Under the pieces are notes generated by a model. The model saw only the letters and a program-made list of their open reading frames with translations. It was not told the DNA's origin and did not search any database. The position numbers and the translations under genes are program-made. A DNA stretch of 57,404 nucleotides from Verrucomicrobia bacterium UBA3750 (GTDB lineage: Bacteria > Verrucomicrobiota > Kiritimatiellia > RFP12 > UBA1067): contig DFGM01000105.1 of the NCBI GenBank assembly GCA_002371755.1, forward strand, positions 19,349 to 76,752. The letters run 5' to 3'. This document shows positions 1 to 57,404 of the stretch, in pieces; the stretch's first letter is position 1; each line of letters opens with the position of its first letter.

Positions 1-248
1 AAGTAGCGGTAGCTCTGGTCGTGGGTGCCGGGAAGCCCCACGTATTCATCCAGATTCCAGCTCTTCACTTCCTTGTAGGAAACCTTCTTGGCTTTTACCG
101 CCTTGGCCATTTCGGAGTACATGAGTACCGGAGTGGAGCCTGTGGCGAGCCCAAGAACGGTCTTCGGGTTCTTCTTCACTGCCGCGTTGATCATCTCCGC
201 AGCGAGTTTCGACGCTTCTTCTTTGGTCTTGCAGACTACTATTTCCAT
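1..248 (-). CDS. nagB: glucosamine-6-phosphate deaminase, N-terminal part (gene runs off the window start)
   Basis: Not in the ORF track. Reverse translation from ATG at 248 gives MEIVVCKTKEEASKLAAEMINAAVKKNPKTVLGLATGSTPVLMYSEMAKAVKAKKVSYKEVKSWNLDEYVGLPGTHDQSYRY. LGLATGSTP and NLDEYVGL are NagB-family signatures. Confidence 0.8.
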   Translation of the reverse strand, partial: MEIVVCKTKEEASKLAAEMINAAVKKNPKTVLGLATGSTPVLMYSEMAKAVKAKKVSYKEVKSWNLDEYVGLPGTHDQSYRY

Positions 249-284
249 GGTTGAATTCTCTTATGGGGTTGAGATTATGTGGGT

Positions 285-313
285 ATTATACTAAATCTTT
301 CAGTCGATGTAAA
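285..313 (-). promoter_or_regulatory. sigma70-type promoter for nagB (TTTACA-17-TATAAT)
   Basis: Minus strand reads TTTACA (313-308), a 17-nt spacer, then TAGTATAAT (-10 at 290-285). A 36-nt leader follows with an AAGAGAA purine tract before ATG 248. Confidence 0.5.
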
Positions 314-1358
314 GCGGGGGAATCTTGATAGGTTCTCGCTTTCTGCGGCTTGCGGCGGGTGTTTCCTGCGCAATCGGCTGGGCGGGCGCAGTCCTGGGCT
401 GAGGCTCCGGAGCGCCGGGGAGTGCCGTGGGGGAGGTCTCGGAAACGCCCGGAATATCGGTTTGAGGTGCATTCGTGGCTGCGTTCCAGACTTTCGAGGC
501 GAGAGACCAGACGCCCCAGAGAACGAGGCACGCGACAACGGCGAGAGTCGCGAAACGCCAAACGGTCGGGTTCACGCTGAAACCGGAATTCCTGCTGGAG
601 TCGATGTCGATAGGAGCTGGAGCGGCGTATCTGGAAGCCCCGCGCGGCTTCGGCGGGGTCTGGGCGGCGTTGGCGCGGTTCACGAGTTCTGCGAATCTCA
701 CGGCGCTGCCAAGTTCTTCATCCTCTTGCGCCGGCGCTGGTGTCTCTGGCGAGAGATTGCCGGCCGGAGTGGCGGGCGGCGCATCCATGAACGCCGTGGG
801 GAGCGTTTCGCCTTCGAGCCTGAAAGGTTCTTCTCCGTTATTCTCTTGCAGCGTCTCGCCTTCCTCTTCCTGTGGAGCGGAAAAGAATGTGGTGGCTGCG
901 TCGTCATTGTCGCTTGGCGCGGGCGATTCCTCCTGGAAGGAGTGGGTTGCCTGACGGCTGCCCGCCATCTCCGCCGGCTGTTGAGACGGAGGGGGTGGAG
1001 GCGGTGGCGGCGCGAGAGGCGAATCCATCGTCACTTCAGTATCGTCGTAGGATGGCGTAGTCGGCGCCGCGGGGGGCGTCGGCGGCTCTACGGCCCGCTT
1101 TGCGCGGATCGCGGGCTGTCTGTTGCCGTTGTAGATCTCCATGAATTCCTCTACCAGCGGCTTCGGTTCAAGATCCACCGCTTCGCAAAAGAGTTTCACG
1201 AAACCGCGCCCGTAGATGGGCGCTGCGATGCGAGAAAAGTTTTCGTTCTCCAGGTCTTCGATTTGCTGTGGAAGCATGCGCGTGATTTCGGAAACCTGGG
1301 CGATTGTCAGGCCCTTGTCCTCGCGCGCCTTGCGCAGTGTATAGCCGAATTCGATCAT
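300..1358 (-). CDS. RodZ-like HTH membrane protein (XRE-type HTH, Pro-rich linker, single TM)
   Basis: N-terminal HTH LTIAQVSEITRMLPQQIEDLENENF. Long Pro/Ala/Glu-rich linker (PPPPPPPPSQQP). Single TM WRFATLAVVACLVLWGVWSLA. ATGA overlap with the ftsK stop at 1355-1358. Confidence 0.6.
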   Translation of the reverse strand: MIEFGYTLRKAREDKGLTIAQVSEITRMLPQQIEDLENENFSRIAAPIYGRGFVKLFCEAVDLEPKPLVEEFMEIYNGNRQPAIRAKRAVEPPTPPAAPTTPSYDDTEVTMDSPLAPPPPPPPPSQQPAEMAGSRQATHSFQEESPAPSDNDDAATTFFSAPQEEEGETLQENNGEEPFRLEGETLPTAFMDAPPATPAGNLSPETPAPAQEDEELGSAVRFAELVNRANAAQTPPKPRGASRYAAPAPIDIDSSRNSGFSVNPTVWRFATLAVVACLVLWGVWSLASKVWNAATNAPQTDIPGVSETSPTALPGAPEPQPRTAPAQPIAQETPAASRRKREPIKIPPLYID

Positions 1359-3943
1359 AGCGGCAGCTCCTCGTCGTTTAGTGGTTCGTTCGTGTTATCG
1401 CCTTGGACACTATCCGGTGCGTCTGCGGCCGGAGCGTCGGCGCCGGCCGCGCCCTGTTCGCCCGTCGGCACTTCGGCGCCGTTCATTATGGCGACAAGCT
1501 GGTTCTGGTCCAAAAGAATCGTGCGCGGGCCGGCTCCGCTTTGCGGCGCGATGACGCCGTTTTCTTCCAGTTTGTCGCATATCTTCGCGGCATGGTTGTA
1601 ACCGATGCCGAGTTTGCGCTGGAAGTGCGAGACCGAGGCGCGCTTCGTGTTTATGATTACTTCGATGGCGCGTTTGTAGAGGTCGTCGTTTTCGGCGGCA
1701 CGCATCTGGGTGCGCGTACCTTCCGGAGAAGAAGTGGAACTCTCGTCGCCGGATTGATTGTCAGGGTCATCCTCGTTGGAGGCGAAAGGATCTTCTATCG
1801 CGGCCTCTTTGACTCGTCCTAGCTTCGTGGCGAACTTTTCGTCGAACTGCACGTCGGCATGTTCCTCGATGAAGCCAGTGATGCGGGCGATTTCCTCGTC
1901 GGATATCCATGCGCCTTGCGCACGAATGAGAATGCCGTCCTTCGATTTGAAGAGCATGTCGCCGCGCCCGATCAGGTTCTCGGCGCCGGAATCGTCGAGA
2001 ATCGTGCGCGAATCGAGTGCCTGCGCGGTCTTGAATGCGACGCGACCCGGGATGTTCGCTTTGATTGTGCCGGTAATCACTTTTGCGTCCGGACGCTGCG
2101 TCGCCAATATGAGGTGGATTCCCGCCGCGCGCGCTTTTGCGGTGAGGCGCGAGATGTCCGGCGTCACCTCTTTTGCGGAGGTGCTCATGAGGTCGGCAAC
2201 TTCATCGATGATTATGACAATATAGGGAATTGTGCGAGGTGCGTCTACCGTGGTTTCGCCGCCACCGAACATGTCGGGCTGCGAGAACACCTTTCTGTGG
2301 TTGAAGTCGAATATGTTTCTCACCTTGCAGCGCGCGAAGAGTTTCAGGCGTTTTTCCATCTCCGCCACGGCCCAATGAAGAGCGAAGACCACTTTCCGGT
2401 TGTCTGTGATAACCGGCACGAGGAGGTGCGGAATGGATGCGTACGGCGTGAACTCCACGCTTTTGGGGTCTACCATGATGAGCTTGAGCTGCTCCGGCGT
2501 TCGCGTCATGAGAAGTCCGTTGATGAGCGAATTTAGGCAGACGGATTTGCCCTGGCCCGTGGCGCCCGCGACGAGCATGTGCGGCATTGTGGCCAAATCC
2601 GCGACGAGTTCGCGGCCTGCGGCATCCTTGCCGAAGAGGAGCGGGAGCTCCGCCTTGGACTTGCGCCAGACGGCTGACTCGAAAATCTCGCGGAACGAAA
2701 TGCCCGCGGGCTTCACGTTCGGCACTTCGATGCCGACGCGGTCTTTGCCGGGCACGGGTGCTTCGATACGCAGCGACTTCGCATGCATGGCACCCATGAT
2801 GTTGTCGGAAAGGCTCGTCACTGCGGAATACCTCGTGCCCGGGGCGAGCTCGAGTTCGTATTTGGTCACGACGGGTCCTGTGACGGTGTCGGCAAGCGTG
2901 GATTCGATGTTGAAGAGTTTGAGCGTGTCGGTGAGCCGCTTGCCTGTTTCGGCCACATTGCCATGGTCTGCGGCGGAAGCGGGGATCGGGTTGAGGAGCG
3001 TGACGGGCGGCAGCACGTAAGGACCTTTGGAAGGCTTTGCTTCTTCTTCCGGCGCACTCCCCGCTTCCGCCTTGTCTGCCGCACGGACAGTCTGGGCGGC
3101 TTTTTGCTGCGCGGCGGCCGTGCGCGCGGCATCCTTCTCGGCACGGATTCTTGCCTGTTCTTCGGCGCGTTCGCGTTCGCGCTCGGCCTTTATGCGCTCC
3201 TTTTCGGCCTTGATGCGTTCTTTGTCGGAAAGGCGTTCGCGTTTTGCGGCTTCCTTCGCTTCCATTGCCGCATCCAATGCATCCTGCATCGGGTCGGCGG
3301 CATCTTCTTCGTCGGCTTCCTTTGCGCCCTTGCGGGCTTCACGCGTGAACTTGCCCGTCAACGCCCAATTCGCAAGACATGCGAAGAATACGCCGATTTC
3401 CCTGACGCCAATGATACCAACAAGAGAAGCGAAAAGCGCGACAACTGCAATCACGGACGATCCGAAGTCCGACAGAAGGGGAGAGAGGAAACGTGTCATG
3501 ACGAGATACCCCGTCACGCCGCCGGCATTCTGGATGTTGACGCGTTCCATGAGTGCCGCGAGTCCCGGCGCGTGGGACTGCGAGTTTTGCATGAGGCACG
3601 CCGCGGCGACGATGAAAAGGGCGAACCACGCCTTCGATTTGAGCGGCCTAGCGCTCCAGCCGGCAACCACTCTCACGCCCCACAGGAGGCATGCAGCGGG
3701 CACGGTCCAGATGGCAAAACCGAAGAACTGGTATCCGTGATAGGCAAAGACGTCGCCGAGCGCACCCACCCAGTTGGATGAAGGCACGCACGGCAGGTGA
3801 AGCGCCTCGATGGCGCGCCAATCGTAGCTCATGAGCGCAACCAGGGGGAAAAGCGCAACCGGGAAGAGCACCCAGCCGATAAGACGGGCACCAGCATCCT
3901 TTCCTTTTTGGAACTCAGGGTCTTGTGAAAGAGCTTCGCTCAT
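1355..3943 (-). CDS. ftsK: DNA translocase FtsK/SpoIIIE
   Basis: 862 aa. N-terminal TM segments and a Lys/Glu/Ala-rich linker. Motor domain with Walker A GATGQGKS and Walker B IIIDEVADL. C-terminal winged-helix gamma domain SVSHFQRKLGIGYNHAAKICDKLEENGVI. SD AAAGGA lies 5 nt before the ATG. Confidence 0.95.
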   Translation of the reverse strand: MSEALSQDPEFQKGKDAGARLIGWVLFPVALFPLVALMSYDWRAIEALHLPCVPSSNWVGALGDVFAYHGYQFFGFAIWTVPAACLLWGVRVVAGWSARPLKSKAWFALFIVAAACLMQNSQSHAPGLAALMERVNIQNAGGVTGYLVMTRFLSPLLSDFGSSVIAVVALFASLVGIIGVREIGVFFACLANWALTGKFTREARKGAKEADEEDAADPMQDALDAAMEAKEAAKRERLSDKERIKAEKERIKAERERERAEEQARIRAEKDAARTAAAQQKAAQTVRAADKAEAGSAPEEEAKPSKGPYVLPPVTLLNPIPASAADHGNVAETGKRLTDTLKLFNIESTLADTVTGPVVTKYELELAPGTRYSAVTSLSDNIMGAMHAKSLRIEAPVPGKDRVGIEVPNVKPAGISFREIFESAVWRKSKAELPLLFGKDAAGRELVADLATMPHMLVAGATGQGKSVCLNSLINGLLMTRTPEQLKLIMVDPKSVEFTPYASIPHLLVPVITDNRKVVFALHWAVAEMEKRLKLFARCKVRNIFDFNHRKVFSQPDMFGGGETTVDAPRTIPYIVIIIDEVADLMSTSAKEVTPDISRLTAKARAAGIHLILATQRPDAKVITGTIKANIPGRVAFKTAQALDSRTILDDSGAENLIGRGDMLFKSKDGILIRAQGAWISDEEIARITGFIEEHADVQFDEKFATKLGRVKEAAIEDPFASNEDDPDNQSGDESSTSSPEGTRTQMRAAENDDLYKRAIEVIINTKRASVSHFQRKLGIGYNHAAKICDKLEENGVIAPQSGAGPRTILLDQNQLVAIMNGAEVPTGEQGAAGADAPAADAPDSVQGDNTNEPLNDEELPL

Positions 3944-4100
3944 CTGTCCTTTCGAATTTCGTCTTTTGCAACGCTCCGTCGCTTGGTTTCATCGAATAGT
4001 ATATGACAAAGGCAAGAATGAGGGCGAGGAGTTTCAGCCCCCAATTGGCCGTTACGAGGGAGAGCGCCCTGAGGGCGATGTTGGGGCGGGTGCTTTTCAT
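3915..4100 (-). CDS. 61-aa membrane protein resembling only the N-terminal TM anchor of CdaR/YbbR
   Basis: NWGLKLLALILAFVIYY matches the N-terminal TM helix pattern of YbbR/CdaR regulators. ATGA overlap with the cdaA stop (4097-4100), the usual cdaA-cdaR arrangement. No YbbR repeats follow. The 3' end overlaps the ftsK start by 29 nt. Confidence 0.4.
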   Translation of the reverse strand: MKSTRPNIALRALSLVTANWGLKLLALILAFVIYYSMKPSDGALQKTKFERTDERSSFTRP

Positions 4101-4945
4101 GGTTTTTCCTCCGCTTCCTCTTTCTGCACGAATAGCCTCTGGAACGGCTTGAAAAGCTTGGATACGAGGCTCGTGTCGCGCTGGTCGTCGGGAAGGGCCC
4201 GCGATACCCAGCGCATCAGCGAGGCCGTCTGAGCGGGTGCGTATCTGTAGAGCTTGCCGTTTCGGGCGACCGATATGATGCCGCGCTCCTCGGATACCAC
4301 TATAACTAGTGCATCTGTTTCCTCGGAAAGGCCCACGGCCGCACGGTGGCGCATGCCGCTCGCTATGAGATTCGGATTGTTGGACACCGGGAAGATGCAG
4401 TGTGCGCTCGAAATGCGCCCGTCACGCATTACGACGCCGCCGTCATGGAGCGGCAAAGGCGGTGTGAAGATGGATTTCACCATCTCCGGCGTGAATATCG
4501 CATCCGTCATGACGCCTGTCGATTCGTAGGCCCTCAGCGAAATGCCGCGCTCGAATGCAATCAGCGCACCCATTCTGCGCTTTGCGAGCTCCTGGAGGGT
4601 CTCCACCACGAGTTCGGGCGTGGCCGAGCCGTCTGCATGATGCTTGGGCGTTTCGAAATAGCCAAACGCACCCACGGCCTGCAGAAAACGCCGTATCTCC
4701 GGCTGGAATATCACAACCGTCGAAATCGCCATATATATAAGGAGTATCTGGACTATCCTTGAAAGGACGTCGAAATGGAACGCAAACGAAAAAACGCCGG
4801 CCAAAGTCGCCAGAACACCGATTCCCATCAATGCTTGACCGAAACGCGAGCCTTTCGCCCCTTTCAATATCGCGTATATGGCGAAATAGAGGACAGCGAT
4901 CTGCACCGCATCCGAGAGCGAGATGTTTCTGGCCATTTCAATCAT
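4097..4945 (-). CDS. cdaA: diadenylate cyclase (c-di-AMP synthase), membrane-bound CdaA type
   Basis: Three N-terminal TMs followed by a DAC/DisA_N domain. Motifs PLHDGGVVM and GMRHRAAVGLSEETDALVIVVSEERG. ATGA overlap with the ftsH stop. Confidence 0.9.
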   Translation of the reverse strand: MIEMARNISLSDAVQIAVLYFAIYAILKGAKGSRFGQALMGIGVLATLAGVFSFAFHFDVLSRIVQILLIYMAISTVVIFQPEIRRFLQAVGAFGYFETPKHHADGSATPELVVETLQELAKRRMGALIAFERGISLRAYESTGVMTDAIFTPEMVKSIFTPPLPLHDGGVVMRDGRISSAHCIFPVSNNPNLIASGMRHRAAVGLSEETDALVIVVSEERGIISVARNGKLYRYAPAQTASLMRWVSRALPDDQRDTSLVSKLFKPFQRLFVQKEEAEEKP

Positions 4946-6888
4946 TCGGCAGATTCCTCTTTTTGCGCCGGCTCTTCGACGCCCGGCGCCGGCTCTTCGG
5001 TCTTGCTCCCGTCGGCTTCGGGTTCGACCGTTTCGCGCCTAATGCCGACGAGTTTCTCTACTTCGCGCCCGTCCATGGTCTCTTTCTCGACGAGTGTGGT
5101 CGCGAGGAGCGAAAGCTTTTCTTTGTTCTGCTCCAGCAATTCTTTCGCTTTCGCATATGCGGAATTGACAAGCGAGGATACTTCTGCGTCTACAGCCCTG
5201 GCTGTTTCCTCGCTGAAAGGCGGAGGCATCGTTTCCTGGCTCCAACGGTTCGACTCCACAAAGGACTGGAAGCCGAACTTTTCGCTCATGCCGTATACGC
5301 ACACCATGTTGCGCGCGATTTCGGTGGTTTGCTGGATATCCTGGCTCGCACCGGTGGAAATATCGCCTGTGAGCATTTCTTCGGCTATGCGTCCGCCGCA
5401 GCAAACGACCATTTCATCGAGGAAGTAGCTCTTGGTGCGGCCAAGGACGTCCTTTTCGGGGAGGGCCATCGTTGCGCCGAGCGCCCTGCCGCGCGGAATA
5501 ATCGTGACCTTGTGGAGAGGGTCGGCATTGGTCATGAGGAGTTGCAGAAGCGCGTGCCCGGCTTCGTGCCAAGCTGTCCTTTCGCGGTCCTTGGGCGAGT
5601 ATCCCGCCGATTTGCGCTCTCTTCCCCAAAGCACCTTGTCGCGAGCTTCTTCGAGAGTCGCCATGTCCACGGCATCGAGTTTCTTTCTGACAGCCATGAG
5701 CGCGGCTTCGTTGAGGAGATTGGCAAGGTCCGCCCCGCTGAAGCCGGGCGTGCCGCGTGCCACGCGCTTCAAGTCGGCGTCGGGACCGAACTTGATCTTC
5801 TTGCCGTGCAGCGCGAGTATCTCTTCGCGCCCCTTGAGGGTGGGAAGATCTATCATTACCTGCCTGTCGAAGCGCCCGGGCCTGAGCAGAGCCGAATCAA
5901 GCGTGTCTGGACGGTTCGTGGCGGCAATCACAATCACGCCTTCGTTGGCGTCGAAGCCGTCCATTTCCACGAGCATCGTGTTCAGGGTCTGTTCATAGGC
6001 GTGGCTGGAGCCGAGGGCGCCTGCGCCGGAACGCTTCATGCCGATGGAGTCTATTTCGTCGATGAAGATTATGCAAGGGGCTTGCTTCTTAGCCTCCGCG
6101 AACATGTCGCGCATGCGGCTTGCGCCCACGCCCACGAACATTTCCTCGAAGTCGGAACCGCTGATCGAAAAGAACGGCACTTTGGCTTCGCCGGCGATGG
6201 CTCTTGCGAGCAAAGTCTTTCCCGTGCCGGGCGGCCCTACGAGAAGCACGCCTTTCGGAATCCTGCCGCCGAGCTTGCGGAATGCGTCGGGACTCTTGAG
6301 GAACTCGACTATTTCCTGCACCTCTTCTTTCGCCTCGTCGATGCCGGCGACGTCGTTGAACGTGGTGCGCTTCTTGTCTTCGCGCCCTGTGAGGAGTTTG
6401 GCGCGCGACTTTCCGAAACCGAAAGGCCCGCCGTCTCCACCCATCTTGCGCGAGAAGAACCACCAGAAGAGCGCCATGAATGCGACAAAGAAGATCAGCT
6501 GCATCATGAAAGGCGATATCGCGCTCTTGCGCTCTTCCACTTTCACCGCCAGCCCTCTTGTGAAGAGGTCTTCCATCAAGGTTTCGTTTTCGCCGGGGAC
6601 GAGCTTCACGCGATAGTCAATGGTGACGGGTGCACCATTTTGCGCGAGCTTGTCTTTGAGCTCCATTTTGCCTTTGAGACTAGTCTCCCCGTCCTCGCGG
6701 TCGATAAAGCGGATGATGGGCTCCACGATGCGTCCGTCTTCCAAGGCCTTGTAGAACTCGAGCTGCGTCAACTCCCTTACCTGCGGCATGTTTGGGTTCA
6801 TGCGATAAAGCGAAAGGAAGGTCAGCGCGACGAGGGCGATGAGCAGCCAAGACCTGGTCTTTGGATTAGCGTTCTTTTTCTTTCTCAT
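4942..6888 (-). CDS. ftsH: ATP-dependent zinc metalloprotease FtsH
   Basis: Walker A GPPGTGKT, Walker B IIFIDEID, Zn site HEAGHAL. The ORF track starts at 6942, but the consensus promoter GGAATATGGTATAAT (6915-6901) lies inside that extension. I therefore set the start at ATG 6888 ([19 protein letters not shown]...). Confidence 0.9.
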
Positions 6889-6900
6889 GACAGTGCACAT

Positions 6901-6915
6901 ATTATACCATATTCC
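6901..6915 (-). promoter_or_regulatory. extended -10 promoter for ftsH (GGAATATGGTATAAT)
   Basis: Perfect copy of the window-wide motif on the minus strand. The -10 ends 12 nt before ATG 6888. Confidence 0.6.
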
Positions 6916-6969
6916 CCGCACTTGCGCCAGTGCGGCGCTCATGCGCGAGGAGCGTTGCTGCTGGGGTTG

Positions 6970-9318
6970 TCACACCGGGGCGCGGCGGAATTCGACGCGG
7001 CGGAGGAAGCGTATCTGGAGATAGGTGAAGCCTATCAGGGCGATGCCGAGAAACCAGGCCATGGTGGTCGCCGTGGAGAAGCGCAGGTTGTTGTAGGCTT
7101 CCTTCCAGATTTGCAGCGAGAGGACCTGGGTGGCGTCGCCGGGTCCGCCAAACGTCAAAAGGAATATTCCGCCCATTCCCTGGAAGGCGGCGATAAAGGC
7201 ACCTACGAAGTTGATTACCATGAGAGGAGCGAGTTGCGGCAGTGTGACATGGCGAAGGCGCGCTAGAAATCCGGCGCCGTCGATGGCGGCCGCTTCGTAA
7301 TAATCCTGCGGAAGCGACGAAAGTGCGGCTATGTAGATAAGCGAAGAAATGCCCGCCCCGGCCCAGACTCCGGGAAGAATGCAGCACACCATCGCCCAGG
7401 CGGGGTCTAGAAGCCAAGAGTGGCGGGCAATGCCTAATGTCGCCAAAACGCGATTCAGCATGCCGTTTTCGGTAGGGTCGAACATCAACTTCCAGAGAAG
7501 CGTGACCACCAATGCCGATGTAAGGTGCGGCAGGAAGTAGAGAAAACGGTAGAAAACCTTGCCTCGCGGTATTTCGCAGAGCATTATAGCGAGCACGACC
7601 GGCGTTACGAAGCCGAGTATCAGAGTGATGGCGACATATTCCAGAGTGCGGCCCCACGCAGCCCAAAAGCCGGGATCTGTTGCGACGCGTATGAAGTTGT
7701 CCAGCCCTGCGAAGCCGGGTTCTCCTACGATATGGTAGTCCTGAAACGCCATAATCGCTCCTTTGACAAGAGGATAATAGCTCCATACAAGCACCGAGGC
7801 AATGGCGGGGAGGAGGAAAAGCCAGGCTGCGATATTGCGGCGGAAACTCTCTTTCCCGTCCGGCAGCGATGCGATATGCCGTTTGGCGGGGACGTCTTTT
7901 TGCGCGCGCCGGACGATAAAGACGCAAACGAAAGCGCAGGCAATCAAGGCTCCGAGGATGATGCGGGCGTATGGACGTGCCTTTTCGATGCCTGATTTGT
8001 CGGAATCGAACATCAAGCCCCGGTTGGCATCGGCGGTAATCGATGAAAGCGCGGCGCGGCAATCCATGGCCGGACCTGAGTCGGAGAGGAGGATGCCGAG
8101 GAAACGGCGTTGGATTATATCGCTCGCCGCCTGCCAGAATCCCACCCACGGCTCGGTGACTGCCGCGATGTCACCGGTTTCGAGGTCGCGGTACATTTCA
8201 CGGATGCCGGCAGGCACGGTGGCGAGGGCGTTTTCGAATCCGAGGCGTTCCAAATCGGCCGGACGGCACCACATGGCTCTGTCTTCTTCGACGTTTCGCC
8301 GCACGTCATCGTCTGCGAGTTCCGGCGAAGCAAGGGCTTTCAGGCATTCCCAGGCGGCGTCGCGCGACTCTTTCGGGCGATGCGAGAGCGATTCGCTCAT
8401 CGCGTAGAAGTGTCTGTGGGCCTGCAAAACGCGTTTTCCTCCCTCGTCGCGGGCGGGGAATGGCATTATGCCGATGAGTTCGGAAGGGAAATTCAAGGTT
8501 TCGGTCAAGCGGCGGACGAGGTCTTCGCCGCCGAAGACGGCGGCTATTTCGCCATTGGCGAATAGCGAGCCTACTTCGTCGGCGACAGAAAGTGTGGGAA
8601 GTGCGCGCACAGAACCATCTTTCACCAGGGATTGAAGATATTCGGCGGCTGCTATGCATTCCGGAGAATCGAAATCCGCCTCGTATTCGCCATTCCCCTT
8701 ATCCTTTATAATGTCGCCGCCTGCCGATTGCACCCATGGGAGAAAGCCCCACGGACGGTTCTCTATCGCAAAAGCGCGCCGCCCCGGCACGGTGAGCTTG
8801 CGGCACCATGCGGAAAAGCCGTTCCAGGTGCGCGGAGGCTTTTCCGGGTCGAAACCGGCCTGCCGCACGAAGTCCTTGCGGTAGATGATTCCATAATATG
8901 CAGTGCCTGGCGTCGGGAGCGCCCAGACGTGTCCATCGAAAGCCCGCACCCTGTCCCACAAATCGGCGCTTCGGGAGATGCGATCGTACTCGCCGGAATC
9001 AAGCCATTCGTCCAATGGGTGGACGAATCCCTGGGAGACGTCGTGCCGGAGGATATGGAACCAAGCCTTGTAGATGTCGGGCGCGTTGCCGCCCGCCAGT
9101 GCAAGCATGAATGTGGCGCGGCCGCCGGCACCCGGCAGCACGAGCGAACCCCATTTCGCCGGTTCTATTTCCGGATGCCGCTTTACGAGGTCGAGGATGC
9201 GCCGTGTGGCGGGCTCTTCCGGGCGGTCGGGGTCGTAGGAAAACAAAAACGAAACGCGTTCCACGGCGCATGCGGCGGAAGCGCACGCGAGGAACGCGAT
9301 AGTCGCAAACAATCTCAC
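6970..9318 (-). CDS. ABC sugar-type importer component: periplasmic solute-binding domain fused to a MalF/UgpA-type permease
   Basis: Signal peptide VRLFATIAFLACASAACA from GTG 9318, 15 nt after the DJ-1 stop. About 430 aa of family-1 SBP-like sequence follow. The permease half has an EAA loop EAAAIDGAGFLARLRHVTLPQL. The track's upstream extension to 9594 overlaps the DJ-1 gene. Confidence 0.75.
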   Translation of the reverse strand: MRLFATIAFLACASAACAVERVSFLFSYDPDRPEEPATRRILDLVKRHPEIEPAKWGSLVLPGAGGRATFMLALAGGNAPDIYKAWFHILRHDVSQGFVHPLDEWLDSGEYDRISRSADLWDRVRAFDGHVWALPTPGTAYYGIIYRKDFVRQAGFDPEKPPRTWNGFSAWCRKLTVPGRRAFAIENRPWGFLPWVQSAGGDIIKDKGNGEYEADFDSPECIAAAEYLQSLVKDGSVRALPTLSVADEVGSLFANGEIAAVFGGEDLVRRLTETLNFPSELIGIMPFPARDEGGKRVLQAHRHFYAMSESLSHRPKESRDAAWECLKALASPELADDDVRRNVEEDRAMWCRPADLERLGFENALATVPAGIREMYRDLETGDIAAVTEPWVGFWQAASDIIQRRFLGILLSDSGPAMDCRAALSSITADANRGLMFDSDKSGIEKARPYARIILGALIACAFVCVFIVRRAQKDVPAKRHIASLPDGKESFRRNIAAWLFLLPAIASVLVWSYYPLVKGAIMAFQDYHIVGEPGFAGLDNFIRVATDPGFWAAWGRTLEYVAITLILGFVTPVVLAIMLCEIPRGKVFYRFLYFLPHLTSALVVTLLWKLMFDPTENGMLNRVLATLGIARHSWLLDPAWAMVCCILPGVWAGAGISSLIYIAALSSLPQDYYEAAAIDGAGFLARLRHVTLPQLAPLMVINFVGAFIAAFQGMGGIFLLTFGGPGDATQVLSLQIWKEAYNNLRFSTATTMAWFLGIALIGFTYLQIRFLRRVEFRRAPV

Positions 9319-9332
9319 CGCGTTTTCCCGGG

Positions 9333-9890
9333 TCAGTCCAGGACGTCGGTGACAAGGCCGCGGGCTACTTTCTGCGCGACGGCCCGGTTGGTGAGCGCTT
9401 GAAGGACGACCAGTGCGAAAAGCATGGATGCCCCCGGCGCTTGCCCGGTGATGACGTTGCCGTCCGCCACTGCAGGCACCCCGGCACTCTTGCGGTCGAG
9501 GTCCATTACGCAGGTCGGATAGCACGTCACATGCTGGTCGGGGTCGAGGACTCCTGCCTCTACAAGGACGAGAGGGGCTGCGCAGATTGCGCAAATGAGC
9601 CGTCCTTCTTCCTTTTGGCGCCGGAGGGCTTCAATCACGGCTTCGCTGTGGCGGAGGTTTTCCGTGCCTTCGCCGCCGCCGGGCAGGACGATGGCTTCGA
9701 AATCGTCGTCTTCGACATCGTCAAAGACGACGTCCGCCTCTGTCTTGATGCCGTGCGCGCCACGAACGCCAAGGGATGACGATATCGAAGCGGATATCGC
9801 CTCCACGCCGCCGCGACGGAGCACGTCGATTGTCGTGAAGGCTTCGATTTCCTCGAAGCCGTCTGCCAAGAGCACCAATGCTTTAGCCAT
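9333..9890 (-). CDS. DJ-1/PfpI family protein
   Basis: MAKALVLLADGFEEIE start, with SD GGAGGAGG 4 nt upstream of ATG 9890. Nucleophile-elbow Cys in RLICAICAAP. Confidence 0.8.
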   Translation of the reverse strand: MAKALVLLADGFEEIEAFTTIDVLRRGGVEAISASISSSLGVRGAHGIKTEADVVFDDVEDDDFEAIVLPGGGEGTENLRHSEAVIEALRRQKEEGRLICAICAAPLVLVEAGVLDPDQHVTCYPTCVMDLDRKSAGVPAVADGNVITGQAPGASMLFALVVLQALTNRAVAQKVARGLVTDVLD

Positions 9891-9939
9891 TTTCCTCCTC
9901 CGTTTTTCCGCCGTCAAACCCGTTTGGCCGTCCGGGGCT

Positions 9940-10404
9940 TTATTCGGCTACATTCTTCGCGACATTGCACTTCATCTTGCGCCCGAGAATTTCCTTCTCG
10001 CTCAGCACCGCGATTGCGGCCTTCACTTCATCCTCGTTGGGCATGTGCACAAAGCCGAAACCCTTCGACTTGCCGTTGTAGCGGTTGCAGATGATGCGCG
10101 CGGAGTTCACCTTGCCGAACGCCTCGAACTCCTGGCGGAGCCTATCCTCGGTGAGGTCGTAGCTGAGGTTCCCGACATAGATTTCGATCGAACCGTCGGC
10201 CGGGGCGGGATGGTGCTTCATTGGACGGGGCGAGGACTCCTTGCGGAATCTATCCTTCTTGGCGCAATTGCTTGCGCATTTGCCGCGGCGGCAAAGCCAG
10301 GTGACAATGAATTGCGTAATGGCGCCAAGGGCGAACGAGCCAATCGCCACGAGCCAAAGCGTTGCGCAGGTCTCGTCCTGGCAGCATAATGTATTCGGAT
10401 CCAT
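9940..10404 (-). CDS. RRM-type RNA-binding protein with a possible Cys-rich TM N-terminal extension
   Basis: RNP-2 IYVGNL and RNP-1 KGFGFVHM. The long form starts at ATG 10404 and adds a TM helix LWLVAIGSFALGAITQFIVTWL. An alternative start at ATG 10221 (MKHHPAPADGS) gives a canonical ~92-aa RRM protein. Confidence 0.7.
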   Translation of the reverse strand: MDPNTLCCQDETCATLWLVAIGSFALGAITQFIVTWLCRRGKCASNCAKKDRFRKESSPRPMKHHPAPADGSIEIYVGNLSYDLTEDRLRQEFEAFGKVNSARIICNRYNGKSKGFGFVHMPNEDEVKAAIAVLSEKEILGRKMKCNVAKNVAE

Positions 10405-10430
10405 GTTTCTCTTTTCTCTTTTTGTTAATG

Positions 10431-12473
10431 TTATTGGTTGCGGTAGTCGCCGAGCGATTTCATTCTGCTCGGATGACGGAGTTTGCGCAGCGCCTTTGCT
10501 TCAATCTGGCGAATTCGTTCGCGCGTTACGTTGAAGAGCCTTCCGACTTCTTCCAGCGTGCGCGTGTATCCATCCGAAAGACCGTAGCGGAAATCGATTA
10601 CCTGGCGCTCCCTGTCGGTAAGCGTCTCGAGAATCTCCCGCAACCTGTCTTTCAGAAGGTGTCCCTCGGTTACTTCGAAGGGGTTTTCGCTTGTGGAGTC
10701 GGGGATGAAGTCGCCGTAATGAGCGTCATCGTTGTCGCCGACCTTGGATTGCAGCGAAATGGGCTGCTGTGCCATGCGTTTGACGGCCCTGACCTGATCC
10801 GGAGGCATTTCCATTTCGTCGGAAAGTTCCTTCTCGGTAGGCTCGCGGCCAAGTCTCTGTATGAGCTTTTTCTGCACACGCATGAGCTTGTTGATGGTCT
10901 CGATCATATGCACGGGGATGCGAATGGTCCTGGCTTGATCCGCTATTGCACGGGTGGCGGCCTGGCGAATCCACCAAGTGGCATAGGTCGAGAACTTGTA
11001 TCCGCGCTGGTACTCGAACTTTTCCACGGCCTTCATGAGGCCTGTGTTGCCCTCCTGTATGAGGTCAAGGAACGAGAGCCCGCGGTTCATGTACTTCTTT
11101 ACGATGGAGATGACCAGCCTGAGGTTCGCCTCCACCATCTTGGTGCGGGCCGTCTGCCCGGCCTTGAGCACCTTGCGCATCTCGGAGAAGGTCGACATGA
11201 ACTCCTCCGGAGGCATCCCGAACAATGCTTCCAGCTTGGCCATCTTCACTTTGAGCGCGGCAAGTTCCATGTCGCGTTTCTTCGAGGGTTTGTCCTGCTG
11301 GAGCTTTGCGTTGCGCGCTACCATTGAGCGGTAGGGCAGATATATGCGCTCGTCCGCATCCGCGCAAAGTGTTTCGAGCACCTTCTGTTTGAAGGAAAGG
11401 TCGTCGAAGCACTTGCGGACCGCGGCGCGCGCGTTGGAAAGCTGTTTTTCGGCGCCACGCACTGCGGCAGGCGTGGCTTTTTCGTCCGCGATGGTGGAGA
11501 GATATTTCGTGCTCGCCTCGTAAAGGCGTTTCTCCACGTCCTTTATCTCTTTTCTCAGCCCGGGTATGAGCGCCATGTAGGCATCGCGTTTTTCGTCGAA
11601 CTTGTCGGTGACGATCCTGTCGAACCTCTCGCCCTGGCCTTCAAGCTTGTCGAGAAGCCTCGAATACATAGGAGGCGCGAACAGGAAACGGTTGAAGTAG
11701 TCGCGCGTCTTCTGCTCGGACGTCTCGATCGTCCTGCAAATCGAAATCTCTTCGTCCTTGGTGAGAAGCTGCACCTGCCCCATCTGATGGAGATACATGC
11801 GGATGGGATCCTCGATCATCTCTTGGGCGCGGGCTTTGGCGTCCATCGTCTTTTCGGCCTTGGAGTCAAGCCAGCGCTTGACGTCGTCTTCGCGCAGCAC
11901 CTGCACGCCGAGGGCCTCGAGAATCTTCAGATAGCGTTCCGACTGGATTTCGTCGACGATATTCTGCGGCAGCACCTGGTTGAGTTCTTCGTATGTGATA
12001 TAGCCGCCGTTGGCGTCGCTGCGGCGTTTCACGTCGTTGAGAACTTCATTGAGTTCCTTCTCGCGCAGAATGGAGATGCCTTCCATGGAAGGAAGGACGT
12101 CAAGATCGTCATCCACCTGTTGAGGGGCCATTTCTGCGGGAAGCGGAGGAGGGAGGTCGTCGCCTTCCAGATCTTCGTTTTCTGCGTTTTCGGCCTTATG
12201 GACTTCTGCGACGAGCTTTTCGTCGTCCATCACGCTTGCAAGGTCGCCATCCACATCTGGTGGCGGCATATCGTCATCCTCCGAGTCGGCATCGAATTCG
12301 TCCGCCAATTCGTCCATTGCGGCTTCGAGCTCGCTGTCGGAAATAGGCTCTTCCGGCAATTCTTCCTCGGGCACAACATCAGCGCGAGAGGCCTTTCTGC
12401 CTCTCTTCGACGCCTTTGCAGGCTTTGTCGCAACAGTTTTCTTCTTCTTTTGCGATTCCTTTGGCTTCGCCAT
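10431..12473 (-). CDS. rpoD: primary RNA polymerase sigma factor (sigma-70)
   Basis: 680 aa with a long acidic N-terminus. Region 2 YATWWIRQA. Region 4.2 [37 protein letters not shown] before the ATG. Confidence 0.95.
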
Positions 12474-12525
12474 AATCCTCCAGTATACAATACGCCCACT
12501 TGCACCTTGTCAAGCGTTGAAGGAT

Positions 12526-12554
12526 AGTATAGCATATTTCGCTGGTGCGTGCAA
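12526..12554 (-). promoter_or_regulatory. sigma70-type promoter for rpoD (TTGCAC-17-TGCTATACT)
   Basis: Minus strand reads TTGCAC (12554-12549), a 17-nt spacer, then GAAATATGCTATACT (-10 at 12531-12526). A 52-nt leader follows. Confidence 0.55.
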
Positions 12555-12598
12555 GTGGGGCAAAAAAGGAGGAGGAATTATAGAAACCGGGGGGGGGG

Positions 12599-12627
12599 TT
12601 GCCACGGGCGCAGAAAAAGTGTATAAT
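12599..12627 (+). promoter_or_regulatory. sigma70-type promoter for the rnfE-like gene (TTGCCA-17-TATAAT)
   Basis: TTGCCA 12599-12604 and TATAAT 12622-12627. The ATG lies only 9 nt downstream of the -10. Confidence 0.5.
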
Positions 12628-12636
12628 ACACGTATC

Positions 12637-13314
12637 ATGAAAAATCTAGCAACGATTTGGAACGGAATATTCAAGAACAACCCCATCTTCAGGTTGGTGC
12701 TCGGGCTTTGCCCCACGCTGGCAGTGACTACCAGTTTGGAGAACGCGCTTGGAATGGGCATGGCGGCCACGTTCGTGCTTGTCTGCTCGAATGCACTTGT
12801 CTCTGCGCTGAGAAAAGTGATACCAGGTGCCGTGCATATTCCTTGCTATATAGTCATCATCGCGACGTTCGTCACGGCAATTGATTTGCTGATGCAGGCG
12901 TTTTTGCCAGATCTCTCGGCGAGTCTCGGCATCTTCATTCCTCTTATCGTCGTAAACTGCATCATTCTCGGCAGGGCGGAGGCGTTTGCGAGCAGGAACG
13001 GGGTGGTCGCTTCGATTTGCGACGGCATCGGTTCGGGAATCGGGTTCACGCTGGCGCTGAGCCTTATCGCCATGGTGCGCGAAGTGGTGGGTGCGGGTTC
13101 CATCACGGTGTGGGGCGACATTGCAATCAAGGGCATCAATCCCGGTCCCGTGACGCTGGCGATTCTGCCGGCGGGCGGATTCATCACGCTCGGGCTTCTT
13201 CTCGCGGCCATCAACCGCATAGGTGAATGGAATGCGCGCAGGCATGGTGCGCCTGCCCCCTTGCCCGTGAATCTCGACTGCAGGCATTGCACGGTCTGCC
13301 CCAACGGGAAGTAG
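12637..13314 (+). CDS. RnfE/NqrD-family membrane subunit (stand-alone)
   Basis: MKNLATIWNGIFKNNPIFRLVLGLCPTLAVTT matches the RnfE/NqrD N-terminus. Polytopic membrane protein. The track's start at 12517 runs through the rpoD promoter region and was rejected. The C-terminal tail contains CRHCTVCP. Confidence 0.75.
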   Translation: MKNLATIWNGIFKNNPIFRLVLGLCPTLAVTTSLENALGMGMAATFVLVCSNALVSALRKVIPGAVHIPCYIVIIATFVTAIDLLMQAFLPDLSASLGIFIPLIVVNCIILGRAEAFASRNGVVASICDGIGSGIGFTLALSLIAMVREVVGAGSITVWGDIAIKGINPGPVTLAILPAGGFITLGLLLAAINRIGEWNARRHGAPAPLPVNLDCRHCTVCPNGK

Positions 13315-13321
13315 CAGGCGC

Positions 13322-13765
13322 ATGAAGTGCCCCAGGTGCTCGGGAGACGATGACAGGGTCTCCGATACTCGCGAGGTCAACGGCGGCCTTGCGATACGGC
13401 GCCGCAGGGTCTGCAACCGGTGCGGGTTCCGGTTCTCGACCTACGAAGAGATAAATCCCGACGGGGTGGTGGTGGTCAAACGAGATGGCACGCGCCAGCC
13501 GTTCGACAGAAAGAAGCTCGAACAGGCGGTGAAGCGCGCGTGCGGGAAGCGTCCAATTCCTTCCGAACGCTTGAGGGAGTTGCTTGACAGGGTGGTAGGC
13601 GAGTTGAAGCAAGGGGAGGTGGCAAGCGACAAGGTCGCAGAGCTCATAATGAAGGAGCTCTACAAGACAGATGTGGTGGCGTACATCCGTTTTGCAAGTG
13701 TGTACAGGAAGTTCACCGACGTCGAGCAGTTCCTCGCCGTCATATCGGAGGTATCGGAGAAATGA
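13322..13765 (+). CDS. nrdR: transcriptional repressor NrdR
   Basis: MKCPRCSGDDDRVSDTR...RRRVCNRCGFRFSTYE zinc ribbon followed by an ATP-cone. Confidence 0.95.
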   Translation: MKCPRCSGDDDRVSDTREVNGGLAIRRRRVCNRCGFRFSTYEEINPDGVVVVKRDGTRQPFDRKKLEQAVKRACGKRPIPSERLRELLDRVVGELKQGEVASDKVAELIMKELYKTDVVAYIRFASVYRKFTDVEQFLAVISEVSEK

Positions 13766-14829
13766 CCGACTTTCATAGATCGCCGATTCGCATCGCGCTC
13801 CTTGGCCTTGGCCGCTCCATGTTCTCTGAACATTATCCGCTTCTCAAGGAACATCCGTCGCTTTTCAAAATCGTGGCGGCCTGCGACCTCGTAAAGGAAC
13901 GCAGAGACTTGATTGCGGCCGATTTCCCGGATTGCCGCATGTACAGGCAATACCAGGACATGCTGGACGAGCCAGATATAGAACTCGTCCTCGTTTCCAC
14001 ATGCACCGTAGACCATGTCGCGCATGCGATGAAGTGCCTGGAGAGGGGTTTCTGGACTCTTGTGGAGCCGCCGCTTGCGCTCAATGTGGAGGATATGAAC
14101 TTTCTGCGCGGTGCTTCGGCCAAGGCAAAGAACAGACTTTTGCCGCTTCAGCGTTCGATTCTGGCACCGGACTTCCTCCTTGCCAAAGAGGCGATTGCGG
14201 ATGCTCGCCTCGGCGAACTCTACGAGGTGCGGGTGCGCAAAGAGGATTTTATCAGGCGCGACGATTGGCAGAGCGTGAAACGTCTGGGTGGTGGTGCGGC
14301 CTACTACGCGCTCACCGACATGATGATTCAGGTGTTGAAGCTTCTCCCCGGGCCTCCCATACAGATGTGGAGCGAACTCAAACGCATCGCCTCGCTGGGA
14401 GACGCCGAGGACTATGTGCACATATGCCTCAAAACCCGCACCCAGGTTTCGGCAGATGTCGAGTTCAACGGCGGGGCCATCGCATCCAATTGCCAGCCGT
14501 CGTTCGTGATACGCGGCGTGCGGGGACAGTTTTCGGTGATGCCGGGCGAATCGAAGGGGGAGCTTTCCATAATCGATCCAGGAATGGTGTTCCCGAGGAG
14601 GCGCTCGAGCGTCCGCACTCCGCCTCTTGAAGATATGCACGAGAAAATCCCCGTGACGCGTATAGCTCTGTCGCTCCCGGCTGGCACGCCGACGGGCTTT
14701 AGCGCATTCTGGAGATGCGTGTACGATACTGTGCGCACGGCGAAGCCGTTCCCTGTCACGGTGGAAGAGGCTATGGAGGCACTCAAGTTCTCGCATCTCG
14801 CGAAAAAGACAAGCCCATTCGGAAAGTGA
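13762..14829 (+). CDS. Gfo/Idh/MocA-family oxidoreductase
   Basis: N-terminal Rossmann motif IRIALLGLGRSMFSEHYP plus a family-like C-terminal domain. ATGA overlap with the nrdR stop. Confidence 0.7.
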   Translation: MTDFHRSPIRIALLGLGRSMFSEHYPLLKEHPSLFKIVAACDLVKERRDLIAADFPDCRMYRQYQDMLDEPDIELVLVSTCTVDHVAHAMKCLERGFWTLVEPPLALNVEDMNFLRGASAKAKNRLLPLQRSILAPDFLLAKEAIADARLGELYEVRVRKEDFIRRDDWQSVKRLGGGAAYYALTDMMIQVLKLLPGPPIQMWSELKRIASLGDAEDYVHICLKTRTQVSADVEFNGGAIASNCQPSFVIRGVRGQFSVMPGESKGELSIIDPGMVFPRRRSSVRTPPLEDMHEKIPVTRIALSLPAGTPTGFSAFWRCVYDTVRTAKPFPVTVEEAMEALKFSHLAKKTSPFGK

Positions 14830-14831
14830 AC

Positions 14832-15224
14832 ATGAAAAAACGCGACTCCCAGCAAATGACACAGAGCCTCGAGGATTATCTCGAGTCCATCTATATCCTT
14901 ATTAAAGAAGGGCACGACGCATGCGTGCGCGACGTGGCCAAACACCTTGACGTCAAGATGCCGAGCGTCGTAAAGGCGCTGCACGAGCTGAAAAAACTCT
15001 CGCTGGTCGAGCAGGAGCCATACGGCCCGATCGCTCTCACCGCGAAGGGGGAGCGCGTGGCGGGGATGGTCCTGAACCGCCATACGCTTCTGAGGAAGTT
15101 CCTCATGAAGCTCGGCGTGAGCCGCAAGACGGCCGACAAGGACGCATGTCTTATGGAGCATATCCTCTCCGCCGAGACGTTGGACAGGATTCGTTCTTTC
15201 ACCGAAGATGGCGCCGTGGAATGA
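14832..15224 (+). CDS. DtxR/MntR-family metal-dependent transcriptional regulator
   Basis: MKKRDSQQMTQSLEDYLESIYIL... is a typical DtxR N-terminus with a winged HTH. The start is set at ATG 14832, 3 nt after the upstream stop. Confidence 0.8.
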   Translation: MKKRDSQQMTQSLEDYLESIYILIKEGHDACVRDVAKHLDVKMPSVVKALHELKKLSLVEQEPYGPIALTAKGERVAGMVLNRHTLLRKFLMKLGVSRKTADKDACLMEHILSAETLDRIRSFTEDGAVE

Positions 15225-15280
15225 ACTTGGCGCCGCACAAGCAGCAAAGTAAAGCAAAATCAAGGAGGAAGGTAAGATAA

Positions 15281-16108
15281 ATGAAGAGTCAGATCAATCT
15301 AATGCGTCAACTTCAGGAGCTCGTGCTTATCCGCGATGAACACCACCAGACCGGAGACGGCAGCCATCTGGACGCGCTGAACGATTCCATCGACGCGCTG
15401 CGCGACAAGCTTGAGCCGCAGGTCGCCGGCATATACGACAGGCTCTACAAGAAGAGCCATATCGTGATTGCGGCCATGGCAAAGGGGTGCTGTTCCGTGT
15501 GCGGCATGCAGGTGCCGATCGCCCAGGCGCAGCAGGTGCGGCTCGCGCAGCATCTTGTGACCTGCTCTAGCTGCGGCAGGATACTTTTCGCGACGGAGGA
15601 GGACGCCCCCAAAAACATTGCCGAACAGCCAGACCGCGACGACGTCCGCACCGGCGTTTCGCGTTTCAGCGCCGAGGAGCTCATGATTCCCGACCTCAAA
15701 GCGACGACTCGCGAGGGAGCCATTGAAGAACTGGCTTTGGCCATGGAGCGCGGAGAGTTCATTTCCAACGCCGAATCACTCGTCCAGAATGCGATGGAGA
15801 GGGAGAGAATCCTTTCCACGGCGATGGATTCCGGTTTTGCTTTCCCGCATGTCCGCGGCGTGGAAGGCGGCGCGCTCACATTCGCCATGGGCGTGAGCCC
15901 CAAGGGGATAGATTGGGATGGCGTGAAGGTGCATGTAGTCTTCCTCAGCGCCATACCGGTAGCCGTTTCGGCTTTCTATTTGAGGCTGCTTGCCGATCTC
16001 ATGGCTGCGTTCCGCAAGAAGGATTCGCTCGCCGCCGTATTGGCGTGCAAGACCTCGCAGGAACTCTGGAAGGCGCTCGTCAAAGCGACGCGTTCGTTCG
16101 TAAAGTGA
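15281..16108 (+). CDS. fusion of a C4 zinc-ribbon (COG1579/zf-RING_7-like) module with a PTS EIIA-Ntr-like domain
   Basis: N-terminal part: CSVCGMQVPIAQAQQVR...CSSCGRILF. C-terminal part: EIIA_2-like with SGFAFPHVRG, the conserved phosphorylatable-His position. Confidence 0.7.
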   Translation: MKSQINLMRQLQELVLIRDEHHQTGDGSHLDALNDSIDALRDKLEPQVAGIYDRLYKKSHIVIAAMAKGCCSVCGMQVPIAQAQQVRLAQHLVTCSSCGRILFATEEDAPKNIAEQPDRDDVRTGVSRFSAEELMIPDLKATTREGAIEELALAMERGEFISNAESLVQNAMERERILSTAMDSGFAFPHVRGVEGGALTFAMGVSPKGIDWDGVKVHVVFLSAIPVAVSAFYLRLLADLMAAFRKKDSLAAVLACKTSQELWKALVKATRSFVK

Positions 16109-16989
16109 AACCGCTCCTGCGCAAAGCTTTCCGAATCGCGGCTTTCGCGTTCGTTTCGGCGGCGGTTGCCGTTGCCGCCGGAGCGGACGGACAGTTTTCG
16201 CACCGTCGCTCGCCCTATGTGGGCGCGATAGCCATAGAGGCTTCGTCGGGAAGGGTGCTTTTCGCGGATAATGCCGACAGGGAGTGCTATCCGGCGTCTT
16301 GCACCAAACTCATGACCGCCCGGCTTCTTCTGAAGGAGGTTTCTTCCGGCAGAATGAGGATGGATTCGAGGATCGAGCAGTCCAGGCGTTCTGCGCTTGA
16401 ACAGCCCTCGCGCATCGGGCTGCTGCCGGGCGAGACCATCAGCGTGGACGACGCCCTGAAGGCTCTGATGCTGAAGAGCGCCAACGATATTGCAGTGGCG
16501 ATTGCCGAGCGTATCGGAGGGAGCGTGGAGAAGTTCGTGGAGATGATGAACGCCGAGGCTCGCGCACTTGGCATGCGCAATACCACGTTCGCCTCCCCAA
16601 ACGGACTTCCGCCACCACCGCGTTCAGGGCGTGGGTTTGACCGTTCCACCGCCTCCGACCTTGCGCGTCTCGGTGCCGCCATCGTAGCCGAGCAGCCGGA
16701 GCTCTTGGAGTATACAAAGCTCGTCTCGGCGCATGTTCCGGGCGCCAAAGGCGTGAGCGTGCCCATCCAGAACCACAACAACTTCCTCTGGAAGAAAAAC
16801 GTGAAAATGCCTGAAGTGGACGGACTCAAGACCGGCTACATCGATGCAGGGGGCTCTTCAATCGTGCTTACGGCCCGCCGCGGCGGCAAACGCGCCATAG
16901 TCGCGGTCGTGGGTTCCGCTTCCGCAAAAGAGCGGGAAGCGGCGGCGGGACGCATGATGGACGATGCGCTCAATGCGATTTCGTGGTAG
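16105..16989 (+). CDS. D-alanyl-D-alanine carboxypeptidase (S11, PBP5/6-like)
   Basis: SxxK (SCTK), SxN (SAND) and KTG (KTGYIDAGG). Signal peptide from GTG 16105. GTGA overlap with the upstream stop. Confidence 0.85.
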   Translation: MKPLLRKAFRIAAFAFVSAAVAVAAGADGQFSHRRSPYVGAIAIEASSGRVLFADNADRECYPASCTKLMTARLLLKEVSSGRMRMDSRIEQSRRSALEQPSRIGLLPGETISVDDALKALMLKSANDIAVAIAERIGGSVEKFVEMMNAEARALGMRNTTFASPNGLPPPPRSGRGFDRSTASDLARLGAAIVAEQPELLEYTKLVSAHVPGAKGVSVPIQNHNNFLWKKNVKMPEVDGLKTGYIDAGGSSIVLTARRGGKRAIVAVVGSASAKEREAAAGRMMDDALNAISW

Positions 16990-17004
16990 AGCAAACTTGC
17001 CCGG

Positions 17005-17033
17005 TTGCCTTTTGGACGCAAAAATAGTATAAT
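17005..17033 (+). promoter_or_regulatory. sigma70-type promoter for pyrH (TTGCCT-17-TATAAT)
   Basis: TTGCCT 17005-17010 and TAGTATAAT with the -10 at 17028-17033. GTG 17041 lies 7 nt downstream. Confidence 0.45.
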
Positions 17034-17040
17034 ATCCACC

Positions 17041-17775
17041 GTGAAAAAAGCCAAAGCAAAAATCAAATACCGCCGCATCCTCCTGAAGCTCTCCGGAGAA
17101 GTGCTGGGCAACAAGTCCACCGGTGAATGCATCGACCCGGAAAACCTCGCTTTCATGGCCGAAAGAGTGAAGAAGATTCATTCGCTCGGCGTTGAAGTGG
17201 GCATCGTCTTGGGGGGTGGCAACATCTTCCGCGGCCTTGCGGGCGCCGGGAAAGGCGTGAACCGCGTGACCGGCGACTCCATGGGGATGCTCGCCACCAT
17301 CATCAACGGCCTTGCCATGATGAACGCGCTCGAATCCATAGGCGTGGAAACACGTGTGATGACGGCGATAGAGATTGCTTCTTTCGCAGAACCTTTCATC
17401 CAGCGCAAGGCGCTGAGGCATCTCGAGAAGGGGCGCGTGGTGATTTTTGCAGGCGGCACGGGCAATCCCTATTTCTCCACCGATTCCGCGGCGGCTTTGC
17501 GTGCAAGCGAAATCGGCGCCGAGGCCCTGCTCAAGGCGACAAAGGTGGACGGCATCTACACTGCCGACCCGAAGAAGGATCCCACGGCAAAGAAATACGG
17601 CTCTCTTCGCTACGAGACCGCACTTGAAAAGCGTCTCAAAGTGATGGATTCCGCCGCTTTCGCCCTCTGCATGGAAAACGAAATCCCGATAGTCGTCTTT
17701 GACTTCTTCGATGGCGATGCGCTTGAAAGGGTGGTGCGCGGCGAGGAAGTCGGCACCATCGTGAGCGACAAATAA
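17041..17775 (+). CDS. pyrH: UMP kinase
   Basis: YRRILLKLSGEVL and GGGNIFRG motifs. Start set at GTG 17041 because the track's TTG 17005 coincides with the predicted -35 box. Confidence 0.9.
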   Translation: MKKAKAKIKYRRILLKLSGEVLGNKSTGECIDPENLAFMAERVKKIHSLGVEVGIVLGGGNIFRGLAGAGKGVNRVTGDSMGMLATIINGLAMMNALESIGVETRVMTAIEIASFAEPFIQRKALRHLEKGRVVIFAGGTGNPYFSTDSAAALRASEIGAEALLKATKVDGIYTADPKKDPTAKKYGSLRYETALEKRLKVMDSAAFALCMENEIPIVVFDFFDGDALERVVRGEEVGTIVSDK

Positions 17776-17825
17776 CCGGAAGACATCCTTTATAACCAGA
17801 AAAGCCCTACTACAAGGAAAGAGAC

Positions 17826-18389
17826 ATGGAAAACGTGAATGACGTGCTTACCGATGCGACCTCGAAGCTCTCCAAGAGTTTCGACGCTCTCAAATCCCAA
17901 TTCTCCGGTCTGCGCACCGGCAAGGCCAGTCCGGCGATGGTCGATGGCATCAAGGTGGAATACTACGGCTGCCCCACGCCTATCAAGAATCTCGGCACCA
18001 TTTCCACGCCCGAACCGCGCCAGATCAAGATTACGCCTTTCGACCCCACCGTGCTCGCGGAAATGAACAAGGCCATTCTCGCCGCCAACCTGGGCGTGAC
18101 GCCCCAGACGGACGGCAAGGTGCTTCGCATCACGGTGCCTGAACTCAACGAACAGCGCCGCAAAGAAATCGTCAAGCTTGCGAAGACCCAGGCCGAGGCG
18201 CAGAAGGTCGCCATGCGCAATATTCGCCGCGATGCCAATGATGCCGTCAAGAAGCTTGAGAAGGACAAGAAGATTTCCGAGGACGACATGAAGCAGGGTC
18301 TCGACAAGATCCAGAAAGCCACCGACGAGTGGATTGCCAAGATCGATTCCGAGCTCAAGAGCAAGGAAGCGGAAGTGATGGCGGTCTGA
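17826..18389 (+). CDS. frr: ribosome recycling factor
   Basis: 187 aa with typical RRF sequence (LRTGKASPAMVDGIKVEYYG...NEQRRKEIVK). Conserved pyrH-frr synteny. Confidence 0.95.
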   Translation: MENVNDVLTDATSKLSKSFDALKSQFSGLRTGKASPAMVDGIKVEYYGCPTPIKNLGTISTPEPRQIKITPFDPTVLAEMNKAILAANLGVTPQTDGKVLRITVPELNEQRRKEIVKLAKTQAEAQKVAMRNIRRDANDAVKKLEKDKKISEDDMKQGLDKIQKATDEWIAKIDSELKSKEAEVMAV

Positions 18390-18447
18390 GTGCCGTCAGC
18401 GGCGAGCGAGGAAAAAGAAGTCAATTTGAAAACCAAGGAGTGGAGCC

Positions 18448-19413
18448 ATGGCAGAAGAAACGAAGAGTCCGATCAGTGCAGTGAAGCCGCCTGTGGCAAG
18501 TCCGCTTGGCGTTGCGAAGCCGCCAGCGACATCAAGCACGCTCAAATTGAAGCCCGTGGTGCGCAAGCCTGGAGCGGCAGGCGGTGGCGCCACTGCGCTG
18601 GGCGCCGGCATAAAGCTGCCTGTGCGGCCTGTCGTGCGTGCGGCGGAAGAAGTCGAGACCCAGGCAACCGCATTCGTCGCGACGCCGGCTCCTGCCGCAG
18701 CCGCGCCCAAGGCGGAGGCGGCGACTTCGCTCGCCCAGCTCAAGAGCGTCACCCAGCGCCTTAAGGATGTCACGCAGGAAATTCCCCAGCAGGCGATACT
18801 GCGCAAGACCGGAATTATCGGCGATCAGGCGATGACGGACGCGCAAAAGCAGGCTTCCAAGGCTCGCACTTCGCGTATTTCGCTGTCGGATGCGTTCGGT
18901 GTCGCGCCCGTGAAAGAAGATGCGCCGATGAAGACGATCCGCATCAAGCGTCCTGTGGATATAGCCGCTCCTGCGGCGGCGAAGCCGGCTCAGGCGCCTG
19001 TCGCCGCAATGCCCGCTCCTGCTGCACCGGAGCCGGAATCCGCGCCTGCGGCCCCTGTCGAGACCTCGGTTACGCAGCGCAAGACGCTCAAGGTTTCGCG
19101 TCCCGGCACAGGTCGCCCCACTTCGAAGTTCGGCATTAAGAAGCCCGGCGTCGCGCCGGTTCACAAACCTGCCGAACCTGCGCAGGCGGATGTGGCTGAT
19201 ATCCCGGACATACCGGATATGGATGACGCGCCCACGATGGCGACTGTCGTTGGCATGCCTCCTGCGGAACTGCTCAAGGCTGCGGCGAATCAGGTGCCCG
19301 ACGTCCCGAAGGGGCTCGCCGCGGTTTCATTGATTGTCCAGATTGCCGCCTGCCTCGTAATGGGTGCGCTCGGCTGGATGCTCTTCCAGAATACAACGGC
19401 CACACCGTTCTGA
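18448..19413 (+). CDS. Pro/Ala-rich protein with a C-terminal TM anchor (unknown function)
   Basis: Low-complexity sequence. Four basic motifs: LKLKPVVRKPG, IRIKRPVD, LKVSRPGTGRP and FGIKKPGVAP. C-terminal TM LAAVSLIVQIAACLVMGALGWMLF. SD AAGGAG present. Confidence 0.5.
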   Translation: MAEETKSPISAVKPPVASPLGVAKPPATSSTLKLKPVVRKPGAAGGGATALGAGIKLPVRPVVRAAEEVETQATAFVATPAPAAAAPKAEAATSLAQLKSVTQRLKDVTQEIPQQAILRKTGIIGDQAMTDAQKQASKARTSRISLSDAFGVAPVKEDAPMKTIRIKRPVDIAAPAAAKPAQAPVAAMPAPAAPEPESAPAAPVETSVTQRKTLKVSRPGTGRPTSKFGIKKPGVAPVHKPAEPAQADVADIPDIPDMDDAPTMATVVGMPPAELLKAAANQVPDVPKGLAAVSLIVQIAACLVMGALGWMLFQNTTATPF

Positions 19414-19414
19414 C

Positions 19415-20290
19415 GTGAAAGGGTTCAAGGCGATATTCACTGCCACGCTGCTGGAGATCGCCTGCGATCCTCTCGCATTGTTGATTACGCTCTCTGCGCT
19501 CGCGTTATCCACTTTCGCGGGCGCATTGCACTATCATCAATTCGGCGAACCTTCCAGGATGGCGCGCGAGGCGGGAGTTTCCGCGCTTCTCATTCCGGGG
19601 CTCGCATTCGCGGTTTTTTCTTCCATCCGGGCAATCCGCCGCGAGATGGAGTCCGGCACCGTGCAAATGGCTCTGGCCCATTCCGTCTCGCGCGCCGGCT
19701 TCCTCTTTGCGAAAATGACCGGCGTGCTGGCCGCGTTTTCCATCTTCTTTGCCACCGTCTGGGCGAACTCGCTTGTCGCCGTCAAGGGTTCCGAGCTCGG
19801 GGCGCTTGCCGCAAATGGCGATATAGCCCGGGTCTGGGGGCCCAGCCTCGCCCTCGGCGTGGCGGCAATCGCCGTTCCTCCCGTCCTGGGTGCAATCCTC
19901 AACCGTTTTGCCTCGCTCAGATTCGTGCGCACGGCAACGTTCCTCGCGCTTTTCATTTCTCTGGCGGGCGTTTTTTACAAATTCGATTCTGCGCTTGCAT
20001 TGCGCCAGCTTGGGCTTTCCCTTGCCGTATTCCCGCCTGTCATCTTCTTTATAGCGCTTGCAGGTGCTGCCGCGGTTCGCCTCAAGGGCAATTCGGCCTC
20101 GGCGCTTTCCTTTGCCGTGATGGCTTTAGCTCTTCCGGTTCTCGGAGCGCACTACCTGCCGGACGCTCTTGAAAACGGCGGCTCCGTGCCCCTTGGGTAT
20201 CTCTCCCTCTCATTTGCGGCGGCTTTGCCTCTCGCCGCGGCTGCGTTCCTCGCAGGCGTGGGACTTTTCTGCGAAAGGGATTTGACGTGA
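19415..20290 (+). CDS. ABC-2-type transporter permease
   Basis: Polytopic membrane protein with REMESGTVQMAL, an ABC-2 family-like motif. GTG start 1 nt after the upstream stop. Confidence 0.55.
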   Translation: MKGFKAIFTATLLEIACDPLALLITLSALALSTFAGALHYHQFGEPSRMAREAGVSALLIPGLAFAVFSSIRAIRREMESGTVQMALAHSVSRAGFLFAKMTGVLAAFSIFFATVWANSLVAVKGSELGALAANGDIARVWGPSLALGVAAIAVPPVLGAILNRFASLRFVRTATFLALFISLAGVFYKFDSALALRQLGLSLAVFPPVIFFIALAGAAAVRLKGNSASALSFAVMALALPVLGAHYLPDALENGGSVPLGYLSLSFAAALPLAAAAFLAGVGLFCERDLT

Positions 20291-21045
20291 ATGGCATCAT
20301 AGAACTAAAAGGCGTCTCCAAGACATTCCGCGACTTCTGGCTCCGTCCCACCGTAAAGGCGGTGGACGGACTCGATCTCACCGTGAACGAAGGGGAGATC
20401 TTCGGTCTTCTCGGCCCGAACGGCAGCGGTAAATCGACTACAATCAAGATGATACTGGGGCTTTTGCGTCCCGGAGAAGGGGAAGTGCGGCTTTTCGGCC
20501 TTCCGCCATCCGATCCCGCCGCCAGGAAACGTCTCGGCTTTCTGCCCGAGTTGAGCTATCTCCATCCGTTCCTCACCGCGCGCGAAACGCTCCTTTATCA
20601 TGCCGGGCTTTGCGGTCTGGATACCAAGACGGCGCGCTCGCGTGCAAACGAACTTCTCGAAATGACCGAACTCGTCCATGCCGCAGACAGGCAGGTCGGA
20701 GGCTTTTCGAAAGGCATGGCCCGCCGTGTGGCGCTTGCTTCTTCCATCATAGGCAAGCCGGGGCTCTTGATATTGGACGAACCGACGTCGGGCCTTGATC
20801 CCGTCTCTACGGATGAAGTGAAAACTCTCGTCAAGACGCTTGCCAAAGGCGGCATGACCATTTTGATGACTTCCCATCTTCTCGGCGACGCGCAGGATGT
20901 CTGCGACAGGTTTATGATTCTCAACAAGGGAAGATCCGTCGCCGAGGGAAGAGTGGATGCCATCGGCTCTTCGCTTCAGGAGTACTTCCTCTCCAAGATT
21001 GGCGAAAGGCGCGACTTCAAGGTGGCGCCGTTCCTTGCTCAATAA
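20287..21045 (+). CDS. ABC transporter ATP-binding protein
   Basis: Walker A GPNGSGKST, signature FSKGMARR, Walker B LLILDEPTSGLD. GTGA overlap with the permease stop. Confidence 0.9.
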   Translation: MNGIIELKGVSKTFRDFWLRPTVKAVDGLDLTVNEGEIFGLLGPNGSGKSTTIKMILGLLRPGEGEVRLFGLPPSDPAARKRLGFLPELSYLHPFLTARETLLYHAGLCGLDTKTARSRANELLEMTELVHAADRQVGGFSKGMARRVALASSIIGKPGLLILDEPTSGLDPVSTDEVKTLVKTLAKGGMTILMTSHLLGDAQDVCDRFMILNKGRSVAEGRVDAIGSSLQEYFLSKIGERRDFKVAPFLAQ

Positions 21046-21057
21046 AGGAGGCGCGGG

Positions 21058-22329
21058 GTGAAGTCGTTTCTTGCGATAGTGCTTCTCGAGTTGCGCCGTC
21101 TCTGGCGTTCGCGCTCCATACTCGTATTGCTTGCCGCTTGCGTAGGGTGGATGCTCGCCATGCCGCATCTCGTGAAAAGCGACGGCACGGTCGAAGGCGC
21201 CCGCCAGATCTATGTGCATTTTTCTCTGGGGGGAGCGTTCGCCTTGACGTGCATAGCGCTCGCATCCTCCGGCGCATCGGTTCTTTCCCGCGAACGCGAA
21301 ATGCGCACGCTTTCGCTTGCGCTGACCCGGCCCGTGAAGCGTTTCACGCTTGTTTTCGCACGCATAGCCGCGCTTGTCGCATCCGGTGCGGCGGTCCTGG
21401 CCGTATGCGCTCTCGTTCTCTTCTTCAACGAACGCGATGCCGGGCCTTGCGCACATGTCCTCCATCCCGAGATGGAAAGTCTGGCCGAAGAGGCGAAGAG
21501 GATGTATGACTACTATATGGCGGATCCCGAGACCCCGCCGGAGATAAAGAAAGCGAAGAAATCCGTCGTCATGCGCATTCTGAGGCAAGGCGCTCTCGAC
21601 CACTATCAGTCCATCGGCACGAACGATACGGCAGTATGGCGGTTTGACTCTTCCGCGCTCGCTCCGGGCGCTCCTCTCGCCGTGCGTCTCAGGTTCACGA
21701 ACGACTTCGATATGCGCGAGGATGTGCGAGGCGACTTCTCGTTCGGTCCCTGGCGGGGCGCCATAAGCAACATTACCCAGGCTATCGTGCGCGTTCCGCT
21801 GCATCATGAAGAAGGCGGGAACCCCGCGGCCGGGGCAAAACCCAAGGACGAACTCGTCTTTACGAACAATGGTGCCACTTCGCTCATGCTGCGTCCCCGC
21901 AAGGACATCGTGCTTCTCGCGGGCGCCGATTCTTTCGGGTCCAACCTCTTCAGAGCATGGCTTGAACTCGTCTCCATGCTTGCTTCTCTCGTCGCATTCG
22001 CGGTCTTTCTCGGTTCCGGGCTCGGGCGCTCGGTAGCCGTGTTTACCTGCGTGGCGTTCATGTTCGTGGCAGTGGTCTCGGGCGATGTTATTGAACAATA
22101 TCCCGACCAGTTCGAAACCGATCGCGTGGACAGGATCGGCCTTGCGATTACCAGAGCCGTGGAATTCGCCTCCCGTCCCGTGAACTCCCTCCGTCCCTTG
22201 TCCGCCCTCAGCTCCGGCGAATGCGTGGAAAAGGAAGAAGCCGCGTTGGTGGTGGCGATGGACGCCGTTCTCATCCCCGTCGTTTTCGCCTTTCTTGCAG
22301 CCTTCATCCTCTCCCGCAAGGAGGATTGA
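21058..22329 (+). CDS. ABC-2-like permease with a large extracytoplasmic insert
   Basis: N-terminal TMs, a soluble loop of about 150 aa, then C-terminal TMs. SD AAAGGAGG before GTG 21058. Confidence 0.5.
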   Translation: MKSFLAIVLLELRRLWRSRSILVLLAACVGWMLAMPHLVKSDGTVEGARQIYVHFSLGGAFALTCIALASSGASVLSREREMRTLSLALTRPVKRFTLVFARIAALVASGAAVLAVCALVLFFNERDAGPCAHVLHPEMESLAEEAKRMYDYYMADPETPPEIKKAKKSVVMRILRQGALDHYQSIGTNDTAVWRFDSSALAPGAPLAVRLRFTNDFDMREDVRGDFSFGPWRGAISNITQAIVRVPLHHEEGGNPAAGAKPKDELVFTNNGATSLMLRPRKDIVLLAGADSFGSNLFRAWLELVSMLASLVAFAVFLGSGLGRSVAVFTCVAFMFVAVVSGDVIEQYPDQFETDRVDRIGLAITRAVEFASRPVNSLRPLSALSSGECVEKEEAALVVAMDAVLIPVVFAFLAAFILSRKED

Positions 22330-22389
22330 GTTGCGGTTCCGGCACCCGCTTGCGGCCGCCAAAGTCCGGCGAAGCCTCGCCACGCGGCA

Positions 22390-22418
22390 TTGCACGAGCA
22401 GGGGGAATATGGTATAAT
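22390..22418 (+). promoter_or_regulatory. sigma70-type promoter for nagA (TTGCAC-17-TGGTATAAT)
   Basis: TTGCAC 22390-22395 and GGAATATGGTATAAT 22404-22418. A 44-nt leader with SD AAAGGAG follows. Confidence 0.6.
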
Positions 22419-22462
22419 AAGCGGCACAATTCCGGGAATGCACCCGGGGAAAAGGAGCTAAC

Positions 22463-23620
22463 ATGTCCAAGACCATCATCAAGAACGCACACGTCATCTC
22501 GCCCGGCATCGATATCGAAGGGGCGACGGTTCTCATCGAAGGCGACAAGATTAAATCCGTTTCGAAAAAGGCGCTTTCCGAAAAAGGCGTCGATACGGTA
22601 GTGGACGTGCGCGGCAAATACTTGATGCCCGGCTTCATCGATGTGCATACCCACGGTGCGCTTACATACGATTTCTGCGATAGCGATCCGAAGGCGATAT
22701 ACGAACTTGCCAGGGGCAAGCTTGAAGAGGGCGTGACCACGTTCCTTCCTACCACTCTCACCGTGTCGCACGAAGAACTCGCCCAGGCCGCACGCAATCT
22801 CAAGGCGTATGCCGAAGACGGCATGAAGTATGCGAAGACGCCCGGCATCCATCTTGAAGGGCCTTTCATCAACGTGAAGTGCTGCGGTGCGCAGAATCCG
22901 AAGTTCGTGCGCAAGCCGGAGGTGAAGGAAGTAAAGGAAATCGCCAAGATATACCCGGTGAAGCTCATTTCCTACGCCGTTGAAACCGAAGGCGGGGCAA
23001 AGTTCGCCAAAGACTGCCTGAAGATCGGGGTCGTCCCGAGCTGCGGCCACACCGGCGCCAAACTCAAAGACCTGATGGGGGCCTACAAGAACGGCCTGAG
23101 GCACATGACGCACTTCTGCAACCAGATGACGCCTCTCCACCACCGCGAAATCGGCATGGTCGGCGCAGGTTTCCTCATCGAGGATCTCAATACCGAGGTC
23201 ATTTGCGACAAGATCCACCTCTGCCCCGACATGCTCAAACTCATTTTCACGCGTCGCAGCCTCGCGCATATCCAGATGATTACCGACTCCCTGCGCTGCT
23301 CGCATTGCAAAGATGGCTATGCGTTCACGATGGGCGGGCTCGAAGTGAAGCTGGAAGGGGGCGAGGCGCGTCTCGTAAAGGGCGGCAACCTCGCAGGTTC
23401 GACGCTCTGGATGGGCAACGGACTAAAGAACGTCCATGAAGTGACGGGCATACCGCTCAAGGATCTCGTGCGCACCACATCCTGGAACCAGGCCATAGAG
23501 CTTGGCTGGGGCGACGAACTCGGCAAGGTCGAGAAGGGCTTCAAGGCGGATCTCGTGGTCTTGGACAAAAAAACCTGGAAACCTGCCGCAGTCTTCGTTG
23601 ACGGCGCGCAAAGAATATGA
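22463..23620 (+). CDS. nagA: N-acetylglucosamine-6-phosphate deacetylase
   Basis: GFIDVHTHG, HLEGPF and a C-terminal KADLVVLD-type motif typical of NagA amidohydrolases. Confidence 0.9.
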   Translation: MSKTIIKNAHVISPGIDIEGATVLIEGDKIKSVSKKALSEKGVDTVVDVRGKYLMPGFIDVHTHGALTYDFCDSDPKAIYELARGKLEEGVTTFLPTTLTVSHEELAQAARNLKAYAEDGMKYAKTPGIHLEGPFINVKCCGAQNPKFVRKPEVKEVKEIAKIYPVKLISYAVETEGGAKFAKDCLKIGVVPSCGHTGAKLKDLMGAYKNGLRHMTHFCNQMTPLHHREIGMVGAGFLIEDLNTEVICDKIHLCPDMLKLIFTRRSLAHIQMITDSLRCSHCKDGYAFTMGGLEVKLEGGEARLVKGGNLAGSTLWMGNGLKNVHEVTGIPLKDLVRTTSWNQAIELGWGDELGKVEKGFKADLVVLDKKTWKPAAVFVDGAQRI

Positions 23621-23626
23621 TATAAT
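23598..23626 (+). promoter_or_regulatory. sigma70-type promoter for tRNA-Ser (TTGACG-17-TGATATAAT)
   Basis: TTGACG 23598-23603 and AGAATATGATATAAT 23612-23626. The TGA of the extended -10 is the nagA stop codon. Confidence 0.6.
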
Positions 23627-23646
23627 ACGCACCGTTTGGCAAAACT

Positions 23647-23740
23647 GGAGAGATGGCCGAGTGGCTGAAGGCAACGGTTTGCTAAATCGTCGTACGGATC
23701 AATTTCCGTACCGAGGGTTCGAATCCCTCTCTCTCCGCCA
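23647..23740 (+). tRNA. tRNA-Ser (anticodon GCU), CCA encoded
   Basis: Acceptor stem GGAGAGA/TCTCTCC. Anticodon stem ACGGT/ATCGT with loop TTGCTAA. Long variable arm CGTACGG...CCGTACCG. T arm GAGGG-TTCGAAT-CCCTC. Discriminator G plus CCA. Confidence 0.9.
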
Positions 23741-23794
23741 ACTTTGTGCGATGCCCGCCGGGCTAATCCAGAATCTGAGTCAGAAGGAGGAAAT

Positions 23795-25261
23795 ATGAAT
23801 ATGCTTGCCGTCGGCGCAGTGCTGGCTGCGATAAACGTAGTCCCAATGCCCGGGAAAGTAACGGAAAAGCCTGGCGAGCTTGCCATTGGCGCAGGCGGTC
23901 TCGAGATTGAGTATGCCGAAGATGCCGCGATTCCCGCAGAAGGCTACCGCCTGAGCGTGGGGGCGGATGGCGTGAAAGTGGCCGCGAGCGACGAGGCTGG
24001 CAGGTTCTATGCCCGCCAAACCCTCCGCCAGCTCGAAAAGACCCGTTCCGACGGCGCACGATTCCTCCCTTGCGTCGAAATAGAGGATGCGCCCCGCTTC
24101 AAATGGCGCGGACTGCACTTCGACGATTGCCGCCACTTCTTCGGCAAAGAAGCGCTCATGAAGACGCTGGACGCCATGGCACTCCACAAACTCAACGTCC
24201 TGCACTGGCATCTCACCGAAGACCAGGGCTGGCGCATAGAGATAAAGAAGTATCCGCTCCTCACGCAAATTGGCGCGCGCCGTCCGGGAAGTCCGAAACC
24301 GGTCGTGCTCAAGACGCCCGGCTACCAGGGGTGGGAATCCAACAACATCCCATACGGTCCTTTCTTCTATACGCAGGATGACGTGCGCGAGATTGTGGCC
24401 TATGCCGCGAAGCGTCACATCATGGTAGTGCCGGAGATAGAACTCCCCGGCCATGCGTTGGCCGCCATCGCCTCCTATCCGGAGCTCGGCTGCACGGGCG
24501 AAAAGTTCGAACCGTGGTGGCGTTGGGGCGTGAGCGAACACATCTTCTGCGGAGGCAATGACGCCACCATCAAGTTTCTCGAGGATGTTCTTGATGAAGT
24601 ATGCGCCCTCTTTCCCGACCCCATCGTGCATATCGGAGGCGACGAAGCGCCCAAGACGGTGTGGAAGACCTGCCCGAAGTGCCAAAAACGCATCTCCGAG
24701 CTTGGTCTCAAGGGTGAAGAGGGGTTGCAAGGCTGGATGACAGACCACTTTACGCGCTATCTGGCCGCCAAAGGCAAACGCGCCATCGGCTGGGACGAAA
24801 TCCTCGACGGCGACCCCGGCAAGGAGACGATTGTGATGTCGTGGCGCGGTCCGGGCGGCGGAATAAAGGCGGCCGCCCGCGGCAATGATGCTGTCATGTG
24901 CCCGATCGACCCTTGCTATCTCGATAATCCTCAGGGCCTCGCGGACGACCCGTACGAATACATCAACTACGGCTTTGTGGACGATCTCAAGCGTTGCTAC
25001 GGATTCAACCCCGTCGCCGGCATACCCGAAGCGGAACAGCACCATATCCTGGGCGGCCAAGGCAACAACTGGACTGAATACACATTCAGCCAAGCCGAAT
25101 ACGAATGGAAGATTTGGCCGAGAATGGGCGCTCTCGCAGAATGTCTCTGGTCAGACCCCGCCCGTAAAGATTGGGATTCTTTCCTGGTCCGCATGGGCGA
25201 CATGCGTAAGCGACTAATCCGCGAACTGCACATCAATTGCGCCCCCTTGCACAACCCCTAG
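23795..25261 (+). CDS. beta-N-acetylhexosaminidase (GH20)
   Basis: HWHLTEDQGWR and HIGGDE catalytic region. Start set at ATG 23795 after SD AGGAGG. Confidence 0.9.
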   Translation: MNMLAVGAVLAAINVVPMPGKVTEKPGELAIGAGGLEIEYAEDAAIPAEGYRLSVGADGVKVAASDEAGRFYARQTLRQLEKTRSDGARFLPCVEIEDAPRFKWRGLHFDDCRHFFGKEALMKTLDAMALHKLNVLHWHLTEDQGWRIEIKKYPLLTQIGARRPGSPKPVVLKTPGYQGWESNNIPYGPFFYTQDDVREIVAYAAKRHIMVVPEIELPGHALAAIASYPELGCTGEKFEPWWRWGVSEHIFCGGNDATIKFLEDVLDEVCALFPDPIVHIGGDEAPKTVWKTCPKCQKRISELGLKGEEGLQGWMTDHFTRYLAAKGKRAIGWDEILDGDPGKETIVMSWRGPGGGIKAAARGNDAVMCPIDPCYLDNPQGLADDPYEYINYGFVDDLKRCYGFNPVAGIPEAEQHHILGGQGNNWTEYTFSQAEYEWKIWPRMGALAECLWSDPARKDWDSFLVRMGDMRKRLIRELHINCAPLHNP

Positions 25262-25276
25262 GGAATATGGTATAAT
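25247..25276 (+). promoter_or_regulatory. sigma70-type promoter for the PAS gene (TTGCAC-18-TGGTATAAT)
   Basis: TTGCAC 25247-25252 and GGAATATGGTATAAT 25262-25276. ATG 25287 lies 10 nt after the -10. Confidence 0.6.
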
Positions 25277-25286
25277 ATAAGGCCGT

Positions 25287-26006
25287 ATGGCACCTTTATT
25301 CGTACCTAAGGACAGGAAATCGCTATTCCGCCAGTTTCTGGCAGGAATGTACGATGCCGTTATCATTACCGACCCCAACGGACATATCTTGGAATCCAAC
25401 CCCCGTGCTGAAGAGCACTTCGGCTATCAGCAGGAAGAGACGTTGGATAAGCCCATTTCCATGTTGATTCCCGGGCTTTCCCCCGAAATTGTCCAGCGTA
25501 TCAGGCGCGGGCTTGATGACGACCGCCATATGATGCTCGATGCAAACGGGCTCAACAAGGACGGCTCGAAGTTTGCTTGCGAGGTTACGGTTTCAGTGAT
25601 TGACCTGATGGACCCCGGCGATTTGGTCTTTACCGTCCGCAATGTCGAAAAGCGCCGCAATACGATAGAGACTCTGCGCGCCCAGGCCGGAGCATTCTCG
25701 ATTTCGCCGTGCGCTCTTTTCTCCTGTGCGCCGGATGGGCGTTTCACCAATGTAAACCAATCTTTCCTGGAACTCTTCGGTCTGGAAGACGATGCCGCGG
25801 CCAAGACGAAGTTTTTCGTCGATTTCATGTCCGACGAGCCGCTTCCTGCCAATTTCAAGAAGGCGCTTGAAGGCGAAACGACTACGGTCGGAATCGTTGC
25901 AGAGGCAGATGAAGGGGAGGACGCGAGCGAAATCGAAATTACGCTTGCACCCAATCGTGTCGGACGCAAGATCAGAGGCGTTGTCGGCAGCGTGCTGAAA
26001 GTCTGA
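25287..26006 (+). CDS. tandem PAS-domain protein without an output domain
   Basis: YDAVIITDPNGHILESNPRAEEHFGY is a typical PAS N-cap and core. A second PAS-like half follows (ALFSCAPDGRFTNVNQSFLELFG). Confidence 0.7.
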   Translation: MAPLFVPKDRKSLFRQFLAGMYDAVIITDPNGHILESNPRAEEHFGYQQEETLDKPISMLIPGLSPEIVQRIRRGLDDDRHMMLDANGLNKDGSKFACEVTVSVIDLMDPGDLVFTVRNVEKRRNTIETLRAQAGAFSISPCALFSCAPDGRFTNVNQSFLELFGLEDDAAAKTKFFVDFMSDEPLPANFKKALEGETTTVGIVAEADEGEDASEIEITLAPNRVGRKIRGVVGSVLKV

Positions 26007-26015
26007 GGCATTCCC

Positions 26016-26945
26016 ATGCGCCAGGCACCACGCCATGCAGCGGGCGTAGCCGCCCTAACGGTCGCTAAATCAGACCCTAAGTTTCTTCAAGACTTTCTGT
26101 CGGCGAAGTTCAACCTCTCGCGCCGCAGCGCCAAGGCCGTCATCGACGGGCGCAATGTGTGGGTGAACCGCAAATGCGTCTGGATTGCACGCTACAATCT
26201 CGATACCGGAGACAAGGTGGAAGTGCCTTCTGCCATTATCAAGGCTGCCGCCGCACAGACGGGGGGCGCCCCTGACCGGAAATCGGGCCGAACCGCAGCT
26301 TTGAAGCCGGCAGAGTCCAGGCGTCACATCAGGGTGCTCTGGCAGAACGAAAACTATCTCGTCTGCGATAAACCATCCGGAATGGTCAGTTGCGACGACC
26401 CGAAAAGCGTCGAAGCCGCATTGCGGGTGCAAGAAAGCATCCCCACACTCGAGGCCGTGCATAGGCTTGACCGCGATACGACGGGCTGCCTTTTGTTCGC
26501 AAAATGCCATGCCGCCCTCGTCGCGGCCATTGAAATCTTCAAAACCCACAAAGTGACGAAGATATATCATGCGATTTCGGCAGGCTCTTTCAAACTGCCG
26601 CGTATGCGTATTGATGCTCCCTTGGACGGACAAAACGCCGTGTCGAATGTGGTGCGCGAGGCCGTCTCGGCCGATGCTTCGTTCCTGCGGGTGCGAATCG
26701 AAACCGGCCGCACGAATCAGATTCGCCGCCACTTGTCCTCTGTTCGTCATCCGATAGTGGGAGATAGGGTATTTGGCCTAAAATCGGCCCGAGACGCGAG
26801 ATTTATGGAAATACCGCGCCAGATGCTTCACGCTTCCACCCTTTCTCTCCCAGATCCCATGGCAAAGGGCAAGGAAATAAAAGTGCACGCCCCGCTTCCG
26901 GCGGATTTCCGAGCCACCCTCCGCCTCTTCGGCATGGGTAAGTAG
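26016..26945 (+). CDS. RluA-family pseudouridine synthase with an S4-like N-terminal domain
   Basis: HRLDRDTTGCLLFAK catalytic Asp motif, an S4-like segment RRSAKAVIDGRNVWVN, and a C-terminal GRTNQIRRHL motif. Confidence 0.85.
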   Translation: MRQAPRHAAGVAALTVAKSDPKFLQDFLSAKFNLSRRSAKAVIDGRNVWVNRKCVWIARYNLDTGDKVEVPSAIIKAAAAQTGGAPDRKSGRTAALKPAESRRHIRVLWQNENYLVCDKPSGMVSCDDPKSVEAALRVQESIPTLEAVHRLDRDTTGCLLFAKCHAALVAAIEIFKTHKVTKIYHAISAGSFKLPRMRIDAPLDGQNAVSNVVREAVSADASFLRVRIETGRTNQIRRHLSSVRHPIVGDRVFGLKSARDARFMEIPRQMLHASTLSLPDPMAKGKEIKVHAPLPADFRATLRLFGMGK

Positions 26946-27328
26946 CAAAGATGTATGCCCTGAAGAGTCAGCGTGCCGCCGCCGTTGATTTCACGGGCGT
27001 AGATTACGCGAGCGGTGTTCCCGGCGTCCGTCTTGAGGGTCGCCGCTGTTCCGGACTCTACGGTTATGTTTGAGACGCAGGCGCCGTCTCTGTTGAGGAG
27101 AATTGAAGTTTCGTCGGGCAGAATCGCCACATCATCGCTTTGCGGATAGGTGTTCGTGACTTCCCCTACTGCCTCCCAAGCGCCTTCCGTTAGCCACTTC
27201 CCTGTCGAATTGTCTCCAATCCACCTGTAGGTATCCTCGGACGCATTTGCAGTCGCAGACGTCATTGCGCACGCGAGGGCGAGTAGCGTCGAGGCGGCGA
27301 GAAGGGTTGGCTTTTGGTGATGTTTCAT
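26828..27328 (-). pseudogene. truncated N-terminal fragment of a PATR/beta-helix surface protein (paralogue of the 34519 giant gene)
   Basis: Signal peptide MKHHQKPTLLAASTLLALACAMTSATA. YRWIGDNSTGKW...W resembles YEWGDSASGNWSDAANW of the giant protein. The first GGGTLTLQG repeat is followed by a reading frame that is simply antisense to the rluA-family 3' end (118-nt convergent overlap). Confidence 0.4.
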
Positions 27329-27360
27329 GGCATATTCCTCCTTTGGTCAAGTTCACGGAT

Positions 27361-27369
27361 ATTATAGCA
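27361..27369 (-). promoter_or_regulatory. extended -10 element (TGCTATAAT) upstream of the truncated surface-protein gene
   Basis: Minus strand reads CGCAAATGCTATAAT. A 32-nt leader with SD AAGGAGG precedes ATG 27328. The -35 is weak (TTCAAT). Confidence 0.45.
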
Positions 27370-27428
27370 TTTGCGGTGTGGCGATTGAAGTCCCACCTTG
27401 GTGTGAGAGCGTGGTGTGTGGGGATGAT

Positions 27429-27457
27429 GGGGGAACAGGCGAGACGCCCGTTCCCCC
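27429..27457 (-). terminator. hairpin downstream of ribBA (possible bidirectional terminator)
   Basis: GGGGGAAC-A-GGCG-AGA-CGCC-C-GTTCCCCC forms 8+4 bp of stem, 25 nt after the ribBA stop. No clear U-tract. Confidence 0.45.
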
Positions 27458-27481
27458 AGTTGCATTATTCCTCTAGTTGTC

Positions 27482-28678
27482 TCAGAGGATGTGGCCCATC
27501 TTGGCTTTTTTCGTTTCCAGATAGCGCCTGTCGTATTCGTTGGGCTTGATGACGATAGGCTCGCGCTTGACGATTTCGATGCCGTAGCCGTCGAGTCCCT
27601 TGATTTTGCAAGGGTTGTTCGTCATGAGACGTATGCGTCTTATGCCCATGTCGACCAGCATCTGCGCGCCTTCGCCATAGTCGCGCAAATCGGGCGCGAA
27701 TCCGAGGGCGACGTTTGCTTCCACGGTGTCAAGCCCCTCTTCTTGTTTGCGATAGGCGTGGAGTTTGTTGGCAAGGCCTATACCGCGCCCCTCCTGGCGC
27801 ATGTAGAGGATGGCGCCGCGCCCCTCTCGCTCTATCGTCTCCATCGCCTTGTGGAGCTGTGGCCCGCAATCGCATCGTTCGCTGCCGAGTACGTCGCCGG
27901 TGAAGCATTCCGAATGCACTCGCACAAGCACGGGTTCGCCATCGGATACATCGCCCTTGATAAGCGCGAGATGCTCCAGCCCTGTGATGCGCGAACGGTA
28001 CATCCTGAGGCGGAAGTGCCCGTGCGCCGTCGGCAGATCCACGTCTTCCACCGGCTCGACGAGCTTGTCGAAGCGCCTGCGGTAGGCGATGAGGTCGGCA
28101 ATCGTCATCATCTTCAGGTGGTGTGTGGCGGCAAAGGCGCGGACATCTTCAAGGCGCGCCATGGTGCCGTCGTCCTTCATGATTTCGCAGCAAAGCCCCA
28201 CTTCCTTAAGGCCGGCAAGGCGGCAAAGGTCTACGGTGGCTTCCGTGTGGCCTGCTCTCTTGAGCACGCCGCCCTCGCGTGCGCGCAGCGGGAACATGTG
28301 GCCGGGACGGCGGAAATCTTCGCCTTTGACGCCGTCGCGCACGCATTCGCGCGCCGTGAAGCCGCGTTCCTCCGCGGAAATCCCGGTGGTCGTGCGCACG
28401 GAGTCTATGGACACCGTGAAGGCGGTTTGGTGGTTGTCCGTGTTCTGGTTGACCATCTGCGGCAGGTCGAGGCGTTTGCACCATTCGCCTGACATTGGCA
28501 TGCAGATGAGCCCGCGGGCGTATTTCGCCATAAAGTTCACGTTCTCGGTAGTCGCAAACTGGGCTGCGCAGATGCAGTCTCCTTCGTTTTCGCGGTCTGC
28601 ATCGTCCGTCACAAGCACTATTTCACCGGCGGCAAGAGCCTTGAGGCATTCTTCTACTGTATTGAAGTCGTTGTCCAT
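27482..28678 (-). CDS. ribBA: bifunctional 3,4-dihydroxy-2-butanone-4-phosphate synthase / GTP cyclohydrolase II
   Basis: The N-terminal half is DHBP synthase (DRENEGD). The C-terminal half is GCH-II (HSECFTGDVLGSERCDCGPQL). Confidence 0.95.
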   Translation of the reverse strand: MDNDFNTVEECLKALAAGEIVLVTDDADRENEGDCICAAQFATTENVNFMAKYARGLICMPMSGEWCKRLDLPQMVNQNTDNHQTAFTVSIDSVRTTTGISAEERGFTARECVRDGVKGEDFRRPGHMFPLRAREGGVLKRAGHTEATVDLCRLAGLKEVGLCCEIMKDDGTMARLEDVRAFAATHHLKMMTIADLIAYRRRFDKLVEPVEDVDLPTAHGHFRLRMYRSRITGLEHLALIKGDVSDGEPVLVRVHSECFTGDVLGSERCDCGPQLHKAMETIEREGRGAILYMRQEGRGIGLANKLHAYRKQEEGLDTVEANVALGFAPDLRDYGEGAQMLVDMGIRRIRLMTNNPCKIKGLDGYGIEIVKREPIVIKPNEYDRRYLETKKAKMGHIL

Positions 28679-28689
28679 GGTTGAAGGAT

Positions 28690-28718
28690 ATTATAGCATT
28701 TTCCCCGCCGCCTTGCAA
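28690..28718 (-). promoter_or_regulatory. sigma70-type promoter for ribBA (TTGCAA-17-TGCTATAAT)
   Basis: Minus strand reads TTGCAA (28718-28713), then GGAAAATGCTATAAT (28704-28690). ATG 28678 lies 11 nt after the -10. Confidence 0.55.
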
Positions 28719-28831
28719 AAGCAACGCCCTGCCGCCAGAAATTGCAAACCATGGGAGTCCGTCACGCAGGTTTTTGTCTCACGCAGAGGTGCACATGGCG
28801 TTTTGGCTTCGCAACTCCTATGGCGTTCCCC

Positions 28832-28861
28832 TTGCCAAGCGGGGGCGAAGTGTGGTATAAT
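28832..28861 (+). promoter_or_regulatory. sigma70-type promoter for the V-ATPase B gene (TTGCCA-18-TGGTATAAT)
   Basis: TTGCCA 28832-28837 and TGGTATAAT 28853-28861. A 29-nt leader with SD AAGGAAGG follows. Confidence 0.55.
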
Positions 28862-28890
28862 ACCGCCATATCATTCAAGGAAGGCCTAAA

Positions 28891-30192
28891 ATGTTCAACA
28901 ACAAGGTTTACCATAAAATCGACGCGCTCTCTGGAAGCGTCGCCACGCTCCGTGCGGAGGGTGTGAAATACAATGAAATCGCGGAAGTGGAATCGCGTGC
29001 GGGGACTTCGCTCGCCCAGGTAATCAAGCTGGATGGAGACAAGGTGACACTTCAGATTTTCGCAGGCGCGAGAGGCGTGGATACGGCGGCGCATGTGAGA
29101 TTTCTCGGCGAGACGATGAAGGTGCCGTATTCCGAGGCGCTCTTGGGCCGTGCGTTCACTGGCGCCGGCGTGCCGCGCGACGGGGGTCCGGCCATCGACG
29201 AGAACCCTTCGCCTATCGGCCAGCCTTCGGTGAATCCCGCAAAGCGTATCATGCCGCACGAGATGGTGCGCACCAACATCCCGATGATCGACCTCTTCAA
29301 CTCGCTCGTCAAGTCGCAGAAGCTCCCGATCTTCGCACGCGCCGGCGAACCGTACAATGAACTTCTCGCGCGCATCGCCTTGCAGGCCGATTCGGATGTC
29401 ATCGTCATTGGCGGCATGGGGCTTAAATATGACGAATACCTGAAGTTCCGCAACACGCTCGACCAGTCCGGCGCGCTGGCGAAGACTGTCATGTTCGTCC
29501 ACACTGCGGCCGATCCCACCGTGGAATGCATGCTCGTGCCGGATGTTTCGCTGGCCGTGGCCGAGAAGTTCGCCCTTTCCGGCAAAGATGTGCTTGTGCT
29601 GCTCACCGACATGACGAGTTTTGCCGATGCGATGAAGGAAATCGCCATTACCATGGAGCAGATTCCCTCCAACCGCGGCTATCCGGGCGACCTTTATTCG
29701 CAGCTCGCCTCGCGCTACGAGAAGGCGGTCGATTTCGACGGCGCCGGTTCCATCACCATCCTCGCCGTCACCACGATGCCTGGCGACGACGTCACGCACC
29801 CGGTGCCGGACAATACCGGCTACATTACGGAAGGGCAGTTCTATCTGCGCAACGGCCGCATCGAGCCGTTTGGCTCGCTTTCGCGTCTCAAACAGCAGGT
29901 GAACAAGAACACCCGCAAGGACCATCGCACCGTGATGGACGCCATGATCAAGTTGTATGCGCAGTACAAGGAGACGGTGGAAAAGCAGTCCATGGGATTC
30001 AAGATGTCTGCATGGGATACGAAACTCCTCAAGTATGGCGTGCAGTTCGAGAAGGAGATGATGGATCTTTCCGTCAACATTCCTCTCGAAGAGGCGCTCG
30101 ATCTTGGCTGGAAGATACTTGCCGAAAACTTCGAGCGCGACGAGGTGGGCATTCCCACCAAGCTCACAAACGAGTTCTGGCCCAAGGCTTGA
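28891..30192 (+). CDS. ntpB: V/A-type ATPase subunit B (non-catalytic), stand-alone
   Basis: 433 aa. [49 protein letters not shown] and [14 protein letters not shown] match B subunits of V/A-ATPases. No P-loop is seen at the position where catalytic A subunits carry GxxxxGKT. Confidence 0.85.
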
Positions 30193-30330
30193 GACGCGAT
30201 AGATGAAAACCGCGGAATGGATTGGTTGCGACGGTGTGAATCCTGCGCCTGAACGCGCCATTCCCTGTAAGAGCAAGGCGGCAGTGGCTACCTGAAAATG
30301 CGCCAAAGGACTTTTTGAGGAAGACGAAAG

Positions 30331-31110
30331 ATGATAGGTTTCATAGGAGGAGGGAAGATGGCCGAGGGGATAATCTCGGCCATGGAAGACCCCGGCCGGG
30401 CGAGCGTGGTGGAACGCGACCCCGAAAGACGCCGCTATCTCGCGAAAAAGTATGGCGTTTGTGTCGCGAAGAGTCTGGAGGATCTTGCCTCGGAGGCGGA
30501 TATCATCTTCTTAGCGGTGCGTCCGCAGGATGTTGCGGATATTGCCGCAGTGACGAGGGGGCTTTTCGTCAGCCGCCACACGATTGTCTCGATAGTCGCC
30601 GGGAAGAAGTTAGGCGAGCTGAGGAAGGTGTTTGGTGAAGATCCTTGCCTGGTGAGGGTGATGCCTAACCTGTGCCTCAGGGCGAAGGCGGGAATGTGCG
30701 CGATTTGCGCAGGCGAGGGTGTAAAACGCAAACATTTGGATGCAATCATCGCTATTCTTGGCGGTGCGGGCGAGACAATCGAGCTCGACGAGCGTCATTT
30801 CGACGCCGTGACGGCGCTTTCGGGGTCGGGCCCAGCCTATTTTGCCTACATGGAGAAAGCCATGGCCGAAGCGGGCGTCAAGCTGGGGCTGCCTCCGGAA
30901 GCGGCGAGACTTCTCGCCGGGCAGACTATGTACGGCACGGCGAAGTTTTTGCGCGAGAGCGGTGTCGATCTTGGCGAGTTCATTTCCGGCGTCGCCACGA
31001 AAGGCGGCACGACCGCGGCCGGCTTGGAAGTGCTCGAAAAGAGCGACTTCGGCGATGTCGTCGCAAGCACGCTTGCGGCAGCCGCGAAACGTTCGGAGGA
31101 ACTTGGATGA
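30331..31110 (+). CDS. proC: pyrroline-5-carboxylate reductase
   Basis: MIGFIGGGKMAEGI Rossmann motif and a C-terminal GGTTAAGLEVLE motif. Confidence 0.9.
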   Translation: MIGFIGGGKMAEGIISAMEDPGRASVVERDPERRRYLAKKYGVCVAKSLEDLASEADIIFLAVRPQDVADIAAVTRGLFVSRHTIVSIVAGKKLGELRKVFGEDPCLVRVMPNLCLRAKAGMCAICAGEGVKRKHLDAIIAILGGAGETIELDERHFDAVTALSGSGPAYFAYMEKAMAEAGVKLGLPPEAARLLAGQTMYGTAKFLRESGVDLGEFISGVATKGGTTAAGLEVLEKSDFGDVVASTLAAAAKRSEELG

Positions 31111-31802
31111 ATATCGGCATCTTCGGAGGGAGTTTCAATCCCGTCCATTCAGGCCACGTTGGAATTGCCGGGAAGGCGATATCGGAACTCTCGCTCGATA
31201 AGCTCTATGTTGTGCCGGCGGCGATGAATCCGTTCAAGGCTCAAGACGGCGAAAAGCCCGGCTCCTTCGATGCGGCGACGCGCCTGTTGCTGCTTCGCGC
31301 TGCATTCAACGGCAACGCCAAGGTGACGGTGGACGATCGCGAGCTCAAGAAAGGCGGCATATCCTACGCCGTCGATACCGTCGAAGAAATAGCCGCTGAA
31401 AATCCCGGCGCCGCCATAACGTTCATCGTTGGAGAAGATTCCGTCCCCGGCCTTCCTGATTGGAAAGATTACTCTCGCCTCAAGGAGCTTTGCGCGTTCA
31501 AGGCATATCCGCGCACGAAAGAATCATCCACGGAAATCCGCCGCAGGATAATGTCAGGCGAGGATCTGGGCGAACTTGTGCCGGAACAGGTGGGGCTTTT
31601 CATCAAGCACCGCGTCACGGAAAACCCGGATGCCAAACTGGCCGGTGCCGTTCGTGCGGGGCTTGTCAGGAAAGAAGGGTATTGTCCGTGCCGCCTGCCG
31701 AAGCTGCCGGAGTTTTTCTGTCCGTGCGAAGAGTTTCGCTCCCAATTGGCCGATGATGCATTCCACGGTCTTTGCCATTGCCGGCTCTACTTGAAACCAT
31801 GA
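31107..31802 (+). CDS. nadD: nicotinate-nucleotide adenylyltransferase fused to a C-terminal CPC/CPC/CHC module resembling the ferredoxin-thioredoxin reductase catalytic domain
   Basis: GGSFNPVHSGH (HxGH motif) and SSTEIRRRI (ISSTxxR motif). Tail: GYCPCRLPKLPEFFCPCEEFRSQLADDAFHGLCHCRLYLKP. ATGA overlap with the proC stop. Confidence 0.85.
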   Translation: MNIGIFGGSFNPVHSGHVGIAGKAISELSLDKLYVVPAAMNPFKAQDGEKPGSFDAATRLLLLRAAFNGNAKVTVDDRELKKGGISYAVDTVEEIAAENPGAAITFIVGEDSVPGLPDWKDYSRLKELCAFKAYPRTKESSTEIRRRIMSGEDLGELVPEQVGLFIKHRVTENPDAKLAGAVRAGLVRKEGYCPCRLPKLPEFFCPCEEFRSQLADDAFHGLCHCRLYLKP

Positions 31803-31873
31803 GCGAGTTGGCGAAAAAGCCGTTTGTCAGCATCCTGGTGCGCTTTTAATCCTTATTATATATAGTGCAACCC

Positions 31874-32827
31874 ATGGACAATTTCTTCATAGTCGCCAAA
31901 CAGGTTTGGATACTCTTCGCGCTCATTGGCGCGGGGGCACTTTGCAGAAAGACCCGGCTTGTCGACGAAAACTCGGTGAAGGGAATCGTGAACGTGCTCG
32001 TCATAGCCGTCACGCCTTGCCTCATCGTGCAGGTGTTTCAGCGTCCGTTCGAACCTGAAATGCTTCGCCAGCTTGGTCTGTCGTTCCTTGTCGCGATTCT
32101 TGCCCATATGACGATAATTGCGTTCTCCGGCCTTCTTGGGCGCAATTCCGGCGAAAAACGCATGCCCGTGGTGCGGCTGGCGATGGTGTTTTCCAATGCG
32201 GGGTTCATGGGGATACCGCTTGAACAGGCTATTTTGGGCGATAAAGGCGTATTTTTCGGCATAACATATGTGGCAGTGTTCAATCTCTTCATGTGGAGCT
32301 GGGGGTTGAAGACGATGCTGGGGAGCTCGTCAGGACGGGAAGGGCGCCAAGCCGTCATTCGCACGATGATAGTGAATCCCGGCACGGTGGGTCTGGCGAC
32401 GGGACTTACGCTCTTCCTTTTCTCGATACGTCTGCCTGAAGTAGTGGCAACCCCGGTATCCATGATGGCTTCCATGAACACACCCCTCGCGATGCTTGTC
32501 ATTGGCTACTACCTCGCCGGTGCGAAACTAGGACCCATCGCCCAAAGCCCCGAGGCGTATCTGGTCGCCTTCGTGCGCCTCGTTGCATATCCGCTTGCGC
32601 TTATCGCGTGCCTAATTCCGTTTAGAGGCATCTTCGAGCGCGACATGATGCTGGCGCTTGTCACTGCCGCTTCCGCTCCCGTTGCGGCAATGGTCGCAAT
32701 GTTTGCCGCGAAATACGGACGCGACGTCGATCTTTCCGTCGGCCTTGTAAGCGGCACCACGCTCCTGAGCATGCTCACCATGCCGGTCATAATCGCTTTG
32801 GCCATGAGCCTCATTCCCGCCATTTGA
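31874..32827 (+). CDS. AEC (auxin efflux carrier) family transporter
   Basis: About 10 TM helices in a two-halves architecture. MDNFFIVAKQVWILFALIGAGALCRK resembles AEC N-termini. An AT-rich TATATATAGT box ends 7 nt before the ATG. Confidence 0.75.
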   Translation: MDNFFIVAKQVWILFALIGAGALCRKTRLVDENSVKGIVNVLVIAVTPCLIVQVFQRPFEPEMLRQLGLSFLVAILAHMTIIAFSGLLGRNSGEKRMPVVRLAMVFSNAGFMGIPLEQAILGDKGVFFGITYVAVFNLFMWSWGLKTMLGSSSGREGRQAVIRTMIVNPGTVGLATGLTLFLFSIRLPEVVATPVSMMASMNTPLAMLVIGYYLAGAKLGPIAQSPEAYLVAFVRLVAYPLALIACLIPFRGIFERDMMLALVTAASAPVAAMVAMFAAKYGRDVDLSVGLVSGTTLLSMLTMPVIIALAMSLIPAI

Positions 32828-32919
32828 CGGGGGATGTCCGTAAAGAACCTGCGACGATGCCTGCTTCTTGCGCCCCTGCCGCCGCAAACGCCGCATCTCC
32901 CTATCGGCGCAAATGCGGG

Positions 32920-32949
32920 TTGTTATCCGAGGCGATAATATGGTAAAAT
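32920..32949 (+). promoter_or_regulatory. sigma70-type promoter for the GH16 gene (TTGTTA-18-TGGTAAAAT)
   Basis: TTGTTA 32920-32925 and ATAATATGGTAAAAT 32935-32949. Confidence 0.5.
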
Positions 32950-33073
32950 ACCCGGCATCCACACCTATTGGAATCCTATGGCATTCACTTTCAAACTACG
33001 GCAGGAGCGTCAAGACGGATGTGCAGCCATCCGGTTTGCGTCTCGGCACCGCGATTCTGGAGCACGCAATCAT

Positions 33074-33934
33074 ATGAAAATCGGTATGAAGAGATGGTTA
33101 TTTCTCAGTTTGGCGGCGTTGACTTTTTGCGTCCTGGCCGCGCCTGCGCGCACGAAACCACAGCCGCCGGACAAATGGCAGCTCAAGTTTACCGAAAACT
33201 TCAGCGGCAAGGAACTAAACCCAAAGCTGTGGAAGCGCATCGAAGGCAACCCAAACGGCGGCGCGGATTGGCAGAAAAACATCTCTACGCGGGAAGATCT
33301 CGTCGAGCTTGCCGGCGATTTTATTATCCTCAAAGGCGTAAAGAACCAAGACCCTGCATCAGATTCGCGCAGGGTTCTTTGCGGCGGAATATCCACCCGC
33401 GGCCTCTTTTCCATGAAGTATGGCAAGGTTGAGATTCGAGCGAAGCTTGAAGGGCAAAAGGGCGCATGGCCCGCCATTTGGATGATGCCGGATAAATCGC
33501 CAAACGGCTGGCCGAACGACGGCGAGATAGATATCCTCGAACGGCTGAACCATGATGGCTTCGTCTATCAGACCGTTCATTCCGCCTGGACTCAATCAAA
33601 CCCGCAAGATCCGCCGAAGATGGGCAAAGCCGCCATCAAGCCGGACGCATGGAATACATACGCACTGGAATGGACGCCGGAGAAAATCGTCTGGCGGGTG
33701 AACGGCAAGGCCACGCACTCGTATGCCAAAATTGGCGACAGCCGCGAACGCTGGCCGTGGGACGCTCCTTTCTACCTTATTATAGATATGCAGCTGGGCG
33801 GCAAATGGGTGGGCGAAGTCGATGAAACCACCCTGCCGGTGGCTATGAAAGTGGATTGGGTGAAGTTTTATTCCCTCGCCCGCGGCAGCAAACGCATCAG
33901 CGAATTCGCCCGCCCGGCCTCACGCGCAAATTAA
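33074..33934 (+). CDS. secreted GH16 glycoside hydrolase (beta-glucanase-like)
   Basis: Signal peptide MKIGMKRWLFLSLAALTFCVLAAPA. Catalytic motif GEIDILE (ExDxxE). Start moved from 32978 to ATG 33074, so the signal peptide is N-terminal. Confidence 0.85.
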   Translation: MKIGMKRWLFLSLAALTFCVLAAPARTKPQPPDKWQLKFTENFSGKELNPKLWKRIEGNPNGGADWQKNISTREDLVELAGDFIILKGVKNQDPASDSRRVLCGGISTRGLFSMKYGKVEIRAKLEGQKGAWPAIWMMPDKSPNGWPNDGEIDILERLNHDGFVYQTVHSAWTQSNPQDPPKMGKAAIKPDAWNTYALEWTPEKIVWRVNGKATHSYAKIGDSRERWPWDAPFYLIIDMQLGGKWVGEVDETTLPVAMKVDWVKFYSLARGSKRISEFARPASRAN

Positions 33935-33946
33935 CTACCCCAGTGT

Positions 33947-34075
33947 CCTACCGCCGCACCGTCGCATGGTAGGGCGGGCAGACCCTGCCCGCCGGGATGT
34001 CCGCACCGTCGCGTGGTAGGGCGGGCAGACCCCTGCCCGCCGGGATGTCCGTGCCGTCGCTGTGGTAGGGCATCA
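33947..34075 (+). repeat. REP-like cluster: about 48-bp tandem units carrying GGTAGGGCGGGCAGACC(C)CTGCCCGCC hairpins
   Basis: GGTAGGG recurs at 33968, 34015 and 34064. Hairpins GGCGGGCAG/CTGCCCGCC lie at 33973-33993 and 34020-34041. The same element occurs in inverted orientation at 41664-41692. Confidence 0.85.
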
Positions 34076-34079
34076 TTAC

Positions 34080-34233
34080 CCGATTACAATCAGTTGTTCA
34101 GCCGATTATAATCAGTTGCCAAACCGATTATAATCAGTTGCTCATCCGATTATAATCAGTTTCTCAACCGATTATAATCAGTTTCTCAACCGATTATAAT
34201 CAGTTGCTCAGCCGATTATAATCGGTTTGCAGG
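34080..34233. repeat. seven head-to-tail 22-bp repeats, each with the palindromic core GATTATAATC
   Basis: Units start at 34080, 34102, 34124, 34146, 34168, 34190 and 34212. The consensus is CCGATTATAATCAGTT plus 6 variable nt. There are no spacers. Confidence 0.95.
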
Positions 34234-34237
34234 GGGC

Positions 34238-34266
34238 ATTGTAGCATATTCCTTTTGGCGCGGCAA
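34238..34266 (-). promoter_or_regulatory. sigma70-type promoter firing leftward into the 22-bp array (TTGCCG-17-TGCTACAAT)
   Basis: Minus strand reads TTGCCG (34266-34261), a 17-nt spacer, then GGAATATGCTACAAT (34252-38). It matches the window-wide promoter motif. No coding ORF lies downstream. Confidence 0.5.
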
Positions 34267-34342
34267 GGGGCTTTTATGTGACAAACAGGTTTGCGCAGTT
34301 GAAAAGGATTCCGCCCTGCCCATTTCCCCTGAATTGCCCCCC

Positions 34343-34371
34343 TTGACGAGAGGGGATATAAATGCTAAAAT
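34343..34371 (+). promoter_or_regulatory. sigma70-type promoter for the giant gene (TTGACG-17-TGCTAAAAT)
   Basis: TTGACG 34343-34348, a 17-nt spacer, and TGCTAAAAT 34363-34371. A leader of about 140 nt precedes SD AAGGAG and ATG 34519. Confidence 0.55.
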
Positions 34372-34518
34372 GTTTGCGTAAACTTGGTAAAAGCCAATTG
34401 ATGGACGTGGCATGAAAGGTTCTTGTGGGGAGCTGAAGTTTCCTGCAGACTGGAAGTTGCCATGCATTCGACTTTGCGCATTGACCAACATAAAACCTCA
34501 AACAAGGAGTAAAGAGAG

Positions 34519-37500
34519 ATGAAACAACGAACTACACGAACATTGCTCCAGACTGTCGCGCTAGCAGGTGCGATGGCCGCGGGCACTACAGCGTTCGGCG
34601 ACTACGTCTACGAATGGGGCGATAGTGCGTCTGGCAATTGGTCTGATGCGGCCAATTGGAATTGCACAGATACATCGACAAATCCTTGGACTGTCGTAGA
34701 TCCTGCGGAAGTTCCAGAAGGTGCGGTATTCACCGAAAGGCGAATCCTGACTGACAAGACCGTAAACTTCACTACAGTTGTTGATGAAGGTCTTCCCGTC
34801 TTGGTTGCCAACGGAACAAACACTTTCACGGCTTCTGCATCCGAGGTTGAAGGCGTTGTAAACGGCATTGCCAATTCCTCCACCGTGCTGAACGTAGCCG
34901 CCCCCTGGTGGTACACCGGCAATTCCGTGTTGGTGCTTGCCAGCGGTAAGTATCAGTTCGGCGCTGTCAACGTCAATGTTGACGGAACTAATGGCGGCAC
35001 GGCCACTCTCACGCTCAATGGCGGCACGCTCTCCACGACCTCCGTCACCGGCACGGGCACGCTCGCAGTCGGCGAGAACGGCGGCACCTTCGACAACGCC
35101 GAAGCGGCCACAATCGCCACCGCCATCACTGGCTCTGGCACGTTGACCAAGACCGGCACTGGCACGCTCACCATCACTGGCAGCATCTCCGCCTTCATGG
35201 GCAAGATTGCCGTCGCGGCTGAAGCTGGCTCCGTCATCGTCGGCGACGTCACCATTGCCGCAGGCGAGGAAGTCCAGTTCGGCGTTTATACCTGGACTGG
35301 CGCAGGCACGGCTGTCGAGCCCGAAGAAGAGGGCGGCGAAACCACCTACACCGACACCGACCTCTGGTCGAACGTCAACAACTGGCTCGTCAACGGCTCT
35401 ATCCCCGCCACTCTGCCTGCCGATGACTCTGTAGTTTTGTTCCCTGCGGGCGATGACGTTACGGTCACGGTCACGGAAACAGGCGCACACACGGGCAAGA
35501 TGACAATTGAGCGCAATGTGACGCTTGTAGCAAAAAATGTTGCTGGCAGCAGAGACCTTTATCTCAATAGAATCAGCGGTACTGGCAAGTTGACTCTTCA
35601 GGGAGCCAGCAGTTCTCGCTATCTGCGCTTAGCATTAGGCGGAGATTATGTGATTGATACAGATCTTGAAGTCAAGAGCTACATTTATCTCTCCAATGGC
35701 AGCGCCAAAACGCTTGTCATCAATGGTGCGCTCAGCGGCAACGGCACAATTAGCTGCAATGGCAACAATGATGCTGGCATCGCGTTCTACGGTGACACGT
35801 CCGCATTCAGCGGCTCCTACACGGGCGGTATGCGCAACAACGGCAACCGCGACAACACGAAGTTCCGTGGCAACGCGCGCGGCAGCGCACTCGCCAGCTG
35901 GCACTTCTGCGGCTATGGCAACACACTCGCCACTCCTTTTGAAGTCGATGGCGTCACTTACCAGTTCGGCTCGCTTAATACTTATGCTGGCGAGTATAAG
36001 CGTCTGACGCTCGCGGGGCGCACTTCGACGACCATCGAAGTCGGCGCGAAGGGCGATTCCAACGTTGGCGGCACGCTCAGCAACAACGGCAACACTCTTC
36101 GTCAGGTCGGTGACAGCACGACGCTTAATCTTACGCTCACGGAAAACTACGGCACTGTCGAGGCAAAAGCCGGCACAGTCGTCATCTACGGCACTGTTGC
36201 TCCTGCCGCAGCCAAGTTCGCTGGCACTGGCGCGAAAATCAAAATTGCGCGTTCCAAGACGACCACGACAGTAGTTACGCCTGCGGTGGCCGACGGCCCT
36301 GAAACCGAAGAAGATGAGACGGTGGAAGAAGTCACGGAGACCACTACTACGACCTACATCCCCGCATCCTTCAAGCCTGGCTTCACCGACGCATTCGTTG
36401 GTTGCCAGTATGAAGTCACACAGGAAACAACCGACGGTGTCACATACGACGTTTACACGGTTCTGACGGACGTCGCTACGGACAGCGCAGGCACGACCTA
36501 CGACAGCGTTGCTCTCGCTATTGCAGCAATTGAAGCCGATAAGACAGGCACCCTGACGAAGGCCATCACACTCGCCAAGAGCACGGCTGAGGCCGTCGCG
36601 CTCCCGCTTGACTATACGCTCGCTCTCAATGGCAACACGGTCGGCTCCGTCACAGGCGTCGCCGGCGTCGCTGTTTCTTACAATGAAGAGACCGGCACCT
36701 GGACGACGGATGACAATTCTGAAGCGACCTGGCAGGGTGATGCCGCTGGTGCCGCCTGGGATAATCCCGAGAACTGGTCTTCGGGTTATGTGCCGGATGC
36801 AGGCACGGCCGTGACCTTCACCGGCAACGCCACCGTGTTCCTCTCAGGCAACAACACATATGACTGCGGCTCGATCTATATCAGCAGAGATAATGCGACT
36901 GTGACGTTCGCACCGGTTGACTACAATGAGAGTAACTGGCCGCGCGTGAAAGTCTATGGCAACATCGGTGCGCATGGCAACTGCGTACTCAAGCTCTATC
37001 GCTGCGGCATCGACAACGGCACGACTGAGCGCGTCACCGTCCGCCCGACGCTCCAGTTCTACAACACGACCGGCGACAGCTGGGTGACCGGAAACTTCCA
37101 GCTCCAGGCGAGCCTCGAGGGCACAGGCGAATTCCGCGTCTATAGCGGCACTCTCGACTTCGCGTCCGGCAGCGGCATCACCGTTAACGACGGCAGCACC
37201 GTCGATTTCCGCAACTACTACCCGACATTCGAGGGGCGCAGCGGCACGCTCTCCTCGACCGGCGTCAATGGCGATGGTCGTATCATAGTCCACGCGCTCC
37301 CGACCAGCTCTGCGCTCACCTACTTCCAGAATGCGTTCAAGAACGACGAACGCTGGTCTGGCACGTGCGAACTCGCTGGAATCAGCATCGGCAACATCGA
37401 TGCGGCAAACTACGGCAATGCCAACTCGAGCGTCTGCTTCAACGGCGTTTCGGGCTACCTGCGCTACAGCGCCAACTCCACAACCGAAGTCGGCAAGGTA

Positions 37501-40500
37501 AAGACGATTGAGATTGGAGCGAACGGCCTGACACTGAACAATGGATTCACGTCGGGCACGTTCGGCTACATCATCGCGGCGGACATCACTGGCTCCGGCC
37601 CGATCCACTTCGGCACTCGTCACAACGATGCGTCTGTCGGCCAGTATTTCTTGACCGGCTCGCTCGATGGCTTCACCGGCGCAATCGACTTCGGTTCGCT
37701 TACAGCATATCGTCCTGCGGTCATAATCAAGGATTCCAACACATACGCACCTGCGGTGAATGACTATGGTCAGATTATCGTCGCGGCAGAGCGCACGGTT
37801 ACGGTCTCCGGCGCATGGAACGCTCCGGGCGGTATCGTCGTCCTCGGCAAGGTGAACGTCGCTTCCACCGGCTCGCTCACCTCGACCAATGGTCTCTGCG
37901 GTGACGGCACGGTTGCGTATGCGGCGATTCCCTCCACGGCTCCCGGTTGCTGCGCCGGCGGCACGTCCTCCGGCACCAACCGCGAGATTCCGGCTTGGAC
38001 TGGCACGGTTGTTCTGCCTTCGCGCACTGGCTCTGGTTCGGTTGCTCTCGCCGGTCTCGGCAGGACTGGCTCGAAGATTGTCGTGAATGGCATCACCGGC
38101 ACGGATGCGAACAGCATCTATCTGAGCGATGCATCAGCAATCAATGGCACCGTTGAGCTCAAGGGCGACGTCAAGTTCACGAATGGTTCGACCGGCGCCA
38201 ACTACACGTTCGCCGAAGTGACCGGCACAGGCAACATGTTCCTGAGCGCGACGGGTTCCACCGGCTCGCCCTACTACACCTACACGTTCACGAAACTGAC
38301 CGACTACACGGGCGAAATCAACGCCGTCAAGACTTCCGACTCGAAGTATGCGGCTCTCGCCATCGGCACGGTCGCGGTGAGCGAAGTTGTTCCCGGCACG
38401 CCTGTCGTGAAGCTCGCGGCTAATTCCAACCTGACGACCGATCCTGCGGCTATCGCGGTCGAGGTCGGCGGCGAGGCGACGGTAGACAAGCTCTTCAAGG
38501 CCGACGACGGCAACCTGTATGTCGCAGTTGCGTCCGTAACGGTGACGCCTGAGGAGGGCGATCCTGTGACCACTCCGTTCGCGACGTATGAAGCGGCAGC
38601 GGCGTTCGCCGACGAGAACAGCGTGACCGAGTTCGCGGTGCTCTTCGGCGATGGCGCTGTCAATGGCTGGAACTATGACTCCGAGGCTGGTACACTCACG
38701 AAGAACACGACGGCAATCGCCCGCATTGGCACGACACAGTACGATACCCTCGCTGCTGCGTTCGAGGATGCCACGGCTGGCGACACGGTCGTTCTCTTCG
38801 GCGCCAGCGCTGAAAATGTCACTGTTGGCGAAGGCCAGACGCTCGTCGTCGAGGGTGCCTACACTGGCACTCTCTCCGGTTCCGGCACGGTCGATGCCAA
38901 GGTCGTTACGACTCCCGCCGGCTTCTCTAGCTGGACGGGCACGTTCGTCATGAACTGGAATACGTCTGCGGCGACGAGCGGCACGGCGTGGGTGCTTGAC
39001 AATTACGGCAATGACGGCTCCACCGTCGTCATCGCCCAGCCGATTGCGCACGGCTACTTGAAGAAAGTAGGCTCAAACGCCGCTCCGTCCATCGCACCTG
39101 CAGTGTATCTCAAGGCCAACGTCAATCTTGATAACGGCTATGCCGGTAGTAGTCAGGCGACGACGTTCTCGCAGCTCGGCGCCGATGAAGGCGTGACGTT
39201 CTCCTTCCGCTACCTCGCTGGTGCGGTAGCGAAGGATGCGACCTATTACACCATCACGAAGTTGAAGGACTTCGCCGGTGCGTTCGTCCTCAACCCCTAC
39301 AACCAGGTGACGGTCGAGTCGGTAGAACTTGCGGCAACGCCTGCATTTGGCACGAAGGTGGTCAGCGCCACTGTTGCTGGCACGGCATCGCTCACCGGCA
39401 AGATTGCAGATGGCTATCCGCTGGTCGCCAAGGCTGACGGTCTCTACTTCGATCCTGTCGCGCAGGTTGGCGAAGCGTACTACAATACGCTCGCGGAAGC
39501 CATCACGGCGGCGAACGGAGCGACTGTTGCGCTCGTGAAGTCCACAGAAGAGGGCGTTGTCGTCGCGGCGGGTCAGACGGTTGTGATTAAGTTCGGCGAA
39601 TATAGCACCGGCGACATCACCGCGGCTACCGACTACGTCCTCAATACGAGCTGGGACGATGCCACGAAGACCGGCACCTACACCACTACGGCTGTTGCTG
39701 CCTACCTCATCGTCGGCGAGACTGTGACGCCCTACACGGTCGCCTACACGGCCCTTACGGACTTCATCGCATCCGCCACCGGCTCCACCCTCAGGTTCGT
39801 CGGCACCAATCCGTTCGCCGATACGCCCGTGCCCTGCACAACCTATGATGCCGCGACGCTCACCTACACGAAGCTCGCCGCCGTCGCGCAGATCGGCACC
39901 GGTCCTTCCGCAATCCAGTATCCCACCCTCGCCGAGGCTTGCACCGCTGCCGAGCAGTATGGATACGGTACGGTGACGCTCCTCGTGGCGATTGGCGATA
40001 TGACCGTTCCCGACGGCTGGGATTACAACACGCCTGCGGCGTCGGAGACGGAGTTCGGCACGCTGACGAAGGAAATGACGGTGACCTACAATGTCTGGTT
40101 CGTGGATACCGATGGCTCGACCACGCTTGCCGCGATGCAGACCGTTGAAAGCGGCGCCACCGCCACCAAGCCCGCCGAAGACCCTGTCAAGGAAGGCTAT
40201 ACCTTCGTCGCGTGGACTCTGGGCGGAACGGCCTACGACTTCACGACGCCCGTGACGAGCACCATCACGCTCATGGCTTCGTGGGTGTCCAATACCTACA
40301 CAGTTCCTGCGGAGGCGGCGCTTGGCGAAGGCGGCACCCTGACGGTTCCGGAGGGGACGGTGGCGATCAAGATCGGCAGCTATGATGTCACGGCCGGCTT
40401 CACGGTCAGCGGCACCACGGCGACGCTGGTCGCTCCTGTGCTCGCAGAGACAGTGGCGGAGGCCGATGATGCGTTTGTCGTCGGCACCAGCGACGTCACG

Positions 40501-40683
40501 CTGAACGCGACGCTCGTCCCGGGCCTCTACTATGGTGTTGGCTCCGCTACTTCGCTTAATGAGCTTGCGCGTCCTGCGGCACTTACGCAGTTCACCGGCG
40601 AGAATGGCGATGCTTGCAAGAAGGTCACCAAGCCCGAAGGCGACAAGGGCTTCTTCAGGCTCTACGTCGATATCAAGGAGTAA
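34519..40683 (+). CDS. 2054-aa secreted giant protein with PATR-type (autotransporter-associated beta-strand) repeats and a C-terminal Listeria-Bacteroides (Flg_new) repeat
   Basis: Signal peptide MKQRTTRTLLQTVALAGAMAAGTTAFG. GNWSDAANWN and AAWDNPENWSSGYVPDAG motifs. GTGTLTKTGTGTLTITG repeats and a Thr/Glu-rich linker. Flg_new-like VWFVDTDGSTTLAAMQTVESGATATKPAEDPVKEGYTFVAWTLGGTAYDFTTPVTSTITLMASW. No C-terminal beta-barrel or TM is recognisable. Confidence 0.85.
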   Translation: MKQRTTRTLLQTVALAGAMAAGTTAFGDYVYEWGDSASGNWSDAANWNCTDTSTNPWTVVDPAEVPEGAVFTERRILTDKTVNFTTVVDEGLPVLVANGTNTFTASASEVEGVVNGIANSSTVLNVAAPWWYTGNSVLVLASGKYQFGAVNVNVDGTNGGTATLTLNGGTLSTTSVTGTGTLAVGENGGTFDNAEAATIATAITGSGTLTKTGTGTLTITGSISAFMGKIAVAAEAGSVIVGDVTIAAGEEVQFGVYTWTGAGTAVEPEEEGGETTYTDTDLWSNVNNWLVNGSIPATLPADDSVVLFPAGDDVTVTVTETGAHTGKMTIERNVTLVAKNVAGSRDLYLNRISGTGKLTLQGASSSRYLRLALGGDYVIDTDLEVKSYIYLSNGSAKTLVINGALSGNGTISCNGNNDAGIAFYGDTSAFSGSYTGGMRNNGNRDNTKFRGNARGSALASWHFCGYGNTLATPFEVDGVTYQFGSLNTYAGEYKRLTLAGRTSTTIEVGAKGDSNVGGTLSNNGNTLRQVGDSTTLNLTLTENYGTVEAKAGTVVIYGTVAPAAAKFAGTGAKIKIARSKTTTTVVTPAVADGPETEEDETVEEVTETTTTTYIPASFKPGFTDAFVGCQYEVTQETTDGVTYDVYTVLTDVATDSAGTTYDSVALAIAAIEADKTGTLTKAITLAKSTAEAVALPLDYTLALNGNTVGSVTGVAGVAVSYNEETGTWTTDDNSEATWQGDAAGAAWDNPENWSSGYVPDAGTAVTFTGNATVFLSGNNTYDCGSIYISRDNATVTFAPVDYNESNWPRVKVYGNIGAHGNCVLKLYRCGIDNGTTERVTVRPTLQFYNTTGDSWVTGNFQLQASLEGTGEFRVYSGTLDFASGSGITVNDGSTVDFRNYYPTFEGRSGTLSSTGVNGDGRIIVHALPTSSALTYFQNAFKNDERWSGTCELAGISIGNIDAANYGNANSSVCFNGVSGYLRYSANSTTEVGKVKTIEIGANGLTLNNGFTSGTFGYIIAADITGSGPIHFGTRHNDASVGQYFLTGSLDGFTGAIDFGSLTAYRPAVIIKDSNTYAPAVNDYGQIIVAAERTVTVSGAWNAPGGIVVLGKVNVASTGSLTSTNGLCGDGTVAYAAIPSTAPGCCAGGTSSGTNREIPAWTGTVVLPSRTGSGSVALAGLGRTGSKIVVNGITGTDANSIYLSDASAINGTVELKGDVKFTNGSTGANYTFAEVTGTGNMFLSATGSTGSPYYTYTFTKLTDYTGEINAVKTSDSKYAALAIGTVAVSEVVPGTPVVKLAANSNLTTDPAAIAVEVGGEATVDKLFKADDGNLYVAVASVTVTPEEGDPVTTPFATYEAAAAFADENSVTEFAVLFGDGAVNGWNYDSEAGTLTKNTTAIARIGTTQYDTLAAAFEDATAGDTVVLFGASAENVTVGEGQTLVVEGAYTGTLSGSGTVDAKVVTTPAGFSSWTGTFVMNWNTSAATSGTAWVLDNYGNDGSTVVIAQPIAHGYLKKVGSNAAPSIAPAVYLKANVNLDNGYAGSSQATTFSQLGADEGVTFSFRYLAGAVAKDATYYTITKLKDFAGAFVLNPYNQVTVESVELAATPAFGTKVVSATVAGTASLTGKIADGYPLVAKADGLYFDPVAQVGEAYYNTLAEAITAANGATVALVKSTEEGVVVAAGQTVVIKFGEYSTGDITAATDYVLNTSWDDATKTGTYTTTAVAAYLIVGETVTPYTVAYTALTDFIASATGSTLRFVGTNPFADTPVPCTTYDAATLTYTKLAAVAQIGTGPSAIQYPTLAEACTAAEQYGYGTVTLLVAIGDMTVPDGWDYNTPAASETEFGTLTKEMTVTYNVWFVDTDGSTTLAAMQTVESGATATKPAEDPVKEGYTFVAWTLGGTAYDFTTPVTSTITLMASWVSNTYTVPAEAALGEGGTLTVPEGTVAIKIGSYDVTAGFTVSGTTATLVAPVLAETVAEADDAFVVGTSDVTLNATLVPGLYYGVGSATSLNELARPAALTQFTGENGDACKKVTKPEGDKGFFRLYVDIKE

Positions 40684-40698
40684 TCCTTGATTGAGATT

Positions 40699-40756
40699 GG
40701 GCGGCTCGCGTTTATCGCGGCCGCCCTGAGCGGCGGCGGGGAAACCCGCCGCCGCT
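40699..40756 (+). terminator. two consecutive strong hairpins after the giant gene
   Basis: Hairpin 1: GGGCGGC-T-CGCG-TTTAT-CGCG-GCCGCCC (40699-40726). Hairpin 2: AGCGGCGGCGGG-GAAA-CCCGCCGCCGCT (40729-40756), a 12-bp stem with a GNRA loop. No U-tract. Confidence 0.5.
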
Positions 40757-40916
40757 GTGCAGTGCCGACAGCCGCTCCGCGGTTGGTTTGGCGCGGCGAT
40801 GATTGCGAAGTTTGGACAACAACCGGGGCTGCGTCCCGAGCCCTGCTTTGTGGGGTTGCGCACTGTAGAGGGGCTGCGCGTTGCAGAGGGGGTGCGGGGG
40901 AAACCTCCCCCGGTCG

Positions 40917-41990
40917 ATGTTAGAGGGGGTGTGGCTCGTGAAATTGCAATTCGATAAGAGTGGACGGCGCTTTTTCTTTCTCACTTTCTGCGTGAGGGGA
41001 AGGAAGGCAGTGCTCTCGCATATCGTGAAGAAAGCGGAGCGCGACGGCAAGCAGGGCTACGCCGTTGAACTGACGCCGGCGGGCGAGGCCATGGCCGCCC
41101 TGTGGCGAGGCACCCATGCCAGATGGACATTCCTGACAGCGAGCAACTTCATCATCATGCCCGACCATCTGCATTTGCTGTTGATAGCCGATTACGGCAA
41201 GGCGCGGGAATTTGACATTCTCGACTGGTTTCAGCATTTCAGGCGAGAGGGAGAAGATGTTGTCGCTCCCTTGATCGGTGTGAAAGCGCCCCTTGTGTGG
41301 GAAGATCATTTCTGGCTGTTGCTCGTCAACGCCGGACGACCGCTGGCGGCCGTCCGCAAGTATATCAAGATGAACCCGGCGCGGAAGATGTGGAAGACGC
41401 TCAATCCGGATCGCTTTGTCCGCAGGAGCGGGCTGAGGCATGCGGTTCTAGATCCGTCGATTTCATGGACCGCCATTGGCGACTTGACGCTTCTAGCGTC
41501 GCCTTTCATGTTCCCCGTGCGACTGACGCGCAAGATGACGGTCGAGCAGCATTTGCCGGAGATAGAGCGGATGGTCGAAAAGGCCCGTCGCGGTATGCTG
41601 CCTGTATGCGGTTTTCTTTCGCCGGGCGAGAATGCACCTCCGCCGCAATGCACCGATACTACGCGGCGGGCAGGGGTCTGCCCGCCCTACCGCCGGATGT
41701 CGCGGTTGTCGCGGTTGTCGCGTGGTAGGGCATATCCCCCAGCCGAAGGCTGTCCGCGATGCGGATGCCCTAGCAGGGGTGCGAGACCCCTCGCCGCCGG
41801 GTTGATATACTGCGGCGGGCAGGGGGCTCACCGCCCTACCGCCGGGGCGGCACCGATACTACGCGGCGGGCAGGGGGCTCACCGCCCTACCGCTCTACCG
41901 CTGCGGCACTCAAACCGCCCCAACTCCTACTATCCGCAACCAGCGAAATATGGTATAATATACAACCAATGGCAGGTAGTATACAGATAG
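40917..41990 (+). CDS. RAYT-like (REP-associated tyrosine transposase, IS200/IS605 Y1 HUH superfamily) protein; the 3' part of the ORF is REP-derived
   Basis: FFFLTFCVRGRK, HUH motif IIMPDHLHLLL, and catalytic-Tyr motif VRKYIKMNPARK. From about 41640 the frame simply reads through REP copies (RRAGVCPPYRR...GGQGAHRPT x2). The start is uncertain (ATG 40917 or GTG 40938). Confidence 0.6.
   Translation: MLEGVWLVKLQFDKSGRRFFFLTFCVRGRKAVLSHIVKKAERDGKQGYAVELTPAGEAMAALWRGTHARWTFLTASNFIIMPDHLHLLLIADYGKAREFDILDWFQHFRREGEDVVAPLIGVKAPLVWEDHFWLLLVNAGRPLAAVRKYIKMNPARKMWKTLNPDRFVRRSGLRHAVLDPSISWTAIGDLTLLASPFMFPVRLTRKMTVEQHLPEIERMVEKARRGMLPVCGFLSPGENAPPPQCTDTTRRAGVCPPYRRMSRLSRLSRGRAYPPAEGCPRCGCPSRGARPLAAGLIYCGGQGAHRPTAGAAPILRGGQGAHRPTALPLRHSNRPNSYYPQPAKYGIIYNQWQVVYR
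41640..41930. repeat. REP-like cluster, inverted relative to the 33947-34075 copies
   Basis: GCGGCGGGCAGGGGTCTGCCCGCCCTACC at 41664-41692 is the reverse complement of 34016-34043. GCACCGATACTACGCGGCGGGCAGGGG recurs at 41651 and 41851. Variant arm GCGAGACCCCTCGCCGCC lies around 41780-41800. GTGGTAGGGCAT is shared with 34063. Confidence 0.85.
41945..41959 (+). promoter_or_regulatory. extended -10 promoter for the secretin operon (GAAATATGGTATAAT)
   Basis: One mismatch to the window motif. ATG 41969 lies 9 nt after the -10. No SD and no obvious -35. Confidence 0.5.
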
Positions 41991-43234
41991 CGGCCTTTCA
42001 TGGAGGCCGGTTGGATGTGCGTGCTACGGGTGAAAAGTCCAACGAAGCGGTGCTTGCGCTACCGCTCGGGCGGCTTTTGGCCAAAATCGTCCGCATCGAT
42101 TCTGCGGATAAGGAAGGCTCCGTTGCGGCGGCGTTGGCCGAGTTGAAGGCGGCAAGCCCGTATCCCGATGATGATTTGACTCTGAGTCTGGAGACGATGC
42201 GCGAGACAGCATCCGGCCAGATTGCCATTGCCGCCGCTCTTCCTGAAAGCGCCACGGAAGACATAGGCGAAGCGTTGGACGCGGCAAAACTGAACATAAC
42301 GCGCATAGACGCGCTCTCTTTGGGCGTTTTACGCGAGAAATGGCCGTTCATTCTCGGCAATCAACCAGAAGCCGATGCTTCCGTGCGGCGGCTTGTATTC
42401 GTCCAGGAACTTGACGATGTGGCGGCGTTTGCGATGGATGGCGATATGCCAGTCGCGATGCGTGCGATTTCAGGCCTTTCCATAGAAGCGGATATGGTGC
42501 GCGAGACGACGCGCCTTTTGCTGGAGGCCGAAGATTTTGGCGGCAGCCGGGAAGTTGCCGAGGTCGTGACCTTGGGCGACGTGCCGGTGGAAGGGCTTGG
42601 GATTTTCTCCAAGAACATCCGCCGTCTTGAGCTTGCGGTGGAGGATCATGCCGGGTTCGACGGCGTCGCGGAGCGTTCGGTGGAAGAAGGCACGCTCAAT
42701 GCGCTACCCGAGAGCTGGCGCGTCATGCTGGAAGAGACGCGTTTCAAGGGGAAGATGAAAAGGGCGCTAGTTGCGGCGATTTCGGTCTGGGTGCTCGTGA
42801 TGGCGGTTCTTTTCGGGGTTCCGGTGGCTTACGGCTACATGACCGACCATCAGAAGTCGTTGAGCCGCGCCCACTCCAGGCGCTACAACGAAGTGAAGGA
42901 AATGCGCGAAAAGGTGCGGCTTGTGCAGAAGTATTCCGACCATTCGCGCGGCGCCCTCGAAATCCTCAAGGCCGTCAGCGACAGAATGCCGGCGGGAATC
43001 GTCCTCGGCAACTGGAACTTCAAACGCGAAGACGGAGTGCGCTTTTCGGGCGAATCCGACGATGCTTCCAGCGTCTACGTTTTCAAGGACGCCTTGCAGG
43101 CGATGGCGTTCGGCGAAGACGATGACGCCGAGAAGGTTTTTGCGCAGGTGCTTCTTACCGGGCCTTCGGCCACCAAGGGCGGCAAGCAGAAGTTCGATAT
43201 CGAATGCCGGTATGAATCGGAGGAGGAGCGCTGA
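41969..43234 (+). CDS. GspL-like / PilM-PilN-fusion-like bitopic assembly protein
   Basis: About 260 aa of cytoplasmic domain, a single TM ALVAAISVWVLVMAVLFGVPVAYGYM, then about 130 aa of periplasmic domain. The call rests on topology and on its position before PilO-like and secretin genes. Sequence similarity is weak by eye. Confidence 0.45.
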   Translation: MAGSIQIAAFHGGRLDVRATGEKSNEAVLALPLGRLLAKIVRIDSADKEGSVAAALAELKAASPYPDDDLTLSLETMRETASGQIAIAAALPESATEDIGEALDAAKLNITRIDALSLGVLREKWPFILGNQPEADASVRRLVFVQELDDVAAFAMDGDMPVAMRAISGLSIEADMVRETTRLLLEAEDFGGSREVAEVVTLGDVPVEGLGIFSKNIRRLELAVEDHAGFDGVAERSVEEGTLNALPESWRVMLEETRFKGKMKRALVAAISVWVLVMAVLFGVPVAYGYMTDHQKSLSRAHSRRYNEVKEMREKVRLVQKYSDHSRGALEILKAVSDRMPAGIVLGNWNFKREDGVRFSGESDDASSVYVFKDALQAMAFGEDDDAEKVFAQVLLTGPSATKGGKQKFDIECRYESEEER

Positions 43235-43770
43235 TGGGCAAAATGAGTCTAAAGGAACAGGCCGTGCTCGCCGTGCTGGGCGTCATACTCCTCTACGCTG
43301 CCGCGATAGGGCTGTGGTTCATGCGTCAGGATGCGGAATGGAAGAAGTCCGCAAAAGCCTACCACAAGGCAGAGCAGCGATACCGCGACGAGCTGAAGCT
43401 GATAGGCGAGAAGTCCAAATGGACGGAGGCGTACGAGGTGGAAAAGTCTCGCATGCCGCTTTTCGAAGAGGGGAAGAGCACAGATACCACGTGGCTGCAG
43501 AAGATGGACGAGCTTGCGAAGAAGCATCTCGTCTCCATCTCGCAGCGACAGGGCGGCAAGGAGGTGGAGGCCGGCGAAGTGCTGGAGCTTCCCATTGAAG
43601 TGCGCAGTTGGGAAGGTGCGCTTGAGCCGCTGGTCAAGTTCATACACGAGCTTGAAAACACCGACGATGGGATGTTCGATGTGAAGGCGATAAGCTTCAA
43701 GCCGTCGAACAAGCCCGGCTATCTTAAAGGTTCGTTCACGCTCACATGCGCGTATATGCGCCAGAAATGA
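43234..43770 (+). CDS. PilO/GspM-like bitopic assembly protein
   Basis: N-terminal TM AVLAVLGVILLYAAAIGLWF, a coiled coil, and a C-terminal ferredoxin-like segment LELPIEVRSWEGALEPLVKFIHELENTDDGMFDVKAISFKP...GSFTLTCAY. TGATG stop/start overlap. Confidence 0.5.
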   Translation: MGKMSLKEQAVLAVLGVILLYAAAIGLWFMRQDAEWKKSAKAYHKAEQRYRDELKLIGEKSKWTEAYEVEKSRMPLFEEGKSTDTTWLQKMDELAKKHLVSISQRQGGKEVEAGEVLELPIEVRSWEGALEPLVKFIHELENTDDGMFDVKAISFKPSNKPGYLKGSFTLTCAYMRQK

Positions 43771-43789
43771 CGAGGAGGGATGGTGGAAT

Positions 43790-46756
43790 ATGGAATTTGA
43801 GAAGAAAATAAAGGCATGTTTGCTGGTGCTTGCGCTTGCGCTGCTTTCCGGCACGGTCGGTGCGCAATCGCGCAGCAGCATCTTGAACAGGTCTCGCGGA
43901 GGTGCGTCGCGCAATGCGGCATCCGCCCCGGCGGCGGCCGCAGCCAATGCGCTTGCCGAAGCGAGTGCGGCGGCGGACGGCGTCGAAGGCGACACCACGA
44001 GCGACCTCAATTTCAAGGAAGCCCCGGTGGAGATTGTGTTCCAGGTCTATGGCAAGCTTGTGGACAGGACCGTTCTCAAGGACCCCGCCACGCCATCGGT
44101 GAATATCACGCTGGAGTCGCGTCCTGGCCAGAGGCTTTCCAAGGAAGAGCAGATAGAGGCCATCGAGGTCGTGTGCGAAATGAACGGCATACACTTCGAG
44201 AACTACGGGGAGAAGTTCGTGCGCGCCCTGCCCAGGAAAGAGGCGAGCAAGGAAGGCATTCCGCTCTACATGGATCCGCAGGTGGAAGAGCTTCGCGCCG
44301 TCCCCATGGGCAAGGTCGTATCCGTGATGATAAACTTCAAGAACATCTCGGCGCAGGAAGAGGCGCAGAAGGCGCTTGAGGGGTTCAAGACGGGGAACGG
44401 GCTTCTTCAGGTCTTCGAGCGCACCAACTCCATACTTGTCACCGATACGAAGCAGAACATCGTGAGGATGCTTGAGATTGCGCGCGCCATAGATATTGCG
44501 ACGCCCGTCCTCGAGAACGTCTACGTGCGCCAGATAAAGAATGCGTCCGCCTCCGACATCAAGACGGCCCTGGAGCAGATTGTGCAGGAGTCGCAGAAGG
44601 AACTGGAGAAGAACGGGAAGGCGCAGCAGAACGCGGCCGCCAGCGCGGCGGCGCGCCCCATGCAGCCGAGCTTCCTCAGGCGCCCCGGGCAGAACGGCGC
44701 CAACCAGCAGCCGCAGCCCACCACCCTGGATTCGCTCGTCACGAGCGTTTCCGACGCCGACCGCGGCCTTATCCGCGGCAAGGTGCTCATCCTCGCGGAC
44801 GAGCGTTCCAACAAGCTCGTCGTAATCACCTCGAAGAGCAACATGGACTTCTTCGACCGCGTCATCGAGCAGCTCGACGTGGAGACGACGCCCGATACCG
44901 TCGTCAAAGTCTATCGTCTCAAATACGCGGACGCGGAGGATGTCTCCGACATGATAAACGACCTCATCGGCAATTCGGCCAGCGGCAGGAACTCCGGCTC
45001 GTCGCGCGGCAACCAGAACCAGAATGCGAAAGCGGGCTCCAGCAGCAACCTTACGCGCAACACGTCTGGCGGCTCCGCTTCACGCTCCCCGGCAAACCAG
45101 CGCTCCGGCGAAGCGAAGGCCGGCGAACTTTCCAAGGACAACACCACCGTGCTCGCCGACAAGCGCATCAACGGCCTCGTCGTCATGACCGAAAAGGAAC
45201 TCGTCCCAACCATCGAGAATATCATCCAGTCCATGGATGTGCGCCTCTCCCAAGTTCTCATTGAGACTGTCATCATCGAAGTTACGCTCGGCGACAATCT
45301 CAGCACCGGTATTGATTGGGTGTTGCGCGGTAAATCGAAAGTCCAGTCGACGCGTACCGTGACAGACGCAGATGGAAATAAGACAACAGAGAATGTATAC
45401 ATCACGGCAAGAGACACCTTGTGGAACAGAAATAGTTCGGCGCTTGGTGGCGGCGGCGGCGGGTCTCAAGGGATTATGCGAAATGTCCTTGGCATGGGCG
45501 ACAATATCACCTCTAATATGGTCACGAAGTTGTCGAGCGGGGGGTTGAACTATTTTCTGAAGTCCGACAAGCTTAATCTTGCGGCAGTAATTCAGGCGGC
45601 TAAGACAGACAACAGGGCAAAATACTTGGCCTCCCCTGTCATTATGACAGTTGACAACAAGGAAGCGACCATTGAGGCGACTGAATCGCGCAAGTTCTTC
45701 TCGGGGTACGAGACCTCCAACAGTTACTCCAACTATACGAAAACGCCGAAGTACGATTCCAAGGATATCGGCATCACTATCAAGGTTACGCCGAAAATAA
45801 ATCCCAACGGCACCGTGATGCTTGAGGTGGAAGAGGAGTATTCGCAGCTCGGCGCAGGCCAAAGCATCCTTGTTGGCGAAGGTGCAGCCAAAGAAACCAT
45901 TGATACTGCTCTGACGCGTAAAATGTCTGCAGATATTCTTCTGGAGAATTCAGAGACGGTAGTGTTAGGCGGCTTGACGGAAACCTTTGCATCGGAAAAG
46001 GAATCCGGCATACCGCTTTTGAAGGATATACCTTGGATTGGCAAGTGGCTCTTCGGTAGCGTAGAGAAGGTTGAAGACCGTAAAGAACTGCTTGTGTTCA
46101 TGACGCCGTACGTGCTGGACGATGCGGAATCTGCGCAGGCCGAAGCGTTCAGGCGCAAGAAAGCGCTTAGCGATGCGTCTCCGTGGGAGGATCATGGCTG
46201 GAGCGCATCCAAGCTTGCCGATCCAATGGCGAAGAAGGAGCAGATGCGCCGCTTGAAAGACGAGTGGAAGAAACAGGATGAAGAGCGCCAGACGCGTCTC
46301 GCGCTGGAGAAGGCTAAGCTCGACCGTGCAAAGGCACTTGAGGCGATGAGCGAAACTGAGCGCAAGTTCTGGATCGAAGCGCACCGCGAGGAGTTAGAGG
46401 AAGAGGAGCGCAAGCGTTTCGACGAGTTCATGAGGGAGCAGCGCGATTTGAGCGAACTTGCGGAGCAGATACGTGCAAAGCGCATGGCAGAGGCCGAGAC
46501 TAAGATAGAGAAAGCGGTAGAGGCAGAGGCCGAGAAGAAGTCTCCCAAGCCTGAATCGTCTCTCGCGCCGGCGCCTGAGCCGTCTGGAACCAATAATGGA
46601 TCCGCGCCCAGCGCCCCGCAACCCGCGCCAAGTGGAGATGGCCAGGCTGAGCCTGTCCAATCGGCCCCAGCCGGCCAAGAGCTGAAATTCATGCTTGAAG
46701 ATCTTGAATCCGAAAGCACCGTGCCCCTCACTCCCGCCACAGCCCCAGCAGCATGA
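43790..46756 (+). CDS. secretin (GspD/PilQ family) with N0-N3 domains and a charged/Pro-rich C-terminal extension of about 210 aa
   Basis: N0: LNFKEAPVEIVFQVYGKLVDRTVLKDP. N domains: ILVTDTKQNIVRMLEIARAIDI, ILADERSNKLVVITSKSNMDFFDRVIEQLDV and VLADKRINGLVVMTEKELVPTIENIIQSMDV. Secretin core: SQVLIETVIIEVTL...GIPLLKDIPWIGKWLFG...ELLVFMTPYVL. A Lys/Glu-rich tail follows from about 46126. Confidence 0.9.
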   Translation: MEFEKKIKACLLVLALALLSGTVGAQSRSSILNRSRGGASRNAASAPAAAAANALAEASAAADGVEGDTTSDLNFKEAPVEIVFQVYGKLVDRTVLKDPATPSVNITLESRPGQRLSKEEQIEAIEVVCEMNGIHFENYGEKFVRALPRKEASKEGIPLYMDPQVEELRAVPMGKVVSVMINFKNISAQEEAQKALEGFKTGNGLLQVFERTNSILVTDTKQNIVRMLEIARAIDIATPVLENVYVRQIKNASASDIKTALEQIVQESQKELEKNGKAQQNAAASAAARPMQPSFLRRPGQNGANQQPQPTTLDSLVTSVSDADRGLIRGKVLILADERSNKLVVITSKSNMDFFDRVIEQLDVETTPDTVVKVYRLKYADAEDVSDMINDLIGNSASGRNSGSSRGNQNQNAKAGSSSNLTRNTSGGSASRSPANQRSGEAKAGELSKDNTTVLADKRINGLVVMTEKELVPTIENIIQSMDVRLSQVLIETVIIEVTLGDNLSTGIDWVLRGKSKVQSTRTVTDADGNKTTENVYITARDTLWNRNSSALGGGGGGSQGIMRNVLGMGDNITSNMVTKLSSGGLNYFLKSDKLNLAAVIQAAKTDNRAKYLASPVIMTVDNKEATIEATESRKFFSGYETSNSYSNYTKTPKYDSKDIGITIKVTPKINPNGTVMLEVEEEYSQLGAGQSILVGEGAAKETIDTALTRKMSADILLENSETVVLGGLTETFASEKESGIPLLKDIPWIGKWLFGSVEKVEDRKELLVFMTPYVLDDAESAQAEAFRRKKALSDASPWEDHGWSASKLADPMAKKEQMRRLKDEWKKQDEERQTRLALEKAKLDRAKALEAMSETERKFWIEAHREELEEEERKRFDEFMREQRDLSELAEQIRAKRMAEAETKIEKAVEAEAEKKSPKPESSLAPAPEPSGTNNGSAPSAPQPAPSGDGQAEPVQSAPAGQELKFMLEDLESESTVPLTPATAPAA

Positions 46757-47313
46757 TTGCAGAGATAAACGAACAGGTTTTGCGCGATTATTTCGCCAGG
46801 CTCGACAGGCTTGTCGCGCCGGGCACTGAATTGTTCGTTTTCGGCGGTGCGTCAATAGCGCTTCTTGGCTCTAAAATCCGCACTACCGTGGATGTCGATG
46901 TGGCGGCGCCTTATTCCAGGGTGGATATGGTTTCGTTCAAGGAGGCGTCAAAACTTGCCGGGCTTCCTGTCAATCCAGGGATGGGGTATCAAGGCGCGTA
47001 TTTGGAGTTTGTCGAAGAGAGAATGCTTGCCTTGCCGGTCCAGAAGAGGGATGAAGCCACAGTCCTTTTCAGGGGATTGAACTTGACCGTAATCACAGCT
47101 TCCGAATCCGATCTCGTGGCCTCAAAACTTGTGCGCTATAACGACAAGGACAGGTCCGACGTGCAATTTCTCGCCGGTTTGGGCAAGGTGTCGCCGGAAG
47201 ATGTCAAAGCCTCGGTCGCCAGAATGTCGCCAAGGCTCAGAAGCGACGTGCTTGTGGCGGAAAATCTCTCCAATCTCGAGACAGATTTTATGCTATGGAA
47301 GGAGATATCGTGA
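46753..47313 (+). CDS. nucleotidyltransferase-fold protein (minimal NTase / DUF6036-like)
   Basis: LFVFGGASIALLGSKIRTTVDVDVAAPY has the form G-G-x14-D-V-D-V, a pol-beta NTase signature with a slightly long spacer. 186 aa. ATGA overlap with the secretin stop. Confidence 0.5.
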   Translation: MIAEINEQVLRDYFARLDRLVAPGTELFVFGGASIALLGSKIRTTVDVDVAAPYSRVDMVSFKEASKLAGLPVNPGMGYQGAYLEFVEERMLALPVQKRDEATVLFRGLNLTVITASESDLVASKLVRYNDKDRSDVQFLAGLGKVSPEDVKASVARMSPRLRSDVLVAENLSNLETDFMLWKEIS

Positions 47314-47660
47314 CCCCTAGGGAGAGACAGCGGCTGGCCTATGAGCTTGCATTTCTGCCTGAGAGGCTCAACGGCATGTGCCATTCTTGGCTCAAGGCGC
47401 CAGGCGAAGCGGATCCCGACGAATTGCGGGCGCTTGACGAAGCGGCCTTATTGCACCTGCCGTTGCCGGAAGGCTGCGCCAATGCCAGGGCCGTGTACCG
47501 ACTTGCACTCTATCAAGCCGGCGCGTCGCCGTACGGCATGCGAACTTTCATACGCAATGTGCGCATGCGTCTGGGAAGACCGGCCTTGACGGATTCCTCC
47601 GTGCCAAAATCACTTGTTGCGGATGTCGCCCTCCCGCACTACCATATCCCTGAGGTGTGA
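47310..47660 (+). CDS. hypothetical ~116-aa protein coupled to the NTase gene
   Basis: The GTGA overlap with the NTase stop has SD GGAG 5 nt upstream. An alternative start is ATG 47295. No recognisable domain. Confidence 0.4.
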   Translation: MTPRERQRLAYELAFLPERLNGMCHSWLKAPGEADPDELRALDEAALLHLPLPEGCANARAVYRLALYQAGASPYGMRTFIRNVRMRLGRPALTDSSVPKSLVADVALPHYHIPEV

Positions 47661-47706
47661 AAATGACGCAGACGAGGGAAGGTGTGAAGCGAAAGGAGAA
47701 GATTTG

Positions 47707-48663
47707 ATGAATCTGAAAGCGATAGCGGTGATAGTGCTGGCTCTGGCAGGCATTGCAGGGGCGTTTTCGTGGGTGAAGACGGCGTCTTTGCGCGAGGAGG
47801 AGGCGCAGGCCCTCCAGGCTGCCGAAGAAGCCAAGGAGGAGGCGGCAAAGCAGGCCATGCGCAAGGCGGAAGCGGAAAAGAAGACTGCCGAAGCGAACGA
47901 GAGGGCGAAGAAGGCGGAGGCCGAAGCGGCAAGAGCCAAGAGCGAGACGGCTAAAGCCGAGAAGGATGCCGCGAAGGCCGCGGAAAAGAAGGCCGAACTC
48001 GACGGCAAGGCGGCAAAGGACCTGCGAGCGGCCAAAGAGGCAGAGGCGAAAGCCGCTGCCGACGTGAAGGCTGCAGAGAAGGCGAAAGCCGAAGCCGCCC
48101 AGGCCGAAGCCGCAAAGGCCGAAGCCGAAAAGGCAAAAGCCGAGGCCGAGGCCCAGACCGAGGCAGCAAAGACAGAGCGTGAGCGGATAGCCGCCCAGGC
48201 CATTGCCGACGAGGCGAAGCTGATGGAGCTGCGCGCCATGGATCTCGCTTCCATGGAGCGCGACCTTATCGATTTCAAGCGGGAACTCGACGAACGCGAA
48301 AGGGCGCTGCGCCCCGACAAGACGGCGGCCGACCTTGCTTGGGTGGCGGAAGCCGAGGCGGAGACGATAGGCGAGACGAACAGAGTCAAGAAGGCTGTGA
48401 AGGTGCTGCCGGAAAACGACCCTTCGCTACCGAAAGAGACGCGAGAACTTGCGCGCAGGGAGAGACTGCTCGGCGAAGCTTTCGAGGCCGAGAGGGAGAG
48501 AATCCGCAATGAGGCTCTGGCACGTCTCGAAACGCTGCTCCGCAAGGCCCGCGAAGAGGATAGGGTCGTCGACGCGGAATCCTATTTCAAAACCATAAAA
48601 TCGCTTTATCCCGATTGGAAACCGGGAATGCAGGAACAGGAAAAGGAAGAAGAAAAGAAATGA
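47707..48663 (+). CDS. membrane-anchored Ala/Lys/Glu-rich coiled-coil protein (TolA-like composition)
   Basis: Start at ATG 47707 after SD AGGAG. TM MNLKAIAVIVLALAGIAGAFSWV. About 140 aa of AEAKAAEKAKAEA-type repeats. Confidence 0.6.
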   Translation: MNLKAIAVIVLALAGIAGAFSWVKTASLREEEAQALQAAEEAKEEAAKQAMRKAEAEKKTAEANERAKKAEAEAARAKSETAKAEKDAAKAAEKKAELDGKAAKDLRAAKEAEAKAAADVKAAEKAKAEAAQAEAAKAEAEKAKAEAEAQTEAAKTERERIAAQAIADEAKLMELRAMDLASMERDLIDFKRELDERERALRPDKTAADLAWVAEAEAETIGETNRVKKAVKVLPENDPSLPKETRELARRERLLGEAFEAERERIRNEALARLETLLRKAREEDRVVDAESYFKTIKSLYPDWKPGMQEQEKEEEKK

Positions 48664-49778
48664 GTCTCTCGGTAGGTATAGTGGGACTTCCAAATGTCGG
48701 AAAGTCGACATTGTTCAACGCACTCACGAAGAAGCAGCAGGCGGCGGCGGAGAACTATCCGTTCTGCACGATAGAACCCAACAGCGCCATTGTCGAAGTG
48801 GCAGACGAAAGGCTCGCGAAGCTTGCGGAAATAGTCCATCCCCAGCAGATAATCCATGCGACGGTGGAGTTCACCGATATCGCCGGGCTGGTGAAGGGGG
48901 CTTCCAAAGGCGAAGGCCTCGGCAACAAGTTTCTGGCGAACATCCGCGAGTGCGATGCGATACTGCATGTCGTCAGGTGTTTCGAGAACGACGACATCAT
49001 CCACGTGCAGGAGGGCGGCAACAAGTCCGCCCCCATCGACCCGGTGAGCGATGCCGAGGTGATCGAGACGGAACTCATTCTTGCGGACATGGAGCAGCTC
49101 CAGAAGCGTTACGACAAGGTGCGCAAGGAGGCGCAGGCTAAGGTGGCGCTGCGGCCGGAAGCGGAAGCGTGCGCAGCCTTGCTCAAGCATCTGGAGGAAG
49201 GCAAGAGCGTGAGGACGTTTCCGCGCAAAGAGGGGGATGCGATTCTCGGCGTTCTCAAGGAGCTCCATTTCCTCACGGACAAGAAAGTCATCTACTGCGC
49301 CAACGTTTCGGACGACAATGTGACCGGCGAAGGGAATCCTCATGTGGCGGCGCTGAAGGAATATGCTGACCGGGAGGGTGCCGAGACCGTGGTCGTGTGC
49401 GCGCAGATGGAAGCGGATCTCGCGGGTTTGAGCGATGCGGAGGCGAAAGAGTTTCTCGAAAGCTACGGACTCGAGGAAAGTTCTCTGGACCGCACCATAC
49501 AGCTTGCGTACCGCACGCTCGGGCTTGCGAGCTATCTTACGGCGGGTCCGAAGGAGGTGCGCGCCTGGACTTTCCGGCGCGGCTGGAAGGCCCCGAAGTG
49601 TGCAGGCGTAATCCACACCGACTTTGAAAAGGGATTCATCCGCGCTCAGGTGGTGTCGTACGAAGACTACGTGAAGTACGGCGGCGAATCCGGCGCGAGA
49701 GCGGCAGGCGCTCTCAGGCCGGAAGGCAAGGAATACGAAATGCAGGATGGCGATGTAGTGGAGTTCATGTTCAATTAG
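48660..49778 (+). CDS. ychF: ribosome-binding ATPase YchF
   Basis: MSLSVGIVGLPNVGKSTLFNALT, DIAGLVKGAS and a TGS-like C-terminus. ATGA overlap with the upstream stop. Confidence 0.95.
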   Translation: MSLSVGIVGLPNVGKSTLFNALTKKQQAAAENYPFCTIEPNSAIVEVADERLAKLAEIVHPQQIIHATVEFTDIAGLVKGASKGEGLGNKFLANIRECDAILHVVRCFENDDIIHVQEGGNKSAPIDPVSDAEVIETELILADMEQLQKRYDKVRKEAQAKVALRPEAEACAALLKHLEEGKSVRTFPRKEGDAILGVLKELHFLTDKKVIYCANVSDDNVTGEGNPHVAALKEYADREGAETVVVCAQMEADLAGLSDAEAKEFLESYGLEESSLDRTIQLAYRTLGLASYLTAGPKEVRAWTFRRGWKAPKCAGVIHTDFEKGFIRAQVVSYEDYVKYGGESGARAAGALRPEGKEYEMQDGDVVEFMFN

Positions 49779-49904
49779 AGAGAGTTAGGAGCAAAGCCGT
49801 CCGTCCCCGCTCCGTGCAGCAGTGCGAATGACGATGACTTGGAAAGTCAGGATGCAGGCAAGGAGCCGGGAGCCGGAAGGAGTCAAGACAAAGGAGACAT
49901 GACG

Positions 49905-51275
49905 ATGCAATACGTTTCAACGAGAAAAGGATATCGCGCCAGCGCGGTCGAAACTGTTTTCCAGGGGCTTGCGCCCGATGGCGGGCTTTATGTGCCCGAG
50001 AGTGTCAAGAGCGAAGAGCTGCCCGTGTTTCCCGGGCTGGGGGAGGCGGAGGATTATGTTCTCAAGCGGCTTTTCGGCGACTTCCCGGAGAAAGTCCGCT
50101 GCGAGGCGATTGCGCGCCTCCTTTCGCGCTTCCCCGAAGGCGATGCGGTGCCTGTGGTCGAAGCGGGCGGGATGCACATCCTTGAGCTCTTCCACGGGCG
50201 CACGGGTGCATTCAAGGATGTGGCGCTTTCCATGCTTCCCGTATTTATGCGCCATTCCGCCGGAGGGAGAAGGGTGCTTGTGCTTACCGCGACAAGCGGC
50301 GATACGGGTTCTGCGGCGATGCAGGGTTTTGCGGGTGTCGATGGAACGGCCGTGGCGGTGTTCTTCCCCAATACCGGCACTTCGCGCATCCAGCGTCTCC
50401 AGATGACGACTCCGGCCGATGCAAACGTGCATGCCATCGCGATACGCGGCAACTTCGACGACGCGCAGGCCGCCGTGAAGCGCATATTCGCTTCCAAGGC
50501 GATGAACGACGAAGCGAAGGCGCGCAACGTGTTTCTTTCGTCCGCAAACTCCATCAACACGGGGCGGCTCGTTCCGCAAATCGGCTACTATATGCTTGCG
50601 GCGTCACGCCTTGGCGAGTATGACGTGGTGGTGCCGTCCGGCAACTTCGGCAACATCCTTGCCGCCTACTACGCCAAACTCCTCGGCGCGAAAATCGGCA
50701 CGTTCGTTTGCGCTTCCAACGTGAACGATGTGCTTGCGCGCTTCGTGAAGACGGGTGTGTACGACCCCGGCGACAAGTTCACGGTCACGAACTCGCCATC
50801 CATGGACATCCGCAAGTCCTCCAACGTCGAAAGACTCCTTTGGATTCTCAACGACGGGGATTGCGACGAGGTTTCCCGCCTTATGGACGACTTGGCCGTG
50901 AAGGGTCGCTACGAATTGAACGACAAGGCGAAAGCGAAACTCTTTGCGGAGTTCAAGGGCGGTGTGGCCACACCCGAAGAGACGGAGGCCGAAATGCGCA
51001 GGATGCGCGACGAGGCGGGCTATGTGCTCGACCCCCACACCGCGGTCGCGACAAAAGTGGCGCGCGACCTGGGCTATCCCAAGGCCGGGCGCAAGGTGCT
51101 TGTGGCCGCCACGGCCACGCCTTACAAGTTCCCCGAGACTTGCGCAAAGGCGTTCGGCGAAGGAGTCCTTGCCGACCCTCCACCGTCCTTCCGCGATTTG
51201 GAGACCCTCCCGATAGTCCAGAACAAGGTGGTGGATGTCGCCGGAATCGACGAGGCAGTGAGAGAACTCCTATGA
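49905..51275 (+). CDS. thrC: threonine synthase
   Basis: MQYVSTRKGY... and LAPDGGLYVPE. PLP-lysine motif HGRTGAFKDVA. SD AAGGAG 8 nt before ATG 49905. Confidence 0.9.
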   Translation: MQYVSTRKGYRASAVETVFQGLAPDGGLYVPESVKSEELPVFPGLGEAEDYVLKRLFGDFPEKVRCEAIARLLSRFPEGDAVPVVEAGGMHILELFHGRTGAFKDVALSMLPVFMRHSAGGRRVLVLTATSGDTGSAAMQGFAGVDGTAVAVFFPNTGTSRIQRLQMTTPADANVHAIAIRGNFDDAQAAVKRIFASKAMNDEAKARNVFLSSANSINTGRLVPQIGYYMLAASRLGEYDVVVPSGNFGNILAAYYAKLLGAKIGTFVCASNVNDVLARFVKTGVYDPGDKFTVTNSPSMDIRKSSNVERLLWILNDGDCDEVSRLMDDLAVKGRYELNDKAKAKLFAEFKGGVATPEETEAEMRRMRDEAGYVLDPHTAVATKVARDLGYPKAGRKVLVAATATPYKFPETCAKAFGEGVLADPPPSFRDLETLPIVQNKVVDVAGIDEAVRELL

Positions 51276-51859
51276 CGCTGTATGTAGCCACGCACAACGC
51301 CCACAAGCTCGAGGAGATTCGCGGGATTCTGCCTGGCTTCTCCATTGTGGCCGACGATCCCGATGGAGTGGAGGAGACGGCGCCCGATTTTGCCGGCAAT
51401 GCGCTCATCAAGGTGCGAGCGATAGCTTCGCGGCACAAGGGCGCGTGGTGCATGGCGGATGATTCCGGGTTGGAGGTGGCGGCGCTCGGAGGCGCACCGG
51501 GCGTGAGAAGCGCCCGCTATGCAGGCGAACCCACCGACACCAAGGCAAACAACGCACTCTTGCTGAAGAATCTCGAAGGCGTAGAGAACCGCAAGGCGAA
51601 CTTCACTTGCGCAATTGCGCTTGCCGCTCCCGACGGCACGGAGCATGTGGTCGAAGGAAAATGCTTCGGCGCGATTTCCGCTTCTCCCTCCGGCTCTCAT
51701 GGTTTCGGCTACGATCCGCTCTTTGTCCCGGATGGCTACGACAAGTCCTTTGCCGAACTCGGCCCAGACGTCAAAAACGCAATCTCCCACCGTTCCCGTG
51801 CGCTTGCCGAGGCCAAAAAGACGATAGAAGCGGTTGCGCGACCCGGTAGGGATGCGTGA
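51272..51859 (+). CDS. rdgB: dITP/XTP pyrophosphatase (RdgB/HAM1)
   Basis: LYVATHNAHKLEEI, DDSGLEV, GFGYDPLF and ISHRSRA motifs. ATGA overlap with the thrC stop. Confidence 0.9.
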   Translation: MTLYVATHNAHKLEEIRGILPGFSIVADDPDGVEETAPDFAGNALIKVRAIASRHKGAWCMADDSGLEVAALGGAPGVRSARYAGEPTDTKANNALLLKNLEGVENRKANFTCAIALAAPDGTEHVVEGKCFGAISASPSGSHGFGYDPLFVPDGYDKSFAELGPDVKNAISHRSRALAEAKKTIEAVARPGRDA

Positions 51860-51992
51860 CCATGCCAACGGTGCGGAAAAGTTTTGCAACTATCGGAGGA
51901 TGTGCTGGAAGGCACTGCGGGCACGAAGCTTGCGCCGGACGGGCTCATGAAGCTCTTCGACGCATGAGGAAACGGATTTTAGAGGAAAGACG

Positions 51993-54452
51993 ATGAAGTT
52001 CACGAAAAACGCTACAGACGTGTTGAATGGTGCGATGAGCTGCGCAAAGCAACTCGGGCACGACCATGTGGGCACGGAACACATATTCATGGCGATGCTG
52101 GTGCTGCCGGAATGCCAGGGGGCGAAGCGGCTCGTAAAGCTCGGGCATTCGCTCAAAGAATTGTACGAGACGATGCGTATGATGGTGTCTGGCGATTCTG
52201 CGCCGCTCATGCAGCGCGGGGAGCTGCCGCTTTCGGTGCGTACGCGCAAGGTGCTTGAGATTGCGGCGGCGGAGGCGGGCAAGGATGCACCCGTCGGCAC
52301 GGAGCATCTGCTTATCGCGATTCTGCGCGAGGGCGAAAACGCGGCCGCGCAGCTCATGTTCAACGCGGGCATCGGCGTGAAGGATGTAATCGCGGCCGGC
52401 GCACAGACTTCTTCCGGCCCGGCGGACGGGAAGGGCCAGCCCGCCGATTCCCAGGAAGGCGAAGGCGAGGATGAAGAGGGCGAGGAAGATTCCGACGATC
52501 AGAAGGAATCGGATACGCCGATGGTCAATTCTTTCGGCAGAGACTTGACCGCGCTCGCGCGCGACGGCAAGCTCGACCCGATAATCGGGCGCGACAAGGA
52601 ACTCAGGCGCGTCATGCAGATCCTCTCGCGCCGCACCAAGAACAATGCCGTATTGATAGGCGAGGCGGGCGTGGGCAAAACCGCGATAGCCGAGGGGCTC
52701 GCATTGCAGATCGCCTCCGGCAACGTGCCGGAGCGCATGATGAAGAAACGCGTCGTCGCGCTCGATATGGCGCGGGTCGTGGCGGGCACGCAATACCGCG
52801 GCCAGTTCGAAGAGCGCCTCAAAAGAATAATCGACGAGACGAAGAGGGCGGGCAACATAATTCTCTTCCTCGACGAAATCCACACGATGGTAGGCGCAGG
52901 CGGAGCCGAGGGCGCGATGGATGCGGCCAATATCCTCAAGCCTGCCCTCGCAAGAGGCGAACTCCAGTGCGTGGGCGCCACCACCATGCGCGAATACCAC
53001 AAGTCCATAGAACGCGATGCCGCGCTTGAACGGCGTTTCCAGTCCGTGCAGGTGGACGAGCCGGGCATTGCCGACACTGTGGACGTCCTAAAGGGAATCG
53101 CCCCCAAATACGAAGAACACCATTCCGTGAAGTTCTCGGAGAAGGCGCTTCGGGCCGCAGTGGAGCTTACGGCCCGCTATCTTCCCGCGCGCCAGCTCCC
53201 GGACAAGGCGATAGACGCGATAGACGAGACGGGTTCGCGCCTGCGAATGGCCGCAAGCGCGCGCCCCAAACATCTCGTCAAGCTCCAGCAGGCGCTCGAC
53301 GATTTGCGCGCGAACAAGGATGCGGCTGTCGCGGCAAACGATTTCGACGAAGCCTCGCGCTTCCGCGAGAAACTGAGAAAGAAAGGCGAGGAGTTCGCGG
53401 ACGCGCTCAAGGCCTGGAAGGAGAAGAACGAAGAGGACGTAATCGACGTTACGCCAGACGATATTGCCGCAACTGTGAGCTCGATGAGCGGTGTGCCGCT
53501 CGACAAGATGAATGCCACCACGGCTGAAAAGCTCCTCGGCATGGAGAAGTCTCTCGGCGAAGTGGTAATCGGGCAGGACGAAGCCATCAAGGCGGTAGCG
53601 CGTGCGCTGAGGCGTTCCCGCGCCCTCCTTTCCGACCCGAAGCGCCCGATAGGCTCTTTCCTCTTTCTCGGCCCCACAGGCGTCGGGAAGACGTATCTTG
53701 CCAAGATGCTGGCCGACAGGGTGTATGGCGACGAGAAGGCGCTCATACGTCTGGATATGTCCGAATACCAGGAGAAGTATTCAGCCTCGCGTCTTGTCGG
53801 GGCGCCGCCCGGATACGTCGGATACGATGAAGGCGGCCAGCTCACCGAGAAGGTGCGCCGCCGCCCCTATTCCGTCATACTTTTCGACGAGTTCGAAAAG
53901 GCCAATGCGGATATCTGCAACATGCTTTTGCAGATACTCGACGACGGACGCCTCACCGACGGACAGGGCCGCGCAATAGACTTCCGCAACACCATCATCA
54001 TCTGCACGGCCAATCTCGGCTTCGACTTCGCTCGCGAGGGACGCAAACTCGGCTTCTCCACGGAGGATGCCTCGACCAGCCACGAGGCGCTCAAGGAAAA
54101 ACTTCTCTCCGAATGCAAGCGCACGTTCCGTCCAGAACTGCTCAACCGTTTCGACGAGATGGTCGTTTTCAGGAAACTCGGGCGCGAACAGATCGGCTCC
54201 ATCCTGAAGCTGGAGCTTTCTCGTCTCTCGGAACGGCTCAAGAACACCGGCATCTCGTTGACGCTCGAAAAGGATGCGGAAGACTTCCTCGCGGAAAAGG
54301 GTCTTGATACGGCGCTCGGCGCACGCCCGCTGAGGCGCGTCATACAGGACTATGTGGAAGATCCTCTCGCCGAGCTCGTCCTCGCCGGGAAAACAAAACG
54401 CAGAATGCGCGTGAAACTCGCAAAGGACGGCAAGACGCTTTCGATAGAGTGA
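51993..54452 (+). CDS. clpC: ATP-dependent Clp protease ATP-binding subunit, ClpC type
   Basis: Double Clp_N repeat. AAA-1 GEAGVGKTAI and AAA-2 GPTGVGKTYLAK. UVR-like linker FDEASRFREKLRKKGEEF. 819 aa. Confidence 0.9.
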   Translation: MKFTKNATDVLNGAMSCAKQLGHDHVGTEHIFMAMLVLPECQGAKRLVKLGHSLKELYETMRMMVSGDSAPLMQRGELPLSVRTRKVLEIAAAEAGKDAPVGTEHLLIAILREGENAAAQLMFNAGIGVKDVIAAGAQTSSGPADGKGQPADSQEGEGEDEEGEEDSDDQKESDTPMVNSFGRDLTALARDGKLDPIIGRDKELRRVMQILSRRTKNNAVLIGEAGVGKTAIAEGLALQIASGNVPERMMKKRVVALDMARVVAGTQYRGQFEERLKRIIDETKRAGNIILFLDEIHTMVGAGGAEGAMDAANILKPALARGELQCVGATTMREYHKSIERDAALERRFQSVQVDEPGIADTVDVLKGIAPKYEEHHSVKFSEKALRAAVELTARYLPARQLPDKAIDAIDETGSRLRMAASARPKHLVKLQQALDDLRANKDAAVAANDFDEASRFREKLRKKGEEFADALKAWKEKNEEDVIDVTPDDIAATVSSMSGVPLDKMNATTAEKLLGMEKSLGEVVIGQDEAIKAVARALRRSRALLSDPKRPIGSFLFLGPTGVGKTYLAKMLADRVYGDEKALIRLDMSEYQEKYSASRLVGAPPGYVGYDEGGQLTEKVRRRPYSVILFDEFEKANADICNMLLQILDDGRLTDGQGRAIDFRNTIIICTANLGFDFAREGRKLGFSTEDASTSHEALKEKLLSECKRTFRPELLNRFDEMVVFRKLGREQIGSILKLELSRLSERLKNTGISLTLEKDAEDFLAEKGLDTALGARPLRRVIQDYVEDPLAELVLAGKTKRRMRVKLAKDGKTLSIE

Positions 54453-54509
54453 GCCCCCGCCCCCGATGCCACACGCTCTTATATATATTAAAGGAAAGGA
54501 AAAACAGCA

Positions 54510-55514
54510 ATGCTTACATGGATGGATAGTCTCAAGGGTCGCTCGTTGATGCGGCTCACCTCCTTTACGGACGAGGAAATGCTCGACCTCGTCAATCTTG
54601 CAGTCCAGCTCAAGGCGCGCCGCAAGGCCGGCGTGCGCGGCGACCTTTTGCATCGCAAGAATATCGCCCTTATCTTCGAGAAATCCTCCACCAGGACGCG
54701 AAACTCCTCTATTATCGCCGCGCGCGACGAGGGCGGCGGAGCCGAATATCTCACCCGTCCCGATATCCACTTCGGCAAGAAAGAAAGCGTCAAGGATACC
54801 GCACGCGTCCTCGGCCGTATCTACGACGGCATCCTCTTCCGCGGCTTCGCCCAGAAAACATGCGAAGAACTGGCCGAATTCTCGGGCGTGCCGGTCTGGA
54901 ACGGTCTTACCGACGATTATCACCCCACCCAGATTCTTGCCGACCTCCTTACCGTGCAGGAGACGTTCGGTTCGCTCAAGGATTGCACTATCGCCTATGT
55001 GGGCGACGGCCGCAACAATGTGGCGAATTCGCTGATGATGGGCTGCGCCAAGGCCGGCATCAGATATATCTGCTGCTCCCCGCGCAGCCTCTGGCCGGAT
55101 GAGTCCATACTCGCCGAAGCAGAGGAGGTCGCCAAGAAGAACGGTGTCGATATCCGCGTCTTCGAAGATCCCGTGAAGGGTGTGAAGGGCGCCAATGTGC
55201 TCTATACCGACGTCTGGGTGTCCATGGGTGAGGAGGCGAAGACCGCAGAACGCATCGCGCTCTTGAGACCCTACCAGATCAATATGCCGCTTATGGAAGC
55301 GACCGGCAACCTGAACGGCAAGCTCATGTTCCTCCATTGCCTGCCGGCCTTCCACGACTTCAACACCGAAGTCACGAAGACGAGCGGCGCTTTGGAGGTG
55401 ACAGACGAAGTGTTCGAATCGAAATACAGCAAGGTGTTCGACGAATCCGAGAACCGCATGCATACGATAAAGGCTCTCTTCGTTTCCGCGCTCTGCGACA
55501 GAAAGACGGTGTAA
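54510..55514 (+). CDS. argF: ornithine carbamoyltransferase
   Basis: FEKSSTRTR, HPTQ, DVWVSMG and HCLPAFH motifs. Confidence 0.85.
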   Translation: MLTWMDSLKGRSLMRLTSFTDEEMLDLVNLAVQLKARRKAGVRGDLLHRKNIALIFEKSSTRTRNSSIIAARDEGGGAEYLTRPDIHFGKKESVKDTARVLGRIYDGILFRGFAQKTCEELAEFSGVPVWNGLTDDYHPTQILADLLTVQETFGSLKDCTIAYVGDGRNNVANSLMMGCAKAGIRYICCSPRSLWPDESILAEAEEVAKKNGVDIRVFEDPVKGVKGANVLYTDVWVSMGEEAKTAERIALLRPYQINMPLMEATGNLNGKLMFLHCLPAFHDFNTEVTKTSGALEVTDEVFESKYSKVFDESENRMHTIKALFVSALCDRKTV

Positions 55515-55515
55515 T

Positions 55516-57369
55516 ATGGTAGAAGAACAGAATCGTTTCCCGGATTGGGACGCATTTACCCCAAAGTTCGCCTCAAGCGAACTCGAACGACTGCTCGAGG
55601 TTTCCGAAAAGGATGTGGCGGCTGTCGAAAACGCCGAAAACGCCTCATACGAGGAGCTTGTGTGGAGGCTTGACGATGCGACGCGCGATCTTTGGCGCGT
55701 CTGGGGACGCGTGGAGCACATGCTCAGCGTGATGAACAGCGATGCATGGCGCGAGTTGGAAGAGAAGTTCATGCCGAAAGTCGTCGCGTTCTCTCTGCGT
55801 GTCGGGCAGTCGAAGAAGCTTTACGAAGACGCCAAGCGCCTCGCCGCCGCAGAAACCGATGCTACCAGAAAGCGCATATTGGAAAAGATGGCGCAGAGTG
55901 CGGAACTTGCCGGCGTCGCCCTCGAAGGCGCAAAGAAGGAGCGCTTCAACGCAATCCAAGCCGAACTCGCCAAACTCTCCACCGACTTCTCGAACGCAGT
56001 CCTCGACGCGACAAAGGCGTTCAAGCTGGAAAAGGACGGCAAGACCTACACTATCGACGATGCCGAGTATCCTGTCACGATGAAGCACTGCGCAGATCGC
56101 GAAGTGCGCGAGAAACTTTACCGCGCCCGCGCAACGAGGGCGCCGGAAAATACGCCCCGTATCGACGAGATTCTTCGCCTCAGGAGCGAAATGGCCGATA
56201 TCCTCGGCTTCGAGGATTATGCCGCACTTTCGCTTGCGACAAAATGTGCACCCGGCGTCAAGGCCGTGAAGGAAATGTTCGATAAACTCGATTCCGCCAC
56301 GAAGGACGCGGCCGATAAGGAAGATGCCGAGCTGGGCGAGGGGCTTGAGCCGTGGGACAGGGCCTTCTACGCCGAACGCCTCCGCGAAAAGAAGTATTCC
56401 TATTCGGAAGAGGAGCTGAAGAAGTATTTCGAGTTCGAAACCACCCTTGCCGGACTCTTCCGCATGGCAAAGTTCCTCTTTGGCGTGGATGTGAGGGAGA
56501 TGAAGGGGGCGGAGCGCCCGAGCGTGTGGCATGAGGACGTGCGCTTTTTTGAAGTTTCCGAAGGCGGCAAGGCGGTGGCGCACTTCTATGTGGATCCGTA
56601 TGTTCGCAACGGTCTCAAGCGCGGCGGCGCATGGATGAACGAGTTCCGCAACAGGAGCGCACGGGGCGCAACGCCTCTCGCGCTGCTCGTCCTAAATCTG
56701 CCCGAACGCGATGCAAAAGGCAAATGCTATATGCCGTGGCGAGAGGTGGAGACTCTCTTCCACGAGTTCGGCCACTCTTTGCAGTGCATGCTCACTCGTG
56801 TGGACGAAGAGGATGCCGCCGGCATAAACCTCGTTGAATGGGACGCGGTGGAAGTCGCCTCCCAGTTTATGGAGAATTGGTGCCTTGACGACAGGACTCT
56901 CATCCCGGTTCCCGAGGATATGAAGGCAAAGGTGCGTGCCGCCAAGACCTTCCGGGCCGCCAGCGCCTGCCGCCGGCAGCTCGCGCTCGCCAGCATCGAC
57001 ATGGCTCTGCATGAGAAGGAATCCGCTCAAAAAGGCTCTCCCGACGCGCAAAAAGCCGCAATATGGCAGCATTTCGGCATGCCGCTCATCGAAGGCGACA
57101 TCTTCCTCAACTCCTTTACCCATATCTTCGCCGGCGGCTATGCCGCAGGCTACTACGGCTACAAGTGGTCCGAGGTCATGAGCGCCGATTGCTATGGCGC
57201 TTTTGAAGAAGCGGGGTTGGAAAATGATGCGGCTATCCAAGCGGTTGGGCAGAGGTATCGCGATACCATTCTCGCCCTTGGCGGCTCCAAGAGCGCATTC
57301 GACGTGTTCCGCCTCTTTCGCTCGCGTCCACCCGAAGTCGCCGCCCTCCTCCGTCAGATGGGGCTATGA
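55516..57369 (+). CDS. M3-family oligopeptidase (oligopeptidase A-like)
   Basis: HEFGH zinc motif in LFHEFGHSLQ. 617 aa with M3 family-like sequence throughout. Confidence 0.85.
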   Translation: MVEEQNRFPDWDAFTPKFASSELERLLEVSEKDVAAVENAENASYEELVWRLDDATRDLWRVWGRVEHMLSVMNSDAWRELEEKFMPKVVAFSLRVGQSKKLYEDAKRLAAAETDATRKRILEKMAQSAELAGVALEGAKKERFNAIQAELAKLSTDFSNAVLDATKAFKLEKDGKTYTIDDAEYPVTMKHCADREVREKLYRARATRAPENTPRIDEILRLRSEMADILGFEDYAALSLATKCAPGVKAVKEMFDKLDSATKDAADKEDAELGEGLEPWDRAFYAERLREKKYSYSEEELKKYFEFETTLAGLFRMAKFLFGVDVREMKGAERPSVWHEDVRFFEVSEGGKAVAHFYVDPYVRNGLKRGGAWMNEFRNRSARGATPLALLVLNLPERDAKGKCYMPWREVETLFHEFGHSLQCMLTRVDEEDAAGINLVEWDAVEVASQFMENWCLDDRTLIPVPEDMKAKVRAAKTFRAASACRRQLALASIDMALHEKESAQKGSPDAQKAAIWQHFGMPLIEGDIFLNSFTHIFAGGYAAGYYGYKWSEVMSADCYGAFEEAGLENDAAIQAVGQRYRDTILALGGSKSAFDVFRLFRSRPPEVAALLRQMGL

Positions 57370-57381
57370 GTCCCGCCCCGC

Positions 57382-57404
57382 GGTAGGGCGGCGAGACCCC
57401 TCGC
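57382..57404 (+). repeat. REP-like element (variant arm), truncated by the window end
   Basis: GGTAGGGCGGCGAGACCCCTCGC has the same frame as GGTAGGGCGGGCAGACCCCTGCCCGCC, but its stem bases are swapped in a compensatory way. Confidence 0.7.

Follow-up and report, generated by a model that had tools for sequence, protein, structure and literature searches.

The 57,404-nt stretch of contig DFGM01000105.1 analysed here (the window) is ordinary chromosome of Verrucomicrobia bacterium UBA3750 that carries ftsK, ftsH, rpoD, proC, clpB, argF and V-type ATPase genes. It contains a tandem array of seven 22-bp units arranged head to tail (34080-34233, no strand assigned) which lies between a GH16 gene on the left (32978-33934), whose named homologs are from Kiritimatiellae, and the gene of a 2054-aa secreted giant protein on the right (34519-40683, plus strand). 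The array is preceded by a REP-like element on the plus strand, a 47-bp GC-rich hairpin (GGTAGGGCGGGCAGACCC...) present in 2.5 tandem copies at 33954-34071, and the third copy is cut off at ...GTGGTAGGGC immediately before the first unit. On the other side, about 105 bp separate the array from the promoter of the giant gene.

In the giant protein a signal peptide and, close to the C-terminus, a weak Listeria-Bacteroides repeat are recognised; it has no Pfam domain. Its homologs share 42-61% identity and are confined to Kiritimatiellae-type metagenome contigs. The protein diverges fast, with the closest homologs at 61% and no higher ortholog in the protein database; a search with the N-terminal part returned three weak matches only, and the full-length search succeeded. 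The region downstream of the gene (40881-46756) encodes a weakly PilN-like ORF and a GspD/PilQ-type secretin, and the giant protein may be the cargo or the fibre of a secretin-dependent system.

The 47-bp REP element recurs at 41674-41891 (minus strand) and 57382-57399 (plus strand). An ORF at 40935-41650 (plus strand) with the HUH-like motif PDHLHLL resembles REP-associated tyrosine transposases weakly (NCBIfam E = 1.4e-6, which stays under the curated cut-off), and REP copies come after it. The array, the giant gene and this transposase-like ORF are enclosed by REP clusters of opposite orientation. Short-read contigs of close relatives, in which the GH16 gene is 98% identical, end within the REP cluster (L032 5500-5539, L033 1906-2002), and their REP copy number differs from that of the window. 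A search anchored on the GH16 gene leads no further than these contigs, and at about 70% identity the order of genes is no longer kept. A further set of overlapping 15-bp and 21-bp tandem repeats (GCCGAAGCCGCAAAG) is located at 48088-48164 within ORF 47614-48663, has no Pfam match in its host ORF and is probably a coding low-complexity repeat.

Structure, source and distribution of the array

Tandem Repeats Finder reports the array at 34080-34227 with a period of 22, 6.7 copies, 89% matches and a score of 226, and gives CCGATTATAATCAGTTGCTCAA as the consensus of the unit. The unit comprises the 20-bp quasi-palindrome CAACYGATTATAATCRGTTG and 2 further bp, and can be split into a conserved 16-nt part, CCGATTATAATCAGTT, and a variable 6-nt linker. 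The core is a perfect palindrome over 10 bp and a quasi-palindrome over 14-20 bp, and the only perfect 14-bp palindrome among the units, CCGATTATAATCGG, is found in unit 7 (34212-34225, no strand assigned); six of the seven sites are asymmetric (CCG...CAG). As about 20 of the 22 bp of each unit are quasi-palindromic, the entire array is self-complementary, the two arms 34080-34152 and 34153-34225 at 77%. The array has a GC content of 41% vs 57% in its surroundings. All matches to CCGATTATAATCAGTT at up to three mismatches (13 vs 0.17 expected in the 57-kb window) and to CYGATTATAATCRG at up to two (7 vs 0.33 expected) fall within the array, and a site complementary to the array RNA was not found elsewhere in the window.

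The first-pass annotation had described the array in some detail and most of this description stands. Its seven unit sequences are reproduced exactly, and its division into 16 near-invariant and six variable nucleotides holds overall, with the exception that the last six nucleotides of unit 7 belong to the flank. A palindromic core of 10 bp, extended to 14 bp in the last unit, is correct and forms part of a larger symmetry that takes in about 20 of the 22 bp. The statement that the cores share one face of the helix is approximate only: at 10.5 bp per turn each 22-bp unit rotates by about 34 degrees, a total of about 206 degrees from one end of the array to the other. A CRISPR array had rightly been rejected, there being no spacers and the 6-nt linkers being variants of one another, and there is indeed no coding ORF, since each of the six frames of the array is interrupted by stop codons; the small ORFs of the intergenic spacer carry neither a domain nor a coding signal.

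Divergence is highest in the end units, and units 4 and 5 are identical. Differences between units concentrate in the linker (8/36 vs 2/112 in the core, Fisher p = 2e-4), with p = 0.013 after correction for the post hoc choice of the linker window and p = 0.087 when the identical units 4 and 5 are counted once. This clustering suggests a constraint on the 16-nt core, short of proof, and it fits equally well with a function of the repeats in RNA and with a function as DNA sites.

The window is identical to a short-read metagenome scaffold (L054; 0 mismatches in 12,165 bp) and therefore originates from that short-read data set. This ENA scaffold, from a sheep-rumen metagenome sample, also encodes the giant protein with 100% identity, and one sample only carries the locus. 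With such a source, the array or its copy number could have been created by the metagenome assembler, and a k=31 assembly from the run behind this scaffold, SRR873605 (L055), does break within the array, starting at window position 34194 inside unit 6. This is nevertheless very unlikely. The longest exact repeat internal to the array is 38 nt, so that the array is resolvable at k >=39, and with linkers that are distinct, reads of at least 100 nt resolve the order of the units; in addition, a Logan contig reproduces part of unit 6, unit 7 and the flank with 0 mismatches. Seven copies are a lower bound if further identical units exist in this short-read rumen metagenome.

Inside the window and in about 130 kb of related Kiritimatiellae loci, the motif search that had been proposed returns the copies of the array only, with no scattered sites and no further copy of the site in the related loci, and a dispersed REP-like family is ruled out by this restriction of the 22-bp unit to a single locus. 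The array was not found with a two-core pattern in 185,579 species-representative genomes, where chance pairs occur in AT-rich genomes and two-copy matches are, by our own estimate, near chance expectation. Nothing similar is present in 72,556 plasmids and 50,697 phages, viral contigs contain no multi-copy array, and the literature on the core holds incidental occurrences only. Rfam at the gathering score detects only a tRNA elsewhere in the window, and a permissive scan adds only sub-threshold matches to miRNA-precursor hairpins. The earlier view that the motif matches no described element thus extends to the plasmids, phages, Rfam families and literature searched.

The genome scan also returned unrelated arrays from a Tannerella MAG and from Helicobacter pylori. 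In three contigs of the Tannerella MAG (JAISEZ01) the arrays contain 4, 9 and 11 exact GATTATAATC cores together with degenerate flanking units (L007 548-617, L014 ~5000-5300, L023 ~2720-2990). Their tandem units of about 20 bp (GAAAGATTATAATCTCCGGC) have two alternating linker types and form a multi-locus repeat family, which shares the 10-bp core only with the array of the window; the inverted repeat TGAATCAGCAG / CTGCTGATTCA flanks the L023 array. H. pylori M-Mx-2006-276 has a 21-bp tandem repeat, AAATGATTATAATCGGCTCTC, at contig ends (L004 1-52, L012 606-636), and this repeat therefore breaks that assembly as well. The JGI metagenomes do not contain the array of the window, and their one match is an intergenic array of three tandem 22-bp units (CCCGATTATAATCCCGTTTTTG) on a Bacteroidota-like contig (L036, Ga0181612_109613, ~2130-2260), directly followed by a long bidirectional terminator-like hairpin, TTTTTTCCGATATCAAA...TTTGATATCGGAAAAAA. 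The L036 array shares one base beyond the imposed pattern and is therefore treated as convergent. A cross-taxon family is rejected, as what the arrays of Tannerella, H. pylori and L036 have in common with that of the window is only the core imposed by the pattern.

Promoter of the giant gene, predicted leftward promoter and predicted repeat RNA

The promoter of the giant gene (34338-34371, plus strand) consists of CCCCC, TTGACG, a 17-nt spacer and a TG-extended TAAAAT. The TTGACG/TGCTAAAAT elements that the first-pass annotation had named are reproduced at 34343-34371, and conservation in six homologous loci validates this prediction. The loci compared are a paralog of the same lineage (L037-L040) and loci at 51-61% identity (L056-L068), among which six distinct loci have readable upstream DNA (L037, L041, L056, L064, L066 and L067); the family promoter CCCnCTTGACn-N17-TAnAnT is present in all six. 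The leader of the giant gene (34372-34518, plus strand) starts with ...GCGTAAACTTGGTAAAAG, which is kept in most homologous loci. A leader start ...CGTAAACTTGTAAAAGG is common to most of the family, and the paralog L037 retains only AAAC of it. After this conserved start the leaders extend over roughly 60-215 nt (window 34338-34518; L037 116-300), and the family leader may be a regulatory element itself. The conserved promoter and leader of the giant-protein family, defined from seven loci, are a by-product of this comparison.

A tandem array, a core resembling GATTATAATC and a second, inverted promoter are absent from all six homologous loci, and in the paralog L037 the REP element abuts the family promoter directly with no array in between. 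Taken together, this absence and the REP-promoter junction of L037 make the array and the leftward promoter one locus-specific module of about 265 bp, outside the conserved control region of the family. The repeat unit has no significant local similarity to the family leaders, and its derivation from a leader is rejected. The proposal that the array acts as a landing pad for a regulator of the giant gene is weakened, given that the six homologous loci keep the promoter and leader without array, core or second promoter.

The predicted leftward promoter, P_minus (34238-34270, minus strand), comprises CCCC, a -35 element TTGCCG at 34266-34261, a 17-nt spacer and a TG-extended -10 element TACAAT at 34243-34238, with the -35 and -10 elements at the coordinates given for them before, and reads CCCCTTGCCG-N14-TGCTACAAT on its own strand. 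Its start is predicted at about 34230 +/- 2 in the tail of unit 7, which is the edge of the array; the first core would therefore be located at about +7, and the core of unit 7 would become the first repeat of the minus-strand RNA, from about +7 to +20. Each unit contributes a consensus TATAAT to the non-template strand, from about +12 and then every 22 nt. P_minus shares the skeleton CCCCTTG.C...ATGCTA.AAT with the promoters of the giant gene and its paralog. The class pattern, TTGnCn followed after 14-16 nt by TG[CT]TAnAAT, has two matches on both strands of the 57 kb (about 0.015 expected), and these are the two back-to-back promoters in the spacer between array and giant gene. Over 55 nt P_minus and the giant-gene promoter are identical at 29 positions, which is not above the background of 28 reached by chance windows; P_minus is therefore called a promoter of the same class and not a proven duplicate. 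As a prediction from sequence the leftward promoter is credible. On the plus strand, a terminator-like hairpin whose tail is rich in T (34251-34280) overlaps its -35 region. Downstream of the array no canonical terminator was found on the minus strand, and inspection by eye for a sigma54 promoter near the array found none.

The fold that the first-pass annotation had called for is, on the minus strand, one long imperfect hairpin of about -77 kcal/mol as calculated. The 5' part of the predicted minus-strand RNA (34072-34232) pairs unit 7 with unit 1, unit 6 with unit 2 and unit 5 with unit 3, and unit 4 forms the tip. At identical coordinates the minimum free energy is -76.7 kcal/mol for the minus strand vs -55.3 kcal/mol for the plus strand, a difference of about 21, and -38.8 vs -28.9 kcal/mol with DNA parameters. 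The shuffle z-score is -13.75 for the minus strand vs -7.35 for the plus strand, the latter folded over the longer interval 34072-34285. The minimum-energy structure accounts for 25% of the minus-strand ensemble, and the plus-strand centroid leaves the array unpaired. The minus strand folds better because C.A mismatches in the plus strand become G.U pairs in the minus strand (CCG...CAG core), and the core variant of unit 1 is without cost to the minus-strand fold and loses 4.3 kcal/mol in the plus-strand fold. The asymmetry between strands stems essentially from one or two base positions that amplification has copied. When the linkers are permuted among the units, the fold energy stays the same, with the real order at the 40th percentile, and the hairpin therefore has no support from covariation. 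An all-consensus array folds at -99 kcal/mol vs -77.8 kcal/mol for the real array, and the linkers look like they are decaying.

Proposed origin and activity of the array

The best explanation, which we give about an even chance of being correct, is a lineage-restricted minisatellite which sits at the predicted start of P_minus and is probably transcribed leftward into a short, structured non-coding RNA. It is proposed that a 22-bp, almost wholly palindromic unit was amplified head to tail to at least seven copies, within a segment of about 265 bp (about 34072-34335) that exists at this locus only, between the truncated REP element and the conserved promoter of the giant gene. P_minus would fire leftward near 34230 and transcribe the array into non-coding RNA, the first 150 nt or so of which would snap into an imperfect duplex of about 70 bp with G.U pairs before the transcript runs into the REP hairpins; these hairpins had been pointed out earlier to the left of the array and are reproduced. 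Elements resembling a -10 in initially transcribed regions can cause sigma70-dependent pausing, and the repeated TATAAT may add such pausing here. The net product would be a short, structured transcript, probably subject to rapid processing, which reaches only a little way into the GH16 gene in antisense. The earlier idea of a repeat RNA fed by its own promoter gains computational support from the promoter class, the position at the array edge and the modelled minus-strand fold. A stronger version, in which the array is a dedicated RNA gene of seven 22-nt quasi-palindromic repeats that diverges from the giant gene, shares its promoter class and is perhaps co-regulated with it, and whose RNA, long and double-stranded or folded into multiple hairpins, either sequesters an RNA-binding protein or yields unit-length products when diced by RNase III, is distinctly improbable. 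Rejected for the array are the roles of a conserved regulator of the giant gene, of iterons, of a centromere, of a CRISPR array and of a type III antitoxin.

Two other readings of the array deserve weight. The repeats may instead be DNA operators, palindromes which bind a dimeric helix-turn-helix regulator and at which seven sites load a protein filament that blocks P_minus from +7, acts remotely on the promoter of the giant gene or titrates the regulator. This is unlikely, although a perfect 10-bp palindrome that grows to 14 bp in unit 7 and to a 20-bp quasi-palindrome suits a dimer, the core is more conserved than the linker, the 22-bp spacing is regular and the first site, just downstream of the predicted P_minus start, occupies a typical repressor position. 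It is at odds with the asymmetry (CCG...CAG) of six of the seven sites, with the lack of any other site in the window or in the related loci and of a regulator gene adjacent to the array, and with six homologous giant-gene promoters that work without such a site; the drift of about 34 degrees per unit also means that the sites are not on one helix face. A neutral minisatellite that has no function and is not transcribed, produced by replication slippage that its palindromic unit favours and adjoined by an inactive or irrelevant promoter-like sequence, is a minority possibility. The confinement of the array to one locus in one sample, linker variants that lower the stability of the hairpin relative to an all-consensus array and the lack of covariation all agree with it, as do the divergent end units and identical units 4 and 5, which are expected of a recent amplification; unrelated arrays with the same core elsewhere imply that such repeats arise repeatedly. 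Against it stand a promoter of the family class exactly at the array edge, improbable by chance with about 0.015 matches expected per window, and the uneven distribution of the differences between units.

A further reading takes the array for the replication iterons or the partition centromere of an integrated plasmid or phage, and seven direct repeats, a 22-bp period and the low GC content of the array speak for such an origin. Apart from period and copy number the analogies fail, and the reading is extremely improbable and effectively already refuted: the neighbours are a GH16 gene and a giant secreted protein in a housekeeping chromosome, no rep, par, integrase or phage gene is found among the window ORFs scanned with Pfam, DnaA boxes number 6 vs 4.6 expected with none in 33935-34518, there is no skew switch in the window, and there is no similarity to plasmids or phages nor a multi-copy array in viral contigs. 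A type III antitoxin was considered as well and rejected, as the strand of the repeats carries no toxin gene after them; the minus-strand ORFs located downstream, antisense within the GH16 gene and a transporter gene, have no significant PADLOC or Pfam match. Near the array there are no cas genes.

Comparison with known repeat systems

Iterons of plasmids and phages are direct repeats of 17-22 bp placed in tandem about every 22 bp, an arrangement that the array shares. The R6K gamma origin carries seven 22-bp iterons, and iterons are asymmetric sites for Rep monomers. The array resembles plasmid iterons such as those of R6K gamma in its seven direct repeats, 22-bp period and low GC content; it differs in having a palindromic unit and in lacking an initiator gene, DnaA boxes, an AT-rich unwinding element and a replicon context. 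Partition centromeres (parC, sopC, parS) come with parA/parB, parM/parR or sopA/sopB, all of which are absent among the window ORFs scanned. CRISPR repeats measure 23-47 bp and are separated by unique spacers of similar length, in contrast to a conserved part of 16 nt with 6-nt linkers.

Tandem palindromic operators include the ARG boxes, MetJ boxes and HipB operators. The array has in common with them palindromic sites at about two helical turns; unlike them, it consists of seven copies made by exact duplication, has no cognate regulator nearby and no other sites, and is absent from the homologous promoters. Transcribed hairpin-forming intergenic repeats are known as REP/BIME, as the pneumococcal BOX with its tandem boxB and as the Correia elements of Neisseria, families with tens to hundreds of copies scattered over a genome. 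The array likewise consists of short intergenic palindromic units which fold in RNA, it adjoins genuine REP elements and its tandem amplification of a sub-unit resembles boxB; in contrast to the dispersed families, the 22-bp unit occurs at a single locus in everything searched. Repeats are also found in the control regions of surface protein genes, with 7-bp repeats upstream of H. influenzae hmw1A/hmw2A and TAAA repeats upstream of N. meningitidis nadA. Here too the repeats lie in the control region of a gene for a very large secreted or surface protein, and a change in the copy number of the array could in principle alter expression of the giant gene. The hmw and nadA repeats are placed between promoter elements or between promoter and start codon, whereas the array is found 110-263 bp before the -35 element and has a much longer unit.

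The ToxI antitoxins of type III toxin-antitoxin systems are described as tandem RNA repeats (PMC8860590). In such systems a promoter is directly followed by short tandem repeats, and at the present locus a consensus promoter match has its predicted start at the edge of the array, which would yield a predicted non-coding RNA. The ToxI unit has about 36 nt vs 22 nt here, type III systems have a toxin gene on the same strand after the repeats where none lies beside the array, and the repeats of the array pair together into one long duplex.

Bacterial intergenic minisatellites and hairpin-forming repeats are already well known, and the array has the head-to-tail copies, divergent ends, identical internal units and restriction to one lineage that are seen in minisatellites or VNTRs. 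This unit, and its pairing with a dedicated promoter, are undescribed in the literature and Rfam searched. If the array is only a minisatellite, it marks a breakpoint of short-read assemblies of rumen Kiritimatiellae and may serve as a strain marker; if P_minus is active, the locus would offer an unusually clean natural example of a tandem-hairpin RNA fed by a promoter next to a giant adhesin-like gene, in a phylum that has hardly been studied.
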